Shown here: positions 1 through 64,000 of the stretch, piece by piece
How the letters are laid out: each line of letters begins with the position of its first letter
Position numbering within the stretch: the stretch's first letter is position 1
DNA from: Escherichia phage ELT1
Strand: one strand, 5' to 3'
DNA: 64,000 nt
Sequence record: MZ892903.1
Program-made: the position numbers and the translations under genes
Notes under the pieces: generated by a model
Told to the model about the DNA's origin: nothing
Seen by the model: only the letters and a program-made list of their open reading frames with translations
Database searches by the model: none

Positions 1-143
1 TTAGCTCTAGACCCATAAGCATCATAATAAGCTTTTTCTTCGTGTTCACGCACTACAATATGGGGTTCATAATCAGTCGGAAACATATTAAGGGCAGAAA
101 CTGCCCCTACACGCTGATAACTTGGAATTACGAATTGAATCAT
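1..143 (-). CDS. N-terminal fragment of a glycosyltransferase-like gene running off the window edge; N-terminus MIQFVIPSYQRVGAV is unlike T4 beta-gt, possibly a T2/T6-type beta-alpha glucosyltransferase
   Basis: ATG at 143-141 on minus strand, open to position 1; ATGA overlap with stop of the seg-like ORF; absent from ORF track because <60 aa in window. Confidence 0.35.
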   Translation of the reverse strand, partial: MIQFVIPSYQRVGAVSALNMFPTDYEPHIVVREHEEKAYYDAYGSRA

Positions 144-781
144 TTAAGTGCCTTACATTTGTCAAAATGGTATCTTGTCATATTTGGCCCACGTCCTTTT
201 AGTCCGCAATGCGGACATATTTTTTCTATCAAATTATGAGGTTTTCCTTTACGATTTTTAGACATCGTTTCTTTAATTATTTTAGCTTTTTCTACGCCAA
301 AAATTTCTTCATAAGTTTTACCAGAATTTTCCTTGGCTCGATTTATAATTCCATATGCCTGCTCATTTTTACCATACATTGGATTACCTTCGCCTTTCAT
401 TCTTTTAGAATGATCAGGACGCTTGATTCCACGAAAGGCATTTCCGCACTTATATCTTTCTTCTGGAGATAGTTTTTTACCGTACATTCCATTTAATTTG
501 CCTGGAAAACTTCCTCCCCATGCTTCATTCTTTAAATTATATGAATCCGGACAATTAGCAGCATCTAAACAAGTTAAAATAATTTCTTCAACCTGTCTAA
601 ACATTGGTCCTTCATATAATATTTCTTTATTAAAGGATTTTATTCCATATTTCTTTTTAGCATGTTGCCAAACTACACCCGAACCATCATAATTCGGGTT
701 GTGACCATCATGACTTCCTATATACCACTTTTTAGTTTTAGGATGTTTATACTTATAAACATGTGGCACATTTACTTCCAT
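140..781 (-). CDS. seg-like GIY-YIG homing endonuclease with NUMOD3-type repeats
   Basis: 213 aa; VYKYKH...KWYIGS GIY-YIG-like N-terminus; repeated G.MYGKK/NPMYGK motifs; free-standing between gene 42 and the glycosyltransferase. Confidence 0.6.
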   Translation of the reverse strand: MEVNVPHVYKYKHPKTKKWYIGSHDGHNPNYDGSGVVWQHAKKKYGIKSFNKEILYEGPMFRQVEEIILTCLDAANCPDSYNLKNEAWGGSFPGKLNGMYGKKLSPEERYKCGNAFRGIKRPDHSKRMKGEGNPMYGKNEQAYGIINRAKENSGKTYEEIFGVEKAKIIKETMSKNRKGKPHNLIEKICPHCGLKGRGPNMTRYHFDKCKALK

Positions 782-1512
782 TTTCCAGTATAATCCTTTT
801 TAGCAATATGAGTCTCACCGGTGTTCCACCAATGGTCAACTAAATAAAACTGATTTTCGTACACATGAAGACTTCCAACGTTCCATATAATAGAACCTGC
901 TTTATATTGCCGCGATGGGTCGCCTGCATTCAAATCAGATACTAATTTATCTAGTACGTATTTTTGCCAAGCATAATCATTACGATAGCCTGCCCAGCAA
1001 TCATTGCTTCTCATGCTAACAACCGCATTGACTTTCTTATCACGAATCAGGTACTGTACTGTATTAGTACACATGAAATCTGACATACCATCTTTATTGT
1101 AGTCAAATTGCATGGATGGACGAGTATAAATCATGATACCACGTCGAGAATCAGGATTTTGACCAAGTTCAGCTAAACACATATCATACTGGGCATAGTT
1201 ATCTTCTGACCAGATAGCCCAACCATAATTCGAGTTAATTTCACCTTTAGAAGATGCTACCTGCTGCCAAATCTTCGGTGTTTCACCTGGAATATCTTTA
1301 ACAAACAGACTTTGAGACTTATACCATTCAAGTTCACGCTGAATGTATTCATCATTAAGAGCGCCAAAAATAAACGGTTCATCTGCTACAAATGATGCGC
1401 CAATAATTTCAATAGTTTTAACGCCAGTTTTATCAACTACGAAATCTTTTTCCTTTAATGCAAGCCCCAAATGAAGACGGATTTCTTCAACTGTCATAGA
1501 GTCACTAATCAT
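772..1512 (-). CDS. 42: dCMP hydroxymethylase
   Basis: 246 aa, same length and recognisable sequence as T4 gp42; synteny with imm and 43. Confidence 0.9.
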   Translation of the reverse strand: MISDSMTVEEIRLHLGLALKEKDFVVDKTGVKTIEIIGASFVADEPFIFGALNDEYIQRELEWYKSQSLFVKDIPGETPKIWQQVASSKGEINSNYGWAIWSEDNYAQYDMCLAELGQNPDSRRGIMIYTRPSMQFDYNKDGMSDFMCTNTVQYLIRDKKVNAVVSMRSNDCWAGYRNDYAWQKYVLDKLVSDLNAGDPSRQYKAGSIIWNVGSLHVYENQFYLVDHWWNTGETHIAKKDYTGKWK

Positions 1513-1665
1513 TTAAACCTCAATTGATACATTCATATTTAACTTGTAACAGTAATAAACCCCAACCTAAAATAATAGTTGGAATCATAAGAGGAACCGT
1601 TACACTATAGTATATACTTATTATAACCATCAAGATTAAAAGCAATGCTGTTATAATTTTGCTTT

Positions 1666-1917
1666 TCATTCCTTCTCTCTGATGATAATTACCTGATTTG
1701 GCTGCGCAGACTTTTTAGTTTCACCCGCAATTGACCAAATAAATGTAATAAACCAACCAATAATTGACCAGTTAAACAGTAAAGATGTGAAAAAGATTCC
1801 TACTGTCGATTTTGACCCACGCATCAAGGCGATAAACCACGGAAGCATGTATATAATAATAGCCAACACGCCTGAAACTAAAACCATAAAAATTGAACCT
1901 GCTACTAAAGTTTCCAT
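1666..1917 (-). CDS. imm: immunity to superinfection membrane protein
   Basis: 83 aa hydrophobic protein with two predicted TM helices in the T4 imm position. Confidence 0.75.
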   Translation of the reverse strand: METLVAGSIFMVLVSGVLAIIIYMLPWFIALMRGSKSTVGIFFTSLLFNWSIIGWFITFIWSIAGETKKSAQPNQVIIIREKE

Positions 1918-1924
1918 GTTTTCC

Positions 1925-2305
1925 TCACTTAGTCAAATTTTTTACACATGAATTATAAGAATTCACTACATACTCCATCGGAGCATTTTTACCTGTACGC
2001 CATTGGTAATTATTAGCCCAATTTGCCCAAAGTTCTGCACAGTAGTTTTCAATTTTTTCTTCGCGTGTAATTACATCCGAATTACGATATGCTTGAGCAG
2101 ATTCATCTGGACGAATAGCTTCGTCAAAATTCGCCTGCATTTGTTCTACTGTCTGTTTTGGAGCTTCTTTATAACACTTGACATTAGGATTATAAAATTT
2201 GCTTGAACAGTTTACAATTTTTCCTACATCAGACTGATTTACTACCGGTCCTTGAGCTACACAACCAGTAAGACCTAATGCAATAACCAAAATAGCGATT
2301 TTCAT
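1925..2305 (-). CDS. predicted lipoprotein, function unknown
   Basis: 126 aa; signal peptide with lipobox LTGC; several Cys. Confidence 0.5.
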   Translation of the reverse strand: MKIAILVIALGLTGCVAQGPVVNQSDVGKIVNCSSKFYNPNVKCYKEAPKQTVEQMQANFDEAIRPDESAQAYRNSDVITREEKIENYCAELWANWANNYQWRTGKNAPMEYVVNSYNSCVKNLTK

Positions 2306-2315
2306 AATAATTTCC

Positions 2316-2573
2316 TCAAATACAAGTAGTAATTACTCCAGTAGTGCTTACACAGATATTACCTAATTGAACACCCAGCGTTCCATTAGTATTCATATGA
2401 AGATTATCATCAATTTTTGTTGATACTTTACCATTCATGTGAATAACAGTATTAGATTCAATCACATTCTGAGTGTCATTTTCAATATCAATAAATGGAA
2501 CAGCTGCTAATGCAACTAGAACAACTGCTAATGCAACTAAACACGCTGCTAAACAACCATAAACAATTTTCAT
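2316..2573 (-). CDS. small predicted lipoprotein; ORF-track N-terminal extension is read-through of the upstream promoter
   Basis: Start moved to internal ATG 2573-2571 (MKIVYGCLAAC) with GGAG SD; upstream part encodes the promoter artefact HGTIQLS. Confidence 0.45.
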   Translation of the reverse strand: MKIVYGCLAACLVALAVVLVALAAVPFIDIENDTQNVIESNTVIHMNGKVSTKIDDNLHMNTNGTLGVQLGNICVSTTGVITTCI

Positions 2574-2607
2574 TTTATTCTCCAAATCCGTATCAGTTGA
2601 TAGTTGT

Positions 2608-2636
2608 ATAGTACCATGGAAGAACAGGGATGTAAA
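2608..2636 (-). promoter_or_regulatory. T4-type early promoter (TTTACA-N17-TACTAT) with A/T-rich upstream element
   Basis: -35 complement at 2631-2636, -10 complement at 2608-2613, 17-nt spacer. Confidence 0.55.
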
Positions 2637-2725
2637 CGGTTTTGTGAAAAAATTTTTAATGAATTCCAGAGGTCCAGAATCATCTATTTTTCCTAAGTAT
2701 AGATTTATATTACTTGTATGAAAAA

Positions 2726-2741
2726 GGGACCCGGAGGTCCC
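2726..2741 (-). terminator. GC hairpin (GGGACC UCCG GGUCCC) plus U-run just after gene 43 stop
   Basis: Perfect 6-bp stem, 4-nt loop, followed by UUUUU on minus-strand transcript. Confidence 0.5.
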
Positions 2742-2754
2742 TAGATTTATTCTA

Positions 2755-5451
2755 TCAGCCAAACAGGAAGTCTAACGAAGCTTTTTCTTCATAGTCCATG
2801 CCAGCCGATTCACACATACCTGCAAGCGGTTTAACAAACGATTTTTGGAACAAAGTTGAATGGTCAATCCAAGATAGTACATCAGAACGAATTTCTTTTG
2901 GAAGTTCTGTACCCGATGGCCAAGCAATGCACTTGTCACCAAATGGATTTCCTTCACGTAATGGAAGAACCATTACTTTATTTCCATCCAAAATTGGAGC
3001 TACACCTAGACCACTAACAGCTCGACGATAAGTTAGCACACCGCGAATATGGAATGGGCATTTAAACCCTGGCCAACCTTTATCATCATATTTCGCTATA
3101 TCGTTCGCGGTTTTTACTTCAGCAATAACTTTATAGTCAAGTTGACGATATTCTTTCTCGAAGTTCTTGTAGTATTCTTGGACGGACTCTTCACCTTCCT
3201 GAAGAATACGACGAATACTTTCTTCGAGAGCTTCTTGTACTGCTTTTGGTGTTGAACTCTGCTGAGTTTCCATACCCATGATTTTTAAATGCGGTTCAGC
3301 AAATCGCTTATCTTCCATATCATAAACGTTCAGAGCATAACGCTTTTTCGCTTTCCAAAATCCACCAACACCCTTTGAACCAAGTGGAGGGCAAGAAATA
3401 GCTTCACGGTCCATATGCATCAGATGCTCGCGGTTATTCATATAATCACATAACTCACGATATGCAACATCAATCATAGGTTCCATCTTTTTCTTACCGA
3501 ACTGATTCATAAATTCAACCAAATCGTTCTGCTCTTTGAATCGGTCAAGACCAACTTTTTCAATAACTTTATCTACACAAACATATACCGAATCAGTATC
3601 ACCTGCTGCAATGAAATCTTCGCCATTAGTTCCGCATACTTTATTCAGATATTCATTAATTTTACGAGCAATCCACTGAATACCAACTTGGCCGAAAATT
3701 GTGATAGCAGTAGCATTTCGCAAATCATAGTAACGGAAATGAATATTACCAAGAGCACCGTAAAGACTGTTAATGAGAATTTTACGGTTCAGCTGATTTG
3801 TGTTAGCAAGTGTAGCAGCTTTTTCACATTCCTCAATCAGACTATTGAGAACAGATTCGGTGTAATTCGATAGTTCATTTAAGAAATCATCACTGAACTT
3901 AACATATCGTTCAACTTCTGGTTTAGTTGAACAAGACCCTGCGCCTTTCATAATAATCTTTTTAATAGCTTCGGCATTCATTTCTTCAGCGAACATTTTC
4001 TTTTTCCAATCTTTACGCTGGAAAAATACTTTAGCGATTTCCTTTGGAATGATACCTTCTTGATGCTTATCATACATCCATCCATTCGGAGAACAAGAAT
4101 ATTCATCACTCGGTTTAGGAGCTGTTCCTGCAATATATTCATGAATTGGATGAACTTTAAACTGCCCACGAATAGTCTCAGGACTAATGTTAACCTGACG
4201 AATAATGCTAGGATACAGAGACGTCAAGTCAAAACTCATAATATATCGACGAGCAATTGGTTTAGGTTCAAACACAAATGCACCCGGAAAACTTTGTTTA
4301 ACGTGCGAACCCTGTTGAGGAATAACCTTATGTTCACCTTTCAATGAGTTAAAAATAATAGCATCCCAAGTTTTAATAGGACTCATTACACCAGAAAAAG
4401 GCATTTTAGCGTAATAAGACATACTTAAAACTAGATCGATAAACCCGCGAATTTTATCAATTGCTTGAACTGATTCTACGTCAATGATGTTATAACTAAT
4501 GTATCGTTGATGATTAGTCTCACGAAGTTTATTAATAGGACCGTCGTATGGTAATTTACCTTTTTTGGTTTCATGTTGAGCAACTGATTCCAAAGAGAAT
4601 GACGGCAAATTAGTAAAAGCAAATTTCTTGTACAAATCTAAATAATCAAGAATAGATACACCATCAATAGAATAAATTTCTTTGCTGCCGTACATATTTT
4701 GAATTAGTTTAGATTTTACTCGACCGATTGGAGAGAAGCGTTTCATACTACGTTCACCGAGAACCATTTTAACGCGATTCATGATATACGGAACGTCAAA
4801 TCCCTCAATATTCCAACCAGTAAAAATAGCAGGTCGTTTCTGTTCCCAGAGATTGATATATTCCATGAGCATATCACGCTCATTATCGAATGGCATATAA
4901 ATTACTCGGTCAAGAATTTCTTGAGGAACTTCATCACCACCTTCACAGTCAAGCTTAGCAGCTAACTTTGCATCCCATTTTGATACTGAACCATACATTG
5001 AATTCAAAAGGTCGAAAACATAAAAACGATCGTCAATTGAATCATAATGAGTGATAGCATCAATTTCATATTCTGCTTTCATTGGGTCAGGAAATTTATC
5101 GCCAGTAACCTCAATGTCACAGTTAGCTACACGAACAAATTTTCGGTCATAAACAATTTCTGAACCATACGTATCACTGATATAAGCGAGTTTAAAATCG
5201 TTCATACCAAGAGCTTCGAGACCGATGTCTTCCATTCGCTTCATCCAATCTCGTGCATCTTTCATTGATGGAAATTTTTGAGGAGCGCAATTTTTACCAT
5301 AGATGTCTTTATATTTTGACTCTTCCTTACAATGCCTAAACATAGTCGGAAGATATTCTACTTCACGAGTACGTTCCTTTCCGTTTTCATCAATATAACG
5401 CTCAACAATGTTATTTCCGACTGTTTCAATAGAGATATAAAATTCTTTCAT
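2755..5451 (-). CDS. 43: DNA polymerase (family B) with 3'-5' exonuclease
   Basis: 898 aa, same length as T4 gp43; motifs DIE (exo), SLYPS, YGDTDS present. Confidence 0.97.
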   Translation of the reverse strand: MKEFYISIETVGNNIVERYIDENGKERTREVEYLPTMFRHCKEESKYKDIYGKNCAPQKFPSMKDARDWMKRMEDIGLEALGMNDFKLAYISDTYGSEIVYDRKFVRVANCDIEVTGDKFPDPMKAEYEIDAITHYDSIDDRFYVFDLLNSMYGSVSKWDAKLAAKLDCEGGDEVPQEILDRVIYMPFDNERDMLMEYINLWEQKRPAIFTGWNIEGFDVPYIMNRVKMVLGERSMKRFSPIGRVKSKLIQNMYGSKEIYSIDGVSILDYLDLYKKFAFTNLPSFSLESVAQHETKKGKLPYDGPINKLRETNHQRYISYNIIDVESVQAIDKIRGFIDLVLSMSYYAKMPFSGVMSPIKTWDAIIFNSLKGEHKVIPQQGSHVKQSFPGAFVFEPKPIARRYIMSFDLTSLYPSIIRQVNISPETIRGQFKVHPIHEYIAGTAPKPSDEYSCSPNGWMYDKHQEGIIPKEIAKVFFQRKDWKKKMFAEEMNAEAIKKIIMKGAGSCSTKPEVERYVKFSDDFLNELSNYTESVLNSLIEECEKAATLANTNQLNRKILINSLYGALGNIHFRYYDLRNATAITIFGQVGIQWIARKINEYLNKVCGTNGEDFIAAGDTDSVYVCVDKVIEKVGLDRFKEQNDLVEFMNQFGKKKMEPMIDVAYRELCDYMNNREHLMHMDREAISCPPLGSKGVGGFWKAKKRYALNVYDMEDKRFAEPHLKIMGMETQQSSTPKAVQEALEESIRRILQEGEESVQEYYKNFEKEYRQLDYKVIAEVKTANDIAKYDDKGWPGFKCPFHIRGVLTYRRAVSGLGVAPILDGNKVMVLPLREGNPFGDKCIAWPSGTELPKEIRSDVLSWIDHSTLFQKSFVKPLAGMCESAGMDYEEKASLDFLFG

Positions 5452-5490
5452 AGATATTCCTTAGTTTATAGCCCGAGTTATTAGGCTCTT
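5452..5490 (-). promoter_or_regulatory. gene 43 translational operator: hairpin GAGCC-UAAUAACU-CGGGC plus Shine-Dalgarno region
   Basis: Minus-strand sequence GAGCCUAAUAACUCGGGCUAUAAACUAAGGAAUAUCUAUG immediately 5' of gene 43 ATG, matching the recalled T4 gp43 autogenous operator. Confidence 0.55.
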
Positions 5491-5510
5491 GATATATTAT
5501 ACTCCAATTA

Positions 5511-5526
5511 AGGGGCCGAAGCCCCT
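5511..5526 (-). terminator. UUCG-tetraloop hairpin (AGGGGC UUCG GCCCCU) after regA
   Basis: Perfect stem with UUCG loop on minus-strand RNA; no long U-run, so may be a stability or partial-termination element. Confidence 0.4.
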
Positions 5527-5529
5527 TGC

Positions 5530-5898
5530 TTAATTACCAATCGTATATTTAGGAACGAGTTTCCATTCATGTTTTTGTTTAAAAGAAATAACTCGGAAGT
5601 TATTAGTTAAATCTTTCATAAAAGTTCTTTGACCAGGGACGATTTCAATCAGTCCCCAATCTTCTAACAGCCATGCAATCGAATCACGACGAACTTCATC
5701 TTCTTCTGTCATTTCAACTTGGCGACCATCCATACGAAGCATTTCTTTAAAATGAACGATATAGTATAGTCCTTTTTTCTGAAGAATATGACAGGACTGA
5801 TACAGAACTTTATCTTTATTATTAGCAATTCCCATACGAGTCAAAGTTTCTTTTACTTTCAGAAAATCTTCAGGTTTTTTAAGAGTAATTTCAATCAT
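5530..5898 (-). CDS. regA: translational repressor RegA
   Basis: 122 aa, same length as T4 RegA; position between 62 and 43. Confidence 0.9.
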   Translation of the reverse strand: MIEITLKKPEDFLKVKETLTRMGIANNKDKVLYQSCHILQKKGLYYIVHFKEMLRMDGRQVEMTEEDEVRRDSIAWLLEDWGLIEIVPGQRTFMKDLTNNFRVISFKQKHEWKLVPKYTIGN

Positions 5899-5899
5899 T

Positions 5900-6463
5900 T
5901 TACCATTCCAATGCTAGTTTTTTGAGTTGTTTCTGTTCTTTTACGTTCTTAGTCACTTCTTTCAAAAAATCATCCGTGACTAAACCTTTTAGTTCTTTTA
6001 ATACTAAAGGAAGTTTTCCATTTTTAGTAAGAATTGATTTATAGTTAATTGCATCATTTGTATTAACTTGATACCGTTTAGCAAGTAACTTAATAATCAA
6101 TACTTCGGTGGAATCTTCAACCAGTTTTGCCCATTTACCATATCTTTTACCACGAGGAACTGCAGCCATCAGATAATTAAAATGAGCTTCATCACTTAAT
6201 CCAGAACCGATTAAATTCATAGCATATACAGCTGGCATGCACTCTGGAAATTGTGATAATGCATTCTCAACCATGTATTTTGAATAATCTTTTTGAGCAA
6301 TAGAGCATTTAGTTTTATTATTAATAGCTCCAATTATTTCAAAAAATTCATTTTCAGCTTTTTCTTTAAAAGAATCAGCAGCGGATTGGACAGCTGTCCA
6401 ATCTTTTGAATACCAAGCAACTTGATGCTCGTTTAATTGAATATCATCTTCAAATAAGCTCAT
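5900..6463 (-). CDS. 62: clamp loader small subunit
   Basis: Start set at internal ATG giving 187 aa as in T4 gp62, abutting gene 44 stop. Confidence 0.8.
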
Positions 6464-6464
6464 A

Positions 6465-7424
6465 TCACTTCCACTGCATTTCACATGCTAACTGAATGAA
6501 AAGATATGCTAAATGTAATTCAGTATTAGCCGCAATTCCATGATACTGGTTATTTTCACCAACAATTTCATACATACGAATAATACTTTGCGGAGTTACG
6601 CGTGTATAGATTTCTTCGGCAAGTTTACCTACGAACCACGAATAATCAGCTGCATATTTTGGTGCTAAAGCTCTGAGCTGTTTAACATCTTTATTTTTGA
6701 GAGACTCAAGAACATCATCAATAGCACCACGATCGTTAGTAACCAGTGATAAAATACCAGCATCCAAAACACCTTTAGATGAATAACTATCGAGCTCGCC
6801 AATAGTTTTACGAAAATCAGGAAAATTCTTTTTAACCAAAGCTGCTACAACTTTCATATCAGCTATAGCAATTCCTTCACGCTTGCAGATTTCAGTCAAT
6901 CGACGAATCATCTGCTTCATCATTTCAATTTTATCTTCATCGGTCGGTTGACCGAATGTAATAACTCGGCAGCGTGACTGAAGTGGTTTAATAATACCAT
7001 CAATATTGTTAGCAGTAATAATAATACTACAGTTTGAACTATAAGCTTCCATAAAGGAACGAAGATGTCGCTGAGACTCTGCTAACCCTGAACGGTCAAA
7101 TTCATCAATAACGATTACTTTTTGACGACCATCAAATGAAGCTGCACTAGCAAAATTGGTCAAAGGACCGCGAACGAAATCAATTTTACAATCTGACCCA
7201 TTCACAAACATCATATCAGCATTTACATCATGACACAATGCTTTTGCTACAGTTGTTTTACCTGTTCCTGGAGAAGGAGAATGAAGAATAATATGTGGAA
7301 TCTTACCTTTACTTGTAATAGATTTAAAGGTTTCTTTATCAAAGGCGGGAAGAATACATTCATCGATAGTAGATGGACGATATTTCTGTTCAAGAATGTG
7401 TTCTTTTTCATTTACTGTAATCAT
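6465..7424 (-). CDS. 44: clamp loader ATPase subunit
   Basis: Walker A GTGKTT and Walker B VIDEFD; start set at internal ATG for 319 aa as in T4 gp44. Confidence 0.9.
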
Positions 7425-7459
7425 AATTTCCTCATTCAAGTTTTAGTGTAAATTATAAA

Positions 7460-7471
7460 GGGCCGAAGCCC
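7460..7471 (-). terminator. UUCG-tetraloop hairpin (GGGC UUCG GCCC) between genes 45 and 44
   Basis: Stem-loop flanked by A/U runs. Confidence 0.35.
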
Positions 7472-7475
7472 TTTA

Positions 7476-8162
7476 TTAAAAATCGTGGGTAGAATCAGCT
7501 TCAAGAGCTACTACATAATTCGCATGTTCACCTTCAAATTTAGCAGCACCTTGTTTACCTTTTGCCCAGAGCAGAAGTTTATAATTTCCTGGTTGCATTT
7601 TCATATTTGCCATATTGATAATGAAATTAAATGTATTTTCACCATCATAATCACCAAGAGTCAAAGAATATTTAACACGAGTCAAAGCAGAATCTTCTAC
7701 TTTATTAAAACCGTTAATTACGATTTTACCTTCTTTTACCGTGATAGCAATTGTATCAATCTGCAGACCACGAGATACACGCAACAGTTGTTGAAGGTCT
7801 TCAGCTTTAATTTCAGTAACAACAGATGCTACCGGGAATGGAATTGGTTTATTAGGAGCAACTACTGTACTCGGATCGGCTGCTGGCCAAAAAATTGTTG
7901 AACGAGCATCAGCAATTTTAATATTTCCATCTTCTGACTGGGAAATTTCTGCATCATCATTAACTAGAGACAGAATACCGAGAAAACCGTTCAAATCGTA
8001 AATTGCTACATCAAAATCAATAACGTCAGAAATATTTGCTTCCGCATAAGTTGTACCATTAACTGCGCGAGTCATAATAAATTGACCGGATTTAAGCATA
8101 ATACCGGAGTTAATAGTAGCGAAATTTTTCAAAATATTCAGTGTATCTTTAGACAGTTTCAT
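7476..8162 (-). CDS. 45: sliding clamp
   Basis: 228 aa as in T4 gp45; synteny. Confidence 0.9.
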   Translation of the reverse strand: MKLSKDTLNILKNFATINSGIMLKSGQFIMTRAVNGTTYAEANISDVIDFDVAIYDLNGFLGILSLVNDDAEISQSEDGNIKIADARSTIFWPAADPSTVVAPNKPIPFPVASVVTEIKAEDLQQLLRVSRGLQIDTIAITVKEGKIVINGFNKVEDSALTRVKYSLTLGDYDGENTFNFIINMANMKMQPGNYKLLLWAKGKQGAAKFEGEHANYVVALEADSTHDF

Positions 8163-8217
8163 GTAATTTCCTTCAATTCAAATGAGATTTAATTTTATAA
8201 CTAATTTAATAAAGCAA

Positions 8218-8607
8218 TTAACGATTAAAATCAGCCGCAATTGTTTCGGCAACAATTTGAGCAGCAACAATTAGACGTTCATCTGCATTACCGCAATAAT
8301 CATCTTCAAGGCGTTCACCACATGAAGTCATAATAAATTTAGCACCGGCGTTTAGGGATTCTGTAGTATGTTTGCGCATTAGTTCAATCCATTTATTACT
8401 TACTTCACGATCGATAGCTTCATAATACGCATGACGAGCAGGTGCAGATTTAATTTTATTCTGAATAACTTCCATTGCGTTATCAGAAAGAGACAAAACC
8501 CATGCTCGACGAATTTTATTTTGGTTTTGTGGATTTGATTCAGAACGCACGTGTTTTGGCTGAATATCTTTTGCATCAACAGTATAATTCACAGTAATTT
8601 TAGTCAT
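8218..8607 (-). CDS. rpbA: RNA polymerase binding protein RpbA
   Basis: 129 aa ORF in the T4 rpbA position between 45 and 46. Confidence 0.65.
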
Positions 8608-8616
8608 AATACACCT

Positions 8617-8805
8617 TTAGTCATAATAATCAGTAACAGTCCAAGCTTCATTTCTATTGGACATTATTTTTGTATATTCTGATTTAAATGCATTCCTAAG
8701 CATAGATTCAGTAACTATATGCTCTTCATTAGAAAAATTATTTCTCAGAATATATCGTTTTATTTCAGGAATAGTTAATAGATGCTGTCCAGTTGAATAT
8801 TCCAT
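8617..8805 (-). CDS. hypothetical protein (T4 45.2 position)
   Basis: 62 aa ORF, same strand, tight spacing. Confidence 0.4.
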   Translation of the reverse strand: MEYSTGQHLLTIPEIKRYILRNNFSNEEHIVTESMLRNAFKSEYTKIMSNRNEAWTVTDYYD

Positions 8806-8860
8806 GTTTTTCCTCCATAGAGATTATACTCTAATAAATTAAAGCATAATCTCTTATAAA

Positions 8861-10543
8861 TTAAACCATTACAGTAAATCGACCGACTTTCTTCATTTGA
8901 AGATGCTGACCATATTCTTGTGGGTCATGGTCTTTATGCGAAATTATAAAAACATTAGTGTTTTTCATTGAATTTATAATATTAGCTACACCTTTAATAC
9001 CTTCGGCATCAAATGACCCATCAAACACTTCATCAAGAATTAATGTACTAATACTAACACCAGATACGATAGAAGCAATATCACGCCAAGTAAATAAAAG
9101 AGCAATATCAATTCTTGCCTTTTCACCTTCACTAAATGAAGCATAACTAAAATCTTCACGACCACGGGATTTAATTGTCTCATTAAATTCTTCATCTAAT
9201 GTAAACACATAATCCGCTTCCATTATTTTAAGATAATGGTTAATCTGCTTATTAAATAATGGAATGTACTTTTTAATAATAGCACCTTTAATACCAGAAT
9301 CTTTGAGCATATCAGTCAAAATTCCTCGGTGGTATTTTTCCATTACTAAATTAGTTTTTGTCTTAACAATTTTATCAAGTTCTTCTTGAAGCAGTGCTAT
9401 TTCATCAGCATGGTCAATAAACTCAGAAGATGCTTTTTCTATAGCCGCTTTAACCTTTTTAGCTTTATCTACTGCTGCGATCAGAGATTGCTTTTTATTG
9501 CGAATATCATTTGCCAACGACTGTTGGGTTTTAATATTATCTCGGTATTCATCAACAAGAACTTTTAAATTATCACGATGTGTTGAAAGCTGTTCAAACG
9601 AATGCGTACATTCAGAAACTTTATCTTTAATTTTAGAAACAACTTTATCACCGGAACTTAATTGTGACAAACAGGTTGGACATAATCCACCTTCGTGATA
9701 CATATTAATGACTTTATTATACGAGTCAATTTTTGATTTAATTAAAACTGCTTCTTGACCGATTTTATTAAATGCATCAGTCGGGTCTTCATCTAAAACA
9801 ATATTAACTAATCTTTCGTTAGCTTCTTCTATTTCCGATTTTAGCGTTCTAGCTTCTTTTGCCAAATCATCATACATATTTTGAAGACGAGTAAGATTGT
9901 CACCAGACAATTTTTTCTGGCGTTCAACATTATCGTTATATATTTTAATTTGTTGGATAATACTATCTTTTTTAACATCAAGCACTTGGTTTTGTGAGTT
10001 TAATTCACGTATTAGTGCTTTATTAAGCTTATCCATTTCAGCTAATGTTCCTACCTCAAGCAGGTCTTCCACAAGCTTTCTTCGCGCAGGGGTCGACAAA
10101 CCCATGAAAGGGGTATACCCTGCTGTACCAAGGACAACAATCTGCTTGAAACTGACATATGACATTCCGATAAGCTGTTCAAATTCTGCTTGGAAATCTT
10201 TACTGCTGGCAGATTCATTAAGACGTGTACCGTTAACGGTGATTTCAAAAACGTTCGGTTTTTGTCCTCTTTTGATATAGTACTTTTTCTCATCATATTC
10301 CATCCACAGTTCAACTAAAAGTTCTTTCTTATTTGTGCTGTTTATTAATTGACCTTTCTTTACATCGCGAAATGGCTTGCCAAAAAGCCCAAATGTGATG
10401 GCTTCTAACATAGTAGACTTACCACCGCCATTTCGTCCAGTAATAAGAGTTTTTTGAACCTTATCTAATTGAATGTCAACTCCATTTTGACCAACTGACA
10501 TTATATTTTTATATTTTACTCTATTAAGTTTAAAATTCTTCAC
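8861..10543 (-). CDS. 46: recombination endonuclease subunit, SbcC/Rad50-like
   Basis: 560 aa as in T4 gp46; Walker A GRNGGGKST near N-terminus, long coiled coil, C-terminal Walker B/signature region. Confidence 0.9.
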   Translation of the reverse strand: MKNFKLNRVKYKNIMSVGQNGVDIQLDKVQKTLITGRNGGGKSTMLEAITFGLFGKPFRDVKKGQLINSTNKKELLVELWMEYDEKKYYIKRGQKPNVFEITVNGTRLNESASSKDFQAEFEQLIGMSYVSFKQIVVLGTAGYTPFMGLSTPARRKLVEDLLEVGTLAEMDKLNKALIRELNSQNQVLDVKKDSIIQQIKIYNDNVERQKKLSGDNLTRLQNMYDDLAKEARTLKSEIEEANERLVNIVLDEDPTDAFNKIGQEAVLIKSKIDSYNKVINMYHEGGLCPTCLSQLSSGDKVVSKIKDKVSECTHSFEQLSTHRDNLKVLVDEYRDNIKTQQSLANDIRNKKQSLIAAVDKAKKVKAAIEKASSEFIDHADEIALLQEELDKIVKTKTNLVMEKYHRGILTDMLKDSGIKGAIIKKYIPLFNKQINHYLKIMEADYVFTLDEEFNETIKSRGREDFSYASFSEGEKARIDIALLFTWRDIASIVSGVSISTLILDEVFDGSFDAEGIKGVANIINSMKNTNVFIISHKDHDPQEYGQHLQMKKVGRFTVMV

Positions 10544-10803
10544 AAAAGATTCCTTTTAATGTATCTTTTAGACCATTCTATCATATCATCATAATCTAAA
10601 AAGTATTCATCAAATTCAGCCATGCAAACAACACCTTGTGCTGTTTTTGATGTAATATAAATTATTCCAACATATCTAGAATCTTCTTCGATATAATCAA
10701 TATTTGCTATGAATTCATCATTAATGTCAAATGTCGAAAACTTCACAGTATGCATCCTTAATACAAGATACAGCCATATCTTGTAATGATTTAGGTGTGT
10801 CAT
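10540..10803 (-). CDS. hypothetical protein (T4 46.1 position)
   Basis: 87 aa ORF overlapping gene 46 start by 4 nt. Confidence 0.35.
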   Translation of the reverse strand: MTHLNHYKIWLYLVLRMHTVKFSTFDINDEFIANIDYIEEDSRYVGIIYITSKTAQGVVCMAEFDEYFLDYDDMIEWSKRYIKRNLL

Positions 10804-10985
10804 TATCTAAAATGTTGAAGTTAAAAGATACAGCCCAGTCAGTGCAGACTGTGACCTTTTTAATACAATTATCTTCAACCTCTAGTGGTTCAAACCAGTA
10901 TTCAATAATTTCTTTATGCCCATATCATCTTTTACTTCACATTCAAAATGCTGACTCATCATAACATTTTTAAATTCATCAAAAG

Positions 10986-12005
10986 TCATTGTGTTGCCTC
11001 TACATATAGCTGGTTTGCATATTGAATAAGTGCTTCACGGTCAGAATCAGTGATGTCTGGAATTGCATTAATGTATTCTTCCATCAACGTCTGAAGAGAT
11101 TGAACTTCAACTTCTTCACTGTCATCTGACTCGACAGAGTTATCAATCTTTGACACAACTCGTAATGAATGCACAACTTTTTCTAGTTCAGATTCGAACT
11201 TCGTCAGATTTTTGTCTACTTCAGTTACTATAACACGTACTGATAGATTTGTAAAATCTTTATAGTCAATTTTTCCTTTAAATGGATAATGAATTCTACG
11301 ATGCCAAGTAGTATTGTTTGGAATAAATTCCATTCGTTCTGTTTCTGTATCAAACATCCAGAACCCACGAGGGTCATTCTCGTCACCTGCAGTTAGTGTC
11401 CATGGTGTCCCAATATATCTGACGTTAGCAGCCTCAGAGATAGTATGGAAGTGACCAGACCACACTTCTTTATAAGTCTTAAGGAAATCAGGTTCAAGAC
11501 CGTGAGATTTCATTCCTTTATAAAAATAAAATCCATTCAGTTCCCAGTGACCAACACAAAAAGAAGCAGATGAAGTTTTGATGTGCTCAAGAATTTCACC
11601 AGTATTTTCTTCGCACATCCAAGGAATTAAATCAATCAAACATCCGTCAAAATCTACTGTAGTAGGCTTATCATATACTTTAACATTAGGATATTTAGCC
11701 AAAAGCTCAGTAGAGGCATTTGGAGTTAAAGTATTTTTAAAGTGCATATCATGGTTTCCTACAACAGTATGTAGGGTAATACCAGCATCATCAAGCATTT
11801 GAACTATTTCACGAGCGAACTCCATAGTTTTATGCGTGATTGCTTTTCGCACATCAAAAATATCGCCATATTGAATCCAGGTAGTAATTCCATTTTTCTT
11901 AGAATATTCTATTGCTTGTTTAATTCCATCCAACTGAATGGATTGAACCCACTCATCATCGGCTTTAACGCCTAAATGCCAATCACCTAAATTTAAAATT
12001 TTCAT
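10986..12005 (-). CDS. 47: recombination endonuclease subunit, SbcD/Mre11-like phosphoesterase
   Basis: 339 aa as in T4 gp47; metallophosphoesterase motifs (DWHLG, GNHD). Confidence 0.9.
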   Translation of the reverse strand: MKILNLGDWHLGVKADDEWVQSIQLDGIKQAIEYSKKNGITTWIQYGDIFDVRKAITHKTMEFAREIVQMLDDAGITLHTVVGNHDMHFKNTLTPNASTELLAKYPNVKVYDKPTTVDFDGCLIDLIPWMCEENTGEILEHIKTSSASFCVGHWELNGFYFYKGMKSHGLEPDFLKTYKEVWSGHFHTISEAANVRYIGTPWTLTAGDENDPRGFWMFDTETERMEFIPNNTTWHRRIHYPFKGKIDYKDFTNLSVRVIVTEVDKNLTKFESELEKVVHSLRVVSKIDNSVESDDSEEVEVQSLQTLMEEYINAIPDITDSDREALIQYANQLYVEATQ

Positions 12006-12165
12006 ATATCAAGAACCGTCATTGAAATGCAAAATAAAATTATTGAAATAAACCCATCTGGTGTGCTAAAGAATCCAATCCAACACGCTCTAGTGAAAAG
12101 ATAAAACGCGAGAAAAAGTATCACATATCCAAGAAATATCATTATATCAAACTCCGCATAAAGCT

Positions 12166-12183
12166 AAAGGGCCGAAGCCCTTT
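12166..12183 (-). terminator. UUCG-tetraloop hairpin directly after a-gt stop codon
   Basis: AAAGGGC UUCG GCCCUUU on minus-strand RNA. Confidence 0.4.
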
Positions 12184-13384
12184 ATTTTGTAATAATGTCA
12201 AACTGTTCTTTAAAGCAGAAGCTTGAATCTTGATGCTGATACAAAAATTCATAAGCTTTTTCACGTTCGCGGTCATAAAGAGTTCGGTCAGATGACAGTT
12301 CTTTAATACGTTCAAATGTTGATTCCATGTCATTTTCATCAAACCAAATGATACCGCTATCATGCGAGGTCAAAGGAGTATTATCAACACGGAATTTTAA
12401 ATTATCACCCGTTGATTTCCAAAATACCGGAATTGTACCGCAAGCACCTAATTCAAGATGAGTATATTCGAGTGAGCGTTGTAAGTATTTCTGGTTAAGT
12501 TTACTCAACTGATATCCAAAGCCAGATTTACTCATTCGTTCAAGCATTTCACTATTAATATAACAATCTAGGATTTGTGCCGGTTGATTCGGCGTGAGAT
12601 TCATTTTATCAATCTCACGATTACCATAATATTCATACGGAATACCTTTTTCCTTAATTGCAATAAAAGCAGGGGAACGTTCAAGACCTTCCATTACAGT
12701 GGATTTACCAGCAGGTTTTAAGAATTTTTCGTGAAAATCAAACATCTGATAAAAACCTTTCCATGTAGTCGTACGACCAATCCAACGGTTGATGTTCATG
12801 TTAATTTCAGAAACATCTTTCCAATAAGTTGACCGAACCTTCGCAATATCCATAGGAGGCTGAAAATTATATACTGTTGGTGCTTCTTCAATATCATCAA
12901 ACAGAGAAACAGTTTCTGGATACCATTCTTTCATCAGAACTTTATTAAAATCACCATTATCAGAATGGCTAAAAATAACATCAGCTCGACGAACAGTTTC
13001 TTCTAATCCCAAATTTCGACGCAAAGAAAGCACAGAATGATCATGCTGATAAACTACAACACGAATAGAAGGTTTAATATTATCTAAAAGTTTTTTATAG
13101 TTATTAATCGTAGCTTCTTGAACGGAAGTAGCAGGAACAGAATTAATAATTAGAATATCACAATCATTTACCAGCTTAAGTGCTTTATCGTATTCTTTAG
13201 CTAAAATAACTGGAATTGAAAATGATTTGTGGTCATGAGAACTTGTACGAGTAAATGATTTATCTTTAGCATAAACCAAAGTTACTTCATGACCATTTTT
13301 AATAAACCAATCACGCTGCTCAAGAGAAAATTTAGTTACACCGCAACCTTCAAGGCCCCGAGCCAGAAAAATGCATACTTTCAT
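12182..13384 (-). CDS. a-gt: DNA alpha-glucosyltransferase
   Basis: 400 aa as in T4 a-gt; synteny after gene 47. Confidence 0.8.
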   Translation of the reverse strand: MKVCIFLARGLEGCGVTKFSLEQRDWFIKNGHEVTLVYAKDKSFTRTSSHDHKSFSIPVILAKEYDKALKLVNDCDILIINSVPATSVQEATINNYKKLLDNIKPSIRVVVYQHDHSVLSLRRNLGLEETVRRADVIFSHSDNGDFNKVLMKEWYPETVSLFDDIEEAPTVYNFQPPMDIAKVRSTYWKDVSEINMNINRWIGRTTTWKGFYQMFDFHEKFLKPAGKSTVMEGLERSPAFIAIKEKGIPYEYYGNREIDKMNLTPNQPAQILDCYINSEMLERMSKSGFGYQLSKLNQKYLQRSLEYTHLELGACGTIPVFWKSTGDNLKFRVDNTPLTSHDSGIIWFDENDMESTFERIKELSSDRTLYDREREKAYEFLYQHQDSSFCFKEQFDIITK

Positions 13385-13435
13385 TTAATATCCTCTTTGT
13401 TTTGGTTTATTTTATCAAAAAAATTATAAAGCAAT

Positions 13436-13455
13436 ATAGGAGCCGAAGCTCCTAT
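13436..13455 (-). terminator. UUCG-tetraloop hairpin (GGAGC UUCG GCUCC) upstream of a-gt
   Basis: Stem-loop; a TATAAT-like box lies between it and the a-gt start. Confidence 0.3.
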
Positions 13456-13628
13456 CCGCATAATACGCCATACAAAGGCTCGTTAGAGCTTCTAAATTTT
13501 TATGCGCTTATATGTTATAGTTCCTTCTGCTTTAGCTTTATCGTAAGACTCTTTAAAGCGTCTCATCATTTCTACTTTAGAGGAACGAATTTTATTATAA
13601 TCTATTTCAGAAGTCTGGTGTTCATCTT

Positions 13629-13835
13629 TCATAACTGCCACCATTTTTTGACTTGATAAGAATCAACCCACACTTTCATATTAGGGTCTGCTCTTACAAT
13701 AGGAGGATTAACTTCTTTAATTGAACTATCATGGTATTCTTTTTCAGAAATTTTCACGCAAAGATGACCGTTCAAAGATTCAGTAAATCCTGCATTAATT
13801 TTAAGACGCTTGAATTTTACGTGTGTAAGCATCAA
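13629..13835 (-). CDS. hypothetical protein
   Basis: 68 aa ORF in the a-gt to 55 interval. Confidence 0.35.
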   Translation of the reverse strand: MMLTHVKFKRLKINAGFTESLNGHLCVKISEKEYHDSSIKEVNPPIVRADPNMKVWVDSYQVKKWWQL

Positions 13836-14118
13836 TCATATCCTCAATCTGCGATCTAGTAGTCTTCCAAAGAATACTGATGAGTTCATCGTTATATGGC
13901 TGTTTTAGAATATCCCGACTTTTCTTGATAGCATATTCGTATTGAGCAAAATTATTATTTTCAGCTGCGATCTGAGCGTGCTTATAAAGACGATTCAGTT
14001 CGCGTTTGTTTTTAGACAATAACTTATTTGCTTTTCTTTCTGCTTCAAGACGGTTCTTTTCTTCAATAGAAGAAATAAGCTTTTCCACTTCATCATTAAT
14101 TTCGGGTTTATCAGTCAT
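13801..14118 (-). CDS. hypothetical coiled-coil protein
   Basis: 105 aa ORF. Confidence 0.4.
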   Translation of the reverse strand: MTDKPEINDEVEKLISSIEEKNRLEAERKANKLLSKNKRELNRLYKHAQIAAENNNFAQYEYAIKKSRDILKQPYNDELISILWKTTRSQIEDMIDAYTRKIQAS

Positions 14119-14119
14119 A

Positions 14120-14338
14120 TTATTTCTCTAATATAAAATAAAAATCATCATCTGTTAAATGATACCGATAGTTTAATTCTACACCATTAGATTTAAAAGC
14201 GGTATCATACGGATTTTCTGGATCAATATCAATGTCAAGAGCTAAAACTTCCCTGAGATACATTTTAAGTAAATAGGGAATAGCTTCAACTTCAGGTATT
14301 TCTTCCAAGAATCCGGAGAGGTTAATCGTTAGCCTCAT
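14120..14338 (-). CDS. hypothetical protein
   Basis: 72 aa acidic ORF. Confidence 0.4.
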
Positions 14339-14879
14339 ATAAAAAATCCAAACTAGGAGAATCGTCTACAACACTTTTCTTTTCAGCCCCCGGTGTTCTA
14401 TAGGTTGATTCTTCGTAATGCGTCATTTTATCATAGATGTCTTGAATAAAAGTTTCATCTACTAACGCAACCATATCGTCGTCACGGCTGTCATAGACAT
14501 TGTGAACGAAGTAACTATATTTCTTTGCAACTTCCTTACGTTCTTTTTTAATACGTTGGACGAATGCATTAAAACAAGCTTGAGTTATATATGCATGTGG
14601 GTTTTTATATTTCGTTTCATCAAAATTATGAAGCCCCTTAATAGAAGCTTCTATACCATCTGCAATCATTTCTTGTTTCCAGGATTGGGTGTATCCTGAA
14701 AAGTTGAAACGTTTAGATAAGCCTTCTGCAATAAGCATAATGGCTAATCCGATAGTATCATTCTGACGAACTACTTTATTTGGGTCTTTATTATTTGCTA
14801 ATTCTGTTTTCCAATCAATAATAGCTTGTAAAAGCTCTTTATTGTTTACGTAATTATATTTAGGCTTAGTTTCTGACAT
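14322..14879 (-). CDS. 55: late transcription sigma factor
   Basis: Start set at third codon giving 185 aa as in T4 gp55. Confidence 0.9.
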
Positions 14880-14957
14880 TTTCACCTCTTAGCTCAATTC
14901 ATAGATCTATTATATCATAATATTTGAAGATCTATCTTAAAGCATAGAGGATATCAG

Positions 14958-15227
14958 TTATCTAAGTAAGCAGTATGCTTGGAACACTTTTTCCATCATC
15001 TTTTTAAATTCATGAATATCTATATAATGACTAGTTAGATCAGCATGATATAAAAAGTCTAAAAACTTTTCATGTGTACTAACATATTCACTTCCATTTA
15101 ATTCAGAAACATGGCTTTCCCAATATCCAACACCAGTCTTATTTGGGAAAAATGAAATTTTCATGTATTGGTCAACATAGAAAATGCCATAATTTTCAAT
15201 AGTAATAGAAATATTAATAAATTTCAT
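14958..15227 (-). CDS. hypothetical protein (55.x)
   Basis: 89 aa ORF. Confidence 0.4.
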   Translation of the reverse strand: MKFINISITIENYGIFYVDQYMKISFFPNKTGVGYWESHVSELNGSEYVSTHEKFLDFLYHADLTSHYIDIHEFKKMMEKVFQAYCLLR

Positions 15228-15439
15228 ACATTCATCAACTTAGCCGCTTCGAGAGCTGCATCTAGTGAATCAAATTGGTCAACATATTCAATCAATTCGC
15301 CGTAATTGGCATATAACCACCATTGGCTAAATTCATACTCAAGGATGAATCCATTTCCTTCAATTTGAGTTAAACCATTGCCGTTTGTATTTACTTCATA
15401 TCCGGCAAGACGCAAATCGTTAATAAGAGCTTCGTTCAT
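15224..15439 (-). CDS. hypothetical protein (55.x)
   Basis: 71 aa ORF, ATGA-type overlap with neighbour. Confidence 0.4.
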   Translation of the reverse strand: MNEALINDLRLAGYEVNTNGNGLTQIEGNGFILEYEFSQWWLYANYGELIEYVDQFDSLDAALEAAKLMNV

Positions 15440-15441
15440 AA

Positions 15442-15768
15442 TTATACCTTAGTAATTTTCAGGTCTGCAAATTTTTTCTTGCGTTGATTTTTCATACGAC
15501 GAATAGTTTTATCAGAAATTTCATGCTTTTGATAAGCTTTAGATTCTACACCAAAAGCTTTAACATCAAATTCTGACAAGATATATTGAACCAACAATTC
15601 ACGGACAGTATTGCGTCCAATCTTCTGATCATTCTGTTTCATCGTCTGATGAAGCTCTTTTTCCCATTTATCCAAAATTTGAGGAGTTACAATATCGCCT
15701 TTTTCTAGCAAAGAAACTACTTTATCATATGCGTAAGAATTAATGGCGTTTTTAATTTGAATAGTCAT
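15442..15768 (-). CDS. hypothetical protein (55.x)
   Basis: 108 aa ORF. Confidence 0.4.
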   Translation of the reverse strand: MTIQIKNAINSYAYDKVVSLLEKGDIVTPQILDKWEKELHQTMKQNDQKIGRNTVRELLVQYILSEFDVKAFGVESKAYQKHEISDKTIRRMKNQRKKKFADLKITKV

Positions 15769-15806
15769 ACATTATCCTCAATTACATTAAAATTTTATTA
15801 TCCAAA

Positions 15807-15822
15807 AAGGGCCGAAGCCCTT
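15807..15822 (-). terminator. UUCG-tetraloop hairpin
   Basis: AAGGGC UUCG GCCCUU between two small ORFs. Confidence 0.35.
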
Positions 15823-16021
15823 AGCTAAACTTTTTGGCACCCTTCCAGCCTTCGTACATCATTGCGACTGACAATGACAAAGCTCCTTCACATGCTGCAT
15901 ACTTATTATTCCAGAACCAATTTAGAAAAACTTCATCCTCAATACCATTGTGTTTCATGTTCTGGAAAAATTTGGCGCGTTCTTCAGCAATTCGCTGCGA
16001 TAATTTAGATTCAGGATTCAT
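15821..16021 (-). CDS. hypothetical protein (55.x)
   Basis: 66 aa ORF. Confidence 0.4.
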   Translation of the reverse strand: MNPESKLSQRIAEERAKFFQNMKHNGIEDEVFLNWFWNNKYAACEGALSLSVAMMYEGWKGAKKFS

Positions 16022-16153
16022 TTAAATTTCCCAATTACCATTTTCATCAATAAATTTAATCCAGTCATTGACTGACCACTTAGTTGTATCGCCTTTTGGA
16101 GTAACATTTAAAGTGTATAACCCTTGCTTAAAAAGCATTCGTTTGATATTCAT
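16022..16153 (-). CDS. small hypothetical protein; start trimmed to an internal ATG to avoid frame overlap
   Basis: ORF-track 16022-16237 overlaps the upstream ORF in another frame; internal Met gives 43 aa. Confidence 0.25.
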   Translation of the reverse strand: MNIKRMLFKQGLYTLNVTPKGDTTKWSVNDWIKFIDENGNWEI

Positions 16154-16160
16154 ATTTTCC

Positions 16161-16454
16161 TCAGCTATAACGATAACACTCGTTTGATTTACGTTTAGCA
16201 ACTCGTTGAGAAGTATTATAATCAAAATCGTCATCAATGTAAACTGATTTTTTCAACTTTCTTACTTCACTGCGCAATTGACGATTTAACTCATCTTTAA
16301 CTTCTGAATCAATGCCTTTCATTCTACGCCATTTATCTGAGCGAAAAATGTTTTCAACCATATCTTTATGACTTACCCCATCAGGAGCTTTACGCTTTCC
16401 GAAATAGTCATAATCACGCACTTTTAAGTCTTTACGACGATACGTTTTACCCAT
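16161..16454 (-). CDS. hypothetical basic protein
   Basis: ORF-track 16161-16499, start trimmed to internal ATG overlapping upstream stop. Confidence 0.35.
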   Translation of the reverse strand: MGKTYRRKDLKVRDYDYFGKRKAPDGVSHKDMVENIFRSDKWRRMKGIDSEVKDELNRQLRSEVRKLKKSVYIDDDFDYNTSQRVAKRKSNECYRYS

Positions 16455-16629
16455 AGAGTTTAATTTCCTTAGCAACTGAACTAAATACAGCACGGTCACA
16501 AATCATGTGTTTATGTAACTTAAGTATAAGATAATAAACATCATAACCATTTACGTAAGTAACGCGAACAGCATTACCATTAATAAGATAATACTGTCCC
16601 TTTTTAATTTCTTTATCAATCATAACCAT
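16447..16629 (-). CDS. hypothetical protein
   Basis: 60 aa ORF just downstream of an early promoter. Confidence 0.4.
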   Translation of the reverse strand: MVMIDKEIKKGQYYLINGNAVRVTYVNGYDVYYLILKLHKHMICDRAVFSSVAKEIKLYG

Positions 16630-16659
16630 ATCAATTCCTCAAAGGCAATTCATGTGTTA

Positions 16660-16688
16660 ATAATACCACGGTTTGAACTTGTTGTAAA
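16660..16688 (-). promoter_or_regulatory. T4-type early promoter (TTTACA-N17-TATTAT)
   Basis: -35 complement 16683-16688, -10 complement 16660-16665. Confidence 0.5.
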
Positions 16689-16768
16689 CAACTTTGTGAA
16701 AATATTTTAGGGAATGATAAGAAAGGAACGATAGCTTAGAATGGTAATATACAGAATGTAAGAAAGAA

Positions 16769-16783
16769 AGGCCCAGAGGGCCT
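16769..16783 (-). terminator. hairpin (AGGCCC UCU GGGCCU) just after nrdH stop
   Basis: 6-bp GC stem immediately 3' of stop codon. Confidence 0.4.
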
Positions 16784-16786
16784 ATC

Positions 16787-17110
16787 TTAGTCTTCTATGA
16801 TATCTCTATCATATCCAAGTGAAATGAGGGTTTCTTTGAAGTGTTTAATGTTCTTTTGTCTGGAATCATTAATGAAAATGACTGGATAACGAATGTTAAG
16901 AGATGTGAATCCGGCGCGTTTAGCAAGAGATACAATCAGTGGACGATCATACTCAATCTTACCATTATTTGTAAGAACTTTATAGAAAGTAAAAGGAGCA
17001 TTGAGCTCCTTTAGAAGTTTTGTAACTGATTGACATCCAGGACAACGACCTACTTCATCTGGAATTCCATAGACTTCAATCTTATTCTTTAAGTTCGAGT
17101 TTTGTTCCAC
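16787..17110 (-). CDS. nrdH: glutaredoxin-like protein NrdH
   Basis: CPGC active site; proposed GTG start at 17110 with AAGGA SD, because the long ORF-track version overlaps the upstream gene. Confidence 0.55.
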   Translation of the reverse strand: MEQNSNLKNKIEVYGIPDEVGRCPGCQSVTKLLKELNAPFTFYKVLTNNGKIEYDRPLIVSLAKRAGFTSLNIRYPVIFINDSRQKNIKHFKETLISLGYDRDIIED

Positions 17111-17393
17111 GAGAAATAATTCCTTGATAAGCCCAGTATGGCGGGTTAACAGAATCCTCACCAGAGTTTTCTTCAGGAAAATAAACCTGGATAACGAAGC
17201 CGGATTCATCAAAGGTAAAATAAACCGTAGGCAGTTCACCTAACAAATCGGCACGAGCGTTGATTTCTTCGAGGTCTTGTTCACGTCCAGCCCAGAAGCT
17301 TGGGTTCAGACTACATTCATAGAAATAATAGTCATTACCGAACATATCAAAACCATTCCAACTCTCTACTACATACCGCTCAAAACTAATCAT
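17082..17393 (-). CDS. hypothetical acidic protein
   Basis: 103 aa ORF. Confidence 0.4.
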   Translation of the reverse strand: MISFERYVVESWNGFDMFGNDYYFYECSLNPSFWAGREQDLEEINARADLLGELPTVYFTFDESGFVIQVYFPEENSGEDSVNPPYWAYQGIISRGTKLELKE

Positions 17394-17395
17394 AA

Positions 17396-17611
17396 TTAAG
17401 CCTTTTTATCAAGAACAGCATTCAGCTTGTTAGTAATTTTATCCAGACGCTCATTGAACTCACTAGAAGATAAACCTTTTTCTGGAGAAATTAAGCTAAT
17501 CACGAAAAATACAACAATAAAAGGAATAAGGAAAATAGCTCCAACTGCCATAAACAGAAAGAATGTTACAGTTGTAAGAAAATCAGCTAAACCTTTACGA
17601 AATTTATACAT
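17396..17611 (-). CDS. small membrane protein
   Basis: 71 aa with central hydrophobic stretch. Confidence 0.4.
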   Translation of the reverse strand: MYKFRKGLADFLTTVTFFLFMAVGAIFLIPFIVVFFVISLISPEKGLSSSEFNERLDKITNKLNAVLDKKA

Positions 17612-17726
17612 ATTTTATCCTTAATTAATTAACCAAGCATTGATAAGTACTAAACTATACTGCGAATAAAATTCTGGACCAAAATGAAAAATCATATCAT
17701 TTATAGTATCAATAATATAATTCAGT

Positions 17727-18197
17727 TTAATCATGTTTCCACACCCCATCGGTATTTGACCAAAGTCGCTGATTATCTGATCCTCGCCACAGCTTTTTGG
17801 TCGGAAGATTTTTCTCATACTTCCCATCAATAATAACATCAACATATTTAAGCATTTCTAGTTGTTTAATATCTTCAAACTTATATCCTGTCCACAACCA
17901 GATATCTTTCTCCGGAAATCTTGCTTTAACCCAAGAAACTAAATTTGAAATCTCTTCTCGGTTCTGTGGATAAAGTGGGTCACCACCGGTTAAGGTAAGG
18001 CCTTGGATATACGATTTGCTTAAATGGGACGCAAGTTCTTTAACGGTATTCATAGTGAATAACTGTCCGTTACGAGCATTCCAAGTACTACGATTATAAC
18101 AACCTTCGCATTTATGCAAACATCCAGTGACGAAGAGAACGACCCTGCATCCAGGACCATTAACAAAGCAGCACGGGTATATTCTATCATAATTCAT
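17727..18197 (-). CDS. nrdG: anaerobic ribonucleotide reductase activating protein (radical SAM)
   Basis: Start at MNYDRIYPCC giving 156 aa; Cys cluster CLHKCEGC. Confidence 0.85.
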   Translation of the reverse strand: MNYDRIYPCCFVNGPGCRVVLFVTGCLHKCEGCYNRSTWNARNGQLFTMNTVKELASHLSKSYIQGLTLTGGDPLYPQNREEISNLVSWVKARFPEKDIWLWTGYKFEDIKQLEMLKYVDVIIDGKYEKNLPTKKLWRGSDNQRLWSNTDGVWKHD

Positions 18198-18819
18198 CTT
18201 TATATTTCCAAGTATATCCCTTATGAATAGATTGAATTCCTTTGCAACATTTATAAACAGCAGAATGAAAAAATCCTGCATTTCTTATTTCAGTTGCTCC
18301 AGTTAGTTCTATTGTATTTCCGTCTGGTGAATAGCCAATAACCGTTTTGGTGTTAAAGCGATTTCTAGAACTATTTTTGATATGCTCTTTATGACTAGTA
18401 GACAAAGTTCTTCCTGTTAGCCCATCAGATATCCTTTTTCCAAAATCATCAGGAAGAGTTACTTTAGACCTAGCTATGCTCATTAGCTTCTTAGTTTTAT
18501 CGCTTCTTTTTGTGCCACGCTGATTTTCAAATTTCTTAGCTTTTGCATACGCGTATTGTGAAGAAGTAACTTTTCTATGCTTACTATTACTCATTATCCA
18601 ATATGCATCATACATCTTTCCACCACATATTTTAGCCAATAAATGGTGAGCAGTATAGTGGGCCTTATAAGTTAAAAATACTAAGTTGTCTAAATCATCT
18701 GAACCACCCATGCTTCTTGGAATTATATGATGAAGTTCATACCCGGCTTTAGTTTGACGGGGCTTAGATGGGTGTTCAGCAGAATTAACTAGATTTGAAT
18801 AGATTCTGTCATAATTCAT
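18187..18819 (-). CDS. HNH homing endonuclease (Mob family, mobC position)
   Basis: 210 aa; HHIIPRSMGG...N...H HNH motif; free-standing between nrdD and nrdG. Confidence 0.75.
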   Translation of the reverse strand: MNYDRIYSNLVNSAEHPSKPRQTKAGYELHHIIPRSMGGSDDLDNLVFLTYKAHYTAHHLLAKICGGKMYDAYWIMSNSKHRKVTSSQYAYAKAKKFENQRGTKRSDKTKKLMSIARSKVTLPDDFGKRISDGLTGRTLSTSHKEHIKNSSRNRFNTKTVIGYSPDGNTIELTGATEIRNAGFFHSAVYKCCKGIQSIHKGYTWKYKDEL

Positions 18820-18831
18820 TGGTGTTTAACC

Positions 18832-20124
18832 CTATGCATGTTTTACTCGTTTTACCATTTCTTTCATTTTACCTAAATTCCATGGGACAACGCTAGGAGT
18901 TCCAAGATATCCGCATGTTCTTCTTATGGTGTTCATCTTTTTAGGATCAGTTTCTCCACAAATAGAACAAACAAATCCGTTTTCAGTAGGAGTCATTTCA
19001 TGGGTACTTCCACATGTAAAACATTTATCTACTGGCATGTTAACACCAAAATAATCTAAATGTTGCGCAGCATAATCCCATACGGCCTCAAGACCTTTTA
19101 AGTTATTTTTCATATCAGGAAGCTCAACATAAGAAATGTGACCACCTGTCGCAATGAAATGATATGGCGCTTCACGAGAAATCTTTTCAAACGGAGTAAT
19201 ATTTTCTTCTACTGAAACATGGAAACTGTTAGTGTACCAGCCTTTATCAGTAACATCTTTTACACTTCCATATTTTTCTGTATCGAGTTTACAGAAGCGA
19301 TAACAAAGGTTTTCAGCAGGAGTCGAATATAAACTAAAAGCAAATCCGGTTCTTTCAGTCCACTGTTTAAGATGGGCATTCATTTTAGTTAAAATTTCTT
19401 GTCCAATATCACGACCGACAAGAATATTCAATTCATGAATACCAATGTATCCTAAAGACACTGAACTTCTACCGTTTTTAAATAACTCAATTATGTCGTC
19501 ATCAGGTTTAAGACGAACCCCGAATGCACCTTCTTGGTAAAGAATAGGAGCAACAGTCGCTTTAACTCCTTTTAAGGAACTAATTCTACACATCAAAGCT
19601 TCAAAACACAAATCCATTCGTTCATTGAATAATTCAACAAATTTCTGTTCATTGAACTGTGTTCCAATATAAGAATCTAATGCGATACGAGGAAGATTCA
19701 GTGTTACAACACCAAGATTATTACGTCCATCAAGAATTTCATTACCAGTCGAATCTTTCCATACACTCAAGAAACTACGGCAACCCATTGGAGAAACAGG
19801 AACAGATGAACCAGTGATAGCTTTATTGTTCTTAGCTGAAATAATATCAGGATACATTCTTTTGCTTGCGCACTCTAGAGCAAGCTGCTTAATATCATAG
19901 TTCGGATCGTCTTTATAAAGATTAACACCTTCTTCAACGAACATAACAAGCTTAGGGAAAATAGGAGTTATCCCATCACGACCAAGACCTTTAATACGAT
20001 TTTTCAGAATTGCTTTCTGAATCATTCGTTCAGTCCAGTCAGTTCCCGTACCAAATGTAATTGTTACAAAAGGCGTTTGTCCATTAGAGCTGAAAAGTGT
20101 ATTTACTTCATCATTATATTCAGC
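18832..20124 (-). CDS. nrdD: anaerobic ribonucleotide reductase NrdD, exon 2 (5' boundary approximate)
   Basis: Glycyl-radical enzyme C-terminal part with Cys-rich tail CFTCGS...CSICG; ORF continues upstream into the intron. Confidence 0.7.
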   Translation of the reverse strand, partial: AEYNDEVNTLFSSNGQTPFVTITFGTGTDWTERMIQKAILKNRIKGLGRDGITPIFPKLVMFVEEGVNLYKDDPNYDIKQLALECASKRMYPDIISAKNNKAITGSSVPVSPMGCRSFLSVWKDSTGNEILDGRNNLGVVTLNLPRIALDSYIGTQFNEQKFVELFNERMDLCFEALMCRISSLKGVKATVAPILYQEGAFGVRLKPDDDIIELFKNGRSSVSLGYIGIHELNILVGRDIGQEILTKMNAHLKQWTERTGFAFSLYSTPAENLCYRFCKLDTEKYGSVKDVTDKGWYTNSFHVSVEENITPFEKISREAPYHFIATGGHISYVELPDMKNNLKGLEAVWDYAAQHLDYFGVNMPVDKCFTCGSTHEMTPTENGFVCSICGETDPKKMNTIRRTCGYLGTPSVVPWNLGKMKEMVKRVKHA

Positions 20125-21165
20125 ATGAGTCGCAAATTCATGCCCGTTTATATGAAACAACAAAATTTGGATAGTCCATAGATATGCAACGTTCTTTTAT
20201 AGTGCTAGGATGAAAATTTAGCGCTTTAGCTGCTTCTATATAAGACGTATACTTAATACCGTCAACAACCACATATTCAGGAACTTTATGAATAGTAGTC
20301 TTAATACTCAAAACAAGAGGATGAGTTTCGACTTCACTTTCAGTGCAATTTAAATATTCCGCTGCTTTTTTAAAACTTCTAAAAGTTTTATTTTTAAGCT
20401 TTATCGATACTTGTTTTTTACTTTTTCGACTATTGACATTATTTTGCACATGTTCCTTAGATCTTCCGTTTTTAGCATAATATTCAGCTACAGAAGATTT
20501 TATATTGTTTTTATGAGATTCGGATAACACTTTACCCTTATGAGCATCTCTTAATTTTTGAATATGTTCTTCAGTATCCGGATGCTTATAAAACTTTTTA
20601 CCGCCTATGGATTTATTTAAACATTTTTTGCTATAAAAATATTTACGTATGACCTCTTCTTCATGTTTTAATGCATCTTTATAACTATCAAATGTTTTTA
20701 AAATTATCCATTTAGTAGGTGTATCAGTTTTTAAGCGTTCATTTATATACTTAGATGACGTTGTGTAAGTTTTCCAGTTTGTGGGCTTGTTTTTAATTGT
20801 TCTAAATTTTTTATAACCGATATAAATGTCGCCATTAGAAAACTTAACTAAGTATGTAAATGCGTCTTTATCTTTTATTTTAGTACAACGTCTTTTTATC
20901 CATTTCATTGTTTCACCTCGTATTCATAAGATAATCTTATTTATACAAGATGACTGCTGCATGTCGCCATGCAGATTAGACTATATCTTCATCTTTCGAT
21001 GCCGGCCGTTTCGAATAGCATTAGCTTCTATTCTACACCGCTACATTCATCACGGTTAGTCGTTAGGCATTTAGTTCAAAAGAACATTTAGCACGGGATT
21101 GTCTACTAGAGAGGTTCCCCGTTTAGACCGGTTTTACATGAGCCTGAATTAAATTAACTCATACG
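20125..21165 (-). mobile_element. group I self-splicing intron in nrdD with embedded homing endonuclease (boundaries approximate)
   Basis: nrdD reading frame interrupted by about 1 kb containing an endonuclease ORF; about 240 nt of structured non-coding sequence between exon 1 and the endonuclease ORF. Confidence 0.6.
20138..20908 (-). CDS. intron-encoded homing endonuclease, I-TevII-like
   Basis: 256 aa basic ORF inside the nrdD intron; GIY-YIG-like N-terminus (DIYIGYKKF). Confidence 0.75.
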   Translation of the reverse strand: MKWIKRRCTKIKDKDAFTYLVKFSNGDIYIGYKKFRTIKNKPTNWKTYTTSSKYINERLKTDTPTKWIILKTFDSYKDALKHEEEVIRKYFYSKKCLNKSIGGKKFYKHPDTEEHIQKLRDAHKGKVLSESHKNNIKSSVAEYYAKNGRSKEHVQNNVNSRKSKKQVSIKLKNKTFRSFKKAAEYLNCTESEVETHPLVLSIKTTIHKVPEYVVVDGIKYTSYIEAAKALNFHPSTIKERCISMDYPNFVVSYKRA

Positions 21166-21694
21166 CCTGGAATGCATCGTATACGTCTTTTTCTGTTTTA
21201 GATTGGGCATAATTCAACGCATCAGCGATTTGCCATTTTTCTGCATCCTCAATATGTTTTGCATAGGTGCGTTTAACATAAGGAGAAAGTACTTTATCTA
21301 CATTCGCAAAAGTCGTTCCGCCATATTGATGGGAAGCAACCTGCGCAGTAATTTGTGCCATAATTGCAGTAGCAACACCGATTGATTTAGGAGTTTCAAT
21401 CTGTGCATTACCAAGCTTAAATCCGTTCTCAAGCATTCCTTTTAAATCTACTAAACAGCAATTAGTAAATGGAAGAGCAGGGGAATAATCAATATCGTGC
21501 ACGTGAATAATTCCGCTTTCATGCGCTTTCATAATAAAAGACGGGACCATATTTTTGGCAATGTGTTTAGACACAATACCGGCCATAAGGTCCCGTTGAG
21601 TTGGAAAAACACGAGAATCTTTATTAGCATTCTCGTTTAAAAGGTCTTTATTAGTTTTATGAATCAATCCTTCAATTTCTTTTTCAATTGTCAT
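21166..21694 (-). CDS. nrdD: anaerobic ribonucleotide reductase NrdD, exon 1 (3' boundary approximate)
   Basis: N-terminal part of class III RNR; ORF terminates inside the intron. Confidence 0.7.
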
Positions 21695-22164
21695 TTTAAA
21701 CTCTTTCTAAGCTGCTTCTTAAATGAAGCTATTAATTGTGTTTTGGTGTCAGATTCATTATATTCAAATCCTCTTTGAAGCATCTCAGCCATCATTTCCT
21801 CTTTTCCTAAACGAGAAAATTCCTTTGATTTATCTCCAACGAAGTTAGGGTGAATATTATTTTGGGTGTAATCGGATTTTAAATAAGTAAGTAAATTTTC
21901 TAACCATTCAAGATAATCAACACCTTGTCCCTTTAAGCCAGAACGATTAAATTTGTGCTTCATTTGACCTTCTGCAGCATTGCAGAGATTACAAAGCAAT
22001 CCACGTATCTTTCCTGCTTTTGGTCCATTTAATTCATGGTCATGGTCGAGGTGATTAGCTTGAACATCAGGATTTAGTTCTCGTTGGCAAATTAAGCATT
22101 TACCGTTTTGTGCATTATAAAATTTTTGTTTTTCTTCTTTGTATAATTTGCCAGTCAATAACAT
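21691..22164 (-). CDS. 49: endonuclease VII (Holliday junction resolvase)
   Basis: 157 aa as in T4 gp49; Zn-binding cysteines and HNH-like core. Confidence 0.9.
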   Translation of the reverse strand: MLLTGKLYKEEKQKFYNAQNGKCLICQRELNPDVQANHLDHDHELNGPKAGKIRGLLCNLCNAAEGQMKHKFNRSGLKGQGVDYLEWLENLLTYLKSDYTQNNIHPNFVGDKSKEFSRLGKEEMMAEMLQRGFEYNESDTKTQLIASFKKQLRKSLK

Positions 22165-22213
22165 AATAAAACCCTTACCTTAAATAGATAAGGGTATTTA
22201 TTATTTTCAAGTA

Positions 22214-22678
22214 TTAAAACGCTCGGTCAGAAAAAGAAATTTGAGTTTCAAGCCATTCAATATATTCTGCCGCGGCTTGCATCAAATTTCCTTCATAACC
22301 ATCGTTATTTTCTTGTGCAGCTAATTTAGCTAATGCATATGAAATGCGTTCACCTTGAAAAGCGGCTTTAGGTTTATGAATAGCTTGATCAACTCGTTCT
22401 ACGACTTCTTCAATTTCGCCATTTTCTACTGATTCAGTATTCCACAAGCACCAATACGTAATTGGCTTATCGTAGATGTTAATAATCTTTCCATCAGAAA
22501 GTTCAATTTCAATAATTCCAGTATCAGGTTCTATATCATCTTCACATTCTTTTGCAAGTTCACGAACTTTAAAGACAGTACCTGCACTAAGTTCCGGCCA
22601 GTAATTACACAGCCCTATATCAGCACGATTAATTCTAAACCACTTATCTACTGTAATCATGTCCCATCTCCATATCAA
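22214..22678 (-). CDS. hypothetical acidic protein (possibly pin)
   Basis: 154 aa ORF in the pin/49.x position; identity not verified. Confidence 0.35.
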   Translation of the reverse strand: MIWRWDMITVDKWFRINRADIGLCNYWPELSAGTVFKVRELAKECEDDIEPDTGIIEIELSDGKIINIYDKPITYWCLWNTESVENGEIEEVVERVDQAIHKPKAAFQGERISYALAKLAAQENNDGYEGNLMQAAAEYIEWLETQISFSDRAF

Positions 22679-22783
22679 TTAAGTCATTTATCGTAGGTTC
22701 ATTATATACTGTTTCTTCATCAGTGTAAACCGGTTCTTCCGGCTCTGGCTCTACAGTTTCCCATCTAGCCGCCCACCAGGGTT

Positions 22784-23104
22784 TTATAGCGTAATCCATT
22801 CTCGTATTGTCTGGGTTACTACACGTTCACGGGGCTCGACTAATTCAACAGTCGGAACTGCATAATACCAGTCAGAATGGTAAGAACCTGAACGGCATTC
22901 ATTTACGGAAACATGTACATTATGTTTTGGGCTAAAATAAACACACTGCCGATATTGGCATTTGCCATCTTGTACCCAGTCTTCTATTTCGATAGGTTTA
23001 AGATAATCCGAAAAATCGAAATCATAATTTTCTGAAAATGCATCATGGTCTTCGATGATTTCACTCAGAACTGCATCAACATCTAATTTATTTTCAATAT
23101 TCAT
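22784..23104 (-). CDS. hypothetical protein
   Basis: 106 aa Cys-containing ORF. Confidence 0.4.
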   Translation of the reverse strand: MNIENKLDVDAVLSEIIEDHDAFSENYDFDFSDYLKPIEIEDWVQDGKCQYRQCVYFSPKHNVHVSVNECRSGSYHSDWYYAVPTVELVEPRERVVTQTIREWITL

Positions 23105-23114
23105 TTTTCACCAA

Positions 23115-23324
23115 TTAATTTCGCAATTTATTAAGTTCTTCATAATCAATCCAGGATTCTAATCCTGATGGCAAATCAGATTCAATTTCCCAAAGAAGTT
23201 CTTCAATTTTATGAAGACGATCTAATTCTTCAGCTGGAATAGTAACCATTGATGGAGTTCTTGATACACTAATATCGTAAATCATATTTACCCCAGTTTG
23301 ACCATGCAATCGCCGTATTTCCAC
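23115..23324 (-). CDS. hypothetical protein
   Basis: 69 aa ORF. Confidence 0.35.
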   Translation of the reverse strand: MEIRRLHGQTGVNMIYDISVSRTPSMVTIPAEELDRLHKIEELLWEIESDLPSGLESWIDYEELNKLRN

Positions 23325-23503
23325 TTAGAAATAGACTTTTCGCCATTAGAATAATAAACTTCGAGTTTAGCACGGTTATTTTTAATTTGAATAATCTTTG
23401 CTGTCATCAAAGTTCCATATCCATAGTAAACTGCAACTTCATCACCTACATATACCGCGCTTCCACGATAATCATGGATATAATCAGTTCCTTCGAGCAT
23501 CAT
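23288..23503 (-). CDS. hypothetical protein
   Basis: 71 aa ORF. Confidence 0.35.
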   Translation of the reverse strand: MMLEGTDYIHDYRGSAVYVGDEVAVYYGYGTLMTAKIIQIKNNRAKLEVYYSNGEKSISKWKYGDCMVKLG

Positions 23504-23763
23504 TTAAAGTATTCCCGCAATTGGTCAAATCCACCAATATGACTTCCATCAGGAGCAAATACCTGAGGCATTGTCAAGCCGATTTGAGTATCACGACCTA
23601 GTTTAGTCAGAAGCTCAGCAATTTTCTCATCATCAAAAACACCTTTTTCCGGCATAATGTTGATAAATTCAAACGGCTGTTTCTTCACAGTCAAGAGACG
23701 TTTTGCATTATCGCAATACACGCATTTGTGGATGTTGCTATCATAACCATATACTTTAAACAT
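23500..23763 (-). CDS. nrdC: thioredoxin/glutaredoxin NrdC
   Basis: 87 aa as in T4 NrdC; CVYC active site. Confidence 0.85.
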   Translation of the reverse strand: MFKVYGYDSNIHKCVYCDNAKRLLTVKKQPFEFINIMPEKGVFDDEKIAELLTKLGRDTQIGLTMPQVFAPDGSHIGGFDQLREYFK

Positions 23764-23764
23764 A

Positions 23765-24007
23765 TTATTCCTTAATTCCTAGTACTTGTTTAAAAGTCTC
23801 GTCGTAATCAAGACTTTGGCCCGTTTGTTCTTTATGTTTGTATATAATATCACTTACTTCTGATAGCATATTTTTATATGAACGAGTTAAAGCAGATTTA
23901 AACACGCTGTATCTATCAGGAAATTTACCATGTTCATTATAATACGCTATTGCTAATTCACGGACTGCCTTTTCAGCAGTCTCCATATATTCTTTACGCT
24001 TGGCCAT
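23765..24007 (-). CDS. hypothetical protein (nrdC.x), start trimmed
   Basis: Internal ATG chosen; N-terminal part of the track ORF overlaps the upstream gene in another frame. Confidence 0.3.
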
Positions 24008-24308
24008 TTTCTTCTCGGTCAAATCGGTGTTTACAATGACGACATTTATAACGAAGATTACTAGTCTGCCAATGGACCAATTGCACCTGTTCAGTTCCAC
24101 ATTCAGGGCAATTAGGAACGTTTTTAGAAGCCCTTTCACGACGTTCAACCATAACCATTACAGAATCCCAATTAACAGGAGGGCTATAATCATCACAACC
24201 ATGAATCTTTCCACGCATTTCCAGATCGTCTTCTTCACCAGCCATAATAATTTTAATTAGACTAGAATTACTTGAAGCTGCAATGTCTTCTAATAGACGC
24301 TTTTTCAT
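23994..24308 (-). CDS. zinc-ribbon protein
   Basis: 104 aa; CPECG...CRHCKH four-Cys motif. Confidence 0.4.
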
Positions 24309-24655
24309 TTCAATACCTCAATAGCATTGCGTAAACCATTTGCTTTTGCATTAAGAGCTTTTAACAATTTGGTGTGTTCTGCAATTTGGGCTTCAACTTC
24401 AATCAAACGAGCATTGAGATATTCGCGTTCTTCACTCAGATTATCAGCCTTTTCTGCTTTAGGTTCTTTTACAACTTGCTTATATGTATTAGGGTTCTTC
24501 AGTTTAATTAGAATGCGTGAACTGTACAGCATTGAACCATTATCTTCGGTTTCGTCATACATTTCCACTACGTCCATCATCTCCACCATCGTGCAGAGTT
24601 TATAAGACAACGAACGAATAATTTTGTTGTGCTTATTAATTTCTCTAGCTGTCAT
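24305..24655 (-). CDS. hypothetical coiled-coil protein
   Basis: 116 aa ORF. Confidence 0.4.
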   Translation of the reverse strand: MTAREINKHNKIIRSLSYKLCTMVEMMDVVEMYDETEDNGSMLYSSRILIKLKNPNTYKQVVKEPKAEKADNLSEEREYLNARLIEVEAQIAEHTKLLKALNAKANGLRNAIEVLK

Positions 24656-24695
24656 GGTGCCGAGATTACGTGAGTAATAATAAGGAACCTGGATA

Positions 24696-25235
24696 TTAAT
24701 TAATTAATACTGATGAACCACCTGGCTTGTGTGTTACTTCATCAGCAATAACCCAATCCTTAACATGAACTGTATTTGTACGGTCATCGCCCGCGGTAAA
24801 TAGTTTACGAGCATGCTTAAAAAGCATATTCACTTGGTCATTGAATTGACAAGCGAATTTATCAGCAAATTTAGTTTCGGGAATGGTAGATAACCAATCA
24901 GCCAAATGGGTCTTTTTAACATCGTTAACAATAGTAAATTCAACCAAATCGGTTATAGATGTCGCAGTTTTAATGAATCTCGGCTTCATAAAGTTTTTAA
25001 TGTTATCGCGAGCTACAGTAGAAGATAACATACGAGAACGTTTAAACCATTCAAGTAAATTGCCTAACGAATGAGAATAAGCGTTCTGAGTATCTTTACA
25101 GATATGATTTTCCTGGCCAACATACTGAAGGAAATCACGAAGAATATTATTGATTACTGCTCTGTGTCCTATCTGATAATCACGATGTTTAGTAATAAGA
25201 CTGTCAAAATAATCAATATAATGTTTACGAGTCAT
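24696..25235 (-). CDS. hypothetical protein
   Basis: Start trimmed to internal ATG downstream of the promoter at 25264-25292. Confidence 0.4.
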   Translation of the reverse strand: MTRKHYIDYFDSLITKHRDYQIGHRAVINNILRDFLQYVGQENHICKDTQNAYSHSLGNLLEWFKRSRMLSSTVARDNIKNFMKPRFIKTATSITDLVEFTIVNDVKKTHLADWLSTIPETKFADKFACQFNDQVNMLFKHARKLFTAGDDRTNTVHVKDWVIADEVTHKPGGSSVLIN

Positions 25236-25263
25236 ATTAATCTCCTCAGTAGAAAGTAAGAAC

Positions 25264-25292
25264 ATTATACCACATCCTTGTGGCGAAGTAAA
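25264..25292 (-). promoter_or_regulatory. T4-type early promoter (TTTACT-N17-TATAAT)
   Basis: Consensus -35 and -10 with 17-nt spacer. Confidence 0.5.
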
Positions 25293-26312
25293 CTAGTTTA
25301 GTGCATTGTTTAGTTTAGAACGTTGCTTCGTGAGATTTTTGACTTTTTCTTGAGCTTTTTCTAGCATCTTTTCAGCTTCTAACACTTCATTAGTTGCTTT
25401 AACGAGTTCATCATCTACTGCCTTGATAGACTTCTCAATCGCATCCGCGTGCCATTTTTCAACAGGTTTAAGACTCGGATTTTCAACAGGAAGAAAACTC
25501 ACTTTATTAAGTTTACATGCATCTATATTGCTTGAGCTATACATCCAAAATTTAGGATCGTTTGATAAGTAATTGGATAAATTTAAATTTAAGGTATCTT
25601 GCACTTCTTGCTTTTTCTCTTGCGGGACTTCGTCCTTTCTCAAAAAATCGTATTTAAATGAAACGATCATATCAAGTTCATATGTTGTTGTGTCTAATTT
25701 AAATCGCTCAAAACGAGGTAAAATCTTAGATTGAACAGCAGAAACAACATCCATATACTTAAATGCTTCTGTCAACTGCGATTTAAGGCATTCGCAAATT
25801 GAAAGAGAATTTTTTGTATTAGGTTTAAAGCTAATTCGTGCAGTTCTATTATTTTCTTTTAATGGTCTTACTTCCATCTGAAGAGTATAACCATCAAATT
25901 TCAGGTTCTTTAAGTTAATGTCAGAACCTTTTAATCGACTAGCCGTCGACAAAATTTGCTTTAATTGTTTACGGAATAGAGCAATAAATCTCCATTCAAT
26001 ACGATAATGATTTGGATTGAAAAATCCAGATGATAAATCGACCTTACTCTGACCAACGCCTTGAGCAAATAGAGGATTTTTATAATCAATGGTTTTACAG
26101 AAATCGGTGAGCTGCTCACGAGCCGTCATTTGTGTAATATACCCCGCTTTACTAAAATGACGTAACCATTCACTGCTATTTAGATATTTAAAGTGATGAA
26201 TAGCACGATTAACTTTATCAGGGTCTAAATTATTTTCACACAAAAATGTCATAACATTACGAGTATCGCTGGCAGTACGAACCATATCTTCAATTTGAGA
26301 ACGAGTTTTCAT
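25293..26312 (-). CDS. hypothetical protein with C-terminal coiled coil
   Basis: 339 aa ORF. Confidence 0.5.
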   Translation of the reverse strand: MKTRSQIEDMVRTASDTRNVMTFLCENNLDPDKVNRAIHHFKYLNSSEWLRHFSKAGYITQMTAREQLTDFCKTIDYKNPLFAQGVGQSKVDLSSGFFNPNHYRIEWRFIALFRKQLKQILSTASRLKGSDINLKNLKFDGYTLQMEVRPLKENNRTARISFKPNTKNSLSICECLKSQLTEAFKYMDVVSAVQSKILPRFERFKLDTTTYELDMIVSFKYDFLRKDEVPQEKKQEVQDTLNLNLSNYLSNDPKFWMYSSSNIDACKLNKVSFLPVENPSLKPVEKWHADAIEKSIKAVDDELVKATNEVLEAEKMLEKAQEKVKNLTKQRSKLNNALN

Positions 26313-26320
26313 GGTATTCC

Positions 26321-27244
26321 TTAAGATTTAAGTAAATCGACAATTTTAATTAACTTTTCACGCTCAGATTTAGCTTTACTACTCAGTCCAGATAGTCTGA
26401 AAATTTCATCATCATATTGTTGAATAGAAATATTCAGCTCTTCAATCTGTTTATTAAAATAATCAATTTGTTCAGAATGTTTTTCGTTACTACGAACTGG
26501 TACAGGTTTCGTAGGCAATGTAGTTGAACTGGATTCATCCGGGCGATAAATTAAAATACAACTTGAACCAATAGAGCATTTTGCACCAGATGAATATTCT
26601 AATGTTCCAACTTCTTTTAAAACTTCAAAAGCTAAACAGAGATGATGCCCCATATTGACATAATCTGTAGAGCGAGCTCTGATGTAATAATCATCTCCAC
26701 GAATACTAAATTTAAAGAATTTAAGGTCTTCTGTATTATTGGTCTTAAAAATCATTTGTTTATCTAGACCTTTAGCTAATCGAGCACCTAATGCTAATAA
26801 TCGTCGTTGATTTTCCCACAAATCCGCAATCATTTGGTCGAATGATAATTTTGGCATTAGTCGACCATAAAGGTCATATCCTTTATTATAATTGCGAAGA
26901 ATTTCACTCGCGTTAATGCGAGACAACGCTCCAATTTTATTAAGGACTTTCATGATGCGATTAGATAAAAGCATTCCAGACTCGTTTGTTCGTTGTAAAT
27001 GTTTTTCTAATCCAAATCCAATATCAACTTTAAATTTATCTAAAATTTCAGCATGAACATCTTTATCAATAACATTTAAATTTAGTACTGGGTTAAATTT
27101 ATGAAAAAATTTATCTGACTCGTCGCGTTGAAGTACAGTCCATTCATTTGATTTTTTATTAACTAAAGATTTAATTACTGCATTGACATTATTAATTGCT
27201 ACTGACATATTTTCCTCACTCAATTTCAATTTTACTAAATACAC
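26321..27244 (-). CDS. hypothetical protein with C-terminal coiled coil
   Basis: 307 aa ORF. Confidence 0.5.
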   Translation of the reverse strand: MYLVKLKLSEENMSVAINNVNAVIKSLVNKKSNEWTVLQRDESDKFFHKFNPVLNLNVIDKDVHAEILDKFKVDIGFGLEKHLQRTNESGMLLSNRIMKVLNKIGALSRINASEILRNYNKGYDLYGRLMPKLSFDQMIADLWENQRRLLALGARLAKGLDKQMIFKTNNTEDLKFFKFSIRGDDYYIRARSTDYVNMGHHLCLAFEVLKEVGTLEYSSGAKCSIGSSCILIYRPDESSSTTLPTKPVPVRSNEKHSEQIDYFNKQIEELNISIQQYDDEIFRLSGLSSKAKSEREKLIKIVDLLKS

Positions 27245-27623
27245 AGAATATGATGGAACAGACTATATAAGCACCACACACAGATTGAACTAATACCATT
27301 CCAAAGAACCAAACAATATTATCAAACAATGTCTGTTTTACGTCAAAAGGACGTAAACTTACAGTAATATTATCGCCTTTTTCTATTGAAGAATACATCT
27401 CTGGGGAAATATATTCACTAAATCTATAACCGTCTTTGAGTTCATATATAGCAATAAACGATAAACTAGACCCCTTTCCTTGTGTTCCTGTAATAGTATT
27501 AACTACAGTAACATCATAATCTTTATAATGCATATAATCATTAATTGCGTAATAACCATATGCAATTGCTATACATAAACAACATATCAATAAATTCAAT
27601 CTTTTAATTATCAACTGTTTCAT
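27216..27623 (-). CDS. membrane protein
   Basis: 135 aa; N- and C-terminal hydrophobic helices. Confidence 0.45.
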   Translation of the reverse strand: MKQLIIKRLNLLICCLCIAIAYGYYAINDYMHYKDYDVTVVNTITGTQGKGSSLSFIAIYELKDGYRFSEYISPEMYSSIEKGDNITVSLRPFDVKQTLFDNIVWFFGMVLVQSVCGAYIVCSIIFCVFSKIEIE

Positions 27624-27653
27624 AATAATCTCAATTAAAAGGGCTTAGAACCA

Positions 27654-27677
27654 TTATACCATCCTTGGTATAAAGCA
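27654..27677 (-). promoter_or_regulatory. candidate MotA-dependent middle promoter (TGCTTTA-N12-TATAAT)
   Basis: MotA-box-like TGCTTTA 12 nt upstream of TATAAT on minus strand. Confidence 0.35.
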
Positions 27678-27678
27678 G

Positions 27679-28206
27679 TTATGCGAGTACCGTCTTTAAC
27701 CGTTCTTCAAACTTCCGAAGAGTATTTTGGCGTTCAGCTCTTTGCTTTTTGTAAGTTTCAATACGCTCTGAAATGAGAGTGTATCGTTCATTTACTGATT
27801 CTTTCATAAAATCAGGAATTTCACGAGAAGCTTTAATCTCGTCAAATTTATCAATAACAGCTTGCTCTTCAGCAATTAAGTTATCATACATCAAAATATC
27901 TTTCTTGATGAACTCAATATCTTCTTGAGTTACACGAGATAATTTAGATGCTTTATCCTTTTTGTACTGTTCGTTAGTATCACGAGACCAGTGTAATGTA
28001 CGATTTTTATTCGTATTCTTGTAAATTTCTACAATACCAATCTCATCAATAATAACGATCCAATTCCAACGGGATTTGTAAATTTGTCCTCCATCAACCG
28101 TGATTTCACCTCCGATTGAGATGTCATTAAAGAACTTGCTTTGTGCTTCAGATTTAAATTTACCATCGTTGTAATTTACCAGGTTGAAAATATCTTTAGC
28201 GTTCAT
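27679..28206 (-). CDS. hypothetical protein
   Basis: 175 aa ORF downstream of an early promoter. Confidence 0.45.
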   Translation of the reverse strand: MNAKDIFNLVNYNDGKFKSEAQSKFFNDISIGGEITVDGGQIYKSRWNWIVIIDEIGIVEIYKNTNKNRTLHWSRDTNEQYKKDKASKLSRVTQEDIEFIKKDILMYDNLIAEEQAVIDKFDEIKASREIPDFMKESVNERYTLISERIETYKKQRAERQNTLRKFEERLKTVLA

Positions 28207-28234
28207 TTTGTGTTCCTCCGTAGTTGATAGTTGT

Positions 28235-28263
28235 ATAGTACCACAGAGGAACAGTCTTGTAAA
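28235..28263 (-). promoter_or_regulatory. T4-type early promoter (TTTACA-N17-TACTAT)
   Basis: Consensus with 17-nt spacer. Confidence 0.55.
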
Positions 28264-28266
28264 CCA

Positions 28267-28581
28267 CTAAAAGAAACTTCTTTCACAATTTTTTCCACTG
28301 AACCATGCGCTCACTGCTTTCTTAGTCTCAGGAGCAGTGTTATCCATAAACCATTCAAAGGCAGCCTTTTTATGATTCTGGAGGGCTTCTCGGGCTTTAA
28401 TCTGCTCACGGTCTATTAACACTAACATATGAGCCTTTCTTGTCACCAGGGGCTTCTTATGATTTTTTGAATACTCCCAATCATTTGTCCATCGCATCGT
28501 TGTTGCGAATTGAAGTACAGCTTCTTTAATCTTAGTTTCGTAAATTTCACGAGCCTTTGAGTATAACATCATTACCTCCAT
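28267..28581 (-). CDS. hypothetical basic protein
   Basis: 104 aa ORF. Confidence 0.4.
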   Translation of the reverse strand: MEVMMLYSKAREIYETKIKEAVLQFATTMRWTNDWEYSKNHKKPLVTRKAHMLVLIDREQIKAREALQNHKKAAFEWFMDNTAPETKKAVSAWFSGKNCERSFF

Positions 28582-28671
28582 TTACCAGTTTAATTCTAGT
28601 CATCTTTTTAACGGCAGTCCATATAATCTATTTCTGAACTGCCTTTTTGTCTTAGAAGTCCTCTTATGAAT

Positions 28672-29652
28672 TTATTTCAGAAGAGTAACCTCAGCAATTT
28701 CTTGCCAACCGTTTTTGTCGGTCATAATAAAGTCAGCAAGATAAAGTGCAGTACGCAGTGAAACATTACGTAAACGGTTAACATTGACTTTCATCCATGA
28801 TAATGCTTTATAAGTTTCTTCATCAGAAAGACCACGCTTTTGCATCATGTCGGTTGAAAGAATAACATCTTCAACCCTGACCATAATTTCTTCATTAGTG
28901 TGAACACCCAAATCTAAATAAACTGAGCGGGACACTAATGCTTGTAAATGTGGAGCAAGTTTAGTACCACGGTCTAATTCGCGGTCAATGTCAACGTTTG
29001 TGATAAAAACAATCGTTCCTTTAAATTCAAACTCACGCTCAATGCCTTTTTCTTCTAAGTAAGAAGATGCGGTGCTCCAGCAGACTTTACGGGTCTCTCC
29101 GGTGTCCAGAGCAGCTTTCAGAAGATTAAGAATGTCCATATCAGAGAAAACATCCACATCATCAATCAAAAGGACAGAATTCTCTTCACGATTATTCCAG
29201 AGCTGTTCATAAAGACCGATACCAGAGATTTTACCGTTAATGCTTTTATATTCAATGTATCCATTATCATTTGCTTTATTTAAAGCTTTATCTAAAGAAT
29301 ACGTTTTACCAATACCCGCCGCACCAGAGATAATTAATGAACGAATGTTTCCGTTAATAATACCATTCGTCATCATTCCCATAACATTAAATCTTTTATT
29401 AATGCGGGTTTTCATATCTTCATATGATTCTTTAACTTCTTCAACTTTTACACCATCATATGAAATGTCTGATTTGTAAACCCAAACACCGCGACGCTTA
29501 CCGTCAATTTCAACAAAAACTTTACCATCTCCTTGTGCATCTACCGGAGCATTATCTGGGAACCATTCGCCTAAGAGCTCAAAAGTTCCAGAGATTTCTT
29601 TACCGAAGTAGATACCCTTATTGATAGTTACAGTTTTCATTTTATTCTCCAA
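28672..29652 (-). CDS. P-loop (AAA-type) ATPase, function unknown
   Basis: 326 aa; Walker A ISGAAGIGKTYS and Walker B VLLIDDVD. Confidence 0.55.
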   Translation of the reverse strand: MENKMKTVTINKGIYFGKEISGTFELLGEWFPDNAPVDAQGDGKVFVEIDGKRRGVWVYKSDISYDGVKVEEVKESYEDMKTRINKRFNVMGMMTNGIINGNIRSLIISGAAGIGKTYSLDKALNKANDNGYIEYKSINGKISGIGLYEQLWNNREENSVLLIDDVDVFSDMDILNLLKAALDTGETRKVCWSTASSYLEEKGIEREFEFKGTIVFITNVDIDRELDRGTKLAPHLQALVSRSVYLDLGVHTNEEIMVRVEDVILSTDMMQKRGLSDEETYKALSWMKVNVNRLRNVSLRTALYLADFIMTDKNGWQEIAEVTLLK

Positions 29653-29676
29653 TTTTACATTTGTTTTGATAGGGTA

Positions 29677-29705
29677 ATAGTATCACACTACTACCCTACT
29701 GTAAA
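29677..29705 (-). promoter_or_regulatory. T4-type early promoter (TTTACA-N17-TACTAT)
   Basis: Consensus with 17-nt spacer. Confidence 0.55.
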
Positions 29706-29709
29706 CAAT

Positions 29710-29973
29710 TTATTTTAATGTTTGCCAAATTTTTACTGCTTCGCGACGAGATACTTCTACAGCTCCAAGTTCTACAGCTTTTTGGCGTCGCCGAGCGTGT
29801 AAGTCATAATGTTTAATGCGTTTATCTTGAAACCAAGAACGTTTCATTCCTATTGCTTCTGCCATTTTATGAAGCTCTTCAATATCTCCATCAGTGAACA
29901 TATGACAATTTTTAGTTGGATGACCGCGAAGTTTCCATCCATGATTCATTAAAACATCTACGTAAACTGTCAT
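29710..29973 (-). CDS. small conserved protein, DUF4031-like (tentative)
   Basis: 87 aa; MTVYVD...HMF N-terminal pattern. Confidence 0.4.
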   Translation of the reverse strand: MTVYVDVLMNHGWKLRGHPTKNCHMFTDGDIEELHKMAEAIGMKRSWFQDKRIKHYDLHARRRQKAVELGAVEVSRREAVKIWQTLK

Positions 29974-30119
29974 TGATTCTTCTCCAAATAAGTTTCGATA
30001 ATTTTCTGAGCGAGATAAACTGCATTATCTTCAGTTGCATCTTCTAAGAAACTTTCAAAACACTCTGAAATTTCTTCTGTGTCAATCAACTTTTTTACTT
30101 CAATTGGTGTAATTTTCAT
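29970..30119 (-). CDS. small acidic protein; start trimmed past promoter read-through
   Basis: Internal ATG gives 49 aa; ORF-track extension encodes GTIQLS promoter artefact. Confidence 0.35.
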   Translation of the reverse strand: MKITPIEVKKLIDTEEISECFESFLEDATEDNAVYLAQKIIETYLEKNQ

Positions 30120-30156
30120 TTTGTTTTTCCGTTTAAGTGTTTGTTTTGATAGTTGT

Positions 30157-30185
30157 ATAGTACCATAAAGCTTTATGCTTGTAAA
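30157..30185 (-). promoter_or_regulatory. T4-type early promoter (TTTACA-N17-TACTAT)
   Basis: Consensus with upstream AAAAATTTTTCACAAA A/T element. Confidence 0.55.
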
Positions 30186-30216
30186 CAACTTTGTGAAAAA
30201 TTTTTGAAATAAAAAA

Positions 30217-30234
30217 GGGAGCCCGAAGGCTCCC
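30217..30234 (-). terminator. intrinsic terminator: GGGAGCC UUCG GGCUCCC followed by U6
   Basis: 7-bp GC stem, UUCG loop, UUUUUU tract, directly after the nucleotidyltransferase ORF stop. Confidence 0.6.
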
Positions 30235-30236
30235 TA

Positions 30237-31247
30237 TCATTTATAATAACTTCGGTGGTTTTCAAGATAGACCTTCTCAAGGAAGTCATCCCAGAAACTC
30301 ATGTCTACTGTTTTAGGCATACCGTTCTTAGAAGCTTCAGTAGATGCTGCTTCTACTTGATCGACCACATCTTCCAAAAACTCTTGAACTGTTTTAAATG
30401 GATGTTTACCCAACTTCACGTCGAGAATAAATGGAGCGTCTTGGAGTGGATAAACCAAGTCACCAGTTTTGTAAATTTCCAATAGTTGAAGTCCACCGCG
30501 ACAAGCATGGCTCAGAGCTTTCCAGTCAATACCTTCATTGGCTTCGGCCTTACGAGCACGTTCACCGTATTCAGCATCTAATTTGTTCAGTGACTGCTTA
30601 AGCTCAATAAGAGAAAGAGTTGTCTGATATTTACGACCCAACACTGTGTAAAACGTCTGTGGGCCTGTTTTCTCATGATTATGGAACACCCATTCACAGA
30701 ATTCGTTTTCTGGAAGACGATGCTTAATATCTTCAACTTTAGTGCGGCGAAGTCTATCAGGGATTCCTTCTTGATAGTCGACCCACTGGTCAGGGATTTG
30801 ATTAACTACTTTCAATACATCGCGTAATGCAGCCAAACGAGAACCCTTGACGCCGTATTTAGAAGCTTGCTTGCGGACATATCCTAAATATGATTTCATG
30901 TTAGTCGTATAAAAACGAGAACGGTTGTCTTGAATAAACTTCCACACATCAGGCAAATCAGATTTAACCACTAGTTCAGGTGGAGTGTGAAGCATATCCA
31001 ATGCTACGGTTTCACCATCTGCTGCTAATTTAAAGAAATATTTAAGACTGTATAGTTCATGGTCAATATCATCTTTGGTGTTTTTAGATGATGTGTTGTT
31101 AGTGTTTTTACTCATATGCTCTTTAACATTTCCGATAAGAATATCACGAGCAGGAGGAACAAAGATTTCTTTAAAATCTACATCAGATTCTGGAGTAGAA
31201 GTTCCATAAAGATGACTACCAAAATAAGACTTAACTACAGTTTTCAT
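30237..31247 (-). CDS. polymerase-beta-superfamily nucleotidyltransferase, function unknown
   Basis: 336 aa; N-terminal GSHLYGTSTPESDVDF (GS...DxD NTase motif) followed by helical domain. Confidence 0.55.
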   Translation of the reverse strand: MKTVVKSYFGSHLYGTSTPESDVDFKEIFVPPARDILIGNVKEHMSKNTNNTSSKNTKDDIDHELYSLKYFFKLAADGETVALDMLHTPPELVVKSDLPDVWKFIQDNRSRFYTTNMKSYLGYVRKQASKYGVKGSRLAALRDVLKVVNQIPDQWVDYQEGIPDRLRRTKVEDIKHRLPENEFCEWVFHNHEKTGPQTFYTVLGRKYQTTLSLIELKQSLNKLDAEYGERARKAEANEGIDWKALSHACRGGLQLLEIYKTGDLVYPLQDAPFILDVKLGKHPFKTVQEFLEDVVDQVEAASTEASKNGMPKTVDMSFWDDFLEKVYLENHRSYYK

Positions 31248-31431
31248 TATTCCACCTAATCATTTCAAGATATTGAACTAACTTAGCTTTAGATTTATCC
31301 AAATCCTTTTTAGCTGCTTCTATACCGTCGTATGAATATCCTTCACAATGCTCAACTGCCAATTGGTATGAATCTATTTCAACATCACGTGCTAATTTAA
31401 TGATTTTTTCAAACTGTTCACGTGTTAACAT
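31231..31431 (-). CDS. small acidic helical protein (paralog family)
   Basis: 66 aa. Confidence 0.4.
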   Translation of the reverse strand: MLTREQFEKIIKLARDVEIDSYQLAVEHCEGYSYDGIEAAKKDLDKSKAKLVQYLEMIRWNNENCS

Positions 31432-31433
31432 AC

Positions 31434-31652
31434 TTAAACTCTCGTATTATGATCAATAATTTCATCAAGAAACATATCTAACGCTTCTACAGCATTATCA
31501 ACTTTAGCTTCAAATTCTTCAATACCTGATAAGGCAAAGTTAATGCGTTCCTCATCTGCTTTACGAATTAAAGCTACCAATTCTTTAATCTTATCCGCTT
31601 GTTCGATACTAATCATTATTCCACCACATATGAAAGAGAGAATATTGCACAC
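31434..31652 (-). CDS. small acidic helical protein (paralog family)
   Basis: 72 aa. Confidence 0.4.
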
Positions 31653-31804
31653 GCCATATGAGTTGCAGCTTCATCACACATATCATAACGTTTCTTAAGA
31701 AGTTCTACAAGTTCTTCACTAGTGACTTCATCCATGTCGACGAAAAAATCACCATTAATGATGACGTAGATATTTCCTTCTTGATTAAGTGCTTCAATTT
31801 TCAT
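31616..31804 (-). CDS. small acidic protein; start trimmed past promoter read-through
   Basis: Internal ATG gives 62 aa. Confidence 0.35.
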
Positions 31805-31832
31805 GATGTTCTCCTCTTTATCCGATAGTTGT

Positions 31833-31861
31833 ATAGTACCACAGCTCAAACGGAAAGTAAA
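31833..31861 (-). promoter_or_regulatory. T4-type early promoter (TTTACT-N17-TACTAT)
   Basis: Consensus with 17-nt spacer. Confidence 0.5.
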
Positions 31862-31877
31862 CCGGTAAAATGAAAAA

Positions 31878-31895
31878 AGTCTCCCGAAGGAGACT
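31878..31895 (-). terminator. intrinsic terminator: AGUCUCC UUCG GGAGACU followed by U-run
   Basis: Hairpin with UUCG loop and UUUUU. Confidence 0.55.
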
Positions 31896-31899
31896 AATG

Positions 31900-32286
31900 T
31901 TATTCGAGGGAAAGAAGATACTTACTCTGGTAAAACATTCCAGTAATATCATCTATCGTGCTTTGGATGGCTGGAGGCATTTCTTTATAAATGCTGTTAG
32001 ATTGGTCTAGTATGCGATCAATCATTTTAATTGTGTCGGTAGGAAGTTTACTAGCATCTGGAATTGAAGGCGTGTATTTTCTACCAGAATACCCCAAATA
32101 TTGCTCACCAAATTTATCAATCAAATCTGGCAACTCGGAGAAAATAAAATCGTATGCTTTGTGTCTAGCATAATTTTTAGTTTCAAAATGTGCAGAATGA
32201 AAATAAGCTTGTGCAGCCATTAATAAACCTAAGTATTCATCTGCCTTTGAAGGTTTTCCACTTTGTGAAAAGTCGCTGAATTTCAT
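31900..32286 (-). CDS. hypothetical protein
   Basis: 128 aa ORF adjacent to rI. Confidence 0.45.
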
Positions 32287-32576
32287 TCAGTCTCCAATTT
32301 AATGTTCATAATTCTAGCGTATGATTGTGCCATCTCCGCGCCTCGTTCTATACATTCAAAATCAGAAGAGCACGGGTCATTTTTATAGGTCGTTCTCATA
32401 AAACTATAGAATTGTTCAGACGATTCTACGCTTTTATTTTCAAAAAGCATATAAACGTGCCTAATACCAGATTCCATAAATTTATCAAAATGAGGATCGA
32501 CATTCGCTTCAATCGATGGAGATAAAACAAATGACAATCCTAGCATGGCAAAAAGTGCCGTTGCTTTTAAGGCCAT
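32283..32576 (-). CDS. rI: lysis inhibition regulator rI (membrane/periplasmic)
   Basis: 97 aa as in T4 RI; N-terminal signal-anchor; position next to tk. Confidence 0.75.
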   Translation of the reverse strand: MALKATALFAMLGLSFVLSPSIEANVDPHFDKFMESGIRHVYMLFENKSVESSEQFYSFMRTTYKNDPCSSDFECIERGAEMAQSYARIMNIKLETE

Positions 32577-32588
32577 AAAGGCCTCCTA

Positions 32589-32801
32589 TCATTTTTGTCC
32601 TGTATTTACTTTATGCCGATGCACGGCCTTAACTTTATCAAGGTATTTTTCAAAATTTCGCAATCTAGTATAGTCTGCCGGAGATTGGTTGAGTGATACT
32701 TCTCGACGCAAAGCTGAAATAACATTTCCAACTTCCCTACGAATTTCATCTAATTGAAGAACAGTAAGATTGCGAAGTTGCTTTTCAGTTAATTGTAGCA
32801 T
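32589..32801 (-). CDS. hypothetical protein
   Basis: 70 aa ORF. Confidence 0.4.
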
Positions 32802-32843
32802 ATATACCCCTTTAGTTAGATAAACCTATTTATAACTTTTGCA

Positions 32844-33425
32844 CTAACCGAGCTTTTTAGTTAATTCATTCCAATGTTTTCTGCACAAAGAAACATAAAT
32901 TTCATCACCAATACAGATTTGATTACCTTCTTTAACTGGTGTTCCATCTTCCATTAATCGAGCTGTCATAATCGCTTTTTTACCGCAATGACAAACTGCC
33001 TTTAGTTCAATAAGTTTATCTGCAATCGCCAAAAGTTCTTTAGAACCTTCAAATAATTTTCCAGCGAAATCAGTCCTTAGACCATAAGCCATAACAGGAA
33101 CATTATATGTATCGACAATTCGGCTTAATTGATGTACCTGTTCAGTTTTTAAAAACTGAGCTTCATCTACAAATACACAATGAATATCTTTTTGTGCTTC
33201 AGCCCATTTATAGAACTCAAAAATATCCATATCATCCGTAATAATATTCGCTTCCTGTTTAATTCCAATGCGAGAAACGACTTCACAGACAGAATCGCGA
33301 GTATCAATAGCAGGCTTAAGAACTAATACACTCATTCCGCGTTCTTTATAATTATGTGCAGCAGTCAAAAGAGAAGCAGATTTTCCAGCATTCATTGCTG
33401 CATAAGTAAAAATTAAACTCGCCAT
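32844..33425 (-). CDS. tk: thymidine kinase
   Basis: 193 aa; P-loop GKS and TK Zn-ribbon cysteines. Confidence 0.9.
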   Translation of the reverse strand: MASLIFTYAAMNAGKSASLLTAAHNYKERGMSVLVLKPAIDTRDSVCEVVSRIGIKQEANIITDDMDIFEFYKWAEAQKDIHCVFVDEAQFLKTEQVHQLSRIVDTYNVPVMAYGLRTDFAGKLFEGSKELLAIADKLIELKAVCHCGKKAIMTARLMEDGTPVKEGNQICIGDEIYVSLCRKHWNELTKKLG

Positions 33426-33426
33426 T

Positions 33427-33615
33427 TTAGTCCTTAGTTAAATTTTCTAAATATGTTTCTAAATCATTTTCAGCTTTATCGATAGATTTTACTAATTCGT
33501 AGTATGTTTCGGCATCTCCATATTCAGAAGATATTTCAAAAGACAAATCCTTTTCTAAACTAATAATTTCACCAACTAAAAATAATATTTCGTTCTTTTG
33601 TTCGCGAGTAATCAT
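33427..33615 (-). CDS. small acidic helical protein (paralog family)
   Basis: 62 aa. Confidence 0.4.
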   Translation of the reverse strand: MITREQKNEILFLVGEIISLEKDLSFEISSEYGDAETYYELVKSIDKAENDLETYLENLTKD

Positions 33616-33797
33616 AAGGAATTTATATAATCAATGAGTTCTTGTTCTTTATTATCAAATTCTTTGGAAAGTTCTTCATATTCATTTGCGCTAAAAGGAC
33701 CGCATTCATCACAAACTTTTTCCAATTCACTGTTTTTATCCATAACTTCGTGGATAAGAGAAAAGAGTTTGTCTTTTTGTTCTTTGCTTAGGCTCAT
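33612..33797 (-). CDS. small acidic helical protein (paralog family)
   Basis: 61 aa. Confidence 0.4.
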   Translation of the reverse strand: MSLSKEQKDKLFSLIHEVMDKNSELEKVCDECGPFSANEYEELSKEFDNKEQELIDYINSL

Positions 33798-33963
33798 ATA
33801 TTAATTTCCAGAAGTTTTAAAATAATTCGCTTTTGCTTAAATATTTCCATAGTTAAATGATCAGTATCTTTTTGACCAATTCCAATGGCAAAACCTTTAT
33901 TAGCAGCGAGTTCAATTAAATTATCAAGTTCACGTGACACTTCATATTGTAACTCAGAACTAT

Positions 33964-34191
33964 TCATTTCGGTTTACCTTCTTTAACGAAATCTGGATAA
34001 GGATAAAATCCCGAATAAAATCCTTCACATTTATGATTGATGCATCCTTTATTAGAACAATAGCACCAATAATCGAAATCACAAGCCATTTCATCGTTAC
34101 ATAAAGCAAAAACAACCGGCCATTTACACTTTTCACAATGGGCATTTTTAAGAATACTAGTTTGGCTCATAACCATGTAACCTTTAAGCAA
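33964..34191 (-). CDS. small cysteine-rich protein (probable zinc binder)
   Basis: About 11 Cys/His in 75 aa (CEKCKW...CNDEMAC...CYC...CINHKCEG). Confidence 0.4.
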   Translation of the reverse strand: MLKGYMVMSQTSILKNAHCEKCKWPVVFALCNDEMACDFDYWCYCSNKGCINHKCEGFYSGFYPYPDFVKEGKPK

Positions 34192-34394
34192 TATTCTTCT
34201 ACGTGCTGTTTACGACCTTTCTTATCAATAAAGGTATATTCAACGAATGTTCCAATATAATCTTTATCTACATCATGTGGACTATTAATTGGACATTTAG
34301 TACGGCAAATGCGTTCCCATTGACGAATAATTACTGCCTTATTCTTTGGGTCATACGGATGTGGATAATGTATATTCATAATAACGGTTCCCAA
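34167..34394 (-). CDS. hypothetical protein
   Basis: 75 aa ORF. Confidence 0.35.
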   Translation of the reverse strand: MGTVIMNIHYPHPYDPKNKAVIIRQWERICRTKCPINSPHDVDKDYIGTFVEYTFIDKKGRKQHVEEYCLKVTWL

Positions 34395-34843
34395 TCAACA
34401 ATCACAATTTCTAATTTAGAGGAATATGTATCTAAAATCCCCTCAATAATATCCCAGTTCCCTTTACCTATGCCTGCACCAATCCTAGGCATATAGATTG
34501 TAGGTTTAATCAGTTTATTTTCACCAAACTCATTTAATTCTAACATACAATTCATTAAAGCGGAATACTCAAAATTTGGCCCTGGTTGAAATTGAGTATA
34601 AAGGTTGAAGCAATACGCTTTATGAGTCCTAAAGTATTTTTCATAGACTGAGTAAGAACCAAGTTTAGTTACATCACCCCATTCAGTCTGTAGTTTATCA
34701 GCTTCCAGAATTTTAGGGAAAGCTTTGGTTAATTGACCTGCGACTCCAGCTTTCATCGTATGAAAACAATTGCATCCATGCGCAATATTTTTACCTTCAG
34801 CGAAAAGGGCGACAATATCGCCCTTGATATATTTTACAATCAT
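34376..34843 (-). CDS. macro-domain-like protein (predicted ADP-ribose binding or processing)
   Basis: 155 aa; GDIV...NIAHGCNC...KAGVAGQL and PRIGAGIGKG resemble macro-domain binding loops. Confidence 0.5.
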   Translation of the reverse strand: MIVKYIKGDIVALFAEGKNIAHGCNCFHTMKAGVAGQLTKAFPKILEADKLQTEWGDVTKLGSYSVYEKYFRTHKAYCFNLYTQFQPGPNFEYSALMNCMLELNEFGENKLIKPTIYMPRIGAGIGKGNWDIIEGILDTYSSKLEIVIVDWEPLL

Positions 34844-35187
34844 CTAGTACTCAATCCTCGATTATAAGAATCTACCAAACGGTCAACCATTGAATGACAA
34901 GCGGCTTTATCTTTCTCCTCCGCAACTGAACATTCTAAGGTATTCCACTTTTTAGCATATCGTTTTAATAATGTATCGTTTTTGTATCTGCTTGATTTAT
35001 CTCTTTCTCCGTCTTTATATGCATATATTAATTTCTGTGCAAATTCAGCTTGGCATGCTTTATTTTTCCCACAATAATCTGCCGCAGTGCGGTTTACATA
35101 TTCTCTAATTTCAGTATATGATGTATCTGCTGACGCAGAAGCAGAAAATGAAATTAATCCTATACATAAAACCAAAATTTTAGTCAT
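34840..35187 (-). CDS. secreted small protein (T4 vs position; identity uncertain)
   Basis: 115 aa with N-terminal signal peptide. Confidence 0.4.
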   Translation of the reverse strand: MTKILVLCIGLISFSASASADTSYTEIREYVNRTAADYCGKNKACQAEFAQKLIYAYKDGERDKSSRYKNDTLLKRYAKKWNTLECSVAEEKDKAACHSMVDRLVDSYNRGLSTR

Positions 35188-35725
35188 TTACTATTTCCAA
35201 AAGTTTATTATTTTTAAGGTAATTAGCCTTTTCTAGGACTTCAGAAGCATATTTAGAACCAGCTTTAACATTCCATCCCGAATTATAAGAGGATATTGCT
35301 TTTCTTATATCTCCCTTGTGTATATTTAACCAATAAGAAAGTTCAATGTACGCCCAGGAAGCTGAATTGGACCGTTTATTCAACATTCTTTTTATTTCAG
35401 CATCGGTCATATTATAACCAAGTTCCTTAACTCTTGCTCGCATAGTAGGCAAATAATTTTGGAACATTCCGTAGGCGTGATGCTTTGGTTTAGATTTTAA
35501 ATTAACTCCGCCAGAGCTTTCTTGCCATAAAATAGCAGCCATTATATGACCTAATCCGCTCTTGTGGATATTTTTATGTGTTTTATATTTTCCATCCTTA
35601 GAAAATTGTTCCCCGAATTGATACGCGTAACGCATGTTATCGAGTTGGACATTACTGAAAGTATGCTCGGAGCTATGTGCCATCATAGAAATGGCCAATA
35701 GACCAGCGAGTAGTGCTTTTCTCAT
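35180..35725 (-). CDS. periplasmic lytic-transglycosylase-like protein
   Basis: 181 aa; signal peptide; SLT-like motifs (WQESS, YGMFQ, YNSG). Confidence 0.5.
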   Translation of the reverse strand: MRKALLAGLLAISMMAHSSEHTFSNVQLDNMRYAYQFGEQFSKDGKYKTHKNIHKSGLGHIMAAILWQESSGGVNLKSKPKHHAYGMFQNYLPTMRARVKELGYNMTDAEIKRMLNKRSNSASWAYIELSYWLNIHKGDIRKAISSYNSGWNVKAGSKYASEVLEKANYLKNNKLLEIVND

Positions 35726-35732
35726 GCTTACC

Positions 35733-36194
35733 TCATTGAGTTTTAATTACTGCTTTAGAAGCCTTTCCTGGTAAACGACGACTGTTAATAATTGCCATCC
35801 TGCATTGAAGCGACGGGTCTTTGAACTTCGCATTAGGTTTACAAACTGTAAATCCAAGCCAAAGATTTCCATCTGTGATTTCTAGACGTCCAGGACGATA
35901 TTCAACCCCATCAATAAAATCCTCGTCAATGTCAGGACGCGGAGGCATACTCAGGAATTCATTAACTTCTAAAACATGGTCTTTTATTTTATGGAATAAT
36001 TCAAAAACATATGTCTCATCAATCTCCCGTTGAATTGCGCGATCAAGAAGATGTTGAGAATATTTTAGATGAAACGATGAGACCCCTGCTGCTTTTGATG
36101 CCTCACGAATCTCATTGTTAATTTGACGAAACTCCGACTCAAAGTGACGACGGAGCTTATTTCGACGAATAAAAACTTCTGTGTTGATAGTCAT
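35733..36194 (-). CDS. regB: endoribonuclease RegB
   Basis: 153 aa as in T4 RegB; early promoter just upstream. Confidence 0.8.
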   Translation of the reverse strand: MTINTEVFIRRNKLRRHFESEFRQINNEIREASKAAGVSSFHLKYSQHLLDRAIQREIDETYVFELFHKIKDHVLEVNEFLSMPPRPDIDEDFIDGVEYRPGRLEITDGNLWLGFTVCKPNAKFKDPSLQCRMAIINSRRLPGKASKAVIKTQ

Positions 36195-36221
36195 GTTATT
36201 CTCCTCTTAACTGATAGAAAA

Positions 36222-36250
36222 ATTATACCACAGTCAAGAGGAAAAGTAAA
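36222..36250 (-). promoter_or_regulatory. T4-type early promoter (TTTACT-N17-TATAAT)
   Basis: Consensus upstream of regB. Confidence 0.55.
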
Positions 36251-36253
36251 CAA

Positions 36254-36574
36254 TTATTCTTTAAATCTAATCAATTTATTCATAGACTTTGAAACTTCTG
36301 CACGAACCTCATGTAGATTTTTGAGCTGTTCAAGACGCTGCTCATAGTAAGCAATTTCATCTTCTTCGAGACAGTCCTGTGAATCTTCTTTAAGATAACG
36401 TGCATAGTCCTGGAAAGCGTTACGAACTACTTCCTGGAAGTCATCAAGACTTTGAATTTTCTTAGGAGCAACAGATATACGACGAGGGGCAGTATAATAC
36501 TCATAACCAAACCCTGCGCTTAATTGAGCCATTAGTATTTTTCCTCTGGTTGGAACACAGCACGGCAAGCCCAC
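36254..36574 (-). CDS. hypothetical protein (vs.x)
   Basis: 106 aa ORF; true start may be an internal ATG. Confidence 0.4.
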
Positions 36575-36798
36575 ATACTGGCTTCTTTGAGTTTCGTTTT
36601 AGCAATAGTTAACTGATCGAGGCTTTCAGCATAATTCTTCGCGAATTCACAGTCTTCACAATTATCTAGTGCTTCCCAGAATTCATCGTATAAAGCATCA
36701 AAGATAAGTCCTAAACGAACTTCAGCGTCTTTAATAGCATTCACTTTACCGATTTTCTCTTCAGTATGTGGCTTATAACCCTTAATATCTTCAATCAT
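36532..36798 (-). CDS. hypothetical small acidic protein (vs.x)
   Basis: 88 aa ORF. Confidence 0.4.
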
Positions 36799-37012
36799 AT
36801 TTTACTTCCTCACCAGTACCTAAATCATATTCAACTAAACGAATAGGCTCATGAATTCCATATCCTTGAACAGAAATTTCTGTCGTGGGATAAATTCCAT
36901 CAATATCACCCATGTTCCATGCTTCGTTAAATTGCTGTTCGCCTGAATTACTAAACCATTCGGCGAAAGCATTTAGCACATCTTCAGAACCTTCAATAAT
37001 TATCTTTGCCAT
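36791..37012 (-). CDS. hypothetical small acidic protein (vs.x)
   Basis: 73 aa ORF. Confidence 0.4.
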   Translation of the reverse strand: MAKIIIEGSEDVLNAFAEWFSNSGEQQFNEAWNMGDIDGIYPTTEISVQGYGIHEPIRLVEYDLGTGEEVKYD

Positions 37013-37374
37013 TACAAACTCTCGGTAAAGGTACGAGCGATAACGTCGCGCTGCTGTTCCGGAGTCAGAGAGTTAAAGCGAACTGCATAACCGGATACAC
37101 GGATGGTCAGCTGCGGATATTTTTCCGGATGCTTAACTGCATCTTCCAGAGTTTCACGACGCAGAACGTTAACGTTCAGGTGTTGACCACCTTCAATTTT
37201 AACTGTAGGCTGTTGCTCAATTTCAATTTCACGGGCATGCAAACCATAGAAAATTTCTGGGTCTACAAAAGAGTCCTCTTTAAAGGTTTTAGAGACAATA
37301 ATTCGTGCTTGAATACCATCTTCAAAATAAATAGTACCTTTATGTGTGCCTTCAAGAATTTGATATGCTTTCAT
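37012..37374 (-). CDS. autonomous glycyl-radical cofactor, GrcA/YfiD-like
   Basis: 120 aa; C-terminal RVSGYAVRF glycyl-radical signature. Confidence 0.8.
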
Positions 37375-37381
37375 ATAAACC

Positions 37382-37762
37382 TCAATTAGAAAATAAATTT
37401 ATCCAAGATTGTTCTTTAATTAAAAATGGCTCAGAATCATATGCCATTAAACTTTGGGTGATTAGTCCTTTAAAAGGCCCATCAATAAATTCCATGGTAA
37501 AATATGGAATTTTATTCATTAGCCGTGCATTAGGAGCAGTACACAAAACTCTGCATCCTTTGAATACGCCTTTTTGTAATTTGTATTGCTTAGGATAAAA
37601 TTCGCTCAAGACGTTGTTATTTGCCAAAATTTCAAAATGATTCACTAATTTATTTTTAATAGTTTTTGGCGAAAAATAAAGATATTCGAAAAGTTGCGTG
37701 TCTGTCATCATTGCATTCCGATTATGAAAAACTGTGGACGAGTAATACCACCAATGCAGCAT
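37382..37762 (-). CDS. hypothetical protein
   Basis: 126 aa ORF; overlaps the upstream ORF, start uncertain. Confidence 0.35.
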
Positions 37763-38295
37763 TTACTATTGCAACAGTGGTGCACAGTTTCAATATGAAT
37801 ATCGTAAATTTTATCCATATCAGGAGATTTGACAGGCTCATCAATTATATACAAAATCCGCGAAAGCGATAAACCTCTGAACTTGCTTCCTTTATTACCG
37901 ATAAAACTGCGCACAGAATCAGTAAATAAACGAAAACGTATATCATCATTAGAATAACGCGAAAATTCCTTTTTGATGCTATTTGCAGAAATTTTAGCGT
38001 AAGCTGAAGTATTAGAAAGAACAATAACTGTTCCACCGTCATACAACCAATTAGCGGCAAAATTAGTTACTGCAGTTGATTTACCGGATTGACGTCCACC
38101 ATCTAGTCGAAGTGTGCAATACTGCTTAAGTAAGTCTTCAAATGGCGGGATATAATCGTTTTTACAAATTTCTTCTACTCTAGCATCAGAATGGTGTGTA
38201 AAAGCATTCATCAGGGATAGATAAGGACCAGTTAAAAATGTTCTCATTTTGTTCTCTCTAGGTTTGGGCCATTCCATGGCGCATGAATTGTCCAT
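37708..38295 (-). CDS. small P-loop NTPase, function unknown
   Basis: 195 aa; Walker A GGRQSGKST and Walker B ILYIIDE. Confidence 0.5.
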   Translation of the reverse strand: MDNSCAMEWPKPRENKMRTFLTGPYLSLMNAFTHHSDARVEEICKNDYIPPFEDLLKQYCTLRLDGGRQSGKSTAVTNFAANWLYDGGTVIVLSNTSAYAKISANSIKKEFSRYSNDDIRFRLFTDSVRSFIGNKGSKFRGLSLSRILYIIDEPVKSPDMDKIYDIHIETVHHCCNSKCCIGGITRPQFFIIGMQ

Positions 38296-38388
38296 TTCTG
38301 TATTTACCCATTACCGCACTTGGGCTCGACCTTATTACAGGTTGGCGGGAATCCCTCACAGAATCATGAGGTCCAGGTTGTTCCCATA

Positions 38389-38862
38389 TTATTTGAACGA
38401 TTTAACGTACTGAATAGAACCTTTACTATTCACGAAAGCGATTTTACCATTTTTATTATACATGGTAGCAGTACGCTGATAGCCATAAGTTTGCTTACCA
38501 GATTGATAACCAACTAATGCAAAATTATCTTCACCCATTTTATTCTGTTTAGCGCGAATGCGTTCATGACCATGTGCCATAAGAACCTTAGCATCACCAG
38601 TTGCAATGGATCGACGAGTTTTTTCATCTTCAACTGTATTAACAAAGTCGTCAAATGAATCAAATTTAGCATGAGATTTATTATACAGTTTTCCATCTAC
38701 TGCATAATTATATCCCTGTACATCCATCTCAACTTCTGTACCATCATCCAATACAGCAGTGATTTTCTGTCCTTTTTTAAATTTCAAAAGATCAGTAAAA
38801 GATTCAGCAATAATTTGAGAATTAATAGCTGCTTCAGTAATAAATTCTTGATATGTTTTCAT
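38389..38862 (-). CDS. internal (capsid-injected) protein, variant ip gene
   Basis: 157 aa; N-terminal capsid-targeting sequence MKTYQEFITEA with prohead-protease site ITE/A; adjacent to lysozyme e. Confidence 0.6.
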   Translation of the reverse strand: MKTYQEFITEAAINSQIIAESFTDLLKFKKGQKITAVLDDGTEVEMDVQGYNYAVDGKLYNKSHAKFDSFDDFVNTVEDEKTRRSIATGDAKVLMAHGHERIRAKQNKMGEDNFALVGYQSGKQTYGYQRTATMYNKNGKIAFVNSKGSIQYVKSFK

Positions 38863-38921
38863 GTGTTTCCTTTAAATGTAAATATTTTAATTGGTAATTG
38901 TCTATTCAAGTAACTGTGAAT

Positions 38922-38950
38922 ATACTATCACAATTCTAAGAGAAAGTAAA
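38922..38950 (-). promoter_or_regulatory. T4-type early promoter (TTTACT-N17-TAGTAT)
   Basis: Consensus upstream of the ip gene. Confidence 0.5.
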
Positions 38951-38955
38951 CAGCT

Positions 38956-39450
<495 letters not shown>

Positions 39451-39467
39451 TCATAATACCTCCTAAG

Positions 39468-39488
39468 TATTTATAGAAGGTATTTATA
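39468..39488 (-). promoter_or_regulatory. two tandem late promoter boxes (TATAAATA) upstream of e
   Basis: Minus-strand TATAAATA at 39475-39468 and 39488-39481. Confidence 0.55.
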
Positions 39489-39490
39489 AA

Positions 39491-39946
39491 TTAAAAGAGG
39501 TTGTTCATTATTCGGTAAAGTGAAGGACCCATCACATATTGCCACTGAGTACGAGGAATAAGAGCAAAAGCGTCCATCTCTGGAATCATAACACCATCTT
39601 TATTTTCAAAATAAGACTCACAATGGCAATTTCTAAACATCTCATGCTCTACTGGAATCGTATAATAAAATAACTGTAAGTCTTTATTACTAGAATATTT
39701 AAATACACCTAGGTCTTCTAGAAGGTCTGGATTATAATTGCTAAAACCGGTCTCTTCTAAGCATTCTCTTTTTGCAGCTTCCAGTGCATTCAAATCAGAA
39801 CTTTCTACACGTCCCTTTGGAATATCCCAGCGATGTGCCATCATTCCAGGCTTACGAGAACCAGTAACCCGACCCATAAATAAATCTTTATCTTCTGTCA
39901 TGAAGATAATACCAGCTGATAATGTTTTCATTTTAATTTCCTGCAT
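39491..39946 (-). CDS. nudE: Nudix hydrolase
   Basis: 151 aa; Nudix box region (RECLEETGF). Confidence 0.8.
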   Translation of the reverse strand: MQEIKMKTLSAGIIFMTEDKDLFMGRVTGSRKPGMMAHRWDIPKGRVESSDLNALEAAKRECLEETGFSNYNPDLLEDLGVFKYSSNKDLQLFYYTIPVEHEMFRNCHCESYFENKDGVMIPEMDAFALIPRTQWQYVMGPSLYRIMNNLF

Positions 39947-40119
39947 TCAGTGATAAAGTTATTTAAATTTTGAGCATATTTCTTTTCATCAAAAATCTTT
40001 TGCTGTCTGCGTAAACGCCATGGCATTTCAATGAACATACGCCATATTCCTGATAATACTGCTGCTGTAAAAATATTAACAAGTATAGTTAAAAGAACCC
40101 AATCTCCTATTCTGTCCAT
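39928..40119 (-). CDS. small membrane protein
   Basis: 63 aa, hydrophobic helix. Confidence 0.4.
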   Translation of the reverse strand: MDRIGDWVLLTILVNIFTAAVLSGIWRMFIEMPWRLRRQQKIFDEKKYAQNLNNFITECRKLK

Positions 40120-40415
40120 TGGATTTTTATAAAAAAGTAAAATACGAACGATGATATAGGAAGACTAATGATATACCACAGAATAACCTTCTTATCTGTG
40201 AACCAATCGGCATTCGTTAACTTAGCGCGACCATTTTGAATACACACGAATTTATCATCTGTTACAGTAAATGGTTTAGCTGCTTGATATCCCATTCTAA
40301 ACTCCCTAATTAATCGTTTCTTTGTATCTTCGGAACAACCATTCCAATCAACTCTATCAACTGAAATGCCATCATCCCCATCATCTAAATCATACCAGCG
40401 AGTTTTTAAAATCAT
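40107..40415 (-). CDS. membrane-anchored hypothetical protein
   Basis: 102 aa, C-terminal TM helix. Confidence 0.4.
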   Translation of the reverse strand: MILKTRWYDLDDGDDGISVDRVDWNGCSEDTKKRLIREFRMGYQAAKPFTVTDDKFVCIQNGRAKLTNADWFTDKKVILWYIISLPISSFVFYFFIKIQWTE

Positions 40416-40774
40416 TTAATTTTCCTGCAATCGCTCACAAACTCTTTCATTGATTCATTTTCAATATAAGACATGTAGCTATTATATTCTTTTAATTGTA
40501 TTTTGTAATCCTTTTTTCTTTGCCAATTTATTTTAAAATTATCATAATGAAAATATAACATAGTACCAAAGAATGAAAACAATGAAATAATTTTAGTATA
40601 ACAAAGCTCACTCCAAACTTCTGTTATATTTACTGTGTCGTCGATGTTTAAAATAAGACAGTCAATTAACAATCCAAAAATACTACCTGCAAGAGCTGCA
40701 GCCAACGCCACAGCAAAAATTAAAAATGACTCAGGACGCGAATATTTGACTTTATTTAGTTTTGGCTTTTGCAT
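40412..40774 (-). CDS. membrane protein
   Basis: 120 aa, two TM helices. Confidence 0.4.
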   Translation of the reverse strand: MQKPKLNKVKYSRPESFLIFAVALAAALAGSIFGLLIDCLILNIDDTVNITEVWSELCYTKIISLFSFFGTMLYFHYDNFKINWQRKKDYKIQLKEYNSYMSYIENESMKEFVSDCRKIK

Positions 40775-41169
40775 CGTGATTCCTTAACAAATTTCATAAT
40801 TTCATCAAATTCATACGCAGCAAGTTTAAGCTGGTGTTCCTTTTTAATCTTTTTACACTGTGCTTTCCAATCACGTACACGTTTACGATAGTGTCTTCCT
40901 TGATACCAGTATCCTATCCAATTTATAGGTACTAATAAAAGCGGAACTACAAATGGAAGAATTAATACTAACAAAAATATTACGCCAGATTCAATATCAG
41001 TCATAAAGTCTATAACCATTCCAACATTCAATAGAATTACAAATGATATAGCTGTCACAGGACCTGCTAATACGTCAGTAGGAATTAACTGGCGCTTTAG
41101 TTCATACTTTAAAGGTTTACTTGGAAGGTATAGTGATGGCTTTGACATATTCTCTACATTCCTTAACAA
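40756..41169 (-). CDS. membrane protein
   Basis: 137 aa, two or three TM helices. Confidence 0.4.
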   Translation of the reverse strand: MLRNVENMSKPSLYLPSKPLKYELKRQLIPTDVLAGPVTAISFVILLNVGMVIDFMTDIESGVIFLLVLILPFVVPLLLVPINWIGYWYQGRHYRKRVRDWKAQCKKIKKEHQLKLAAYEFDEIMKFVKESRCKSQN

Positions 41170-41731
41170 ATTTTTCTAATAATAAATCGCTTTCAAAATT
41201 GGGATTTTCCACGAATTTATCAAAAAGATCATCAACAATAGTCAAGATATTCTTTTTACTAAGAATACGCTTATTTTCATATTTTGTTTCAGAGTCAACT
41301 ATAAGAGTAAAGAAATATTTCTTTCCCTGAAATTTTACTGTAGTATCAATATAGAATAAATTTGACTTCTGTAAGTTACGTTTAAACCATGCGTCACTTA
41401 AACTATAAATGCCGAGATAATCATAATCGTCGTTTAAATAACATACTGTCCATTCAGGAGAAATGAAATCAGTAAATTCAACATCAAAATCACACGTCAA
41501 TAAATGAATTGATTCAATACTGTTAATAAGTATTCCAGGACGTATTAAAGACTTTTTACCTCTGGAAAATCTTCCAGAAAGACTTTCATTAGTTTCATAT
41601 GAAGAACCCCAATAGTAATTACGTCCTTCTGCCATGCGTTTAAGAGCATTTAGTAATTGGTCTGGAACATCAACCTGTCTTTGGAACTCTTCAAACATTG
41701 AATTGAAATCACTTTGCATTTTCATTTTCAT
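41117..41731 (-). CDS. hypothetical protein
   Basis: 204 aa ORF. Confidence 0.45.
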   Translation of the reverse strand: MKMKMQSDFNSMFEEFQRQVDVPDQLLNALKRMAEGRNYYWGSSYETNESLSGRFSRGKKSLIRPGILINSIESIHLLTCDFDVEFTDFISPEWTVCYLNDDYDYLGIYSLSDAWFKRNLQKSNLFYIDTTVKFQGKKYFFTLIVDSETKYENKRILSKKNILTIVDDLFDKFVENPNFESDLLLEKFVKECREYVKAITIPSK

Positions 41732-41751
41732 TCCTATTTACTCCAAGTAAT

Positions 41752-41767
41752 AGGGGCCGAAGCCCCT
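41752..41767 (-). terminator. UUCG-tetraloop hairpin (AGGGGC UUCG GCCCCU)
   Basis: Located just 3' of the PspA-like ORF. Confidence 0.4.
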
Positions 41768-41772
41768 TATCA

Positions 41773-42366
41773 TTATTTCAGAGAATTAATGTATTCCTGA
41801 ACATCGGCAGAGGTAGTTTCAACCCCGGAAATATTACCGTTAAAGGTTTCAACTCGAGCAAGGGTATCTTCAATATCAACCTTAGTCAGTGCTGCAATTT
41901 CAACTACATCATCGGCAGTACTAATTCCAAGGGCATTCGCTGCACGAGTTTCACGGATATATTCCAATTTAACCGCAAGTTCTTGGCGTGCATCATCCAA
42001 TTCAACTACTTTCTTAGCGATTTCAATTCGCATTTCAGCATAACCATCAGCTTTAGTAGTCAACTGCTCAGCTGTTCGACGATATAGTAAACCGAGTTTA
42101 GCGTGCATTGTTACATCTTGACCTTCAGAAAGAAGCTTGCGAATTTCACGCTCTTTTGATTCGGCCTGTCGATTCTTTTCGACAATAAGTTCACGAATAC
42201 GCTTTTCTTCATTAATAGATTTAACAGAAGCAGTTTTTAGATCTTTAATTTTATCAAGCAATTTTGCTGCTGCAGCAGTATACTGTTCTTCGACAGATAG
42301 ATTTTTAGCCATAGCAGAACCAAGTTTAGTGCGAATAAACTCAACAATTTTCTTCAGTGTGTTCAT
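41773..42366 (-). CDS. coiled-coil protein, PspA/IM30-like (tentative)
   Basis: 197 aa, almost entirely helical coiled coil with PspA-like organisation. Confidence 0.4.
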
Positions 42367-42409
42367 AGTATTTCCTTAGGTTGATTAGAAATTAAAATCT
42401 GCAGAAGAA

Positions 42410-42943
42410 TTATATCATGCTACTTAAGAGATGTAAACTATTTTTAATTTTACAAATTCGTTCAGCTTCTTCAACAGCGGCAGTGATAATGCTTTTAGCT
42501 ATAGGAGTACTAATACTAGTAGCTTTTACACTTAACACGATTTCTTTATCTTTACCAGGCCAACCCCACGATTTTTCACCATGAGTGCCTTTAATTACAG
42601 CAGACACCTCAAGTGAGCATCCATTATCACATGTTTTTACATTAACAACCCAAGTGTCACTTTTCTCAACCGGTTTATCCCAGTAAATATTAAGAATACG
42701 TGGGACATCAAATTTAGCAGGGCAAATCTTAACCGTAAGACCTTCGCTTTCTAGCCAATTAATAAGAGGGCGTTCATACATGCGGCGATGTGGGCTTTGA
42801 ACTCGACAAGCTTTGTACCCATTGCTCGCGGCTTCACTAAGCTCTTCTAATACCTGCTTTTGCATTATTGATAAGATACCATCAAAAGATTTTTCGGAAG
42901 TTTCATTCAGTTCGGTATAAAGAGACATAACAGTTTTCCTCAA
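42410..42943 (-). CDS. hypothetical protein
   Basis: 177 aa ORF. Confidence 0.45.
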   Translation of the reverse strand: MRKTVMSLYTELNETSEKSFDGILSIMQKQVLEELSEAASNGYKACRVQSPHRRMYERPLINWLESEGLTVKICPAKFDVPRILNIYWDKPVEKSDTWVVNVKTCDNGCSLEVSAVIKGTHGEKSWGWPGKDKEIVLSVKATSISTPIAKSIITAAVEEAERICKIKNSLHLLSSMI

Positions 42944-42984
42944 ATTATAGGCTCATAATATCTCAATCATGAGCCTATGTAAAC

Positions 42985-43248
42985 TTATTTCATATTATTG
43001 AAATATTCTTCTGCGATTTCATCGTTATCATGGTAAACTTTAGAAGACAGTTTAACATAACCTTCAGCAGTGAACATATTAATCACAACCTTTACAGTAT
43101 ACCACTGACCATCTTCATTACCCATTACTGCGTAAGTTTCAAACATCGGATGATCAGGACCGATAACTTTAATATCATTCACTGTACGACCAAAATCTTC
43201 TGAAACACATTTCATAAAGAAGTTGAACAGTTCGCCGTAATTATCCAT
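42985..43248 (-). CDS. hypothetical acidic protein; start trimmed past promoter read-through
   Basis: Internal ATG gives 87 aa. Confidence 0.4.
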   Translation of the reverse strand: MDNYGELFNFFMKCVSEDFGRTVNDIKVIGPDHPMFETYAVMGNEDGQWYTVKVVINMFTAEGYVKLSSKVYHDNDEIAEEYFNNMK

Positions 43249-43291
43249 TTCATTCTCCAAGTTGTTTTCTGTATCAGTAGTTGATAGTTGT

Positions 43292-43320
43292 ATAGTACCA
43301 TGGAAGGGCAAGGATGTAAA
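43292..43320 (-). promoter_or_regulatory. T4-type early promoter (TTTACA-N17-TACTAT)
   Basis: Consensus with 17-nt spacer. Confidence 0.55.
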
Positions 43321-43458
43321 CCGTTTTGTGAAAAAATTTTAAAAAGTTTTGGGGAATTCTAGGGCAGGGAGGGGAAATCAAAGGATAGGATAATATATTA
43401 TAAAGGGTAGAAACTAAATGATGCCTAGAGAGGTCCAGAAAGGCCTAGATACCAAAAA

Positions 43459-43480
43459 GCCCCAACCTTTCGGTCGGGGC
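43459..43480 (-). terminator. intrinsic terminator: GCCCCGACC GAAA GGUUGGGGC followed by UUUUU
   Basis: 9-bp stem, GAAA loop, U-run, at the 3' end of the tRNA/stable-RNA transcription unit. Confidence 0.55.
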
Positions 43481-43485
43481 TAAGC

Positions 43486-43780
43486 CTTGCGGCAACCTTG
43501 TCGGGGTTCCACCTGCTAAGGCAAGTGTTTGTACGAAACGCCGGGATTCGAACCCGGTTATTAAGTAGTTGACGCTACTCAATATTTTTAAAAGGCCATA
43601 TCTCGACCATATCCGAACGTTCCGTCAAAAACGCTACTCGGCTTACGGCAAAGATATTTCCTCGAATCGATAATTCGGTGCGCCGTTTCTGCTGTGATAG
43701 TAAAGAATCAGAACACAGTAAAACTGTGGGAGAAACTATACTCCAGGGAACATCAGTCCGACGACTTACCGGTAGCGACC
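43486..43780 (-). ncRNA. candidate small stable RNAs (T4 species 1/2-like, tRNA-like T-arm present)
   Basis: No ORF on either strand; GGGTTCGAATCCCGG T-arm-like element; lies between a CDS and a terminator in the position of T4 rnaC/rnaD. Confidence 0.3.
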
Positions 43781-43787
43781 CGGTTTC

Positions 43788-44138
43788 TTAATATTCTTTT
43801 AAAGCATCAACCTGTTCACGACGTTTACGCCATAAATCAATTGCTTCATACGCGGATTCAGCATTTCGAATTAGCCGGCATTTATGTAAAGACTTATGAT
43901 TTTGATATTGTGTAGATAACGGAATTGTATCTAAAAGGTCTTTACGATCAAAATATTCGTAACCATCTAAACCAAATGAACGATTTTTGAGAAATTGCCA
44001 ATGACCATATTCGTTTTCGACATAAACATAATCTGCATGCTGATAAAGCAAATTAATTACACGTTCAGAAATAACAGTATCATTATGATTAAAATAGAAT
44101 GTTAAATCATGAACTACTAAATAAACATTACCTTTCAT
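43788..44138 (-). CDS. hypothetical protein (tRNA.1 position)
   Basis: Start at internal ATG 44138 with GAGGA SD, avoiding overlap with tRNA-Arg. Confidence 0.45.
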   Translation of the reverse strand: MKGNVYLVVHDLTFYFNHNDTVISERVINLLYQHADYVYVENEYGHWQFLKNRSFGLDGYEYFDRKDLLDTIPLSTQYQNHKSLHKCRLIRNAESAYEAIDLWRKRREQVDALKEY

Positions 44139-44156
44139 ATTTTCCTCACTTAAAGT

Positions 44157-44232
44157 TGGTGCCTCTAGAAAGATTTGAACTCTCACCATTAACCTTAGAA
44201 CGATTATATGCTATCCATTACACTATAGAGGC
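44157..44232 (-). tRNA. tRNA-Arg (anticodon UCU), CCA encoded
   Basis: Manual fold: acceptor GCCTCTA/TAGAGGC, anticodon loop GTTCTAA, T-loop GTTCAAATC. Confidence 0.75.
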
Positions 44233-44889
44233 AATTAAATTATTTACAATATCTTCTTTATAAACTTCAGCATAATGAAGTTCATATATTTCCCATCCTA
44301 ATGATTTTATAATATCATGGCGTTCTTTATAATAAGGGGCCAAAATCTTTTTCTTAGGATTGGAGTAATGTTGGTTTCCATTAACTTCAATAATAATCTT
44401 TTTATCTATTAAAGCAATATCCGCGCAATACGCTCGGTTTTTAACCGGTTGGTATTCTTCAATAAATGAAATTCCGTTTTCTATTAATTTAGATTTCAAA
44501 AATTCACAAGGCACAGATTTAAATTTTGTATTTTTCTTCCAAGGATGTTTATCGGGGTTTTCATTCAACCATTTTTTCCGAGCATTAGATATTTTTATTC
44601 TAGATTCCTCAGAGTGTTCTCTACCTAATGAAGCGGCTGACCATTTTTGTCTAGTCTCTTCCGAAATTACTACAGGAACACCAGTCTTTTTAGATACAAC
44701 ATACTGGTTTAAATTACCTGAAGCTATACGTGCTTTATTCATTGCTGCAATGGCTGATTTAGAACTTTCTTTATACAATTCCAATTTAGGGTTGGATTTA
44801 CACCATCTAGTGTGGTTAGCCATCCATCCTTTAGGTTTATTAGAAATATCAAATTCCATATTACAATGTTTACAAATTCTCATTACCAA
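44218..44889 (-). CDS. homing-endonuclease-like protein with Zn finger, NUMOD3 motif and C-terminal DUF559/Vsr-like nuclease domain (segB position)
   Basis: 223 aa; CKHC...HTRWC; SEETRQKWSAASLGREHSEESRIKIS; C-terminal YCADIALID...IIEVNG...GWEIYELHY. Confidence 0.55.
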   Translation of the reverse strand: MVMRICKHCNMEFDISNKPKGWMANHTRWCKSNPKLELYKESSKSAIAAMNKARIASGNLNQYVVSKKTGVPVVISEETRQKWSAASLGREHSEESRIKISNARKKWLNENPDKHPWKKNTKFKSVPCEFLKSKLIENGISFIEEYQPVKNRAYCADIALIDKKIIIEVNGNQHYSNPKKKILAPYYKERHDIIKSLGWEIYELHYAEVYKEDIVNNLIASIV

Positions 44890-44957
44890 TTATCTCCTAT
44901 AAAATATAGGAGTATTTATTATTTGGATAGAGCACTTAATTTACTTCGTTTAAATTA

Positions 44958-45029
44958 CTGGCGCACTTGGACTCGAACCAAGATAAAGGAGTTAACAGCT
45001 CCCCGTAATAACCTTTATACGATGCACCA
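44958..45029 (-). tRNA. tRNA-like gene, anticodon GUU (Asn) by manual fold
   Basis: T-arm CTTGG-TTCGAGT-CCAAG, anticodon loop CTGTTAA, acceptor TGGTGCA/TGCGCCA; no encoded CCA. Confidence 0.5.
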
Positions 45030-45035
45030 TTTGTT

Positions 45036-45110
45036 TGGTGACCCTGGCTGGTTTCGATCCAGCTACCTATCAGTTATGAGCTGACAGCTCTCCCATTGAG
45101 CTACAGGGCC
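45036..45110 (-). tRNA. tRNA-Ile/Met (anticodon CAU), CCA encoded
   Basis: Acceptor GGCCCTG/CAGGGTC, D-arm TAGCTCAATGGGAGAGC, anticodon loop CTCATAA. Confidence 0.75.
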
Positions 45111-45116
45111 TTGATA

Positions 45117-45189
45117 TGCTGATTGACGGAATCGAACCGCCGACGTCCTCATTACAAGTGAGGTGCTCTACCTACTGAGCTAAATCAGC
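45117..45189 (-). tRNA. tRNA-Thr (anticodon UGU)
   Basis: Acceptor GCTGATT/AATCAGC, anticodon loop CTTGTAA, T-loop GGTTCGATTCC. Confidence 0.75.
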
Positions 45190-45196
45190 GAAATTA

Positions 45197-45283
45197 CGGA
45201 GGCGATAGGATTTGAACCTATGAGTCGCCGGAGCGACTGCCGGTTTTCAAGACCGGTGCATTAAACCACTCTGCCACGCCTCC
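45197..45283 (-). tRNA. tRNA-Ser (anticodon UGA), long variable arm
   Basis: Acceptor GGAGGCG/CGCCTCC, anticodon loop CTTGAAA, extra arm, T-loop GGTTCAAATCC. Confidence 0.75.
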
Positions 45284-45285
45284 AG

Positions 45286-45359
45286 TCTCCGTGGCAGGAT
45301 TTGAACCTACGACATTCTGCTCCCAAAGCAGACGCTCTACCAAACTGAGCTACACGGAG
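45286..45359 (-). tRNA. tRNA-Pro (anticodon UGG)
   Basis: Acceptor CTCCGTG/CACGGAG, anticodon loop TTTGGGA. Confidence 0.75.
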
Positions 45360-45369
45360 TAAATTAAAT

Positions 45370-45443
<74 letters not shown>

Positions 45444-45448
45444 AAATT

Positions 45449-45535
45449 TGGTGCGAGAAGTGGGACTCGAACCCACAAGGAAATCATTCCGCAGCATTTT
45501 AAGTGCTGTGCCTTTACCAATTTGACCATTCTCGC
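45449..45535 (-). tRNA. tRNA-Leu (anticodon UAA), long variable arm, CCA encoded
   Basis: Acceptor GCGAGAA/TTCTCGC, anticodon loop CTTAAAA, T-loop GGTTCGAGTCC. Confidence 0.75.
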
Positions 45536-45536
45536 G

Positions 45537-45609
45537 CTGGGAATAAAGGACTCGAACCTTTGCATCTAGCAGTCAAAGTGCTATGCCTTACCAACTTGGC
45601 TAATTCCCA
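45537..45609 (-). tRNA. tRNA-Gln (anticodon UUG)
   Basis: Acceptor TGGGAAT/ATTCCCA, anticodon loop CTTTGAC, T-loop GGTTCGAGTCC. Confidence 0.7.
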
Positions 45610-45695
45610 ATTATTAACAAAGGCTCTCAAGCAAGAACCCTTGATGATAGAGGGTATTAATCAGTGCGGTATGAGTTAATAATAACAAATAATTC

Positions 45696-46220
45696 TTAAA
45701 GCAAATTAAACATTTTAACAGTCGGCAAAACAATTTCTTTTTCTATATAAGAGTATTTAACACTCTCAACTACACGCAGAAAATCATAATCATAATATTC
45801 AGAAGCACTGCCTAAAATATTAATAAGTCCTTCAAGCACTTTATTACCGTTCGTAAAGAATAAGTCAAATACACGTTCTTCGTCTTCTTCGGATTTATTA
45901 CCAAGGTCAACTTCTATATCAAAGACCTTTTTAATGAATTCTGAACAAAGCTGGTCTGAGAATAGTCCTTCAACCAAGTATTCATAAATAAAAAGTGATT
46001 GCTCGCTGAACAAGCCATTACCACAATAACGTTCAGCTTTAGTACTAGAATGTCTGCTTTTAAACTTCTTTAAAAGATATTGGAATTGTAAGATTTCATA
46101 CTCTTCTACGCCAAACAATGTTTTGGTTTTATAGTTGTCACCATCATTTTCCCATGTAGTTACATCAATTACGTAACCCTGCGGAATTGTAGTACCTAAA
46201 CAAATATTCATTTTCACCAC
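45696..46220 (-). CDS. hypothetical acidic protein
   Basis: 174 aa ORF. Confidence 0.45.
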   Translation of the reverse strand: MVKMNICLGTTIPQGYVIDVTTWENDGDNYKTKTLFGVEEYEILQFQYLLKKFKSRHSSTKAERYCGNGLFSEQSLFIYEYLVEGLFSDQLCSEFIKKVFDIEVDLGNKSEEDEERVFDLFFTNGNKVLEGLINILGSASEYYDYDFLRVVESVKYSYIEKEIVLPTVKMFNLL

Positions 46221-46504
46221 GCTGCATTAATATACGTTTTCTGAATACATTCAAGACCCAAAGGATTCTTGAAAATATCATATTCAAGAGGACCTTTTTC
46301 TGTTTCAATAAAGAAATCAAAATTTACTGTATTAAATTTACGGTCTTCCTTTACTAATTTAACTTGAGAAGATGAACGGTCAATGTAAACCTTTTCAACT
46401 TCAAAACATGTTAAAACGCCATAATCATCAATCAAGGCTTTAGCCGCGTCTTGATCATATTTATATCCATTTTCAATGGATGATACTTTAGCATAAAGAA
46501 TCAT
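46214..46504 (-). CDS. hypothetical protein
   Basis: 96 aa ORF. Confidence 0.4.
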   Translation of the reverse strand: MILYAKVSSIENGYKYDQDAAKALIDDYGVLTCFEVEKVYIDRSSSQVKLVKEDRKFNTVNFDFFIETEKGPLEYDIFKNPLGLECIQKTYINAAW

Positions 46505-46507
46505 TAT

Positions 46508-46927
46508 TTACCCTTCATCAACAATAGTATGAGTGTGGGCATTTACAATTTGCCACCAATCAAAGCGATTAGAACCATACATTGGTTTGTTCTCATTTTC
46601 TTTGATAATGTCACGGAGTTCATCTTCGGTAGCGGCTTTCGCGATTAAATCAGCATATCCACCGCGAGGATAATAATTATCACCTGCAAAAAGTAAAAAA
46701 TTTGGTTTAATATTATTGAACTCTTCAAGAGTAATAACTGTTCCACCAGGTTGAACAATATCTACATAACTATATCCTAATTTTTGAGCAGCATCTACTG
46801 CTTCAAGCAGGGTATCATGAGCCCATCCAATTTGGCAATCTGGCTTTTCAGATGGATTAGCCTGATAATCCGCGTACACTTTATACATTCTATTCACCTT
46901 TAGAAATTTTATCCATAACGATAGCAA
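46508..46927 (-). CDS. hypothetical protein
   Basis: 139 aa ORF; real start may be an internal ATG. Confidence 0.4.
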   Translation of the reverse strand: MLSLWIKFLKVNRMYKVYADYQANPSEKPDCQIGWAHDTLLEAVDAAQKLGYSYVDIVQPGGTVITLEEFNNIKPNFLLFAGDNYYPRGGYADLIAKAATEDELRDIIKENENKPMYGSNRFDWWQIVNAHTHTIVDEG

Positions 46928-47075
46928 TTAAACCAATTAAAAATGCTACTACAAGTGAAAAAACATTTTCTGCTGTAGTCAATAATCCGCATATAAATCC
47001 AACAAACATTGAAAAACTAAAAGCGGAAGCAGAAATTGCAATAGCAACATTTCGAATTAATTCACAGCGTTTCAT
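46890..47075 (-). CDS. small membrane protein
   Basis: 61 aa, two hydrophobic helices. Confidence 0.4.
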   Translation of the reverse strand: MKRCELIRNVAIAISASAFSFSMFVGFICGLLTTAENVFSLVVAFLIGLIAIVMDKISKGE

Positions 47076-47113
47076 TTTATTCTCCTCAGTAGTTGATAGG
47101 GTAATAGTATCAC

Positions 47114-47142
47114 AACTAAAACCCTATGTAAACAACTTTGTG
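47114..47142 (-). promoter_or_regulatory. T4-type early promoter (TTTACA-N17-TACTAT)
   Basis: Consensus with 17-nt spacer. Confidence 0.55.
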
Positions 47143-47182
47143 AAAAATTTATTACAAAAGATTTTTAGCAATAATTTTAAGC

Positions 47183-47437
47183 TCAGCTTAAAATATGCTT
47201 GGCTTTAAACAAAGCAGTTTCTTCAGCAGGGGAGATAACGATTGTAGCACCATCTTTCTTAGCGGACCATCCATCACCCAGGTAAACAGTACCTTTGATT
47301 TCTTCGCCATCAACCAGACTAATCATTGGTTTACCTTCTCGTCCTTTATTTGCTTTAATAACTTCAGAAGTAAGAGTAGCCTCGGTAATGGTAGAAACCG
47401 GGGTAGTTGTAGAAGTAAATTCTTTGAAAGTTTTCAT
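47183..47437 (-). CDS. ipI: internal protein I-like (capsid-injected; T4 IPI inhibits a type IV restriction system)
   Basis: 84 aa; capsid-targeting sequence MKTFKEF...ITE/A; position upstream of 57B. Confidence 0.6.
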   Translation of the reverse strand: MKTFKEFTSTTTPVSTITEATLTSEVIKANKGREGKPMISLVDGEEIKGTVYLGDGWSAKKDGATIVISPAEETALFKAKHILS

Positions 47438-47467
47438 TTTATTTTCCTAATTAATTTTGATGAGATA

Positions 47468-47496
47468 ATAGTATCACTACCTCATCAACGTGTAAA
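47468..47496 (-). promoter_or_regulatory. T4-type early promoter (TTTACA-N17-TACTAT)
   Basis: Consensus upstream of ipI. Confidence 0.55.
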
Positions 47497-47509
47497 CAAC
47501 TTTGTGAAA

Positions 47510-48194
<685 letters not shown>

Positions 48195-48195
<1 letters not shown>

Positions 48196-48920
48196 TATAG
48201 TACCTTTAGTGTATTTTTAATTTTAGAAAAAAGTTCTTCAAGAGAACCATCGTTTGTAATTACTAAATCGCCATCACGAATTGGCAATCCAGCTTCTGTA
48301 ATATGTGTATCATTGGATTTTTGACCAGGACGAACTACATGAATTACTGTAGCACCCATCGCCCTAGCCGCATCCATTTCATGATCTTGACGGGTATCAG
48401 GAACGATATAATAATCATAACCTGAGTTAAATTTATCAAGATAATCTAAAGCAAATAATTTTACCCAGTACATGCGGTCGAAGTTATTAACAATCAAATC
48501 CGTACCTAGGGCTTGCATCAGACGACGGACTGACCATTGATCTTCAATATTATTTATAACGTCAGCAATCTTGTTAAATGCTACGGAATCAACTGATTCT
48601 TGTCCTTCGTCCTCAAAAACACACACACCTTTAATTGGGCTTTTACTATTAAGATAGCAAAATGCTTGTTCCATAATCGTGATTACTTCTGATTTAGTCA
48701 GATTTAAATTAGTCTCACGATCATAGTCAATTCCTTCAAACTCTTTACGAGTTAAGCAAGGATAGTCAGTGTTTTCTGCAAATACACCCCATGCATAAGC
48801 CAATGCATCTTTAATAGGACCAGCAAGTTGATATTTAACCGCAGAATAATTGCTCATGATAAAATCAGCAGTAGTATCTTTTCCACTACGCTTTACACCA
48901 CTTAAAAAGATTAGTTTCAT
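48195..48920 (-). CDS. 1: deoxynucleoside monophosphate kinase
   Basis: 241 aa as in T4 gp1; P-loop GVKRSGKDT. Confidence 0.9.
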
Positions 48921-48969
48921 ATGTTTCTCCTCAAATTTAGTTAAGATTATAACACATGAAACTGAAGCA

Positions 48970-49500
48970 TTAAACTTCTGCTATAATTTTGCCATCTTTT
49001 TCTACTTGAAAATACGTATAAGGAATCGTTGCTGTACATACTAAAGCTGGGTCTGAATCTTCCGTGTAGCTAAATTCTACTTCAGACAAGTCAGAAACCC
49101 AAGGCTTATAAAAATTTATTGACATCACGATTTCAGTTTTACTATTATCTAAAATGTAAAGCGTGATGTATTCAGGACCTGTTTTTTGGGCAGTATTTTC
49201 ACCTGTAAGATAGTTGCTAGTTCCTAGCATCCATTCATACATTCCTATCCACGACTTAAGCTCTTCATCAACTATAAATCTCACAATGAGTGGGTCGTAC
49301 TCAAATGTAACACCTGGACGTTGTGCTCGGCCCAGTCCAAACGGCCCAGTCACGGTATCAGTAACAGGTATTCTAATTCCTGGAATAGGAACTGACTGAG
49401 CATTTAAAGTAAAAGCAGATGTAGTATTACTATGCGGTATTGATACTACAAAGTTAGTTGTATTTGCTTGGTTAAAAATTTGTTGTAGTGCTTGCGACAT
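48970..49500 (-). CDS. 3: tail completion and sheath stabiliser
   Basis: Start at internal ATG gives 176 aa as in T4 gp3. Confidence 0.8.
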   Translation of the reverse strand: MSQALQQIFNQANTTNFVVSIPHSNTTSAFTLNAQSVPIPGIRIPVTDTVTGPFGLGRAQRPGVTFEYDPLIVRFIVDEELKSWIGMYEWMLGTSNYLTGENTAQKTGPEYITLYILDNSKTEIVMSINFYKPWVSDLSEVEFSYTEDSDPALVCTATIPYTYFQVEKDGKIIAEV

Positions 49501-49606
49501 ATATTCCTCATAATGCTTTATAAATGTTGGTGGTATAATGGGTCTAAGTCCCTTCCATTCAATTCCAATTAGAACAAACAATAGAAAAGAATGGAAGATA
49601 ATAGAA

Positions 49607-50266
49607 TTAATTTATTAGACTTCTTAAACGAGCAGAAGTCATAAATGGAAATTTTTCTAAAGTTGGCTTTCGCCAATATCTTGGATGACAAGTTGATTTA
49701 AAATCAAGAACAATTTTCTTTGCTTCATCAATAGTGTTAACTCCAAAGTTATCTAACATTATTTTCTTTTCTTTTTCCCACCGTTTATTAGCTAAAGCAG
49801 ATTGAAGCTTTTTGTTTTTAAATGTGTCATTTTTTCTAGAATGAGTTGTTCCTTGTGTCGGACTCCATCCTCTTCCTAAAATAAATCCCTCAGGAATTAT
49901 ATCTCCATCATGTAATTTTATACATCTTTTACCATTATTATAATATTTTCGTCCAGTTTGTGTATTTGAAATATTATTTGCATGTTTTCTTTTTAACCAA
50001 CCATAAACTTTATTATTTCTCCTAACATATTTAGTTGAAACCGTCATTTTTATGGCTGCATAAGATAATTTTAAAGAATTTGGGTGTATTTTTACTAATA
50101 GCTGATGTGCAACATAATGCTCTTCTGGAGTTAAATCAACCAAGTTAGAAGCATCATTACTACCGCCTAAACATTTCGGAATAATATGATGTCTTTCTTT
50201 ATATCCAGTAAGGGCTCTATTGCGAGCCCTATCAATTAGTGAATTATAAATTTTTTCATAATTCAT
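49607..50266 (-). CDS. HNH homing endonuclease (Mob family) inserted between genes 2 and 3
   Basis: 219 aa from MNYEKIY; [10 protein letters not shown]...N...H motif; paralog of the ORF at 18187-18819; ATGA overlap with gene 2 stop. Confidence 0.7.
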
Positions 50267-51090
50267 CGTACATTGCTCCAAACTTTGTTTGCAGAGAAAC
50301 GTTTTCCTTTGGAGTAGAAGCTTTGGAGTGGCATTAACACAACGTTCGCCCAGTCTTTCGGGGCGATTTCAACAAGGCTACCCATAATATTACCAGGTAT
50401 ATATGCCTTAATCATTTGGTCTGCACCTCTAAATCCTTTCACTTGACTCCAATCAATTTTTAATTTCGTTTTATTAGTAATAGTAGGTGTATTTGCATAT
50501 TGCTTTAAAAGCTCTTCTAGAAATTGCTGACGAGCTTTAGGTGGAATATAGTGCAAGTTCAATCCGTACATTAAATTGTGTTTACCTAAACCGAGGTAAA
50601 TTATCAAAGGAAATTTATCCCAATAAGGAAGAGTTTCTTTGTGTTTAGCATCATAAGCAAAAGCATATATTCGTCCCGGCTGCGGGCGAACAACTTTATG
50701 TCCTTTTACCTGCTTAATAGTTTCAGCAAACCACTTTCTGGTTTTATTATTAATTGCTGCACCTTCATTACGAATTTTATCACGCAACGTTTGCCTGAAT
50801 GAATTTATCATAAGCAGTTGTCTTTCTTGCTTATTGAGTTTATTCATTGGTTTTGATTCAAGCTTTTGAATCTTTTCAGCCGTTTTAATTCCTGAAGCAT
50901 ATTTTGACATTGCCGAAGTAAACGTAGAGTATTTGATTCCTCTTTCTTCAGCAAATTGCTTTCCTGTCATTCCTTTTGCTTTGGCCTTTTTGTATTCAAG
51001 ACCTATCTGAATCCATTTCTTTTCGTTTAATGATTGCTTAACCTTTGGAACTTGGGGAGTGCTTTCATTAATTATTTGAAAAATAGCCAT
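50263..51090 (-). CDS. 2: DNA end protector protein
   Basis: 275 aa, basic; synteny between genes 4 and 3. Confidence 0.8.
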
Positions 51091-51542
51091 TATGCCCCCT
51101 TAAAGCCAAGAGCTCGTAATCCATCTTCTGTTAAAATTCTAAATTTTATTCCACGCTTTTCAGCTAAAGCTTGAGCTGCTTTCCATTTGTCAGTATTAAC
51201 TGAATATGTATAAATTTCATTCATAAATCTTTTCTTCGCTGCAGTTGTTAGATGTGCTGGTTTAACTGGTGGTTGTGTTTCTTTTTTAGGCTTTATTTCA
51301 ATAAAAAATTCTTGTCCAGAAGAATCTTTCATCCAAATATCCATGAAGTATCTACGTTTTTTCCCTTCTGCATTACAAAAATAAGGAATTACTGCTGTTT
51401 CACTACCCCATGCAATAATTTCTGGATTTTTATCTAACCATTCAAAAAAGAATTTTTCCCAATTTGATCTATACGTAATTTTTTTAGGGTCACCTCTATA
51501 CTTTGATATATTTTTAGGAACCCATTTTCCAGAATATGCCAT
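51090..51542 (-). CDS. 4: head completion protein
   Basis: 150 aa as in T4 gp4; divergent from gene 53. Confidence 0.85.
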
Positions 51543-51553
51543 TGGATTCTCCT

Positions 51554-51561
51554 TATAAATA
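51554..51561 (+). promoter_or_regulatory. late promoter box TATAAATA upstream of gene 53
   Basis: Exact TATAAATA about 30 nt upstream of the gene 53 ATG, followed by GGAGGG SD. Confidence 0.55.
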
Positions 51562-51589
51562 GATAATATATTTATAAACAGGAGGGCCC

Positions 51590-52180
51590 ATGCTCTTTAC
51601 ATTTTTTGATCCGATTGAATATGCGGCCAAAACGGTGAATAAAAACGCGCCGACTATTCCTATGACAGATATTTTTAGAAACTATAAAGACTATTTCAAA
51701 CGCGCTCTTGCGGGATACCGCTTACGTACTTATTATATTAAAGGTTCACCACGCCCGGAAGAATTAGCAAATGCTATATATGGAAATCCACAGTTGTATT
51801 GGGTTTTATTGATGTGTAATGATAATTATGATCCGTATTATGGATGGATTACTTCACAGGAAGCTGCTTATCAAGCATCTATACAAAAATACAAAAATGT
51901 AGGTGGAGACCAAATAGTATATCATGTGAATGAGAATGGTGAAAAATTTTATAATTTAATATCATACGATGATAATCCATATGTTTGGTATGATAAAGGC
52001 GATAAAGCTAGAAAATATCCTCAATATGAAGGAGCACTTGCTGCGGTCGATACGTATGAAGCTGCTGTTCTTGAAAATGAAAAACTTCGTCAAATAAAAA
52101 TAATAGCAAAATCAGACATCAATTCATTTATGAACGACCTTATACGTATAATGGAGAAATCTTATGGAAATGATAAGTAA
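51590..52180 (+). CDS. 53: baseplate wedge protein
   Basis: 196 aa as in T4 gp53. Confidence 0.85.
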   Translation: MLFTFFDPIEYAAKTVNKNAPTIPMTDIFRNYKDYFKRALAGYRLRTYYIKGSPRPEELANAIYGNPQLYWVLLMCNDNYDPYYGWITSQEAAYQASIQKYKNVGGDQIVYHVNENGEKFYNLISYDDNPYVWYDKGDKARKYPQYEGALAAVDTYEAAVLENEKLRQIKIIAKSDINSFMNDLIRIMEKSYGNDK

Positions 52181-53891
52181 TAACCTCAACTGGTTTGTTG
52201 GCGTTGTTGAAGATAGAATGGACCCATTAAAATTAGGTCGTGTTCGTGTTCGTGTGGTTGGTCTGCATCCGCCTCAAAGAGCACAAGGCGATGTAATGGG
52301 TATTCCAACCGATAAATTGCCATGGATGTCAGTTATTCAACCGATAACTTCTGCAGCAATGTCTGGAATTGGAGGTTCTGTTACAGGGCCAGTAGAAGGA
52401 ACTAGAGTATATGGTCATTTTTTAGACAAATGGAAAACTAACGGAATTGTCCTTGGCACTTATGGCGGAATAGTTCGCGAAAAACCTAATAGACTTGAAG
52501 GATTTTCTGACCCAACTGGACAGTATCCTAGACGTCTAGGAAATGATACTAACGTATTAAACCAAGGCGGAGAAGTAGGATATGATTCGTCTTCTAATAT
52601 TATCCAAGATAGCAATCTAGACACTGCAATAAATCCCGATGATAGACCGCTATCAGAAATTCCAACTGATGATAATCCAAATATGTCAATGGCTGAAATG
52701 CTTCGCCGTGATGAAGGATTAAGACTAAAAGTTTATTGGGATACAGAAGGATATCCGACAATTGGTATTGGTCATCTTATCATGAAGCAGCCAGTTCGTG
52801 ATATGGCCCAAATTAATAAAGTTTTATCAAAACAAGTTGGTCGTGAAATTACCGGAAATCCAGGTTCTATTACAATGGAAGAAGCGGTAACTTTATTTGA
52901 ACGTGATTTAGCTGATATGCAACGTGACATTAAATCACATTCTAAAGTTGGCCCAGTTTGGAAAGCAGTTAATCGTTCTCGTCAAATGGCATTAGAAAAT
53001 ATGGCATTTCAGATGGGTGTTGGTGGTGTAGCTAAATTTAACACAATGTTAACTGCTATGTTAGCCGGAGATTGGGAAAAAGCATATAAAGCCGGTCGTG
53101 ATTCATTGTGGTATCAACAAACAAAAGGCCGTGCATCCCGTGTTACCATGATTATTCTTACAGGGAATTTGGAATCATACGGTATTGAAGTTAAAACACC
53201 AGCTAGGTCTTTGTCAGCAATGGCTGCTACCGTAGCAAAGTCTTCTGATCCAGCTGACCCTCCTATTCCGAATGATTCGAGAATTTTATTCAAAGAACCT
53301 GTTTCTTCATATAAAGGTGAATATCCGTATGTTCACACAATGGAAACTGAAAGCGGTCATATTCAGGAATTTGATGATACCCCTGGACAAGAACGATACA
53401 GATTAGTTCATCCGACTGGAACGTATGAGGAAGTATCACCGTCAGGAAGAAGAACAAGAAAAACTGTTGATAATTTGTATGATATAACAAATGCTGATGG
53501 TAATTTTTTGGTAGCCGGTGATAAAAAGACTAACGTCGGTGGATCAGAAATTTATTACAACATGGATAATCGTCTTCACCAAATAGATGGAAGCAACACA
53601 ATATTTGTCCGTGGCGATGAAACTAAGACAGTTGAAGGTAATGGAACTATCCTAGTTAAAGGTAATGTTACTATTGTAGTTGAAGGTAATGCTGACATTA
53701 CAGTTAAAGGGGATGCTACCACTTTGGTTGAAGGAAATCAGACTAATACAGTAAATGGAAATCTTTCTTGGAAAGTTGCTGGGACAGTTGATTGGGACGT
53801 TGGTGGTGATTGGACAGAAAAAATGGCATCTATGAGTTCTATTTCATCTGGTCAATACACAATTGATGGATCGAGGATTGACATTGGCTAA
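52164..53891 (+). CDS. 5: baseplate hub and tail lysozyme (cell-puncturing device)
   Basis: 575 aa as in T4 gp5; central lysozyme domain; C-terminal VxGxxxV beta-helix repeats. Confidence 0.95.
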   Translation: MEMISNNLNWFVGVVEDRMDPLKLGRVRVRVVGLHPPQRAQGDVMGIPTDKLPWMSVIQPITSAAMSGIGGSVTGPVEGTRVYGHFLDKWKTNGIVLGTYGGIVREKPNRLEGFSDPTGQYPRRLGNDTNVLNQGGEVGYDSSSNIIQDSNLDTAINPDDRPLSEIPTDDNPNMSMAEMLRRDEGLRLKVYWDTEGYPTIGIGHLIMKQPVRDMAQINKVLSKQVGREITGNPGSITMEEAVTLFERDLADMQRDIKSHSKVGPVWKAVNRSRQMALENMAFQMGVGGVAKFNTMLTAMLAGDWEKAYKAGRDSLWYQQTKGRASRVTMIILTGNLESYGIEVKTPARSLSAMAATVAKSSDPADPPIPNDSRILFKEPVSSYKGEYPYVHTMETESGHIQEFDDTPGQERYRLVHPTGTYEEVSPSGRRTRKTVDNLYDITNADGNFLVAGDKKTNVGGSEIYYNMDNRLHQIDGSNTIFVRGDETKTVEGNGTILVKGNVTIVVEGNADITVKGDATTLVEGNQTNTVNGNLSWKVAGTVDWDVGGDWTEKMASMSSISSGQYTIDGSRIDIG

Positions 53892-54420
53892 TATACTTCC
53901 AATGAGCGCTGATTTAGGAGAATCCATGGAAGGTTCTTCTATCGACGTCACCTTTACCGCTCAATTAGAAACAGGTGAAACGTTAGTATCTATAAATATA
54001 ACTAGTTACGAAGAAACTCCTGGGGTTTTAGTAGAAGAAAATCGTTTATATGGAACGTATGAATCTGTGTTTGGATTTGGAAATGACGCACTAAAATATC
54101 GTTTAGATAATGAATTTAAAACTGCTGCTTCATGGGAAGACCTTCCAACTGATTCTAATACTCAGTTATATCTATGGAAAGCTCCTCAAAACCTCCAGAA
54201 GACATTCACTTACGAAGTAACATTAATATATGACTATCAAGAACAAAGTGAATCTGGAGGTTCTGGTAGTAATTCTAGGTCATCTTCTGATACTACTGAA
54301 CCAACGGATCCTCCTGCTCCAATAAGAAAAACTCTTGTTAAAAATTACACAAAAACTATAGTTGGAAATTGGAGTCGTTGGGCTAATAAATTAAGAAGCT
54401 ATGTATATGAGAGGCAATAA
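53863..54420 (+). CDS. hypothetical protein (T4 5.1 position)
   Basis: 185 aa ORF between 5 and 5.4. Confidence 0.6.
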
Positions 54421-54713
54421 TGTCAGGATTAAGTTATGATAAGTGTGTTACTGCTGGTCATGAAGCGTGGCCTCCAACAGTTGTGAATGCTACACAAAGT
54501 AAAGTATTCACTGGAGGAATTGCTGTTCTCGTGGCAGGTGATCCAATTACAGAACATACAGAAATTAAAAAGCCATATGAAACACATGGCGGAGTGACAC
54601 AACCTAGAACTTCTAAGGTATATGTCACTGGAAAGAAAGCTGTTCAAATGGCTGATCCAATATCATGCGGTGATACTGTGGCTCAGGCATCATCTAAAGT
54701 ATTCATTAAATAG
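54420..54713 (+). CDS. 5.4: PAAR-repeat spike tip protein
   Basis: 97 aa as in T4 gp5.4; immediately upstream of gene 6. Confidence 0.75.
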
Positions 54714-54721
54714 GATTTAAA

Positions 54722-56704
54722 ATGGCAAATACCCCTGTAAATTATCAATTAACAAGAACAGCAAATGCTATTCCCGAGATATTCGTCGGGGGTACATTTG
54801 CTGAAATAAAACAAAACCTCATTGAATGGCTCAATGGTCAAAATGAATTTTTGGATTATGATTTTGAAGGCTCAAGATTAAACGTTCTGTGCGACCTTTT
54901 GGCTTATAATACATTGTACATTCAACAGTTTGGTAATGCTGCCGTGTATGAAAGCTTTATGCGTACTGCTAATTTGCGTAGTTCAGTAGTTCAAGCTGCA
55001 CAAGATAATGGATATTTACCTACTTCAAAATCAGCTGCTCAAACTGAAATTATGCTAACTTGTACAGACGCATTGAATAGAAATTACATTACTATTCCTC
55101 GTGGTACTCGCTTTTTAGCATATGCAAAAGATACTTCCGTTAATCCTTACAACTTTGTATCTACCGAAGATGTTATTGCTATTCGCGATAAAAATAACCA
55201 ATATTTTCCACGTTTAAAATTAGCCCAGGGGCGTATAGTAAGAACTGAAATCATTTATGATAAATTAACACCTATTATCATTTATGACAAAAATATAGAT
55301 AGAAACCAAGTTAAACTATACGTTGATGGAGCAGAATGGATTAACTGGACAAGAAAGTCAATGGTTCATGCTGGTTCTACATCGACAATTTACTACATGC
55401 GTGAAACTATTGATGGAAATACTGAGTTTTATTTTGGTGAAGGCGAGATTTCTGTTAATGCGGCAGAAGGAGCATTGACCGCTAATTACATTGGAGGTCT
55501 TAAACCTACCCAGAACTCTACGATTGTTATTGAGTACATCAGTACTAACGGCGCAGATGCGAATGGCGCAGTCGGATTTTCATATGCAGATACATTGACA
55601 AATATAACTGTCATCAACATTAATGAAAATCCAAACGATGACCCAGATTTTGTTGGGGCAGATGGCGGCGGCGATCCAGAAGATATTGAACGTATTCGCG
55701 AATTGGGTACTATTAAACGCGAAACCCAGCAACGCTGCGTAACTGCGACTGACTATGATACATTCGTTTCAGAGAGATTTGGTTCTATTATTCAAGCAGT
55801 TCAGACGTTCACTGATTCTACTAAACCTGGTTATGCATTTATTGCTGCTAAACCTAAATCAGGGCTATATTTAACTACTGTACAGCGCGAAGATATTAAA
55901 AATTATCTCAAAGACTATAATTTAGCTCCTATTACGCCATCAATTATTTCTCCTAATTATCTTTTTATTAAGACTAATTTAAAAGTCACATATGCTTTAA
56001 ATAAGCTACAAGAATCCGAACAGTGGCTCGAAGGTCAAATAATTGATAAAATTGATCGTTATTATACCGAAGACGTAGAAATTTTTAACTCATCTTTCGC
56101 TAAATCTAAGATGTTGACATATGTAGATGATGCAGATCACTCTATCATTGGCTCATCAGCGACAATTCAAATTGTTCGTGAAGTACAAAACTTCTATAAA
56201 ACGCCTGAAGCAGGTATTAAATACAATAATCAAATAAAAGATCGTTCTATGGAATCTAATACGTTTTCATTTAATTCCGGACGAAAGGTTGTAAATCCTG
56301 ATACTGGCTTAGAAGAAGATGTATTATATGACGTTCGTATAGTATCAACAGACCGAGATTCTAAAGGAATTGGTAAAGTTATTATTGGTCCATTTGCTTC
56401 GGGTGATGTTACAGAAAATGAAAACATTCAGCCATATACAGGTAATGATTTTAATAAATTAGCAAGTTCCGATGGACGCGACAAATACTACGTTATCGGT
56501 GAAATAAATTATCCAGCTGACATGATTTATTGGAATATCGCTAAAATTAATTTAACATCCGATAAATTTGAGGTTCAGACTATTGAGCTATATTCTGATC
56601 CAATAGACGATGTTATTTTCACACGCGATGGTTCACTGATCGTATTTGAAAATGATTTACGTCCACAATACTTAACTATCGATTTGGAGCCTATATCACA
56701 ATGA
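54722..56704 (+). CDS. 6: baseplate wedge protein
   Basis: 660 aa as in T4 gp6. Confidence 0.9.
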   Translation: MANTPVNYQLTRTANAIPEIFVGGTFAEIKQNLIEWLNGQNEFLDYDFEGSRLNVLCDLLAYNTLYIQQFGNAAVYESFMRTANLRSSVVQAAQDNGYLPTSKSAAQTEIMLTCTDALNRNYITIPRGTRFLAYAKDTSVNPYNFVSTEDVIAIRDKNNQYFPRLKLAQGRIVRTEIIYDKLTPIIIYDKNIDRNQVKLYVDGAEWINWTRKSMVHAGSTSTIYYMRETIDGNTEFYFGEGEISVNAAEGALTANYIGGLKPTQNSTIVIEYISTNGADANGAVGFSYADTLTNITVININENPNDDPDFVGADGGGDPEDIERIRELGTIKRETQQRCVTATDYDTFVSERFGSIIQAVQTFTDSTKPGYAFIAAKPKSGLYLTTVQREDIKNYLKDYNLAPITPSIISPNYLFIKTNLKVTYALNKLQESEQWLEGQIIDKIDRYYTEDVEIFNSSFAKSKMLTYVDDADHSIIGSSATIQIVREVQNFYKTPEAGIKYNNQIKDRSMESNTFSFNSGRKVVNPDTGLEEDVLYDVRIVSTDRDSKGIGKVIIGPFASGDVTENENIQPYTGNDFNKLASSDGRDKYYVIGEINYPADMIYWNIAKINLTSDKFEVQTIELYSDPIDDVIFTRDGSLIVFENDLRPQYLTIDLEPISQ

Positions 56705-59700
56705 CAGTAAAAGCACCTTCAGTCACTAGTCTCAGAATTTCCAAGTTATCCGCAAATCAGGTGCAAGTACGCTGGGATGACGTTGGTGCTAATTTCTACT
56801 ATTTTGTAGAAATCGCTGAGACAAAAACAGACTCGGGGGAAAATCTCCCGAGTAATCAATACAGATGGGTTAACTTAGGATATACTGCAAATAACAGCTT
56901 CTTTTTTGATAATGCTAATCCATTGACATCGTACATTATTAGAGTAGCTACCGCTGCGCAGGATTTTGAGCAGTCTGATTGGATTTATACTGAAGAGTTT
57001 GAAACTTTTGCTACAAATGCTTATACATTTCAAAACATGATTGAAATGCAATTAGCTAATAAATTCATTCAGGAAAAATTTACTCTTAATAATTCTGACT
57101 ATGTCAATTTTAACAATGACACTATAATGGCTGCATTGATGAATGAATCGTTTCAATTCAGCCCATCATATGCTGATGTTTCATCAATAAGTAATTTTAT
57201 TATTGGTGAAAATGAGTATCATGAAATACAAGGTTCTATTCAGCAAGTATGTAAGGATATTAACAGAGTTTATTTGATGGAATCAGAAGGGATTCTATAT
57301 CTTTTTGAGCGTTATCAACCTGTAGTTAAAGTATCTAATGATAAAGGACAAACCTGGAAAGCTGTAAAGCTCTTCAATGACCGCGTAGGATATCCTTTAT
57401 CTAAGACAGTATATTACCAATCTGCGAACACAGCATACGTTCTAGGATACGACAAGATTTTCTATGGCCGCAAATCGACTGATGTTAGATGGTCAGCTGA
57501 TGATGTCAGATTTAGTTCGCAGGATATAACATTCGCTAAACTCGGTGACCAATTACATCTAGGATTTGATGTAGAAATTTTTGCCACTTACGCGACTTTA
57601 CCAGCTAATGTATATCGCATTGCAGAAGCTATTACTTGCACCGATGATTACATTTACGTTGTCGCCAGAGACAAAGTTAGATACATAAAAACGAGTAATG
57701 CACCTATAGATTCTGATCCATTATCTCCAACGTATTCGGAAAGGCTATTTGAACCTGATACAATGACTATAACCGGAAATCCTAAAGCAGTATGTTATAA
57801 AATGGATTCTATTGGTGATAAAGTCTTTGCTCTTATTATTGGTGAAGTTGAAACATTAAATGCTAATCCTAGAACATCAAAAATAATTGATTCTGCCGAT
57901 AAAGGAATATATGTTTTAAATCATGCCACGAAAACATGGAAAAGAGTTTTTGGCAACACTGAAGAAGAAAGAAGACGTATTCAACCCGGATATGCGAATA
58001 TGTCAACTGACGGTAAATTAGTTTCTCTATCTTCGAGTAATTTTAAATTTTTAAGTGATAATGTTGTTAATGACCCTGAAACTGCAGCGAAATATCAGTT
58101 AATCGGTGCTGTTAAATATGAATTTCCTCGTGAATGGTTAGCTGATAAGCATTATCATATGATGGCATTTATAGCGGATGAAAAATCTGATTGGGAGACT
58201 TTTACTCCTCAACCAATGAAATACTACGCAGAACCGTTCTTTAACTGGTCTAAAAAATCTAACACACGTTGTTGGATAAACAACTCTGATAGAGCTGTAG
58301 TAGTTTATGCTGATTTAAAATATACTAAAGTTATTGAAAATTTTCCAGAAACATCTCCAGATAGATTAGTTCATGAATACTGGGATGATGGTGATTGTAC
58401 GATAGTAATGCCAAATGTTAAATTCACGGGATTTAAAAAATACGCGTCTGGGATGCTTTTTTATAAATCTTCTGGTGAAATAATTTCTTACTATGATTTT
58501 AACTATCGTGTGAGAGATACAGTAGAAATTATTTGGAAGCCAACTGAAGTATTTTTAAAAGCATTTTTACAAAACCAAGAACATGAAACCCCTTGGTCGC
58601 CTGAAGAAGAGCGTGGATTAGCTGACCCTGATTTAAGACCATTGATTGGCACAATGATGCCTGATTCTTATTTGTTGCAGGATTCGAATTTTGAGGCATT
58701 TTGCGAAGCATACATTCAATATCTTTCTGATGGATATGGAACTCAGTATAACAATTTACGAAATTTAATTCGTAACAAATATCCACGAGAAGAGCATGCA
58801 TGGGAATATTTGTGGTCAGAGATATATAAAAGAAACATTTATTTAAATGCTGATAAACGCGATGCTGTTGCGAGATTCTTTGAATCACGTAGCTACGATT
58901 TTTATTCTACTAAAGGAATTGAAGCATCATACAAGTTTCTTTTTAAAGTTCTTTATAATGAAGAAGTTGAAATTGAAATTGAATCTGGGGCTGGTACTGA
59001 ATATGATATAATCGTTCAATCTGATTCTTTGACTGAAGATTTAGTAGGACAAACGATTTATACGGCAACAGGAAGATGTAATGTTACTTATATAGAAAGA
59101 AGCTATTCTAATGGTAAATTGCAATGGACCGTAACTATTCATAATCTTTTGGGAAGATTGATTGCCGGTCAAGAAGTTAAAGCAGAAAGACTTCCTAGTT
59201 TTGAAGGCGAAATTATTCGTGGAGTTAAAGGGAAGGATTTGCTTCAAAATAATATAGACTATATTAATAGAAGTCGGTCATATTATGTAATGAAAATTAA
59301 ATCCAATTTGCCTTCTTCCCGCTGGAAATCTGACGTTATTCGTTTTGTTCATCCAGTAGGATTTGGATTTATAGCAATTACCCTTTTAACAATGTTTATT
59401 AATGTTGGTTTAACTCTTAAACACACAGAGACTATAATTAATAAATACAAAAACTATAAATGGGATTCTGGATTGCCTACTGAATATGCTGATAGAGTAG
59501 CTAAATTAACTCCAACCGGTGAAATTGAGCATGATTCAGTAACAGGCGAAGCAATTTATGAGCCTGGCCCAATGGCTGGCGTAGAATATCCTCTTCCTGA
59601 TGACTATAATGCTGAAAATAATAATTCAATATTTCAAGGTCAATTGCCATCTGAACGACGTAAATTAATGAGTCCTCTATTTGACGCTTCTGGAACAACA

Positions 59701-59799
59701 TTTGCACAATTTAGAGATTTAGTTAATAAACGTCTAAAAGATAATATAGGAAATCCAAGAGACCCTGAAAATCCAACACAGGTTAAAATAGATGAATGA
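56701..59799 (+). CDS. 7: baseplate wedge protein
   Basis: 1032 aa as in T4 gp7. Confidence 0.9.
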   Translation: MTVKAPSVTSLRISKLSANQVQVRWDDVGANFYYFVEIAETKTDSGENLPSNQYRWVNLGYTANNSFFFDNANPLTSYIIRVATAAQDFEQSDWIYTEEFETFATNAYTFQNMIEMQLANKFIQEKFTLNNSDYVNFNNDTIMAALMNESFQFSPSYADVSSISNFIIGENEYHEIQGSIQQVCKDINRVYLMESEGILYLFERYQPVVKVSNDKGQTWKAVKLFNDRVGYPLSKTVYYQSANTAYVLGYDKIFYGRKSTDVRWSADDVRFSSQDITFAKLGDQLHLGFDVEIFATYATLPANVYRIAEAITCTDDYIYVVARDKVRYIKTSNAPIDSDPLSPTYSERLFEPDTMTITGNPKAVCYKMDSIGDKVFALIIGEVETLNANPRTSKIIDSADKGIYVLNHATKTWKRVFGNTEEERRRIQPGYANMSTDGKLVSLSSSNFKFLSDNVVNDPETAAKYQLIGAVKYEFPREWLADKHYHMMAFIADEKSDWETFTPQPMKYYAEPFFNWSKKSNTRCWINNSDRAVVVYADLKYTKVIENFPETSPDRLVHEYWDDGDCTIVMPNVKFTGFKKYASGMLFYKSSGEIISYYDFNYRVRDTVEIIWKPTEVFLKAFLQNQEHETPWSPEEERGLADPDLRPLIGTMMPDSYLLQDSNFEAFCEAYIQYLSDGYGTQYNNLRNLIRNKYPREEHAWEYLWSEIYKRNIYLNADKRDAVARFFESRSYDFYSTKGIEASYKFLFKVLYNEEVEIEIESGAGTEYDIIVQSDSLTEDLVGQTIYTATGRCNVTYIERSYSNGKLQWTVTIHNLLGRLIAGQEVKAERLPSFEGEIIRGVKGKDLLQNNIDYINRSRSYYVMKIKSNLPSSRWKSDVIRFVHPVGFGFIAITLLTMFINVGLTLKHTETIINKYKNYKWDSGLPTEYADRVAKLTPTGEIEHDSVTGEAIYEPGPMAGVEYPLPDDYNAENNNSIFQGQLPSERRKLMSPLFDASGTTFAQFRDLVNKRLKDNIGNPRDPENPTQVKIDE

Positions 59800-60796
59800 T
59801 TCAAGTGTTATCTATCGTGCGATAGTTACTTCAAAATTTAGAACAGAAAAAATGTTGAATTTTTATAATTCAATTGGAAGTGGTCCGGATAAAAACACTA
59901 TCTTTATCACATTTGGAAGATCAGAACCGTGGTCATCAAATGAAAATGAGGTGGGTTTTGCCCCACCTTATCCAACCGATTCTGTATTAGGCGTAACTGA
60001 CATGTGGACGCATATGATGGGAACAGTAAAAGTTCTTCCATCAATGCTTGATGCTGTTATTCCTCGTCGAGATTGGGGAGATACTAGATATCCGGATCCG
60101 TATACATTTAGAATTAACGATATTGTAGTGTGTAACTCAGCTCCTTACAACGCTACTGAATCAGGCGCAGGCTGGTTAGTATATCGTTGTTTAGATGTTC
60201 CTGATACTGGAATGTGTTCAATCGCATCTTTAACTGATAAGGATGAATGCCTTAAGCTAGGTGGAAAATGGACTCCTTCTGTTAGGTCAATGACTCCTCC
60301 TGAAGGTCGAGGAGATGCTGAAGGAACAATTGAACCTGGGGACGGGTATGTATGGGAATATCTTTTTGAGATTCCGCCTGATGTATCTATAAATAGATGC
60401 ACAAATGAATATATCGTGGTTCCTTGGCCTGAGGAATTAAAAGAAGACCCGACTAGATGGGGATATGAAGATAATCTCACTTGGCAACAAGATGATTTTG
60501 GATTAATTTACCGTGTTAAGGCAAATACTATCCGTTTTAAAGCATATTTAGATTCAGTTTATTTTCCTGAAGCTGCATTGCCAGGAAATAAAGGATTTAG
60601 ACAAATATCGATAATCACGAATCCTCTTGAAGCTAAAGTTCATCCAAATGACCCAAACGTTAAAGCTGAAAAGGATTATTATGACCCAGAAGATTTAATG
60701 AGGCATTCGGGCGAAATGATTTATATGGAAAATAGGCCACCTATTATTATGGCAATGGATCAAACAGAAGAAATCAATATTCTGTTTACATTTTAA
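59792..60796 (+). CDS. 8: baseplate wedge protein
   Basis: 334 aa as in T4 gp8. Confidence 0.9.
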   Translation: MNDSSVIYRAIVTSKFRTEKMLNFYNSIGSGPDKNTIFITFGRSEPWSSNENEVGFAPPYPTDSVLGVTDMWTHMMGTVKVLPSMLDAVIPRRDWGDTRYPDPYTFRINDIVVCNSAPYNATESGAGWLVYRCLDVPDTGMCSIASLTDKDECLKLGGKWTPSVRSMTPPEGRGDAEGTIEPGDGYVWEYLFEIPPDVSINRCTNEYIVVPWPEELKEDPTRWGYEDNLTWQQDDFGLIYRVKANTIRFKAYLDSVYFPEAALPGNKGFRQISIITNPLEAKVHPNDPNVKAEKDYYDPEDLMRHSGEMIYMENRPPIIMAMDQTEEINILFTF

Positions 60797-60800
60797 ATTA

Positions 60801-60825
60801 AGGGAGCCCATGGGCTCCCTTTTTC
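60801..60825 (+). terminator. intrinsic terminator after gene 8 (GGGAGCCCAUGGGCUCCC followed by UUUUU)
   Basis: Perfect palindromic GC stem and T-run on plus strand immediately after gene 8 stop. Confidence 0.6.
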
Positions 60826-60827
60826 TT

Positions 60828-60835
60828 TATAAATA
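60828..60835 (+). promoter_or_regulatory. late promoter box TATAAATA upstream of gene 9
   Basis: Exact TATAAATA about 25 nt upstream of gene 9 ATG. Confidence 0.55.
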
Positions 60836-60859
60836 CTATAAACTCATAAGGAAACCGCT

Positions 60860-61726
60860 ATGTTCATTCAAGAACCAAAGAAATTGATTGATACCGGCGA
60901 AATTGGTAACGCTTCTACTGGTGATATCTTATTCGACGGTGGTAATAAAATTAATAGTGATTTTAACGCAATTTATAATGCGTTTGGCGATCAGCGCAAA
61001 ATGGCAGTAGCAAATGGCACTGGAGCAAATGGCCAAATTATCCATGCTACTGGATATTATCAAAAGCACTCTATCACAGAGTACGCAACTCCAGTAAAAG
61101 TTGGCACTAGACATGATATTGATACCTCTACTGTAGGTGTTAAAGTTATCATTGAAAGAGGCGAACTTGGTGATTGCGTTGAATTTATTAACTCAAATGG
61201 ATCTATATCAGTTACTAATCCTTTAACGATTCAGGCTATTGATTCAATTAAAGGTGTTTCAGGTAATTTGGTAGTAACTAGTCCATATAGTAAAGTTACT
61301 TTACGTTGTATTTCATCTGATAATTCTACGTCAGTTTGGAATTATTCTATTGAAAGTATGTTTGGCCAAAAGGAATCACCGGCCGAAGGTACGTGGAATA
61401 TTTCTACATCTGGATCAGTTGACATTCCATTATTTCATCGTACTGAATACAATATGGCTAAATTGTTAGTTACATGCCAATCAGTAGATGGAAGAAAAAT
61501 TAAAACGGCAGAAATAAATATTCTTGTAGATACTGTTAATTCAGAGGTCATTTCTTCTGAATATGCTGTCATGCGAGTTGGGAATGAAACCGAAGAAGAC
61601 GAAATCGCTAATATTGCATTTAGTATTAAAGAAAATTACGTAACGGCGACTATAAGTTCTTCAACTGTCGGTATGAGAGCAGCAGTTAAAGTTATCGCTA
61701 CGCAGAAAATCGGGGTGGCTCAATAA
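60860..61726 (+). CDS. 9: baseplate wedge protein, long tail fibre attachment
   Basis: 288 aa as in T4 gp9. Confidence 0.9.
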   Translation: MFIQEPKKLIDTGEIGNASTGDILFDGGNKINSDFNAIYNAFGDQRKMAVANGTGANGQIIHATGYYQKHSITEYATPVKVGTRHDIDTSTVGVKVIIERGELGDCVEFINSNGSISVTNPLTIQAIDSIKGVSGNLVVTSPYSKVTLRCISSDNSTSVWNYSIESMFGQKESPAEGTWNISTSGSVDIPLFHRTEYNMAKLLVTCQSVDGRKIKTAEINILVDTVNSEVISSEYAVMRVGNETEEDEIANIAFSIKENYVTATISSSTVGMRAAVKVIATQKIGVAQ

Positions 61727-63531
61727 TGAAACAAAATATTAATATCGGTAATGTTGTTGATGATGGTACCGGTGACTACCTGCGTAAAGGTGGTATAAAA
61801 ATAAATGAAAACTTTGATGAACTTTATTATGAACTTGGTGATGGAGATGTTCCATATTCAGCCGGTGCCTGGAAAACTTATAATGCTTCATCTGGACAAA
61901 CACTAACGGCAGAATGGGGAAAATCATATGCCATTAACACTTCATCTGGAAGAGTAACTCTACAACTTCCTAAAGGAACTGTTAATGATTATAATAAAGT
62001 AATTAAAGCTAGGGATGTATTTGCAACATGGAATGTTAATCCAGTTACTCTAGTAGCCGCTTCTGGTGATACTATTAAAGGATCATCATCGTCAGTTGAA
62101 ATTAATATTCAATTTAGTGATTTAGAGCTCGTTTATTGCGCTCCAGGACGCTGGGAGTATGTCAAAAATAAGCAAATCGATAAAATTATCAGTTCAGACA
62201 TTAGTAATGTAGCTCGTAAAGAATTTTTAGTCGAAGTTCAAGGGCAAACAGACTTTTTAGATGTTTTCCGTGGAACTAGTTATAATGTCAATAACATCAG
62301 AGTAAAACATCGTGGTAACGAATTGTATTACGGTGATGTATTTAGTGAAAACAGTGACTTTGGCTCTCCGGGGGAAAATGAAGGAGAATTAATTCCTCTT
62401 GATGGATTTAATATTAGGTTAAGACAGCCTTGTAATATTGGCGACACTGTTCAAATTGAAACGTTTATGGATGGTGTATCACAATGGAGAAGTTCATATA
62501 CTAGACGCCAAATAAAAGTACTAGATTCAAAACTAACATCAAAGACTTCTTTAGAAGGAAGCATTTATGTTACTGATTTATCGGCGATGAAATCAATTCC
62601 ATTTTCAGCTTTTGGATTAATTCCTGGCGAACCCATTAATCCTAATTCTCTTGAGGTTCGTTTTAATGGAATTTTACAGCAACAGGCTGGAACAGCTGGA
62701 TATCCTCTGTTTTTGTGTGAAGGCGCTAATTCAGATACGCAAGCAGGATGTATATCTCTTGGTGGTGAATGGAAAGAATCGAACACAGATTATTCTATAG
62801 AATACGAAGATGGAAAACCTGTCAGTCTTTTATTTGATAGAAAATTTGAATCAGGAGATATAATCGTTATAACATGGTTCAATAATGATTTAGGAACTCT
62901 TTTAGAAAAAGATGACATCATTGAATTAACTGATGACCGTTATGTTAGTAAAGGATCATCTACTGAAGTTACTGGTGATGTAGCCTTAACAGATTTTGAT
63001 AAAATCGGTTGGCCAAATGTTGAAAAAGTTGATTCTTATACTAGAACGTATAATTCAATATCATCTATTTTCGACAGCATTTATCCTGTTGGTTCAATTT
63101 ATGAAAATGCTATAAACCCAAATAATCCGGTGACTTATATGGGATTTGGTTCATGGAAATTATTTGGTAAAGGACAAGTTTTAGTAGGATGGAATGATGA
63201 TGTTACAGATCCAAACTTTGCATTAAACAATAATGATTTAGATTCTAGCGGAAATCCTTCACATACCGCCGGTGGAACAGTTGGAACAACAACAGTGACA
63301 CTTGAAAACGCAAATCTTCCTGCGACTAAAACCGACGAAAGAGTTTTAATTGAAGACGAAAATGGATCGGTTATTATTGGAGGTTGCCAATATGACCCAG
63401 ATGAAACTGGTCCTATATATACAAAATATCGTGAAGACTACGCAACAACAAACTCTTCACATACTCCTCCTGCTAATATTAGTAATATTCAACCGTCTAT
63501 TACTGTATACCGTTGGATAAGGATTGCATAA
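61726..63531 (+). CDS. 10: baseplate wedge protein, short tail fibre attachment
   Basis: 601 aa, close to T4 gp10 length. Confidence 0.9.
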
Positions 63532-64000
63532 TGAGTTTACTTAATAATAAAGCGGGAGTTATTTCCCGCTTAGCAGATTTTCTTGGTTTTAGAACTAAGA
63601 AAAATGATATTTCGGTTATGAATAATCAGCCAGTAGGTGCTGTAACAATTTCACAAATAGCAAAAGGTTTTTATGACCCAAATGTAGAATCTGCTATCAA
63701 TGATGTTAGAAATATGGCAGAGCAACAGGTTGGAGCTGTATTAGTTAATATAAGTGGCGTATCTCCTACTGGCGTGCAGCAAACAGACTATTGGTCATTT
63801 GAAGGAACTGTTACTGATACTTCAGCCAAACCAGGTGACCCAGTTATTGTTAATATGTTTGGCATTCCTGTTAAAGCTACTAATGGAATGACTTCAATCG
63901 AATTTACCAGTGCCGTTAGAACAGCTCTGCAGGAAATGGTTGCAAAATTTATTGCAATTGATTCATTTGAAGACCATCCTACCATAGGAAATAAAATACA
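63531..64000 (+). CDS. 11: baseplate wedge protein, N-terminal part (runs off window)
   Basis: ATG at 63531 overlapping gene 10 stop (ATAATGA); open to window end. Confidence 0.7.

Follow-up and report, generated by a model that had tools for sequence, protein, structure and literature searches.

The ip4 gene

The window, a stretch of 64,000 nucleotides from Escherichia phage ELT1 (GenBank accession number MZ892903.1), was found to carry on its minus strand an open reading frame of 157 codons followed by a TAA stop codon at positions 38389-38862, as seen in the ORF list and in the sequence itself. It begins with ATG (translation MKTYQEFITEAAINSQ... = MKTYQEFITEAAINSQIIAESF...), and a Shine-Dalgarno region, TAAAGGAAA, was read from the sequence at 38866-38873 on the same strand, 5-9 nt 5' of the start codon. 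An earlier sequence-only reading of this DNA had reported a 157-aa frame starting MKTYQEFITEA at this place; the frame is indeed present, and its strand, missing from that account, is minus.

The predicted protein matches the Pfam family PF24183 (DUF7412) with an E value of 5.7e-96 and a score of 319.4 bits (cut-off 27 bits), residues 1-157 aligning with model positions 1-158, and is covered from end to end by PHROG 3155, 'internal virion protein' (E 6e-102). NCBIfam returned sub-threshold noise only. The gene with its flanks was matched by megablast in 733 phage records in all, at 100% identity in the Escherichia phage HY03 and the Salmonella phage SG1. The product is annotated in RB14 as 'Ip4 ... 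similar to T2, RB70 Ip4', in SA20RB as 'Ip4 internal head protein' and in RefSeq as 'internal virion protein', and the K3 protein (UniProt Q38388, included in the BFVD structure library) is 99% identical to that of the window. GenBank, RefSeq, UniProt, Pfam and PHROGs thus already list the gene as Ip4 or internal virion protein.

Codon-level comparison with the ip4 genes of T2, RB14 and SA20RB disclosed 9, 10 and 2 nucleotide differences, respectively, all of them synonymous, and 0 amino acid differences. Accordingly dN is 0, with dS of ~0.10 against T2 and RB14; for the neighbouring lysozyme gene e, dN/dS is 0.02-0.05. As the amino acid sequence is unchanged and dN is 0, the gene in the window is the T2 allele of an already named gene. 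The open reading frame at 38389-38862 is, by sequence, ip4, the internal head protein gene of T2-type Tequatroviruses, and the window is that of a T2/HY03-type Tequatrovirus. The gene had been described as a 'variant' internal-protein gene; this holds in that the body of the protein is other than that of IPII or IPIII, and does not hold in that no new variant is present, the protein being residue for residue the Ip4 of T2. ip4 is already known: it is named, is included in Pfam and PHROGs, and is carried by the classic phage T2.

The locus between e and vs.8

Positions 39700 to 38831 of the window share 95.5% DNA identity with a T4 segment that passes from nudE through e and the e-ipIII spacer and ends 32 nt into ipIII. 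Homology to T4 DNA breaks off at 38831, directly 3' of the leader codons, and restarts at 38389, at the ip4 stop codon, which is aligned with the stop codon of T4 denV. From these breakpoints, the part of ip4 encoding the body of the protein (441 bp) replaces the ipIII body, ipII and denV of T4 (1441 bp). No tblastn match to ipIII, ipII or denV (endonuclease V, the UV-repair 'v' gene) was found anywhere in the 64-kb window.

The gene order is e - ipIII - ipII - denV - vs.8 in T4 and e - ip4 - vs.8 in the window, T2, RB14 and HY03. In Bas37 the slot contains e - denV - vs.8 with no internal protein gene, in Salmonella phage S16 it contains e - ip4 - orf - vs.8, and in Klebsiella phage vB_KpnM_Shark_ER15 it contains e - ip4 - denV - IPIII orthologue - 100-aa internal protein - vs.8. 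At least five arrangements of the slot (38296-38955 in the window) therefore exist in T4-like phages, those of T4, T2/HY03, Bas37, S16 and Shark_ER15. It is one of two variable internal protein loci, the other being located next to 57B; more than 30 variants of the internal proteins are known, and promoter/stem-loop elements at the two loci are likely recombination sites (PMC2839356).

In Shark_ER15 (L006, 3413-3985) the genes for Ip4, DenV, the IPIII orthologue and the 100-aa internal protein adjoin one another. The IPIII orthologue shares 88% identity with the T4 protein; for its neighbours lysozyme, NudE, DenV and Ip4, the identity to the coliphage counterparts is only 57-69%. This contrast suggests that ipIII has recently moved from one genus to another. 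In phage vB_EcoM_G4507 (L007, 2084-2558) ip4 is broken by a frameshift and annotated as two open reading frames of 39 and 120 aa; either the gene is naturally inactivated or the record contains a sequencing error. On the other side of ip4, the vs.8 homologue of the window is split relative to T4 Vs.8 (219 aa) into minus-strand segments at 38258-38359 and 37708-38295. A 33-aa open reading frame with a GTG start matches the N-terminus of T4 Vs.8 and the main vs.8 frame begins later; the annotated starts of vs.8 are not the same in HY03, RB14 and T4.

The leader and its relation to T4 internal proteins

Codons 1-10 of ip4 (38833-38862, minus strand) encode MKTYQEFITE, a capsid-targeting sequence (CTS) with predicted cleavage between E10 and A11. 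Residues 1-11 are identical at 10 of 11 positions to those of T4 IPII and IPIII (MKTYQEFIAEA), and because the flanking DNA and the leader codons align to T4 the resemblance is one of homology and not of chance. The sequence-only reading had proposed a capsid-targeting leader with a protease site, and this proposal is borne out by both comparisons. The segment I8-T9-E10/A11 (the slash marks the cleavage position) fits the (I/L)-x-E motif of the prohead protease gp21, and M1, K2, F7 and E10 are kept at 90% or more in the Ip4 family. The same ITE/A tetrapeptide forms the processing site of T4 IPI, for which the 76 residues of the published IPI* imply a cut after residue 19 (PMC3012670). A CTS is by itself enough to package foreign proteins (PMC3012670), for which Mullaney and Black 1996 is also cited.

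A possible second protease site, E20/S21, follows the I-A-E encoded by codons 18-20 (38803-38811, minus strand). E20 is kept at 90% or more, with I, L or M at P3 and S or A at P1', and the pattern recurs as LNE/S in the distant homologues P0016 and P0017. In an hhalign comparison, I18-A19-E20 is set on the TITE/A processing site of T4 IPI, the match being weak (probability 62%). Trimming at this second site is possible and would leave a mature Ip4 of 137 aa and 15.5 kDa.

Beyond the leader, Ip4 is distinct from the T4 proteins. With 157 aa it differs from IPI (95 aa), and it is unlike IPII (100 aa) or IPIII (193 aa) in length, as had been noted in the earlier account. The Ip4 body without its leader gave no BLASTP match to T4 IPII (E 0.31) or IPIII (E 13). 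By hhalign, Ip4 matched IPII with a probability of 88%, a value driven by the leader, and IPIII with 63%. The alignment to the T4 internal proteins that had been suggested as a check was thus run with both methods and the body could not be aligned full-length to either protein. Ip4 was considered as an allele of IPII or IPIII and this was rejected, since the leader alone is clearly in common.

Other genes in the window

One other open reading frame of the window has such a leader, namely ipI at 47183-47437 on the minus strand. Its product is identical to T4 IPI over 82 residues, after which a 2-nt deletion and nearby substitutions lead to ...HILS and a stop codon, so that it has 84 aa instead of 95; the DNA downstream still matches the 3'-end of T4 ipI, out of frame. 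In the published structure a C-terminal helix is placed at the lost C-terminus of IPI*, and the phage may therefore lack active IPI. Nine tRNA genes (Arg, Asn, Met/CAT, Thr, Ser, Pro, Gly, Leu and Gln) are located at 44157-45609 on the minus strand, compared with eight in T4, the extra one being tRNA-Asn. Between tRNA-Arg and tRNA-Asn there is a 223-aa open reading frame (44218-44889), in a place taken in T4 by segB, a homing endonuclease gene.

Transcription signals

The spacer between e and ip4 includes a putative T4-early-type promoter at 38922-38951 on the minus strand, made up of GTTTAC (38951-38946), an 18-nt spacer and TAGTAT (38927-38922). The element is annotated in SA20RB as a T4 early promoter with 2 mismatches; a generic sigma-70 scan did not detect it, and the sigma-70 and terminator scans showed no enrichment. 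The ip4 spacer and leader together share 77.6% identity with the ipIII-ipII spacer and ipII leader of T4. A weak AT-rich hairpin with an 8-bp stem and an 8-nt loop (38912-38935, minus strand) overlaps the -10 element. It was seen in both the minimum-energy and the centroid folds, the e-ip4 spacer overall folding no better than shuffled sequences (z = -0.21), and an inverted match to the T4 ipIII-ipII spacer was found. The hairpin is the analogue of the promoter-early stem-loop at internal protein loci, and the spacer element fits the promoter/stem-loop elements published for these loci (PMC2839356).

Two exact matches to the T4 late-promoter motif TATAAATA (39468-39475 and 39481-39488, minus strand) lie immediately upstream of the lysozyme gene e, with 13 bp from one to the other, and are the late-promoter motifs nearest to ip4; the number of such motifs in the window is at chance level, and a putative late-promoter function is assigned to these two from their position. 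The e-ip4 interval contains no late-promoter motif and no predicted terminator. As no terminator is predicted in between, late expression of ip4 would probably occur by read-through from upstream of e.

An early-type promoter directly upstream of ip4 and a spacer devoid of a late promoter are what would be expected if Ip4 were an early cytoplasmic accessory protein which inherited its leader by recombination and is not usefully packaged. This is highly improbable. The leader and its Glu are kept throughout the family, even in relatives with 34-36% identity, which is hard to explain if they have no function; moreover, T4 ipIII has the same spacer upstream and its product is packaged, and read-through from the late promoters upstream of e is available to ip4.

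The Ip4 family and its conservation

The family is a small one: a search of 5.8 billion proteins gave 14 Ip4 clusters at 61-99% identity from T4-like phages, and a representative library added three distant full-length relatives (34-36% identity) and two fragments. All three distant relatives are metagenomic and start with the leader M-x-F-x-x-F-L-N-E-S or a similar one. A distant homologue on the 2.8-kb metagenome contig ERR14707364_71623 (L008, 181-654) is 36% identical to Ip4, belongs to DUF7412 and has the leader MNFEQFLNES, which shows that neither family nor leader is confined to the cultured Tevenvirinae. In the searches of 5.8 billion and 1.8 billion proteins no full-length homologue without a leader was found, and every named match was a T4-like phage protein. 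A protein of 1879 aa matched residues 35-54 of Ip4 alone, in eight stretches.

The Ip4 body was found by tblastn in 470 phage records, with 99% identity or more in 291 of them. In 159 further records the identity is 60-80%, Klebsiella and Salmonella phages being among the matches listed, and a distant homologue used as query also listed phages of Serratia, Erwinia and Proteus. Between genera, identities are 69-71% for Ip4, 64-66% for lysozyme and 57% for NudE. With at least 99% identity in 291 records and a lysozyme-like divergence, Ip4 does not evolve as fast as an arms race with hypervariable nucleases predicts.

These observations bear on the nature of the target. Injected Ip4 might have its target outside type IV restriction, such as a DNA glycosylase, a different defence family or a conserved host factor, which in the last case would have to be common to Escherichia, Klebsiella, Salmonella, Serratia, Erwinia and Proteus. 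The occurrence of orthologues with 61-75% identity in the e-adjacent slot of T4-like phages of several enterobacterial genera and their divergence at the rate of lysozyme agree with this idea. So does the presence of Ip4 together with an IPIII orthologue in Klebsiella phages, from which it follows that the two are not redundant. Tests of GmrSD variants were also negative: Silas et al. 2025 assayed 'ip4-10' against active GmrSD variants and observed no reproducible interaction, the ip4 of that study being equated with the gene of the window by the shared name. Nonetheless, nothing positive was found for any target of this sort, all characterised members of the class act on type IV restriction, and a small fraction of type IV diversity has been screened so far. 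A target outside type IV restriction is accordingly regarded as somewhat unlikely. In a related and still doubtful, if plausible, view, Ip4 would not be a further fast-evolving GmrSD blocker but an injected protein of long standing in the Tevenvirinae that changes slowly and whose target is conserved, whether a widespread defence of a different class or a core host function that meets the entering DNA. That view rests on its persistence next to e in phages of six or more enterobacterial genera, the lysozyme-like divergence and the dN of 0 among coliphages; if it is true, discovery of the target would open a new anti-defence mechanism.

Predicted structure of Ip4

The mature body, residues 21-157 (38392-38802, minus strand), is predicted to form a basic alpha/beta domain, with strands within 33-54 and 113-156 placed around helices within 70-103. 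The better AlphaFold2 model had a pLDDT of 83.8 and a pTM of 0.78; it displays a confident alpha/beta domain from about residue 21-27 to the C-terminus with a low-confidence stretch near 121-130, and residues 1-20 are of low confidence. Depending on the cleavage site, the predicted mature protein has 147 aa, 16.5 kDa and a pI of 9.1, or 137 aa, 15.5 kDa and a pI of 9.3.

A profile search of the PDB with Ip4 gave nothing at E < 0.5, and comparison of the predicted structure with the PDB disclosed resemblance to generic small beta-barrels only, giving no clue to the target. The positions invariant across distant homologues are all G, K, N, A, L, Q, Y or T; H64, H99, D47, E111 and D112 are not invariant in these homologues and no enzyme-typical set of residues is kept. 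As His, Asp and Glu are missing from the invariant positions, Ip4 is probably a binding protein rather than an enzyme.

The composition of the body, with 22 K+R and a pI of 9.1-9.3, would also suit a mainly structural, charge-neutralising protein which condenses or ejects DNA and takes over the bulk role of IPII and IPIII, with no specific target. ip4 is the sole intact CTS gene seen in the window, which lacks ipII and ipIII and has ipI in truncated form, and lysines of internal proteins touch DNA phosphates in T4 heads (PMC3012670). Strong purifying selection, a divergence across genera like that of the housekeeping neighbours and the lack of a target in the GmrSD screens point in the same direction. 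Against this, ip4 is dispensable, as T4 and Bas37 are without it and G4507 has it frameshifted, all being viable phages. Furthermore, the ordered globular fold of the model and the invariant, surface-type motifs GYNY, NK, GYQ.GK and GYQRT appear to exceed the needs of a counter-ion, and T4 IPI-III were once held to be structural and all later proved to be specific inhibitors. A mainly structural role for Ip4 is therefore considered unlikely.

Proposed role of Ip4

On all sequence-level criteria, Ip4 belongs to the T-even internal protein class. Literature searches on Ip4 and DUF7412 yielded no functional, virion-proteomic or injection data, and its role is proposed here from the class. Following established T4 biology, the Ip4 precursor would be drawn into the prohead scaffolding core via its first 10 residues and trimmed by the prohead protease gp21 after E10, and perhaps a second time after E20. 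The basic mature protein of 15.5-16.5 kDa would then stay with the DNA in the head and be injected alongside it. After injection it would, by analogy, block a host defence directed against incoming glucosyl-hydroxymethylcytosine DNA, as a protein inhibitor that works stoichiometrically and not as an enzyme. The early promoter directly upstream of ip4 would supply fresh protein right after infection.

The whole proposal, that Ip4 is packaged, processed and injected and inhibits a defence acting on incoming DNA, is given a probability of about 0.6, resting in its last part on analogy. From the leader and its sites, Ip4 is very probably packaged, processed and injected. That it inhibits some type IV restriction system is put forward tentatively, by analogy with its class; the best guess for the target would be a type IV, modification-dependent system other than those tested. 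The rest of the probability is shared by a different defence or conserved host target and a mainly structural role.

The analogy is drawn from recent work. An anti-nuclease role, which the sequence-only reading had suggested, is the textbook hypothesis for all such internal proteins (PMC3012670), and from 2022 to 2025 every characterised injected internal protein was a specific inhibitor of type IV restriction. IPI inhibits GmrSD-CT596, Ip2 inhibits GmrSD-ECOR21 and Ip3 inhibits the GmrS1/GmrSD2 pair of ECOR17, each acting on one GmrSD variant without cross-protection (PMC12373910), and the CTS-bearing Bas37_0260 inhibits McrBC (bioRxiv 10.1101/2025.11.20.689424). As four of the four characterised CTS proteins are such inhibitors, the class provides a strong prior for type IV inhibition. 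The dispensability of ip4 also suits an accessory anti-defence gene. Against a simple transfer of this role to Ip4 stand the absence of a reproducible effect in the 'ip4-10' tests, the restriction of T2 by GmrSD-ECOR17 and GmrSD-ECOR21, the high conservation of Ip4 and a predicted fold that gives no hint of a target. Host immunity meets the injected internal proteins before any other phage molecule. The Ip4 sequence of the window adds nothing to what is in the databases: the protein is identical to that of T2, and the role proposed for it is the one usually assumed. Ip4 occurs in about 470 phage records including T2 and would be a sensible choice for screening.

Comparison with known systems

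The ip4 genes of T2, K3, RB70 and RB14 are the same gene in the same slot between e and vs.8, and those of T2, RB14 and SA20RB show no difference of substance from the gene of the window, being distinguished by 2-10 synonymous nucleotides.

T4 ipIII and ipII share with ip4 the e-adjacent locus, the promoter-bearing spacer and, at the DNA level, the 10-residue leader. The three proteins are all basic and presumably take the same route into the head and the host, whereas the bodies of IPIII and IPII are unrelated to that of Ip4 by BLASTP and marginal by hhalign. The GmrSD targets of T4 Ip3 and Ip2 are known and are not overcome by T2, an Ip4 carrier: T2 is restricted by GmrSD-ECOR17 and GmrSD-ECOR21 (PMC12373910), and the Ip4 encoded in the T2 record examined here is identical in amino acid sequence to the protein of the window.

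T4 IPI, the precursor of the GmrSD-CT596 inhibitor IPI*, has in common with Ip4 a leader with I-T-E/A and a small, basic character, and IPI is globular. A weak hhalign match between the two covers the first ~49 residues, with the second Glu site and the first beta-hairpin.

Bas37_0260, reported in the HIDEN-SEQ preprint, is a different protein of 77 aa encoded at the other locus, on the ipI side, in a phage without ip4. It is nevertheless an internal protein absent from T4 that was recognised by its leader and proven to be anti-restriction, and an outcome of this kind may be expected for Ip4.

Follow-up and report, generated by a model that had tools for sequence, protein, structure and literature searches.

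An open reading frame (ORF) that ends inside a tRNA-Arg gene of Escherichia phage ELT1 (MZ892903.1; the window analysed is 64,000 nt long) probably encodes a free-standing homing endonuclease, in which a CCHC zinc finger and two NUMOD3-type helices precede a Vsr/DUF559-type PD-(D/E)XK nuclease of the structural group that contains the EDxHD enzyme I-Bth0305I. We hold this reading, including the homing mechanism proposed below, with good confidence. A link to tRNA genes, most of all to tRNA-Arg, runs through the protein family as a whole, and the putative target is likely the resident tRNA-Arg region of phages that lack the endonuclease.

The ORF (44218..44883, minus strand) encodes 221 aa from an ATG at 44883 (MRICKHC...) to a TAA stop at 44218-44220. 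An in-frame TTG at 44889 would provide an alternative start, giving a protein of 223 aa (44218..44889, minus strand), but the ATG, with GGAG ahead of it, is the more likely start. ARAGORN places tRNA-Arg'(UCU), the cassette-linked allele (anticodon tct, CCA encoded), at 44157..44232 on the minus strand, and the Rfam tRNA model scores 56.3 bits on 44160-44232 with the full model covered. A preliminary description of this DNA had noted that the ORF end overlaps tRNA-Arg, and the ORF call and the ARAGORN prediction confirm it at precisely the stated positions: 15 nt (44218..44232, minus strand; GCC TCT ATA GTG TAA) serve both as the final four codons and stop of the ORF and as positions 1-15 of tRNA-Arg', with the TAA falling within the D-arm. 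The same 15-nt overlap is found in Mizar, PSD2001 and Klebsiella Shark_ER15 and, with an Arg-tct gene, at the metagenomic locus L032; in Klebsiella phi1_146055 it measures 24 nt, and ORFs run into the 5' end of a tRNA independently in several lineages. Against orthologues at 78-82% identity, in which synonymous sites are near saturation, dN/dS is about 0.08 (0.07-0.09), which argues that the ORF is a real gene. The ELT1 copy is intact and contains every invariant family residue. A paralogue elsewhere in the window was rejected, as the family HMM matched one of 246 six-frame ORFs, the endonuclease ORF itself.

The AF2 model of the 221-aa protein has a mean pLDDT of 90.5 and resolves three modules. 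The N-terminal CCHC zinc finger (residues 1-30; 44794..44883, minus strand), presumed to bind DNA, appears in the model as a beta-hairpin and a helix (20-27); among the homologues that have the position, C4 is kept in 63/64, C7 in 63/64, H24 in 57/77 and C28 in 58/79, and zf-C2H2 Pfam models match a few of them. Two NUMOD3-like helices follow (residues ~73-108; 44560..44667, minus strand), with the repeats SEETRQKWSAA, picked out by eye only, and HSEESRIKISNARKKW. Pfam NUMOD3 scores the ELT1 protein below its cutoff (E = 1.4e-3; 19.0 against 20.4 bits) and matches 14 of the 96 homologues (best E = 6.6e-6), and the model places helices 75-85 and 92-108 where NUMOD3 is expected. The remainder (residues ~109-221; 44221..44559, minus strand) forms the Vsr/DUF559-type nuclease domain, in which W115, S123, K130, E143, D155, E166, N168, G169, H172 and Y173 are invariant across the 96 homologues, E127 is kept in 90/96 (94%) and D190 in 63/95 (66%). 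E127, D155, N168, H172 and D190, the last with only moderate conservation, form a candidate EDxHD catalytic set by order and spacing, the equivalences being of spacing rather than of residue-level superposition. The spacing of E143, D155, E166, N168 and H172 resembles that of E170/D196/N208/H213/D222 in I-Bth0305I, whose catalytic residues are E170, D196, H213 and D222 and in which N208 stands in place of Vsr H64 (PMC3239194).

By fold comparison, the solved structures closest to the AF2 model are DNA endonucleases: 3R3P, 3HRL and Vsr. As in EDxHD homing endonucleases, the modelled C-terminal domain has a Vsr-like alpha/beta nuclease fold and the N-terminal region carries NUMOD-type DNA-binding elements, with helices in the right place and a sub-cutoff NUMOD3 score in the ELT1 protein. 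Across the homologues, the C-terminal ~130 aa are retained while the N-terminal DNA-binding modules are swapped (zinc finger, NUMOD3, HTH). The combination of Cys/His finger, NUMOD3-like helices and Vsr/DUF559-type nuclease first read from the sequence is thus borne out by Pfam, the AF2 model, the fold comparison and conservation among the 96 homologues.

Pfam DUF559 (PF04480) scores 21.8 bits against a threshold of 20.6, over profile positions 43-96 of 109, and matches 36/96 homologues at E <= 0.01. The best single Pfam E-value belongs to the RAP domain (PF08373), which is associated with RNA-binding proteins and matches 80/96 homologues at E <= 0.01; we treat this similarity as a sign of the shared Vsr-like fold and not of RAP membership. 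The Vsr model PF03852 had no match to the ELT1 protein at E <= 10 and was absent from the top 25 Pfam families matched by the 96 homologues (E <= 0.01). Searches of PDB sequences at E <= 10, with phmmer and with a HMMER profile of the 96 homologues, did not find the I-Bth0305I structure 3R3P and gave noise only (an archaeal N-glycosylase, E = 0.3; C2H2 fingers, E = 2.4), so the link to I-Bth0305I and Vsr is drawn from the fold comparison alone. In tblastn searches of phage genomes we recovered homologues in tRNA clusters only and no established EDxHD members. Pfam gave no GIY-YIG match to the ELT1 protein even at E <= 10 and BLASTP against SegB gave E = 2.2 over 8 residues, which amounts to no similarity, whereas the SegB of a neighbouring phage, used as a control, matched GIY-YIG at E = 4e-7. 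Together, these results rule out that the ORF is a SegB orthologue whose GIY-YIG domain escaped recognition, and the original view that the ORF is not a GIY-YIG protein withstood the comparison with SegB that had been set against it.

EDxHD (Vsr-like) homing endonucleases are a named family that includes I-Bth0305I of Bacillus phage 0305phi8-36 and Hef of the T4-related phage U5 (Dassa 2009, PMC2677866; Taylor 2011, PMC3239194). The preliminary description had called the endonuclease atypical; this holds in that it is not a GIY-YIG protein, but the nuclease type is less unusual than first thought, because EDxHD enzymes are already known and one of them, Hef, occurs in T4-related phages. The ELT1 family nevertheless differs from these enzymes in several respects: its 96-sequence profile has no sequence-level match to I-Bth0305I, its core motif is D..E-V-N-G-N-Q-H-Y and DUF559/RAP-like, the ELT1 protein has an extra CCHC zinc finger, its niche is tRNA clusters rather than recA, nrd or intein loci, and the ELT1 ORF ends within a tRNA gene. 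Within the wider DUF559/Vsr group of the PD-(D/E)XK superfamily (PF04480, PF03852; 1CW0, 3HRL, 3R3P; Steczkiewicz 2012, PMC3424549), the ELT1 protein stands apart in its lack of a match to the Vsr Pfam model, in being phage-borne and in its added DNA-binding modules. There is no sign that it shares the T:G mismatch repair of Vsr. Another restriction-fold enzyme, I-Ssp6803I, is intron-encoded, forms a tetramer and has no separate DNA-binding modules; it was not among the top structural matches to the ELT1 model. The likeness lies in a PD-(D/E)XK homing endonuclease directed at a tRNA gene, putatively so for ELT1 and for I-Ssp6803I through a group I intron in cyanobacterial tRNA-fMet (PMC2677866).

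SegB of phage T4, a free-standing GIY-YIG homing endonuclease of the tRNA cluster, is a further close parallel. It homes into the same tRNA region and carries tRNA genes along, replacing the Met/Tyr/Asn/Arg region of the recipient (PMC2330249). The ELT1 protein shares with SegB a site bounded by the first tRNA subcluster and tRNA-Arg, a length of 221 aa, a NUMOD3 motif, a late promoter with a hairpin over the ribosome-binding site (RBS), movement with neighbouring tRNA genes and a statistical association with tRNAs. By contrast, the two proteins have unrelated catalytic domains and arrange their domains in opposite order (SegB has its GIY-YIG domain at the N-terminus), SegB has no overlap with tRNA-Arg, and SegB recognises a generic T-psi-C motif without isotype bias (PMC2330249, PMC13096335) whereas the ELT1 family is biased to tRNA-Arg.

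The locus is otherwise conserved, but close relatives have the gene only sporadically. Of 50,697 phage records 32 contain it, 11 of them Escherichia phages, the tRNA region around it matches 835 phage records, and 6 of the 175 records in the Klebsiella phage group contain it. Proteins 98% identical to that of ELT1 are encoded by nine E. coli phages, one related copy is frameshifted, and the ORF is unannotated in several database records; many deposited genomes omit it or label it 'hypothetical' or 'HNH'. In ELT1 it occupies the segB position, between the first tRNA subcluster and tRNA-Arg, as had been proposed, and alignment and junction searches place it in a transferred block of ~960 bp (about 44150..45110, minus strand) comprising tRNA-Met', tRNA-Asn, the promoter and hairpin, the ORF and tRNA-Arg'. 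The block (45109-44146) is identical to Mizar, of the F2/Mizar-type phages, at 959/964 positions (99.5%), whereas its flanks, compared per 100 columns, share only 60-81% identity with Mizar but 93-100% with the endonuclease-free ESCO58; both flanks match ordinary T4-type phages. Such identity between otherwise divergent phages points to recent transfer.

The left recombination junction lies at the 5' end of the cassette allele tRNA-Met'(CAU) (45036..45110, minus strand); no phage record in the database search spans it, and it is unique to the ELT1 window. The tRNA-Asn(GUU) gene (44958..45029, minus strand; ARAGORN/Rfam) is identical to that of Mizar, and the alignments indicate that both tRNA-Met' and tRNA-Asn belong to the transferred block. 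tRNA-Arg' is strongly diverged from its counterparts in T4 and in endonuclease-free Tequatroviruses (resident allele of endonuclease-free phages, GGGGCATAGCTCAG...); judged by its sequence, the tRNA-Arg overlapped by the ORF is not the resident allele but a divergent one that travels with the ORF. In Klebsiella phages, a Leu'-ORF-Arg' segment replaces Arg-Leu between 100%-identical flanks, and in DCP548 the tRNA-Arg is hybrid and broken, which looks like a crossover scar. The step in identity to Mizar, the unique left junction, the Klebsiella swap and the DCP548 hybrid thus show the sharply bounded transfer with flanking markers that is the signature of co-conversion.

Upstream of the ORF, folding predicts an 8-bp RNA hairpin, CUCCUAUA-UUU-UAUAGGAG (44894..44912, minus strand), that sequesters the Shine-Dalgarno sequence GGAG, and an equivalent hairpin is present in seven further phages from 5-6 genera. 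The claim is limited to this local 8-bp element, as folding of the whole 88-nt upstream region is not significantly stronger than that of shuffled sequences (z = -1.3). Directly 5' of the hairpin lies a putative late-promoter box, AATAAATA (44913..44920, minus strand), which matches T4 TATAAATA at 7/8 positions. The perfect TATAAATA occurs at the same place in PSD2001, DCP548, two Klebsiella phages, a Providencia phage and an Acinetobacter phage, six homologous loci in all, whereas the box is imperfect in the ELT1 and Mizar copies. The exact sequence was not found upstream of the ELT1 ORF, and its 11 copies across the whole window equal the chance expectation; the promoter argument therefore comes from the homologues, and the one mismatch may mean that the ELT1 copy is poorly expressed. 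A generic sigma-70 promoter scan, uninformative for a T4-type phage, returned 10 sites against 10.0 expected by chance. A late promoter followed by an RBS-hiding hairpin is the known design of the T4 endonuclease genes I-TevI-III, segB and mobE (PMC2988022), and the ELT1 locus and its homologues show this trait of T4-type free-standing homing endonuclease genes. Taken with the sporadic distribution and the sharply bounded mosaic block, this T4-style regulation supports the earlier suggestion that a different homing-endonuclease lineage has taken the tRNA-cluster site.

The family is large, with about 560 clusters at E <= 1e-30 and some 2,300 representatives, and its tRNA linkage is general. 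A tRNA lies within 3 kb at 55 of 58 distinct IMG/VR metagenomic viral loci; the nearest tRNA is Arg at 26 loci against 10.6 expected, a count reached in 0/100,000 simulations, and is another tRNA at 29/55. ORF extensions that apparently read through antisense tRNAs (L019, L026) were excluded from the evidence as possible artefacts of simple ORF extension. Homologues in a Providencia and a Rhizobium phage directly follow tRNA-Arg(tct); around the Acinetobacter homologue, the 2.5 kb to each side contain no tRNA-Arg. A bacterial chromosomal origin was rejected: a search of 185,579 species genomes yielded no more than 11 loci, each of them on a MAG contig, and 9 lie in phage-like tRNA clusters. 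Adjacency to tRNAs does not by itself identify the target, because phage tRNA clusters attract mobile nucleases in general, among them SegB. In the literature searched on DUF559/Vsr-like endonucleases with phage and tRNA, to which this absence applies, the arrangement is not described, and the new point is the family-wide linkage of a large, undescribed phage family to tRNA genes.

We propose that the gene homes as follows. Located within the tRNA operon, it would be carried on read-through transcripts in which the hairpin conceals the RBS, whereas transcripts from the late promoter would start inside the hairpin and so be translatable. In a mixed infection the enzyme would cut a related, endonuclease-free phage in its tRNA region, most probably within the resident tRNA-Arg(UCU) gene or right beside it. 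Repair of the break from the endonuclease-carrying genome would copy the ORF together with the flanking tRNA alleles and replace the resident tRNAs, and the displaced tRNA-Arg function would be restored by the divergent tRNA-Arg' to which the ORF is fused at its 3' end, an allele that presumably lacks the cleavage site.

An unlikely alternative is that a nuclease of homing-endonuclease origin has been kept for another job, such as cutting tRNA arrays so that segments with tRNA and anti-defence genes are amplified or exchanged, or excluding competing phages, with self-propagation no longer its main role. SegB sets a precedent, since it promotes amplification of tRNA-Tyr and anti-defence loci and has a statistical tRNA link (PMC13096335); the ELT1-type family is linked to tRNA clusters even more tightly, is under purifying selection and always brings a working replacement tRNA set with its block. 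The rarity of the gene among close relatives (11 Escherichia phage records against 835 that match the region; 6/175 in the Klebsiella group) and the frameshifted copy fit a selfish cycle of gain and loss better than a retained beneficial function. Such a job would moreover be compatible with homing, as SegB does both.

The RAP similarity could instead point to a RAP/FASTK-type factor that binds or cleaves RNA and whose substrate is the polycistronic tRNA precursor rather than DNA; it might, for instance, process or stabilise tRNA-Arg. We consider this highly improbable: the RAP score of 23.9 bits is under the Pfam cutoff of 24.2, the nearest solved structures are the DNA endonucleases named above, the N-terminal modules (zinc finger, NUMOD3, HTH) are of the DNA-binding kinds that homing endonucleases typically have, hundreds of close relatives have the same tRNA sets without the gene, and the block is mobile at the DNA level. 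That the ORF is a decaying, inactive remnant hitch-hiking with the tRNA block is scarcely credible. The imperfect promoter box in ELT1 and Mizar, the frameshifted relative and the missing database annotations would suit a remnant, but the intact ELT1 ORF with all invariant family residues, a dN/dS of 0.07-0.09 despite near-saturated synonymous sites and a 99.5% identical block in otherwise divergent phages, which implies recent transfer, argue against decay.

Under the preferred reading of an active homing endonuclease, the observations may be joined into a broader and more tentative account, which we regard as possible but rather doubtful as a whole. The ELT1 protein would be the first recognised member of a large, phage-restricted Vsr/DUF559-type homing endonuclease family specialised in tRNA genes, above all tRNA-Arg(UCU), and spread as cassettes of an endonuclease plus a replacement tRNA: the resident tRNA gene would be cut and repair would install the endonuclease fused to a cleavage-resistant isoacceptor allele. 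As repair would bring in this allele, the invaded phage would never lose decoding capacity. With the stop codon inside the tRNA, maturation of tRNA-Arg' by RNase P would remove the last codons and the stop from the endonuclease mRNA. If so, any one transcript could become a tRNA or a translatable endonuclease mRNA, but not both; such an intrinsic limit on nuclease dose would, in this broader account, have arisen repeatedly in the family.

With this finding, the SegB slot of T-even phages is seen to house two unrelated nuclease lineages, which suggests that different selfish nucleases have converged on phage tRNA arrays. It also brings to light a large metagenomic family, almost wholly without annotation, whose clear preference for tRNA-Arg as target can be tested, and the ORF could be re-annotated in deposited genomes. 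The overlap of ORF and tRNA could serve as a simple model in which RNase P processing competes with translation termination. Phage tRNA sets counter host defences that cleave tRNAs, and the exchange of whole tRNA alleles between phages by such an element would go some way to explaining why phage tRNA clusters are so mosaic.

The putative endonuclease ORF occupies 44218–44889 on the minus strand and encodes 223 aa when counted from TTG; an alternative in-frame ATG at 44883, preceded by a GGAG box, gives a 221-aa product (MRICKHC...), which is used for residue numbering throughout. The ORF lies between tRNA-Asn and tRNA-Arg(tct) among nine tRNA genes that ARAGORN places on the same strand, in the order Gln, Leu, Gly, Pro, Ser, Thr, Met and Asn (45609 to 44958) and then, after the ORF, Arg (44157–44232). 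All nine are also matched by the Rfam tRNA model, which tRNA-Arg covers in full with 56.3 bits. The final ORF codons, GCC TCT ATA GTG TAA, are tRNA-Arg positions 1–15, in agreement with the 15-nt overlap (44218–44232) proposed in the preliminary description. The next ORF (43788–44189, minus) begins in a mechanical ORF list at ATG 44189, within tRNA-Arg. Its likelier true start is ATG 44138 (MKGNVYLVVHD...), which has GAGGAAAA just before it and agrees with the annotated 345–351-nt hypothetical gene after tRNA-Arg in related phages. Just past this ORF (approximately 43670–43788, minus) is a match to the start of T4 rnaD (species 2 stable RNA), GAAACCGGGTCGCTACCGGTAAGTCGTCGG, which no Rfam family covers. 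In T4, rnaD immediately follows tRNA-Arg, whereas in the window a protein-coding ORF separates tRNA-Arg from the rnaD-like sequence.

The ORF protein had no Pfam match to GIY-YIG, even at E ≤ 10, and BLASTP against the SegB that another Tequatrovirus carries in this slot returned nothing (E 2.2); as controls, that SegB and a second SegB both matched GIY-YIG. These results rule out a SegB identity, and the alignment to SegB with a GIY-YIG domain that had been named beforehand as contrary evidence was not found. Weak Pfam matches were to RAP (E 4e-5, slightly below cutoff), DUF559 (21.8 bits, above the cutoff of 20.6), NUMOD3 (E 1.4e-3, below cutoff) and MTES_1575. A search of 5.8 billion proteins identified 133 homologues, many of which have only the C-terminal ~60% in common and carry other N-terminal DNA-binding modules. 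Across an alignment of 96 homologues, W115, S123, K130, E143, D155, E166, N168, G169, H172 and Y173 are invariant, E127 is nearly so, and a C4/C7/H24/C28 finger is conserved among the proteins that possess the N terminus. The structures closest to an AlphaFold2 model built from this alignment (mean pLDDT 90.5) are DNA nucleases; structures 3R3P, 3HRL and Vsr form a single recognised PD-(D/E)XK superfamily group (PMC3424549). The protein combines a CCHC finger with two NUMOD3-like helices and a Vsr/DUF559-type nuclease, in that order; the conserved finger, the below-cutoff NUMOD3 match and the above-cutoff DUF559 match uphold the three modules initially described. The domain order is that of the EDxHD (Vsr-like) homing endonucleases. 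That family includes Hef of T4-related phages, and in some of its members NUMOD3 motifs occur in tandem and a hairpin lies upstream (PMC2677866, PMC3239194). No link to I-Bth0305I was detectable at the sequence level.

The 2-kb region around the ORF has matches in 835 phage records, chiefly Tequatrovirus; the protein is encoded by only 32 of 50,697 phage records. Homologues occur in nine E. coli phages (98% identity), one Gaprivervirus (82%), one Mosigvirus (78%), T4-like phages of Klebsiella, Enterobacter and Providencia (60–63%), and phages of Acinetobacter (51%) and Rhizobium (29%). From tRNA-Met′ through tRNA-Asn and the ORF to tRNA-Arg′ (45109–44146; primes denote alleles linked to the ORF), the window is identical to phage Mizar at 959 of 964 aligned nucleotides, whereas the flanks are merely 60–81% identical to Mizar, yet 93–100% identical to the endonuclease-free Tequatrovirus ESCO58. 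No record in the phage collection spans the left junction, and only F2/Mizar-type phages span the right, at 92%. This sporadic occurrence, together with the shared block and its sharply different flanks, supports the earlier proposal of a different homing-endonuclease lineage at the tRNA site. In other Tequatroviruses, the slot holds SegB or additional tRNAs (Tyr, Asn, His). The tRNA-Arg linked to the ORF is also a different allele, reading GCCTCTATAGTGTAATGG... in the window, against GGGGCATAGCTCAG... in ESCO58 and SegB-bearing relatives and GTCCCGCTGGTGTAATGG... in T4. A second, independent replacement is found in Klebsiella Jiaodaviruses, in which 6 of 175 related records contain the ORF. 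Comparing Shark_ER15 (L002) with KPV15 and Roth01 (L090/L091), tRNA-Arg and tRNA-Leu give way to tRNA-Leu′, promoter/hairpin, ORF and tRNA-Arg′, with 100% identical flanks, inverted gene order and other alleles of both tRNAs. In Mosigvirus DCP548 (L008, PQ671645.1, ~2152–2227), the tRNA-Arg after the ORF is a hybrid, with the cassette allele in its 5′ two-thirds and a 3′ acceptor strand, CTGTCTCGACCA, of the resident T4/ESCO58 type. Its acceptor stem cannot pair, and it has no tRNA fold and no ARAGORN call; it looks like the scar of a crossover within the tRNA-Arg gene.

Linkage to tRNAs extends across the family. A scan of IMG/VR for relatives yielded 65 loci (58 distinct); at least one tRNA lies within 3 kb at 55 of the distinct loci, and a tRNA lies ≤500 bp from the match at 51 of the 65. 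The nearest tRNA is Arg at 26 loci, including 17 Arg(tct), against 10.6 expected if it were drawn randomly from each locus's own tRNAs, and none of 100,000 simulations reached 26. Among GenBank phages, tRNA-Arg(tct) is directly downstream and overlapping in Tequatrovirus, Gaprivervirus and two Klebsiella groups. Providencia and Rhizobium phages have it directly upstream, and those of Acinetobacter form an exception. At loci L032, L043, L055, L063 and L070, the ORF runs on into a tRNA of its own strand, crossing the 5′ end and stopping in the D-arm; such run-in arose independently in several lineages. At two IMG/VR loci (L019, L026), simple ORF extension carries the endonuclease through a whole antisense tRNA-Arg(tct), which could reflect a genuinely longer C terminus or an artefact of the extension or the assembly.

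Upstream of the ORF, an 8-bp hairpin (44894–44912) pairs CUCCUAUA with UAUAGGAG, thereby hiding the Shine–Dalgarno sequence. Six homologous loci of other genera have an equivalent hairpin directly preceded by a perfect T4 late promoter, TATAAATA. The window (44913–44920, minus) and Mizar read AATAAATA at this position, and F2/Mizar-type copies may be more weakly expressed. At I-TevI, I-TevII, I-TevIII, segB and Aeh1 mobE, a late promoter yields late transcripts that start within an RBS-sequestering hairpin (PMC2988022), and the sequence suggests that the window ORF is controlled likewise. Copies from E. coli and Klebsiella phages, although only 63% identical in protein, also share a conserved block, GTGCTCT(A/G)T(C/T)CAA, immediately before the late-promoter box (window 44894–44960; upstream regions of L002, L007, L008 and L010). 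The block may serve as an operator or belong to the end of the element.

The best-supported reading is that the ORF encodes a free-standing homing endonuclease. Made late, it would cleave the tRNA region of co-infecting relatives without the gene, and repair from the donor genome would copy the ORF plus flanking tRNA alleles. SegB is a direct precedent: it cleaves inside tRNA genes, with a preference for T2L tRNA-Asn, and ~1.25 kb with the Met, Tyr, Asn and Arg genes is replaced (PMC2330249). Given the family-wide Arg bias, the removal of a GGGGCATAGCTCAG-type tRNA-Arg in both independent replacements and the DCP548 hybrid, we put at about even the chance that the target lies in or beside the resident tRNA-Arg(UCU) gene. 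The linked tRNA-Arg′ would then restore the lost function and be without the target site. Because the ORF overlaps the tRNA, an RNase P cut at tRNA +1 would strip the final four sense codons and the stop from the endonuclease mRNA; speculatively, such trimming may limit endonuclease expression. The tRNA-Arg′ T-loop (tRNA at 44157–44232, minus), AGTTCAAATCT, is two positions off the SegB core recognition motif, GGTTCRANTCC (PMC2330249), and the cassette tRNA-Asn (44958–45029, minus) keeps a perfect GGTTCGAGTCC.

A domesticated role, for instance in amplifying tRNA or anti-defence genes as SegB does (PMC13096335), is possible and compatible with homing. An RNA-directed, RAP-like role is unlikely: DNA nucleases are the nearest structures, the N terminus carries modules of DNA-binding types, few close relatives have the gene, and the block is mobile at the DNA level. 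Nor is the ORF likely to be a dead remnant: dN/dS is 0.09 against the 82% orthologue and 0.07 against the 78% orthologue, indicating purifying selection, and the invariant residues are intact. One copy among the records encoding the protein is frameshifted; in PQ306573.1 (Escherichia phage vB_EcoM_PTE-Eco05, 25959–26622), the gene aligns as two pieces, annotated as two hypothetical proteins, which suggests a frameshifted, decaying copy. Intact ORFs of 221 aa in NC_054913 (F2), PP658200 (HY126), OR352941 (AV111) and OK254198 (PSD2001), and of 218 aa in the Klebsiella record MW239157 (vB_KpnM_17-11), have no CDS annotation; the tblastn match covers tRNA-Arg alone or no feature at all. The overlap with the tRNA may explain the omission. 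Other records label the ORF 'hypothetical protein' or 'HNH endonuclease'.

Homing endonucleases of the Vsr-like type are already known, one of them from T4-related phages, as are loci at which one endonuclease family has supplanted another and a homing endonuclease within the T4 tRNA cluster. The literature searched apparently contains no description of the DUF559/RAP-like subfamily that bears a CCHC finger, of its strong tRNA linkage with tRNA-Arg bias, of the recurrent ORF–tRNA overlap or of the cassette of an endonuclease plus replacement tRNA. At E ≤ 1e-30, an exhaustive profile search returned 563 cluster representatives, and at E ≤ 1e-3 it returned 2,328; 185,579 species genomes held only 11 loci, all on MAG contigs and 9 of them within tRNA clusters. 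The endonuclease family is large, essentially viral and almost unannotated.

Follow-up and report, generated by a model that had tools for sequence, protein, structure and literature searches.

A putative free-standing Mob-type HNH homing endonuclease gene at the 3′ end of gene 2 in Escherichia phage ELT1 and related T4-like phages

The open reading frame at 49607..50266 on the minus strand of the window, by which we mean the whole 64,000-nucleotide stretch of Escherichia phage ELT1 DNA analysed here, is very probably a free-standing homing endonuclease gene (HEG) of the Mob type, carried as a cassette of the ORF only; both the nuclease activity and the homing are predicted from sequence comparisons. 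The element itself is real, varies between phages and has been publicly annotated since 2006, the gene call being already known, and what we add is modest: an insertion point that is identical across genera, a linkage to the 3′ end of gene 2, and a candidate target patch within gene 2 that is open to test.

Results and discussion

The insertion and its junctions

The ORF consists of 219 codons and a stop, and its start codon (ATG, 50266-50264) overlaps the TGA stop of gene 2 in the minus-strand bases ATGA at 50263..50266 (numbered 50266-50263 in the direction of reading), as seen by direct reading of the sequence. Gene 2 (50263..51090, minus strand) encodes a DNA end protector of 275 amino acids, which matches phrog_429 with an E value of 6e-80 and has 98.9% amino acid identity to T4 gp2. 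On the other side, gene 3 (48970..49500, minus strand, with its ATG at 49500) encodes a tail completion/tube terminator protein of the Phage_T4_gp19 family, 176 amino acids long and 100% identical to T4 gp3, and the spacer of 106 nt between gene 2 and gene 3 (49501..49606, minus strand) is intact on the 3′ side of the insert, with a length equal to that in T4 and a near-identical sequence. Apart from the insert, the local gene order is that of T4: the minus strand carries 1-3-[HNH]-2-4 and the plus strand 53-5. An earlier reading of this DNA, made from its letters alone (the sequence-only reading), had placed a Mob-type HNH gene between two late genes, 2 and 3, with its start overlapping the end of gene 2 in ATGA, and had taken T4 to be without an endonuclease at this position; both points proved correct, the T4 record (NC_000866; gene 3 at 75424-75954 and gene 2 at 76061-76885) having a 106-bp spacer that holds no ORF. 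The table of T4 HEGs given by Edgell et al. 2010 likewise has no entry at genes 2/3 (PMC2988022).

At the empty site, gene 2 ends in ...GCA AAC AAA GTC TGG TCA AAT ATC TAA, followed by TTCTATTATC..., whereas at the occupied site it ends in ...GCA AAC AAA GTT TGG AGC AAT GTA CGA TGA, followed by the HEG, whose own end (...AAT TAA) is followed by the same TTCTATTATC.... The stop codon of the inserted ORF stands where the original gene 2 stop was, the net gain is 659 nt and the 106-nt spacer is unchanged, such that the cassette amounts to approximately the ORF only. Recoding of the final gene 2 codons, from T4 TGG TCA AAT ATC TAA to TGG AGC AAT GTA CGA TGA, changes the end of the protein from SNI-stop to SNVR-stop and yields not only the ATG but also GGAG, a Shine–Dalgarno-like element at 50276..50279 (minus strand), 9 nt upstream of the endonuclease start. 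The GC content of the ORF is 29.4%, compared with 35-37% for the flanking genes. An intron-encoded HNH enzyme of the I-HmuI or I-TevIII type was rejected, because genes 2 and 3 are complete and co-linear with those of T4 and the junction differs from that of HEG-negative phages by the ORF cassette alone; a terminase-associated HNH protein (an HK97-type packaging accessory) was also rejected, the neighbours being genes 4, 2, 3 and 1, with no terminase, and most relatives being without the gene.

The encoded protein

The ORF matches PHROG 655 ('homing endonuclease') with an E value of 1e-58, far above chance level, and the Pfam families HNH and HNH_5 with weak scores (17.8 and 16.5 bits) that lie under the curated/gathering cut-offs. 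The HNH catalytic core, residues 24-54 (50105..50197, minus strand), was assigned from invariant residues, a motif alignment and an AF2 model. No substitution occurs at His26, His27, Asn41, His50 or His54 in 29 homologs; a group II intron maturase and McrA have HNH motifs with which this one can be aligned; and the model (pLDDT 89) contains a beta-beta-alpha core made up of strands at residues 24-27 and 42-45 and a helix at residues 47-60. An intact HNH motif and homology to the T4 Mob proteins, together with the PHROG match, bear out the assignment to the Mob type.

This homology is confined to the N-terminal domain, which is related to that of all five T4 proteins, MobA-E. In BLASTP comparisons the protein aligned with MobB (45% identity over 126 amino acids, E 1e-29), MobE (62% over 63 amino acids, E 2e-26), MobD (53% over 75 amino acids, E 1e-22), MobC (34% over 134 amino acids, E 2e-17) and the MobA fragment (E 4e-6), and none of the T4 Mobs was similar to it past residue ~126. 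The window contains one other HNH-like ORF only; it lies at 18187..18819 on the minus strand, between nrdD and nrdG, and is the mobC ortholog, with 98.6% amino acid identity to T4 MobC; T4 mobC is itself located between nrdG and nrdD (PMC2988022). The sequence-only reading had described the present gene as a paralog of this nrdG-adjacent one on the strength of two shared motifs, and the motifs are indeed in both: the N-terminus is MNYEKIY in the present protein and MNYDRIY in the other, which also has HHIIPRSMGG. The relationship, however, holds for the nuclease domain only (E 6e-15 between the two proteins of the window), there being no relationship between the C-terminal halves, and among the T4 Mobs it is MobC that lies farthest from the present protein.

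The C-terminal region, residues ~105-219 (49610..49954, minus strand), is lineage-specific and conserved across the orthologs linked to gene 2, and is presumed to be a module for DNA binding and specificity. In the AF2 model it forms two beta hairpins, a disordered linker (residues 143-148) and a helical domain, with pLDDT >85 outside the linker. Residues ~115-219 match none of the T4 Mobs, Pfam searches with the isolated C-terminal half gave no match even at E<=10, and fold searches returned no informative structural match.

Distribution in Tequatrovirus

A megablast search with window positions 48900-51200 matched 512 phage records, essentially all from Tequatrovirus. The HEG is present in 36 of the 512 (the 36 including 4 RefSeq/GenBank duplicates), among them RB32, RB33, HY03, fPS-2 and vB_EcoM_112, and the remainder, about 93%, align in two pieces on either side of an empty site. 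Empty sites in T-even genomes, which the sequence-only reading had proposed to look for, are thus the common state, and the gene is far from being shared by all T-even phages including T4. The same reading had called the insertion strain-specific, which does not hold: the gene occurs in RB32, RB33, HY03, fPS-2 and about 30 others, and orthologs are found in Moonvirus, Gaprivervirus and Muldoonvirus. Nor is it the useful lineage marker that had been suggested. Its value as a marker is poor because the flanks are mosaic: within 1.3 kb on the left and 0.75 kb on the right, no flanking site co-segregates with it other than a 16-nt patch in gene 2, considered below, and the flank haplotypes that carry it differ between RB32 and the window. 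For HEG-based typing of therapeutic T4-like phages, the element therefore marks a segment of about 0.7 kb and not a lineage.

The protein of RB32, ORF146c (ABI94970.1, in DQ904452), is 100% identical in amino acid sequence to that of the window. Its annotation, dating from 2006, reads 'putative site-specific intron-like DNA endonuclease ... similar to mobB; not conserved from T4 position', and RB32 was later described as having two mob-like HNH genes (Petrov et al. 2010, PMC2993671). In the literature searched, whose coverage left out most subscription journals, we found neither an experimental study of ORF146c, of VR7ORF161c or of any HEG between genes 2 and 3, nor activity data for the protein or any ortholog. 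The Tequatrovirus copies are near-identical to one another (34 records at >=99% amino acid identity), which leaves little power to detect selection within the genus, and the window protein is the majority form (cluster P0001, 137 members).

The same insertion point in other genera

Full-length orthologs lie 3′ of gene 2 in Citrobacter phage NM4.3 (Moonvirus; 65% identity to the ELT1 protein), in UPEC07, VR7 and VR25 (Gaprivervirus; about 60%) and in Serratia phage SP1 (Muldoonvirus; 52%), and the slot next to gene 2 is thus filled in at least four T4-like genera. The annotation of VR7 ORF161c refers to RB32 ORF146c. Three genera share exactly the same insertion point, and in each genus the HEG stop substitutes for the original stop of gene 2, with the same sequence beyond. 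Every start codon adjoins the gene 2 stop or overlaps with it, the junction being ATGA in the window, TAATG in NM4.3, TGATG in SP1 and TTGA in UPEC07 and VR7. All 10 of the metagenomic and genomic orthologs that we looked up are directly 3′ of gene 2, and at one of these loci (L154) the order is gp2-HNH-gp4, with gene 4 rather than gene 3 following the ortholog. The linkage is therefore to the 3′ end of gene 2 and not to gene 3.

The gene is patchily present outside Tequatrovirus also. Nine of the 34 Gaprivervirus records carry it (about 74% do not), with a net insert that is again 659 nt, and the SP1 relatives L007 and L011 are without it. Scans of IMG/VR, with gp2 and with the HNH alignment, recovered few Tequatrovirus loci and only two further full-length orthologs, most of the HNH matches having residues 1-100 alone in common with the ELT1 protein.

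Selection, decay and the standing of the gene

Between orthologs, dN/dS was 0.09-0.27, and the endonuclease protein has therefore been under purifying selection. Decayed copies nevertheless occur at the same site: in CT01 an in-frame deletion of 486 nt removes the nuclease domain and leaves a 57-amino-acid remnant that lacks residues ~14-175, and FL23 and FL44 have in common a 1-nt deletion in an A-run, which may be a frameshift or possibly a sequencing error. Patchy presence, a mixture of intact and decayed copies, and low GC content make up the population signature expected of a homing endonuclease gene, to judge from sequence comparison.

The same data can be read as those of an accessory gene that has been domesticated, its role being beneficial to the phage and tied to gp2 (DNA-end handling, anti-defence or competitor exclusion), with no need of homing to explain the coupling to gene 2. 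The linkage and the start/stop overlap are kept in every ortholog, in at least four genera and even where the other neighbours have changed; the purifying selection is clear; and HEG divergence parallels that of the flanking genes (65/60/52% identity across the genera for the HEG, against 73/70/59% for gp2), as it would for an ordinary gene inherited vertically. In addition, a 2025 preprint reports that HNH homing endonucleases of other phages attenuate a break-sensing defence without catalysis (doi 10.1101/2025.09.07.674715). A beneficial role of this kind fits poorly, however, with a gene that is missing from about 93% of Tequatrovirus and 74% of Gaprivervirus records, that has been deleted in CT01 and that may be frameshifted in two further records, and a homing target in gene 2 would account for the linkage just as well. 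We consider domestication unlikely.

The gene might also be an inactive relic, the immobile leftover of a past invasion that is kept because the invasion was recent or because removal would disturb the expression of genes 2 and 3. Many of the HEGs of T4 are defective, mobA and I-TevIII among them (PMC2988022), and decayed copies occur at this site. Against this stand the state of the ELT1 copy, in which the ORF is full length and the catalytic residues and conserved C-terminal positions are all intact, its identity to the majority form, and the values of dN/dS between lineages, which are far under 1 and indicate that the protein has been functional over long periods. We regard a relic, too, as improbable, and a functional homing endonuclease gene as the reading that best accommodates these observations.

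A candidate target within gene 2

Ten Tequatrovirus sequences were aligned over 1.3 kb of the left flank and 0.75 kb of the right. Their polymorphisms form a mosaic that shows no linkage to the HEG, with a single exception among these ten sequences. This is a 16-nt patch within gene 2 (50311..50326, minus strand), 30-45 nt upstream of the junction, that has 9 substitutions relative to T4: T CAG CAG TTC GTT TCA in T4 is C CAA AGC TTC TAC TCC in the window, and QQFVS in gp2 becomes QSFYS. A divergent donor could have left the patch as the margin of a more extensive co-conversion tract; this was rejected, there being no other linked site in the 1.3 kb upstream or the 0.75 kb downstream.

In the phage collection, 52 records have the window-type allele and 450 the T4-type, where window-type denotes at least 95% identity to the window over a 138-nt segment spanning the patch, the patch letters themselves having been read directly in the window, RB32, FL23 and CT01 alone. 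The window-type class holds all 36 HEG-positive records and the CT01 remnant, together with about 14 of some 465 HEG-negative records, and no T4-type patch was seen among the 36 HEG-positive Tequatrovirus records. Two of the HEG-negative phages, vB_SsoM_113 and SG1, combine the window-type patch with a T4-type gene 2 end. Such genomes were rejected as simple, precise deletions of the HEG, because their last gene 2 codons are T4-type, and they are instead either recombinants within a 26-nt identical block or carriers of a pre-insertion allele.

Similar differences are found at the equivalent codons in other genera. In Muldoonvirus, HEG-positive SP1 has CAA TCC TTC CAG, whereas HEG-negative L007 and L011 have CAA CAG TTT GTT; in Gaprivervirus, the HEG-positive phages VR7 and UPEC07 have GCT TTT TAC AGC and CAG TTT TTT TCA, respectively, and the HEG-negative VR20 and ECML-359 have CAA TTT ATG TCG. 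The changes between HEG-positive and HEG-negative relatives are replacements of whole codons, that is, of three nucleotides, and a single inherited allele does not explain them, since the serine codon is AGC in some lineages and TCC in another.

On the model of MobE and nrdB and of the Seg enzymes (PMC2790892, PMC2988022), the patch is a candidate recognition or cleavage site, and the chances seem to us evenly balanced that it forms part of that site and that carriers are immune through it. We go no further than this because there are counter-examples: four HEG-positive loci (L059, L146, L150 and L151) have the consensus-like QQF(V/M/L)S, Acinetobacter phage Ac42 has QSFQS and is HEG-negative, and SP18 has a VR7-type patch and is also HEG-negative. 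A universal association between patch and element was rejected on these grounds, the exceptions being of both kinds. Moreover, the patch is only 30-45 nt from the insert, and its association with the HEG could for this reason persist by linkage alone. A bolder proposal, to which we give rather little credence, is that the HEG lineage and a hypervariable mini-cassette of four codons, Q-[Q/S/A]-F-[V/M/Y/Q/F/L]-S, set in a gp2 motif whose other positions are conserved, record an arms race replayed independently in at least three genera, or else an enzyme co-opted to gp2, for example against break-sensing host defences.

Predicted expression and a model for homing

A perfect match to the T4 late-promoter consensus, TATAAATA, lies upstream of gene 4 at 51569..51576 on the minus strand. 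A consensus scan found no second perfect box between this one (51576-51569) and the endonuclease gene, and it is the likely source of the endonuclease transcript because it is the sole perfect match in that interval. The simplest reading is a late 4-2-3 transcript in which the HEG is a promoterless cassette whose translation is coupled to that of gene 2; its expression is thus probably late and dependent on that coupling. The same arrangement, without a promoter and with co-transcription from upstream, has been described for mobA, mobC, mobD and mobE by Edgell et al. 2010 (PMC2988022).

In the model that we propose, the late promoter ahead of gene 4 would drive transcription of genes 4 and 2 together with the endonuclease gene, whose translation would be coupled to that of gene 2. 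In a co-infection with a HEG-negative relative, the enzyme would nick or cut the DNA of that relative within the 3′ end of gene 2 or close to it, and recombinational repair off the carrier genome would transfer a copy of the cassette to the recipient along with a short stretch of flanking DNA, the whole process constituting intronless homing with local marker exclusion. A conserved gp2 motif, P-L-Q-Q-F-V-S-K-G-K-R, is encoded about 30-45 nt upstream of where the cassette is inserted, and the target may include this DNA, at or near CAGCAGTTCGTTTC; the patch of 9 substitutions at 50311-50326 and the recoded junction would together protect the carrier.

Mosaic flanks, recombinants that have the patch only, and decayed copies are population data compatible with preferential inheritance and co-conversion.

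Two features give the locus some wider interest. The comparative data offer a specific 16-nt candidate site in gene 2, and the element, situated in an essential late structural operon whose gene 2 end it recodes, would illustrate cleanly, in a natural setting, the way in which an HEG cassette without a promoter comes to be expressed.

Comparison with known endonucleases

I-HmuI, from Bacillus phage SPO1, is an intron-encoded, strand-specific nickase with an N-terminal HNH domain and an extended C-terminal DNA-binding region. The general architecture predicted for the ELT1 protein is alike, and the resemblance is one of analogy only: I-HmuI is encoded within an intron, and it was not recovered as a significant sequence or fold match to the ELT1 protein.

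Closer comparisons are with the T4 Mob proteins. MobC has the HNH domain, the MNYxxIY N-terminus and its free-standing status in common with the present gene, but its C-terminus contains repeated G-x-x-x-S-x-x-x-K motifs, putatively of the NUMOD3 type, which the ELT1 protein is without. MobB gives the longest N-terminal alignment and is named as the closest relative in public annotations; it is a protein of 264 amino acids with repeated C-terminal modules, encoded between a-gt and a-gt.2 (PMC2988022). MobE has a homologous N-terminal HNH domain and an unrelated C-terminal domain, and its gene is inserted between nrdA and nrdB, whereas the present one lies between gene 2 and gene 3, in a late structural operon. 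MobE and MobA are the characterised free-standing HNH enzymes, and the only T4 Mobs with a known target (PMC2988022); MobE is promoterless and co-transcribed with its upstream gene, nicks nrdB, the conserved gene next to it, and is passed on to progeny at high frequency (PMC2790892, PMC2988022).

The nearest counterpart is RB32 ORF146c, which has the same position and junctions and an identical protein, on a flank haplotype that differs from that of the window. The remainder of the window differs from RB32 as well; no near-identical genome was found for it, the best match being about 97% over 24 kb. The orthologs of Gaprivervirus, Moonvirus and Muldoonvirus, such as VR7 ORF161c, are 52-65% identical in amino acid sequence and share the insertion point, some of them with TTG starts, and their gp2 patch alleles (QAFYS, QQFFS and QSFQS) differ from that of ELT1.

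Decay of the endonuclease gene and the allele of gene 2

The homing endonuclease gene (HEG) that follows gene 2 (49607-50266, minus strand) is found in disrupted form at the same site in other phages. In CT01 (OK018184; compared locus L140), a 486-nt in-frame deletion has removed the nuclease domain, so that only 57 aa remain. In FL23 and FL44 (PP400787 and PP400790; locus L141), one nucleotide is missing from an A-run that corresponds to window position ~50087, and the ORF is split there, although this last deletion may be a sequencing error. In FL23, one position of the 16-nt patch of gene 2 (50311-50326), our candidate target of the endonuclease, is back to the T4 base.

A variant gp2 motif, QSFQS (codons CAA AGT TTC CAA AGC), also occurs at the 3' end of gene 2 in Acinetobacter phage Ac42 (locus L006), which has no HEG after the gene and a spacer of just 200 nt. 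Either this motif was left behind by an earlier invasion, or it points to an old variant allele that does not depend on the HEG.

At the junction itself, the final codons of the HEG (49607-49625; AGAAGTCTAATAAATTAA) are similar to the T4-type 3' end of gene 2 in phages with an empty site (AAAGTCTGGTCAAATATCTAA), a likeness that may be microhomology from the original insertion, or chance.

As for gp2 itself (50263-51090), residues 1 to ~79 match PHROG 32288, annotated 'HTH DNA binding protein' (E 5e-22), and residues 79-274 match PHROG 429, the DNA end protector; these profile matches suggest a protein of two modules.

Related endonucleases at other loci

Many Tequatrovirus genomes possess, at another locus, a HEG whose first 94 residues are ~69% identical to those of the gene 2 HNH protein and whose C-terminus is unrelated to it, which is evidence for the shuffling of one nuclease domain onto different specificity domains. 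Examples among the protein matches are teqhad (36996-37277), F13076 and AV120; judging from the coordinates of one record, teqhad at ~37 kb, the site may be the a-gt/mobB region.

In other T4-like genera, a different HNH HEG, with an N-terminal domain as in the gene 2 HNH protein (46-56% identity), is located shortly upstream of gene 4 or between this gene and gene 2 (546-1253 in compared locus L057, 569-1258 in L147, ~1340-1670 in L008/L009 and 1611-1940 in L015). Mob-type cassettes seem to have landed repeatedly in the gene 4/2/3 block.

Comparison with known phages

The place of the T4 nrdD intron endonuclease is taken in the window by a 256-aa ORF (20138-20908, minus strand), which splits the nrdD reading frame (part of it at 18832-20163, minus strand). 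This ORF, which we take to be I-TevII-like GIY-YIG, also contains GKVLSESHKNNIKSS-type motifs and, together with mobC (18187-18819, minus strand) and the gene 2 HNH gene, therefore brings the window to at least three HEGs.

Over window positions 14000-38000 (24 kb), no near-identical phage was found in the collection searched, the closest being JEP6 (96.8% over 97% of the query). The window therefore comes from a mosaic Tequatrovirus other than RB32, even though RB32 has the same HEG allele.
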